Shown: positions 1 through 5,250 of the stretch, in pieces | How positions within the stretch are numbered: position 1 is the first letter of the stretch | Layout: every line of letters begins with the position of its first letter | Assembly: GCA_964522265.1 (NCBI GenBank) | Contig: CAZFVS010000077.1 | Span: 1-5,250 of the forward strand | Direction of reading: 5' to 3' | Length of the DNA stretch: 5,250 bases | Source of the DNA: an uncultured Gammaproteobacteria bacterium | Lineage (GTDB): Bacteria; Patescibacteriota; Microgenomatia; Daviesbacterales; UBA10151 | Program-made: the position numbers and the translations under genes | Notes under the pieces: generated by a model | Told to the model about the DNA's origin: nothing | Databases searched by the model: none | What the model saw: the letters and a program-made list of their open reading frames with translations, nothing else

Positions 1-945
1 TTGCAGACTTCTAAGATATTTTTTAATATCTTCTGTTGGAATATTAACCCCTATCAGTGAGTCAAGTTTTGAATTTGTCAGTTCGATACTTTTTTGTCCA
101 CCTTTATAATCTCCAACAATAGTTAAGGCTATTAATTGTCCGCCCAACCCCTGATACATTTTTATTGCAGCATCCAAAGCCTGGAATAATCTCTTTTTAG
201 TTAAACCATGATAAAATCTTTTACTTGCTTCAGATGATAGTCCCAGTCTGGTTGAAGTTGCCCGCAAAGCAGCAGGATCAAAAATTGCTGCTTCAAGCAG
301 TATTGTTTTGGTTGAATCAGTAACTTCGCTGTTTGCTCCTCCCATCACTCCTGCTATTCCCAAAGCTTTTTGAGGATCCGCAATTAATAAATCTGTGGGT
401 TCTAGTTCTCTTTCTTTTCCGTCTAGCGTTGTAATCTTTTCACCCTGTTTTGCAACTCTAACAATTATCTGCTTGCTTTCAACTTTATCAGCATCAAAGG
501 CATGTAGGGGTTGGCCGTACTCAAGCATCACCAAATTTGTCACATCAGCGATGTTGTTTACAGAACGCAAACCGCAATCAGACAACTTTTTTACCCATGT
601 GTCAGATGATTGTTCAACTTTCAGGTTTTCGATCTTTGCAATAATATAAACAGGACAAAATGTGTTATTCTCAATACTAACGTTTACCTTCCCACTTGAC
701 ATGTGGGAACGTAAATCTTGATCGTCATCTGAAAATTTAATTTCAGATCCGGTTATTGCAGCTACCTCATATGCTACTCCTCGCATAGATAATAGGTCAG
801 CACGGTTATAACCCTTCATATCGAGTTCAATAAAATTGTCCGTAACTTCCTTGGTTCCAATAGTGCGCAAAGACAGAAGACGAATCACTTCGCCGATATC
901 GTTTATTGCAACCAATTCTTTTAGCCAGTCAATTGATACTTTCAT
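1..945 (-). CDS. pheT: Phenylalanine--tRNA ligase beta subunit, first 315 codons (ORF continues beyond window start)
   Basis: Hand translation of the minus strand from ATG 945-943 stays open to nt 1: MKVSIDWLKELVAINDIGEVIRLLSLRTIGTKEVTDNFIELDMKGYNRADLLSMRGVAYEVAA...CPVYIIAKIENLKV...LRSVNNIADVTNLVMLEYGQPLHAFDADK...LGIAGVMGGANSEV... These match conserved bacterial PheT blocks (N-terminal WL motif, TPNRxD-like block, CPRY-like block, NNxVDxTNYVMLExGQPxHAFD, GVMGG). It is missing from the ORF track only because its stop lies outside the window. It sits directly downstream of pheS. Confidence 0.9.
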   Translation of the reverse strand, partial: MKVSIDWLKELVAINDIGEVIRLLSLRTIGTKEVTDNFIELDMKGYNRADLLSMRGVAYEVAAITGSEIKFSDDDQDLRSHMSSGKVNVSIENNTFCPVYIIAKIENLKVEQSSDTWVKKLSDCGLRSVNNIADVTNLVMLEYGQPLHAFDADKVESKQIIVRVAKQGEKITTLDGKERELEPTDLLIADPQKALGIAGVMGGANSEVTDSTKTILLEAAIFDPAALRATSTRLGLSSEASKRFYHGLTKKRLFQALDAAIKMYQGLGGQLIALTIVGDYKGGQKSIELTNSKLDSLIGVNIPTEDIKKYLRSLQ

Positions 946-950
946 TTTGT

Positions 951-978
951 ACTTCTCGATTCGTTCCACTCGCTCGAA
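951..978 (-). repeat. Degenerate third copy of the pheS-associated hairpin repeat, inverted orientation, in the pheS-pheT spacer
   Basis: Minus-strand read TTCGAGCGAGTGGAACGAATCGAGAAGT aligns to plus-strand 1571-1600 TTCGAGCGGAGCGAAGCGGAGTCGAGAAAT. It shares an exact 8-mer (TTCGAGCG) and an exact 7-mer (TCGAGAA) at matching spacing, about 23/28 identities with 2 gaps. Confidence 0.45.
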
Positions 979-1022
979 GAAAATTTTTGTTCGATCCGGC
1001 GAAGCCGGAGAGAACTACAATA

Positions 1023-2114
1023 CTAAAATCTTTCTAAAAACTTCAGATCTCCTTTTAAAAATTCCCTGACATCATCAATCCCCCATTTAAGCATTGCCAT
1101 TCTGGCAGGTCCCACACCCCAAGCGATTCCTGAATAAATATTGGGGTCAATACCTCCATTTTCTAAAACCTTTGGGTGGATCATCCCTGCTCCTGCCAGT
1201 TCCAAAAAACCCAAACCACCACAAATTTTGCATCCCTTGCCCTTACAAAAAATGCACTCTCCTAAAATTTTTGCTGAAGGCTCTGTAAACGGATAGTAAC
1301 CCGGTTGCAGCTTGACTTTGATCTCCTGTCCAAACATGTGCTTTAAAAAATATTCGGAAAGATATTGCAGGTTTGCCATACTCAAGCCTTTATCTACATA
1401 GACGATTTCAAATTGATCAAAGGTGTGTTCGTGTCTGGCGTCCAAATTTTCATACCTGAAACATCTCCCAATGCTCATCATTCTGATTGGCGGCTTAAAC
1501 TCTTTCATAATATGAATCTGGGAATTCGAAGTATGGGTCCTCAGTAATAATTTTTCCTCACCATTGTCATTTCGAGCGGAGCGAAGCGGAGTCGAGAAAT
1601 CTCTTGATTTAAGGGACCCCTCAACATATAAGGTATCCCATAAATCTCTGGCAGGGTGTTCCGGCGGGATATTTAAAACCTCAAAATTGTTGTAATCAGT
1701 ATCAATTTGAGGCGCATCATATTGCTGGAAGCCAAGTTTTGAAAAAAGATCAGCGATATCTTTTTCGAAAATTGTAATAGGGTGCAAATGACCTTTTCTT
1801 ACCTTGTCATTTCGAACGGAGCGAGAAATCTCTAGATTTAACTCTTCATTTTCAAGTTTCCTGTATCCCTCCTCTCTTATCTCCTGCCGCCTGTCATTTA
1901 TTGTCTTTTCCAGCTCTTGTTTTGTTTCATTAAACAAAGGTCCAATTTTCTGCAGTTCATCTTTTGGCAGTTTTGGAAACTCCTTTGGCAGCAGGGTAAT
2001 CCTGCCATTTTTCCCGAAAACTTCCAAAAAAATCCCGTCAAGCTCTTGCAAATTTTTAGCTTGTTTGATCTTTTCCAAAATATCTTTTTGAATTTGTTCA
2101 ATCTTCTCTTCCAT
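1023..2114 (-). CDS. pheS: Phenylalanine--tRNA ligase alpha subunit
   Basis: 363-aa ORF on the track. Class II aaRS alpha-subunit blocks are present: HPARDLWDT, LLRTHTS, IGRCFRYE, PGYYPFTEPS, LAGAGMIHP, GIAWGVGPARMAMLKWGIDDVREF. It is immediately followed by pheT. Confidence 0.95.
   Translation of the reverse strand: MEEKIEQIQKDILEKIKQAKNLQELDGIFLEVFGKNGRITLLPKEFPKLPKDELQKIGPLFNETKQELEKTINDRRQEIREEGYRKLENEELNLEISRSVRNDKVRKGHLHPITIFEKDIADLFSKLGFQQYDAPQIDTDYNNFEVLNIPPEHPARDLWDTLYVEGSLKSRDFSTPLRSARNDNGEEKLLLRTHTSNSQIHIMKEFKPPIRMMSIGRCFRYENLDARHEHTFDQFEIVYVDKGLSMANLQYLSEYFLKHMFGQEIKVKLQPGYYPFTEPSAKILGECIFCKGKGCKICGGLGFLELAGAGMIHPKVLENGGIDPNIYSGIAWGVGPARMAMLKWGIDDVREFLKGDLKFLERF
1563..1613 (+). 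repeat. Intragenic hairpin-type repeat copy A (long form), in frame inside pheS (residues 168-184 LKSRDFSTPLRSARNDN)
   Basis: TTGTCATTTCGAGCGGAGCGA-AGCGGAGTCGA-GAAATCTCTTGATTTAA. The left 21 nt match 1804-1824 at 20/21 and the right 17 nt match 1825-1841 at 16/17. The ends form a short inverted repeat (ATTTC...GAAAT). The block is GC-rich relative to the flanking pheS sequence. Confidence 0.85.
1803..1841 (+). repeat. Intragenic hairpin-type repeat copy B (short form), in frame inside pheS (residues 92-104 LNLEISRSVRNDK)
   Basis: TTGTCATTTCGAACGGAGCGA-GAAATCTCTAGATTTAA. It is the same element as copy A but lacks the 11-nt internal unit AGCGGAGTCGA. Confidence 0.85.
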
Positions 2115-2120
2115 TTTTTG

Positions 2121-2129
2121 ATTTTACCA
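2121..2129 (-). promoter_or_regulatory. Extended -10-like box (TGGTAAAAT) 6 nt upstream of the pheS ATG
   Basis: The minus strand reads TGG TAAAAT caaaaa ATG. There is no SD-like purine run before the ATG and no good -35. The spacing would put a transcription start at or next to the A of the ATG. Confidence 0.3.
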
Positions 2130-2184
2130 CAATCACAAGCTAAAACCAGTGCAACCTTCTATCCTAATCCGGCATTCAATTTAG

Positions 2185-2215
2185 ATATGAAATGGGCGGC
2201 CATTTATGGCCGCCC
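2185..2215 (-). terminator. Rho-independent terminator after the small ORF and rplT unit
   Basis: The minus strand reads GGGCGGCCA-TAAA-TGGCCGCCC, a 9-bp stem with 8 G:C pairs and a 4-nt loop, followed by ATTTCATATCT. This is the strongest hairpin in the window. The U-tract is only moderate. Confidence 0.7.
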
Positions 2216-2226
2216 AGAAGAAGCAC

Positions 2227-2313
2227 CTATCCGACGCACCCGCTGTTTGCCAGAAAGCCCAGCAAAGCCAATATAATTCCAATGATTACCATTACCCGGA
2301 ATCCGTCCACCAT
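2227..2313 (-). CDS. Hypothetical 28-aa hydrophobic peptide (MVDGFRVMVIIGIILALLGFLANSGCVG), single predicted transmembrane (TM) segment
   Basis: ATG 2313-2311 is preceded by GGAGAG (2326-2321) with a 7-nt spacer. The stop TAG is at 2229-2227, 11 nt before the terminator stem. A sigma70-like promoter lies upstream. The ORF is too short for the ORF track and was found by hand translation. There is no homology evidence. Confidence 0.45.
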   Translation of the reverse strand: MVDGFRVMVIIGIILALLGFLANSGCVG

Positions 2314-2361
2314 ACTGTCACTCTCCTAAGATGCTAATTTGCCCATTCAAGGGCTTTGGAA

Positions 2362-2390
2362 AGTTTAACAAAAGATATTCAAATTGTCAA
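2362..2390 (-). promoter_or_regulatory. Sigma70-like promoter TTGACA-17 nt-TAAACT directly after the rplT stop
   Basis: On the minus strand there is a perfect -35 TTGACA (2390-2385), a 17-nt spacer, and a -10 TAAACT (2367-2362). It lies about 50 nt upstream of the small-ORF ATG. Confidence 0.5.
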
Positions 2391-2398
2391 CTATAGGT

Positions 2399-2746
2399 TT
2401 AATTTACAACCTGGGAGACAATTTTTTTGAAGTCTTCAGGATTGTTGACTGCCAGATCTGCCAGGATTTTTCTGTCAAGCAAAATATTTTTTGCTTTCAA
2501 TTTTGCAATAAACTTTGAATAACTCATCCCCTCTTCTCTCACTGCAGCATTAAGTTGAGTAATCCAGAGTTTTCTCATATCCCGTTTTCTCTGTTTTCGT
2601 CCGGCAAAAGCGTACTGTCCTGCATGCAGCATGGATTCTTTGGCTTGTTTGACCAGCTTACTCCGGCCGCCTTTGTGGCCCTTGACCAGCTTTAATAATT
2701 TTTTATGTTTAGCGTGTGACGAGACGCCTCTTTTGATACGCGCCAT
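2399..2746 (-). CDS. rplT: 50S ribosomal protein L20 (bL20)
   Basis: 115-aa ORF: MARIKRGVSSHAKHKKLLKLVKGHKGGRSKL...AGQYAFAGRKQRKRDMRKLWITQLNAAVRE...YSKFI..L......LDRKILADLAV. This is the canonical L20 sequence pattern in the canonical position after rpmI. Confidence 0.97.
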   Translation of the reverse strand: MARIKRGVSSHAKHKKLLKLVKGHKGGRSKLVKQAKESMLHAGQYAFAGRKQRKRDMRKLWITQLNAAVREEGMSYSKFIAKLKAKNILLDRKILADLAVNNPEDFKKIVSQVVN

Positions 2747-2749
2747 AAT

Positions 2750-2794
2750 AATTCAAAATTCAAAGGTCTAAATTCAAAATTGCAATTCAAAATT
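2750..2794. repeat. Three exact copies of AATTCAAAATT immediately upstream of the rplT start
   Basis: Copies lie at 2750-2760, 2771-2781 and 2784-2794 (minus-strand reading AATTTTGAATT). The nearest copy ends 3 nt from the rplT ATG. No SD is present. Confidence 0.8.
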
Positions 2795-2820
2795 TAAAAT
2801 TTTCGTAGAAAATTTCAATA

Positions 2821-2848
2821 CTTTTGCCTTTTGATTTTTGACTTTTAA
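2821..2848. repeat. Four tandem degenerate heptamers (CTTTTGC CTTTTGA TTTTTGA CTTTTAA)
   Basis: Read directly on the plus strand. On the minus strand (mRNA sense) it is an A-rich nnCAAAA x4 tract just downstream of a GGGGAAAGGGAGGAG purine run (2856-2870). Confidence 0.5.
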
Positions 2849-3001
2849 CTTTGTTCTCCTCCCTTTCCCCTTACTTTAATAAAATTTAATATCCGCTCGT
2901 GCCAGGCTCCTCTGTTAACCTGGTTAAAATTCCTTGCCCCTTCCGTACCGGACATTGATTTATTAGATTGCCTGAAAAACCGCCTTGTTCTTCCCATATT
3001 T

Positions 3002-3202
3002 TTAAATACCTAACATCCGTTTAAACGATTTTACCATTGATTTATTCAAAAGAATCGGTTCTTTATGGCGTCTGAGTGCTCTGTTTGTTTTGTGGCGTTT
3101 GAGATGTCCTGCCCTTAGCTGATGTGAACGCATAATTTTACCGGTACCGGTAATCTTAACCCTTTTCATTAGTGCCTTCTTTGTTTTGTGCTTGATCTTC
3201 AT
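3002..3202 (-). CDS. rpmI: 50S ribosomal protein L35 (bL35)
   Basis: 66-aa very basic ORF: MKIKHKTKKALMKRVKITGTGKIMRSHQLRAGHLKRHKT.. The L35 pattern K.K..K...KR.K.TG.GK....H....H is present. Its ATG (3202-3200) overlaps the infC TGA (3201-3199) as ATGA. Confidence 0.95.
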   Translation of the reverse strand: MKIKHKTKKALMKRVKITGTGKIMRSHQLRAGHLKRHKTNRALRRHKEPILLNKSMVKSFKRMLGI

Positions 3203-3744
3203 ATTATTGTTTCTTGATTACTTGTTTTAGAACCTCCTTTGCTTTTTCCAATTATCGCCGTAATACTTCTTCCTTCTACTTTTGGTTCACGCTCGATCGT
3301 TATTTTATCACCGAATATCCCAAAAATCTTTTTTAAAAGTTCAAAACCAAATTCCAGATGAGCCATCTCCCTGCCTTTAAACTTTACCCTGAAAAACACC
3401 TTATCTCCTGCGTTTAAAAACTCTTCTGCCCTTTTTAACCTGGTTCGTAAATCATGTTCCGCTATTCTTGGCGATAACCAGATCTCTTTTAGGGAGACAT
3501 CCTTGGCATTCTTCCTGGCAGCCTGTTCCTTCTTACTCTCCTCATACCTGAATTTTTGAAAATCTAAAATTTTGGCTACCGGCGGTTTAATATTCGGGGC
3601 AATCTCCACCAAATCCAAACCCTGTTCATGTGCTTTTCTCAAAGCCTCTTCTTTGCTGATTACTCCAAGTTTGGTGCCATCAGAATCAATTACCAAAAGT
3701 TCCTGGCTTTGAATGTTTAGATTTAGACGATAATATTTACCGAT
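3199..3744 (-). CDS. infC: Translation initiation factor IF-3, probable ATC (AUC) start
   Basis: The track ORF (3199-3696) begins at an internal TTG. The frame stays open upstream to a TAG at 3759-3757 and reads GGKQ-I-GKYYRLNLNIQSQELLVIDSDGTKLGV..., which supplies the conserved IF3 N-terminus (RINxxIRxxEVRLIDxDGxQLG-like). GGAGG (3756-3752) lies 7 nt before ATC 3744-3742. The rest is typical IF3: LDLVEIAPNIKPPVAKILDFQKFRYE...KEIWLSPRIAEHDL..K.....FL..GDKV. Confidence 0.88.
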   Translation of the reverse strand: MGKYYRLNLNIQSQELLVIDSDGTKLGVISKEEALRKAHEQGLDLVEIAPNIKPPVAKILDFQKFRYEESKKEQAARKNAKDVSLKEIWLSPRIAEHDLRTRLKRAEEFLNAGDKVFFRVKFKGREMAHLEFGFELLKKIFGIFGDKITIEREPKVEGRSITAIIGKSKGGSKTSNQETII

Positions 3745-3751
3745 TTGTTTT

Positions 3752-3756
3752 CCTCC
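3752..3756 (-). promoter_or_regulatory. Shine-Dalgarno GGAGG for infC
   Basis: The minus strand reads TAGGGAGGAAAACAAATC. It has the core GGAGG, a 7-nt spacer, then ATC. Confidence 0.7.
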
Positions 3757-3820
3757 CTAAAAAATAGTGGCCAGTCACCAGAGTTTGGAAACCAGTCACA
3801 TCTTTTTAATTTTAGCACAC

Positions 3821-5047
3821 TCACACTTTAGTGGCAATCTCCTGTTTTATTTTATCCAAAAATCCCTCTATATCCTGGTCAGCCAAATTCTCGCCACCCC
3901 TGGTTCTCACCGAGATACTTCCGGACTGCTCTTCCTTGTCTCCTACAATAACCATGTAGGGGATTTTTTGCGTTTGGGCATCCCTGATTTTAGACTGCAT
4001 AGTTTCTGACCTTCCATCAACCTCTACCCTGATCCCTGAGGACTTAAGTTGTTCGAGTAATTTTTGTGCATAATTTATGTGCTTGTCTGAGATGGGTATA
4101 ATTTGTACCTGGATTGGTGAAAGCCAGAGAGGAAATGCCCCCTGAAAATGTTCAGTTAAAATAGCAATGAACCTCTCAAAAGAGCCAAAAATTGCACGAT
4201 GTATCATTGCGGGTTTTTTAGCTTGTCCTTTCTCGTCGATGTATTTCAAATCAAATGCCTCAGGCATATGAAAATCGAGCTGGACTGTTGCCAGCTGCCA
4301 TTCTCTTTCTTGGGCATCCTTTATATGTAAATCAATTTTAGGCCCATAAAAGGCACCATCACCTTTTTTGTCTCCTACTTGAATTCCCTTCTTCTTTATA
4401 GCTTCAGATAATGTTTCTTCTGCCTTATCCCACATTTCATCTGTCCCAGCCCTAGTTTCAGGTCTGGTGGCAAACCTAAATTCAGGTTCAAAGTCTAGCT
4501 TTTTGTAAAACCCTATCATCATATCCAAAATATTCGATACTTCGTCAAAAATTTGATCCTCTCTTGCATAAATATGCGCATCATCCATAGTTAGTTGTCT
4601 GACCCGCAACAGCCCGTTTACCTCTCCTGACTTTTCCCTTCTGTGCAGCCTGCCAATTTCCATCAAACGCAAGGGTAGCTCTTTATAACTTCTTGGTCTA
4701 AACCTATAAAGAATAGTTGACTCAGGACAATTCATGGGTTTTAAGGAATACGAAAGAGTTTTAGACTCGTCATTTTCTTCAGAGAGTACTAAGTTGTACA
4801 TATTATGTGCTCCGAACTTCTCCCAATGTCCGGATTGTTTAAACAACTCACTTTTAACCATGATTGGTGTAGAGGTTTCCAGGTATCCTGCATTTGAAGT
4901 TAATTCACGAATATATTTTTCCAGCTCTTTGAAAATAACCATTCCTTTTGGAAGCCAAAACGGAGCACCCGGGGCAATTTCATCGGTGAAAAAAAGTTCC
5001 ATCTCTTGACCTATTTGTTTATGGTCTTTTAACTTTTTGTCGTCCAT
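3821..5047 (-). CDS. thrS: Threonine--tRNA ligase, catalytic plus anticodon-binding domains only (no N-terminal TGS or editing domains)
   Basis: 408-aa ORF. It aligns from DHKQIGQEMELFF (E. coli RDHRKIGKQLDLYH, roughly residue 240 from memory) to the C-terminus. The Zn-ligand contexts are conserved (KPMNCPE, MDDAHIY, AMIHRAIFGS). Class II motifs and the anticodon-binding domain (PIQVQIIPISDK...IPYMVIVGDKE...ISVRTR) are present. An in-frame TGA at 5089-5087 lies 13 codons upstream of the ATG. Confidence 0.95.
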   Translation of the reverse strand: MDDKKLKDHKQIGQEMELFFTDEIAPGAPFWLPKGMVIFKELEKYIRELTSNAGYLETSTPIMVKSELFKQSGHWEKFGAHNMYNLVLSEENDESKTLSYSLKPMNCPESTILYRFRPRSYKELPLRLMEIGRLHRREKSGEVNGLLRVRQLTMDDAHIYAREDQIFDEVSNILDMMIGFYKKLDFEPEFRFATRPETRAGTDEMWDKAEETLSEAIKKKGIQVGDKKGDGAFYGPKIDLHIKDAQEREWQLATVQLDFHMPEAFDLKYIDEKGQAKKPAMIHRAIFGSFERFIAILTEHFQGAFPLWLSPIQVQIIPISDKHINYAQKLLEQLKSSGIRVEVDGRSETMQSKIRDAQTQKIPYMVIVGDKEEQSGSISVRTRGGENLADQDIEGFLDKIKQEIATKV

Positions 5048-5250
5048 GGAAAATATTGTACTACAAAATGAAAAATTTGGCTGGTGTCAGTTTTACTGGA
5101 GAATTATTTATAAATTTGTTTATTTGCACTTGGGTATTGGTCAATTTACGGGGTCTCGGATTTTCTCATGTACACATAAACCTCATAAATAATAATAAGA
5201 GTTTGGTGCAAAACTCCTGGTAGGTTGATTTGACAAGTTAAAAGGCAACT

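Follow-up and report, generated by a model that had tools for sequence, protein, structure and literature searches.

The window analysed here is a whole contig of 5,250 bp from a metagenome-assembled genome, in which the genes thrS-infC-rpmI-rplT-pheS-pheT follow one another in canonical order, the same as in the 21-kb relative L121. The pheS gene (1023-2114, minus strand) codes for a full-length, uninterrupted phenylalanyl-tRNA synthetase alpha subunit of 363 aa, which carries the Pfam domains Phe_tRNA-synt_N (residues 20-82, E 5e-13) and tRNA-synt_2d (residues 100-363, E 4e-82) and matches PheS alpha chains of the PDB at E 1e-72. Its nearest orthologs belong to Candidatus Daviesbacteria, and an exact look-up of the protein found it on record from no other contig. 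The gene hosts two copies, A and B, of a short hairpin repeat, and a probable third, degenerate one lies within the same 5.25 kb.

On the plus strand, TTGTCATTTCGAGCGGAGCGA at 1564-1584 is identical to 1804-1824 at 20 of 21 positions, and GAAATCTCTTGATTTAA at 1596-1612 to 1825-1841 at 16 of 17. No match of the first kind appeared in 200 dinucleotide-preserving shuffles; for the second pair, the shuffles gave a mean of 0.07 matches and none had two or more. The repeat pair, pointed out in a preliminary description of this DNA together with its ATTTC...GAAAT inverted termini, is thus real and beyond chance, and the termini are present in both copies. Copy A (core 1565-1603, plus strand) is a long form (38 nt plus tag) of a TGTC-tagged hairpin. 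It consists of the tag TGTC (1565-1568), the 5' stem ATTTC (1569-1573), GA (1574-1575), an inner region GCGGA-GC-GAA-GC-GGAGTC (1576-1593), GA (1594-1595), the 3' stem GAAAT (1596-1600) and the tail CTC (1601-1603). Its tagged strand is antisense to pheS, and a Kiritimatiellae MAG (locus L085) contains a copy with exactly the same 38-mer, GTCATTTCGAGCGGAGCGAAGCGGAGTCGAGAAATCTC. Copy B (core 1805-1832, plus strand) is a short form (27 nt plus tag) in the same orientation, with the tag TGTC at 1805-1808, the stem ATTTC/GAAAT at 1809-1813 and 1825-1829, GA at 1814-1815 and 1823-1824, the inner sequence ACGGAGC at 1816-1822 and the tail CTC at 1830-1832; the loop of copy A is 11 nt longer. In the inner part of copy B, a covarying pair that is G-C in the consensus is replaced by an A·C mismatch, and copy B may be decaying.

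Both copies are read through without a stop, as residues 168-184 (copy A) and 92-104 (copy B) of the 363-aa frame, exactly as had been proposed. The reading-frame translations are LKSRDFSTPLRSARNDN for copy A, with the peptide ...DFSTPLRSARND... at residues about 171-184, and (LNL)EISRSVRNDK for copy B, with EISRSVRND at residues 95-103. Read across the inserts from the intact frame, the peptides are ...SLKSRDFSTPLR... and ...EISRSVR..., respectively. Judging from the intact reading frames, the inserts are presumably translated. Their description as GC-rich islands holds for the cores (55% in A and 48% in B, against 39% for pheS) and fails for the whole copy B interval 1804-1841, which has 37%. 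The probable third hairpin is found at 989-1015 (plus strand) in the pheS-pheT spacer. It reads GTTC-GA-TCCGG-CGAA-CCGGA-GA-GAAC, is devoid of the TGTC tag and has a folding z of -2.1 to -2.2; from its sequence it is probably of the same kind as copies A and B. Its 20-mer CGATCCGGCGAAGCCGGAGA (992-1011) is identical to the loop of the element inserted in PheS of the closest relative (L121, position 10292, same tagged strand), and the spacer is 77 nt long here versus 18 nt in L121.

The likeness of the two copies extends beyond the unit on the 3' side. The 9 nt after copy A (1604-1612, plus strand; TTGATTTAA) share 8 of 9 positions with the sequence after copy B (1833-1841, plus strand; TAGATTTAA), lie outside the family consensus and are able to pair with the GAAATC arm (AAATC-TCTT-GATTT). 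The sequence after copy B is the complement of native PheS codons for Leu-Asn-Leu (residues 92-94); L[D/N]L is kept in orthologs that carry no insert, and ortholog L122 has AAGATTTAA there. This stretch is therefore native and not part of the element. GATTT follows 1.4% of elements versus 2.4% of control positions, so that the extension is not a family feature. An extended element that would include it was discarded as well: a metagenome scan for CGAGAAATCTCTWGATTTAA returned three matches, of which one was a real element, in which TAA serves an unrelated gene as stop codon. Likeness of the 5' flanks (TTTTTCCTCACC vs CCTTTTCTTACC) was also discarded, since both sites have native Lys/Glu/Arg codons there. 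The presence in copy A of 9 nt of the native flank of copy B suggests that one copy served as template for the other, or that the two had a common source, and speaks against independent arrival.

The positions of both inserts in the protein were examined in an alignment of this PheS with 119 Daviesbacteria orthologs (120 in all). Copy A adds about 13 residues that no other protein of this set has, in a loop of 26 residues where the mode is 13. Its placement in a variable loop was borne out by the PDB alignments, in which the P. aeruginosa and S. haemolyticus proteins have a gap opposite residues 167-187 and the T. thermophilus protein has a natural insertion opposite copy A. Copy B had been placed at the junction between the coiled coil and the catalytic core, and it does fall in the linker that joins them, between the two Pfam domains. 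In an AF2 model, both inserts lie in coil with pLDDT <60. The expectation that the two segments would be lineage-specific insertions was confirmed for copy A. Copy B sits in a length-variable linker (17 residues, against the usual 13-15), and the net gain of only about three residues means that native residues were replaced as well as residues added.

The linker is short in 95 of the 120 orthologs and contains element-derived peptides in about 15. Fitch parsimony on an NJ tree gave 11 changes at this site, about 10 once one false-positive carrier is removed. The DNA at the site, checked in six orthologs, showed tagged hairpins with differing stems (TTTC, TTGC, TCCC, TTCTG) and the tag always antisense; variants oriented as copy B are found in orthologs P0002, P0074, P0010, P0026 and P0039. 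From these comparisons, the PheS linker appears to be a recurrent, orientation-biased landing site for such hairpins, which is a new point. An insertion that is a translated hairpin was also seen in MurT of the closest relative.

Across the family, the unit read on the plus strand is 27-38 nt long. An unpaired 5' tag (T/C)GTC precedes an outer stem of 5 bp, in which pairs 1 and 2 are A-T and T-A and pairs 3-5 vary with compensation. Inside the stem come tandem G·A mismatches and then one or two Watson-Crick pairs closing a GNA triloop, which in the long forms is opened for an extra, covarying hairpin; the unpaired 3' tail is CTC. Stem pair 1 was A-T in 70 of 76 instances and pair 2 T-A in 68 of 76; the X-Y pair was G-C in 40, A-T in 15 and C-G in 13, with 8 non-pairs. 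There were 22 distinct outer-stem types, and the inner hairpin occurred as GC/GC, AC/GT, GCC/GGC, GGC/GCC and GGCCGCC/GGCGGCC. These compensatory changes support the predicted hairpin. Nearest-neighbour folding of copies A and B, on both strands and as RNA or DNA, was no better than that of shuffles (z +0.4 to +1.8); with the folding energy not significant, the case for a hairpin rests on family covariation.

The tags were TGTC in 40 and CGTC in 15 of 57 TTTC-type instances, for which the CTC tail was fixed by the search pattern. When instances were anchored on the loop only, with tag and tail left free, 31 of 96 non-TTTC instances had flanks complementary at five of five positions; 26 of these 31 were tagged (TGTC 19, CGTC 7) and 16 had the CTC tail. 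Alignment A3 of the family shows an invariant GTC and, after the stem, a C that is at least 90% conserved; copies A and B share these bases. Two readings of the GA-rich core were rejected by inspection: a hammerhead, because the CUGANGA box is missing, and a K-turn, because no 3-nt bulge lies ahead of the G·A pairs. An Rfam scan of the window with E up to 1 returned no family at or near the repeats, and a literature search with GTCATTTCGAG, CGAGCGAAGCGAG, FARNDK and similar strings found nothing relevant.

A pattern scan with GTCATTTCGA-N4-30-CGAGAAATCTC, in which the loop was unconstrained, turned up at least 120 loci from at least 14 phyla, against a chance expectation estimated at about 7; the flanks of these loci are unrelated. 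The loops of these loci follow the consensus GCGNAG(T) although the pattern had left them free. The elements are scarce in long ORFs, 32% of them lying in ORFs of at least 600 nt versus 82% of random positions, and they form inverted pairs in L121 (107-182 and 8165-8216) and several other loci. A BLAST search of copy A against 50,697 phage records returned one marginal partial match and an IMG/VR scan five loci; phages therefore do not seem to be a major carrier.

Clustering of 2,297 ORFs from about 125 loci revealed positional linkage only for a family of small GIY-YIG genes, and no recurrent transposase family was present among these ORFs. The largest neighbour clusters were ABC-transporter-like and sensor-kinase-like on sequence inspection, and were taken as generic families. 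Among the element-first loci listed, five had small GIY-YIG ORFs, four of which (L116, L085, L106 and L110) were bracketed by or abutted tagged hairpins. In the protein-first loci (L132-L136, from four CPR genomes), tagged hairpins lay within 100 nt in four of four cases and on both sides in three of four, one copy being of the TTTC type. The GIY-YIG proteins found all carry PF01541. One from CPR is 44% identical (E 1e-27) to an ORF of about 94 aa in N. gonorrhoeae that is itself flanked by CGTCATTCCCGC..GGGAATC repeats. Searches with the GIY-YIG protein returned no specific family in NCBIfam and no solved Ssn structure in the PDB. No GIY-YIG ORF was found in the window or in L121. Ssn-like genes in CPR and other genomes are thus bracketed by these hairpins, a link that was reached independently of the 2025 paper discussed below.

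Two published descriptions bear on the identity of the unit. The CGTC-tagged REP superfamily, with families CGTC-1 to -4, was defined by Di Nocera, De Gregorio and Rocco (BMC Genomics 2013, PMC3733652), who reported intragenic copies, tRNA synthetase genes included. The published families have continuous stems of 8-9 bp, loops of 4-5 nt and a CCA tail, and occur in 5 phyla, mainly Alphaproteobacteria (PMC3733652). The units described here resemble them in the 5' tag, the stem starting with A-T/T-A and the in-frame intragenic copies; inverted pairs, frequent in the published families, are seen in L121 and several other loci. Both window copies have TGTC, one of the variants (with CCTC) of the CGTC tag, and ATTTC/GAAAT as the stem start. 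The stem and loop differ, with nine stacked positions of which two are G·A mismatches, and loops of 3 nt or expanded by 4-30 nt; the stem is followed by a 3-nt tail, but this reads CTC instead of CCA, and the units occur in at least 14 phyla, CPR included. By its anatomy, the present unit would be a structural variant of the published CGTC families. Neisseria dRS3 also belongs to the CGTC/TGTC-tagged REP superfamily.

Ssn-related motifs (SRM), with the Neisseria Transformation Sequence NTS CGTCATTCCCGCGMAVGCGGGAATCYRG as type, were described by Chenal et al. (Nat Commun 2025, PMC11893778) together with their partners Ssn/SsnA, GIY-YIG ssDNA nucleases of cd10448. The Neisseria and Wolbachia homologs are single-domain proteins of about 95 aa that bind the hairpin on the single-stranded tagged strand; Ssn cuts a few nt 5' of the tag and does not act on the complementary strand, duplex DNA or RNA. 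The GTC 5' of the palindrome and the C 3' of it are critical for cleavage and binding, and ssn genes are flanked by such hairpins in an IS-like layout. NTS are rarely (2%) intragenic, and the main text makes no mention of Patescibacteria (PMC11893778). Like SRM, the present units are directional hairpins in the size range of 20-50 nt, with GTC just 5' of a palindrome starting with AT and C directly 3' of it, as in both copies A and B. Like SRM, they are spread over many phyla, are mostly intergenic and bracket single-domain GIY-YIG genes of about 95 aa homologous to SsnA. They differ in their stem, in which only five Watson-Crick pairs precede the tandem G·A mismatches and a mini-hairpin with a GNA loop, and in their tail, which is CTC instead of CYRG. 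The CPR loci are arranged as [tag...tail]-gene-[tail...tag], whereas in the gonococcal locus the tags face the gene. The published SRM pattern, HGTCWYN(0-2)YYVSBRHN(0-5)WNVSBRGN(0-2)RNCYNB, which as a regular expression matches the NTS control, has no match in the window, in neither copy on either strand, and matched none of 150 TTTC-type instances. The G·A-mismatch subclass thus escapes this pattern, which is a second new point.

The preliminary description had likened the inserts to Rickettsia palindromic elements (RPE), and the analogy proved apt, as RPE-4 and RPE-6 are assigned to CGTC families (PMC3733652). RPEs lie in frame in protein-coding genes (Ogata et al. 2000, 2002, as cited in PMC3733652). 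The shared traits are a palindromic unit inserted in frame, in essential genes among others, and (here presumably) translated at positions compatible with function; RPEs are confined to Rickettsia, in contrast with the present units of 27-38 nt, which are near-identical across phyla. RPE-1, at about 100-150 bp, is longer than these units. Taken together, copies A and B very probably belong to the CGTC/TGTC-tagged REP superfamily, alias Ssn-related motifs, and represent a new example of a known phenomenon. Their presence in pheS leaves this classification unchanged; in-frame REP insertions in essential genes, including those for aminoacyl-tRNA synthetases, have already been documented.

Of the label REP/MITE-like that the segments had received, the REP half agrees with the tagged-superfamily anatomy and the at least 120 loci, and the MITE half is the weaker one, as neither terminal inverted repeats of the transposon kind nor a target-site duplication is present. 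A conventional MITE, that is a deletion derivative of a DDE-type IS with terminal inverted repeats and target-site duplications, could be imagined from the inverted termini and from copies that are short, dispersed and of non-coding origin; it is made highly improbable by a single hairpin of 27-38 nt whose tag and tail leave its ends asymmetric, and by flanks free of duplication and of any conserved target beyond T/C at position -1. We give equally little credence to classical GTAG-type REPs/REPINs mobilised by RAYT, an IS200/IS605-like Y1 HUH transposase (Nunvar 2010; Bertels and Rainey 2011; Ton-Hoang 2012). The logic is the same, with a short 5'-tagged hairpin, mostly intergenic and in inverted pairs with occasional intragenic copies, recognition of ssDNA by a small nuclease and a nuclease gene flanked by repeats. 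However, the tag is TGTC or CGTC in 55 of 57 TTTC-type and 26 of 31 other instances instead of GTAG, the linked neighbour in about 125 loci devoid of a recurrent transposase is a small GIY-YIG gene, not an HUH Y1 transposase, and no RAYT flanked by CGTC units was reported in PMC3733652.

The remaining alternatives concern the gene and the assembly. That the segments are kept for pheS itself, as a regulatory structure of the mRNA or an adaptive peptide of PheRS, could be argued from a site B that is filled in about one ortholog in eight, in one orientation wherever checked, and that in other orthologs (P0047) holds an untagged palindrome. We nevertheless regard this as improbable: shuffled sequences fold as well as the mRNA-sense strand of either copy, the peptides vary in sequence and frame across orthologs, most orthologs manage with a short linker, and the unit is elsewhere mostly intergenic or in unrelated genes. 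Chimeric joins at a short repeat would be conceivable in so short a contig of a metagenome-assembled genome, but the ORF is intact across both copies, the gene order is that of L121, and in-frame elements occupy the same PheS site in independent assemblies from other samples, so that an artefact is extremely improbable. Ordinary coding sequence, or duplication of a protein motif, would account for both copies ending in R-N-D-(N/K). Their 5' halves are read in different frames (LKSRDFS vs LNLEISRS), however, and the similarity is thus one of DNA and not of protein; copy A is absent from orthologs, and at least 14 other phyla have the same DNA, for the most part outside genes. This reading is refuted by the difference in frame together with the copies in other phyla, and we consider its probability negligible.

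Under the preferred classification as tagged REPs, copies A and B would be two in-frame insertions of a structured repeat of 27-38 nt, carried as passengers in pheS. Of the six frames of the unit over both strands, three are open. Two of these lie on the complementary strand, which here codes for PheS, and survival of an insertion would depend on entry in either of them. The repeat would also have to land in a loop or linker tolerant of a change in length, and the mRNA would then hold the pyrimidine-rich, non-folding complement. Given the IS-like layout of ssn genes, repeats of the superfamily may spread with or through the Ssn nuclease. A stronger version, in which the PheS linker truly attracts Ssn-related hairpins in a strand-specific way and is more than a tolerant loop, seems to us rather doubtful. 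It draws on the roughly 10 independent gains or replacements in 120 orthologs, the single orientation of the six copies (6/6) checked at the DNA level, and the 9 nt of 3' flank of copy B found with copy A. One possible route to such a site would be one-ended, template-directed copying from an existing copy, reading into the flanking DNA and coupled to Ssn cutting of one strand during replication.

The complementary strand of the unit reads EISR(S/F)ARND in one frame, which explains the ...ARNDK peptides that the preliminary description mentioned for many hypothetical proteins. The peptides EISRFARND(K/G), SFRAKREIS and ...LEMT in 'hypothetical proteins' of metagenomic bins can be read as hairpin translations, and odd insertions in CPR housekeeping proteins, such as PheS here and MurT in the closest relative, as the same hairpin translated. 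Since the published pattern misses a subclass present in at least 14 phyla, Patescibacteria included, SRM counts of genomes are probably underestimates. CPR Ssn proteins with new specificities would be candidates for ssDNA tools of the kind proposed in PMC11893778. If the landing-site reading were true, it would provide the first comparative evidence on how these repeats are copied, and the mobility of CGTC/SRM repeats would become testable. For the organism itself, the two inserts place a pair of predicted ssDNA cleavage sites on the template strand of an essential gene. Should a cognate nuclease occur alongside them, replication, repair and the uptake of DNA may be affected, in organisms believed to rely on scavenged DNA.

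Two copies of a hairpin-type repeat are read in frame within pheS of the window, and the preliminary description, which had taken them for elements akin to the Rickettsia palindromic elements (RPEs) in an essential gene, was essentially right in its interpretation. The near-identical segment pairs that it reported are present, with one mismatch each. The first repeat pattern found no match in 200 dinucleotide-preserving shuffles; the second had a shuffle mean of 0.07 and in no shuffle reached two matches. Copy A (1564-1612) corresponds to copy B (1804-1841) with a loop longer by 11 bases, and both are indeed translated through, as residues 168-184 (A) and 92-104 (B). Their promoter-proximal halves are read in different frames (LKSRDFS versus LNLEISRS), so that the identity is one of DNA, and the 11-nt difference in length restores a common frame for the ending RND(N/K). 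The description of GC-rich islands holds for the cores (55% and 48%, against 39% for pheS) and fails beyond them. Neither strand of either copy, whether taken as RNA or as DNA, folded better than shuffled sequence. In the pheS-pheT spacer a probable third hairpin, untagged, is found (989-1015); a 20-mer of it recurs in the insert that the closest relative has in its PheS.

The window is a complete contig of 5,250 bp, and its genes all lie on the minus strand in canonical order: thrS (3821-5047), infC (about 3199-3750), rpmI (3002-3202), rplT (2399-2746), pheS (1023-2114), coding for a full-length protein, and the 5' part of pheT (1-945). PheS carries the Pfam domains tRNA-synt_2d (E 4e-82) and Phe_tRNA-synt_N (E 5e-13), matches PheS alpha chains in the PDB at E 1e-72 and has its closest relatives in Candidatus Daviesbacteria (CPR/Patescibacteria), with a top identity of 73%. 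We aligned it with 119 Daviesbacteria orthologs (120 sequences in all). The HPARDLWDTLY-LLLRTHTS loop has 26 residues in the window and 13 in 70 sequences. Copy A lies in a variable loop, as proposed: its peptide occurs in none of the 119 other sequences, PheS of P. aeruginosa and S. haemolyticus has nothing opposite residues 167-187, and that of T. thermophilus has an unrelated insertion of its own opposite copy A. The placing of copy B at the junction of the N-terminal part and the core also stands, since it falls between the two Pfam domains. This linker (site B) measures 13-15 residues in 95 of the 120 orthologs and 17 in the window; copy B consequently displaced some native residues besides adding others. 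In the AF2 model (mean pLDDT 81) both inserts are in coil, with pLDDT below 50 for segments 101-104 and 160-194 and an average of about 57 for residues 91-110.

Tell-tale peptides occur at site B in about 15 orthologs (IASPASPDRNDG, IATPAARNDEG, SSGPKSGMT, QRQSRMT, PRNDN and others); P0112 was a false positive among these signature carriers. Fitch parsimony on an NJ tree, with both insert sites left out, gave 11 changes for site-B inserts and a root without them. The DNA of the orthologs shows that their site-B inserts are of one kind with the element of the window and differ from it in their stems: GTCATTGCGATCCGGCGAAGCCGGAGAAGCAATCTC in P0002, GTCATTGCGAGGCGAAGCCGTGGCAATCTC in P0074 (which also has a partial copy), GTCATCCCGGACTTAGGTCCCGAGGATC in P0010, CGTCATTGCGAGCCGCAGGCGTAGCAATCTT in P0026 and TGTCATTCTG...CAGAATCTA in P0039. 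Together with copy B this makes six elements, all with the tag on the strand antisense to pheS. The ortholog P0047 (locus L139) has at site B an untagged GC-rich palindrome, CGCTTCGC-CT-GCGAAGCG, giving the peptide PLRLRSEAS, and many near-baseline orthologs show palindrome-like translated peptides there (LQPSRLQA, LQGNALEA, LPGVAWEA). Hairpin DNA of several kinds may be drawn to this linker.

The locus of the closest relative, L121, carries an in-frame tail-to-tail pair of TTGC-type tagged hairpins (107-182) in the gene for the MurT C-terminal domain (1-416), translated as SASLRKHEVSKQSNLERLPRRYAPRNDV; murT is a second essential-type gene in Daviesbacteria with such inserts. The thrS-infC spacer of L121 contains a back-to-back tagged pair (8165-8216), GTCATCCTGAGCAAAGCGAAGGAT / GTCATTCTGAACTTAGTGAAGAAT, whereas that of the window (3751-3820) has none, which provides a comparison of filled and empty sites between close relatives. 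Other features of the two loci deserve mention. ThrRS is short (408 aa in the window; 417 aa in L121, 6874-8127), with only tRNA-synt_2b and HGTP_anticodon on record; the N-terminal TGS/editing region that bacterial ThrRS typically has seems to be missing. After a TAG stop the infC frame (3700-3760, minus strand; L121 8240-8330) stays open through GGKQ-IGKYYRLNLNIQSQELLVIDSDG and has no ATG, GTG or TTG ahead of an internal TTG, and a GGGAGG Shine-Dalgarno sequence lies 7 nt upstream of an ATC; initiation seems to take place at a non-canonical codon. About 85 nt (about AGGGAGGAAAAC to GGCAC) are nearly identical in window and L121, against 73% identity for PheS. IF3 is known to regulate its own synthesis by way of an unusual start codon, and these features are consistent with that. 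The rplT-pheS spacer contains a 28-codon ORF (2227-2313, minus strand; MVDGFRVMVIIGIILALLGFLANSGCVG) with a good Shine-Dalgarno sequence and a hydrophobic product. A perfect 8-bp GC hairpin, GGGCGGCC-ATTTAT-GGCCGCCC (2194-2215, minus strand), follows this ORF, the position of which is taken in L121 by an unrelated 120-aa ORF. The unusually long rpmI-rplT spacer (2747-3001, 255 nt) includes TTCAAAAT-like units that form an AT-rich run (about 2752-2805), as well as a 50-codon ORF (2845-2997, minus strand), in the place of which L121 has a 58-aa ORF.

A scan with GTCATTTCGA-N4-30-CGAGAAATCTC, one genome per species, returned at least 120 loci, against an estimated chance expectation of about 7. 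The matches listed include isolates of Pedobacter, Flavobacterium, Polaribacter and Luteimonas, and MAGs of Clostridia, Bacteroidota, Chloroflexota, Planctomycetota, Verrucomicrobiota/Kiritimatiellia, Spirochaetota, Omnitrophota, Bdellovibrionota, delta-, alpha- and gammaproteobacteria, Acidobacteriota, Deinococcota, Coriobacteriia and Patescibacteria. Among these listed matches the flanks are unrelated apart from position -1 (T 81%, C 17%), and the middle, left free by the pattern, follows a modular consensus: GCGNAG or GCGNAGT in short forms, GCGNA-[hairpin]-GNAGT in long ones. Inner stems of long forms are GC/GC, AC/GT, GCC/GGC, GGC/GCC, GGCCC/GGGCC or GGCCGCC/GGCGGCC. The 38-mer of copy A recurs unchanged in L085, a Kiritimatiellae MAG. 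A search anchored on the loop only recovered other stems (ATTCC/GGAAT, ATCTC/GAGAT, ATCCT/AGGAT, ATGTC/GACAT and others); of these 31 instances, 26 had a TGTC or CGTC tag and 16 a CTC tail. The pair directly inside the tandem G·A is G-C in 40 cases, A-T in 15, C-G in 13 and a non-pair in 8; copy B has a rare A·C mismatch there. The element is a directional tagged hairpin: (T/C)GTC, AT-NNN, G·A/A·G, a GC-GNA-GC core, NNN'-AT and CTC. Stops are absent from three to five of its six reading frames. ORFs of 600 nt or more contain about one-third of copies, versus 82% of random positions. Rfam had no match for the repeats. In Flavivirga rizhaonensis (L025, 2400-3200) a non-coding tandem array of ~235-bp units bears one long-loop tagged hairpin with the ATTTC/GAAAT stem (TTTC-type) per unit, and a GIY-YIG ORF lies at a distance of ~1 kb; L001, L037, L046 and L102 have similar arrays with a period of 200-300 bp.

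Clustering of all ORFs of the element-selected loci left a small GIY-YIG protein as the sole family positionally tied to the element, in five loci among the matches listed. In four of them the tagged hairpin abuts the gene or stands on each side: L116, L085 and L110 have the layout [tag..tail]-gene-[tail..tag], and in L106 a copy lies 6 nt past the stop. A second set, chosen by the protein alone from four CPR genomes (Falkowbacteria, Parcubacteria, a Patescibacteria-group MAG and Kerfeldbacteria), had tagged hairpins no more than 100 nt from the gene in 4/4 and on both sides in 3/4, including a TTTC-type copy 13 nt upstream in Parcubacteria. The CPR protein shares 44% identity (E 1e-27) with a ~94-aa N. 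gonorrhoeae ORF with CCCGTCATTCCCGCTCAGGCGGGAATCC directly after it and an inverted copy before; this ORF fits ssnA as described in PMC11893778. Tags point outward in the CPR and Bacteroidales loci (L110, L116, L132-L134) and face the gene in the gonococcal locus (L142). With cleavage 5' of the tag, the outward layout would free the whole unit, the facing layout just the gene.

Searches of the literature by sequence strings found nothing on these repeats; topic searches did find relevant papers. Di Nocera et al. 2013 (PMC3733652) defined a superfamily of CGTC-tagged REPs with a 3-nt tail, common inverted dimers, in-frame copies inside genes, including those for tRNA synthetases, and no known transposase; Neisseria dRS3 and Rickettsia RPE-4 and RPE-6 belong to it. 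According to Chenal et al. 2025 (PMC11893778), the Neisseria motif NTS and related Ssn-related motifs (SRMs) flank genes for 94-aa single-domain GIY-YIG proteins (Ssn, cd10448). Ssn binds the tagged strand only as ssDNA and cuts it a few nucleotides upstream. Cutting depends critically on the three bases 5' of the palindrome, binding on the C directly 3' of it. The hairpin class described here shares these determinants and is likewise associated with such genes, CPR included. The published degenerate SRM pattern recognises NTS; the G·A interruption makes it miss both window copies and all of the 150 TTTC-type instances.

Ssn homologs were shown by others to cut ssDNA beside their hairpins (PMC11893778). 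A cognate nuclease presumably exists in the genome of the window, and both copies would have come to pheS by whatever process spreads such repeats, persisting through open frames, tolerant loops and an orientation that keeps the mRNA unstructured. The sequences 3' of copies A and B (TTGATTTAA and TAGATTTAA) share a motif that is not a family feature among element instances and has just one other instance in JGI metagenomes. After copy B these bases are native Leu-Asn-Leu codons, found also in insert-free orthologs; after copy A they are extra and in a different frame. This suggests that A was templated from B, or both from a common source. The canonical long core of A speaks against a simple duplication.

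The phenomenon itself is already documented, through in-frame REP/RPE insertions, the CGTC superfamily and SRMs. What is new is modest: the occurrence in CPR, a G·A-mismatch subclass missed by current SRM searches, and the PheS linker as a recurrent, orientation-biased site. Genome surveys with the 2025 SRM pattern probably undercount the taxa that bear SRMs.
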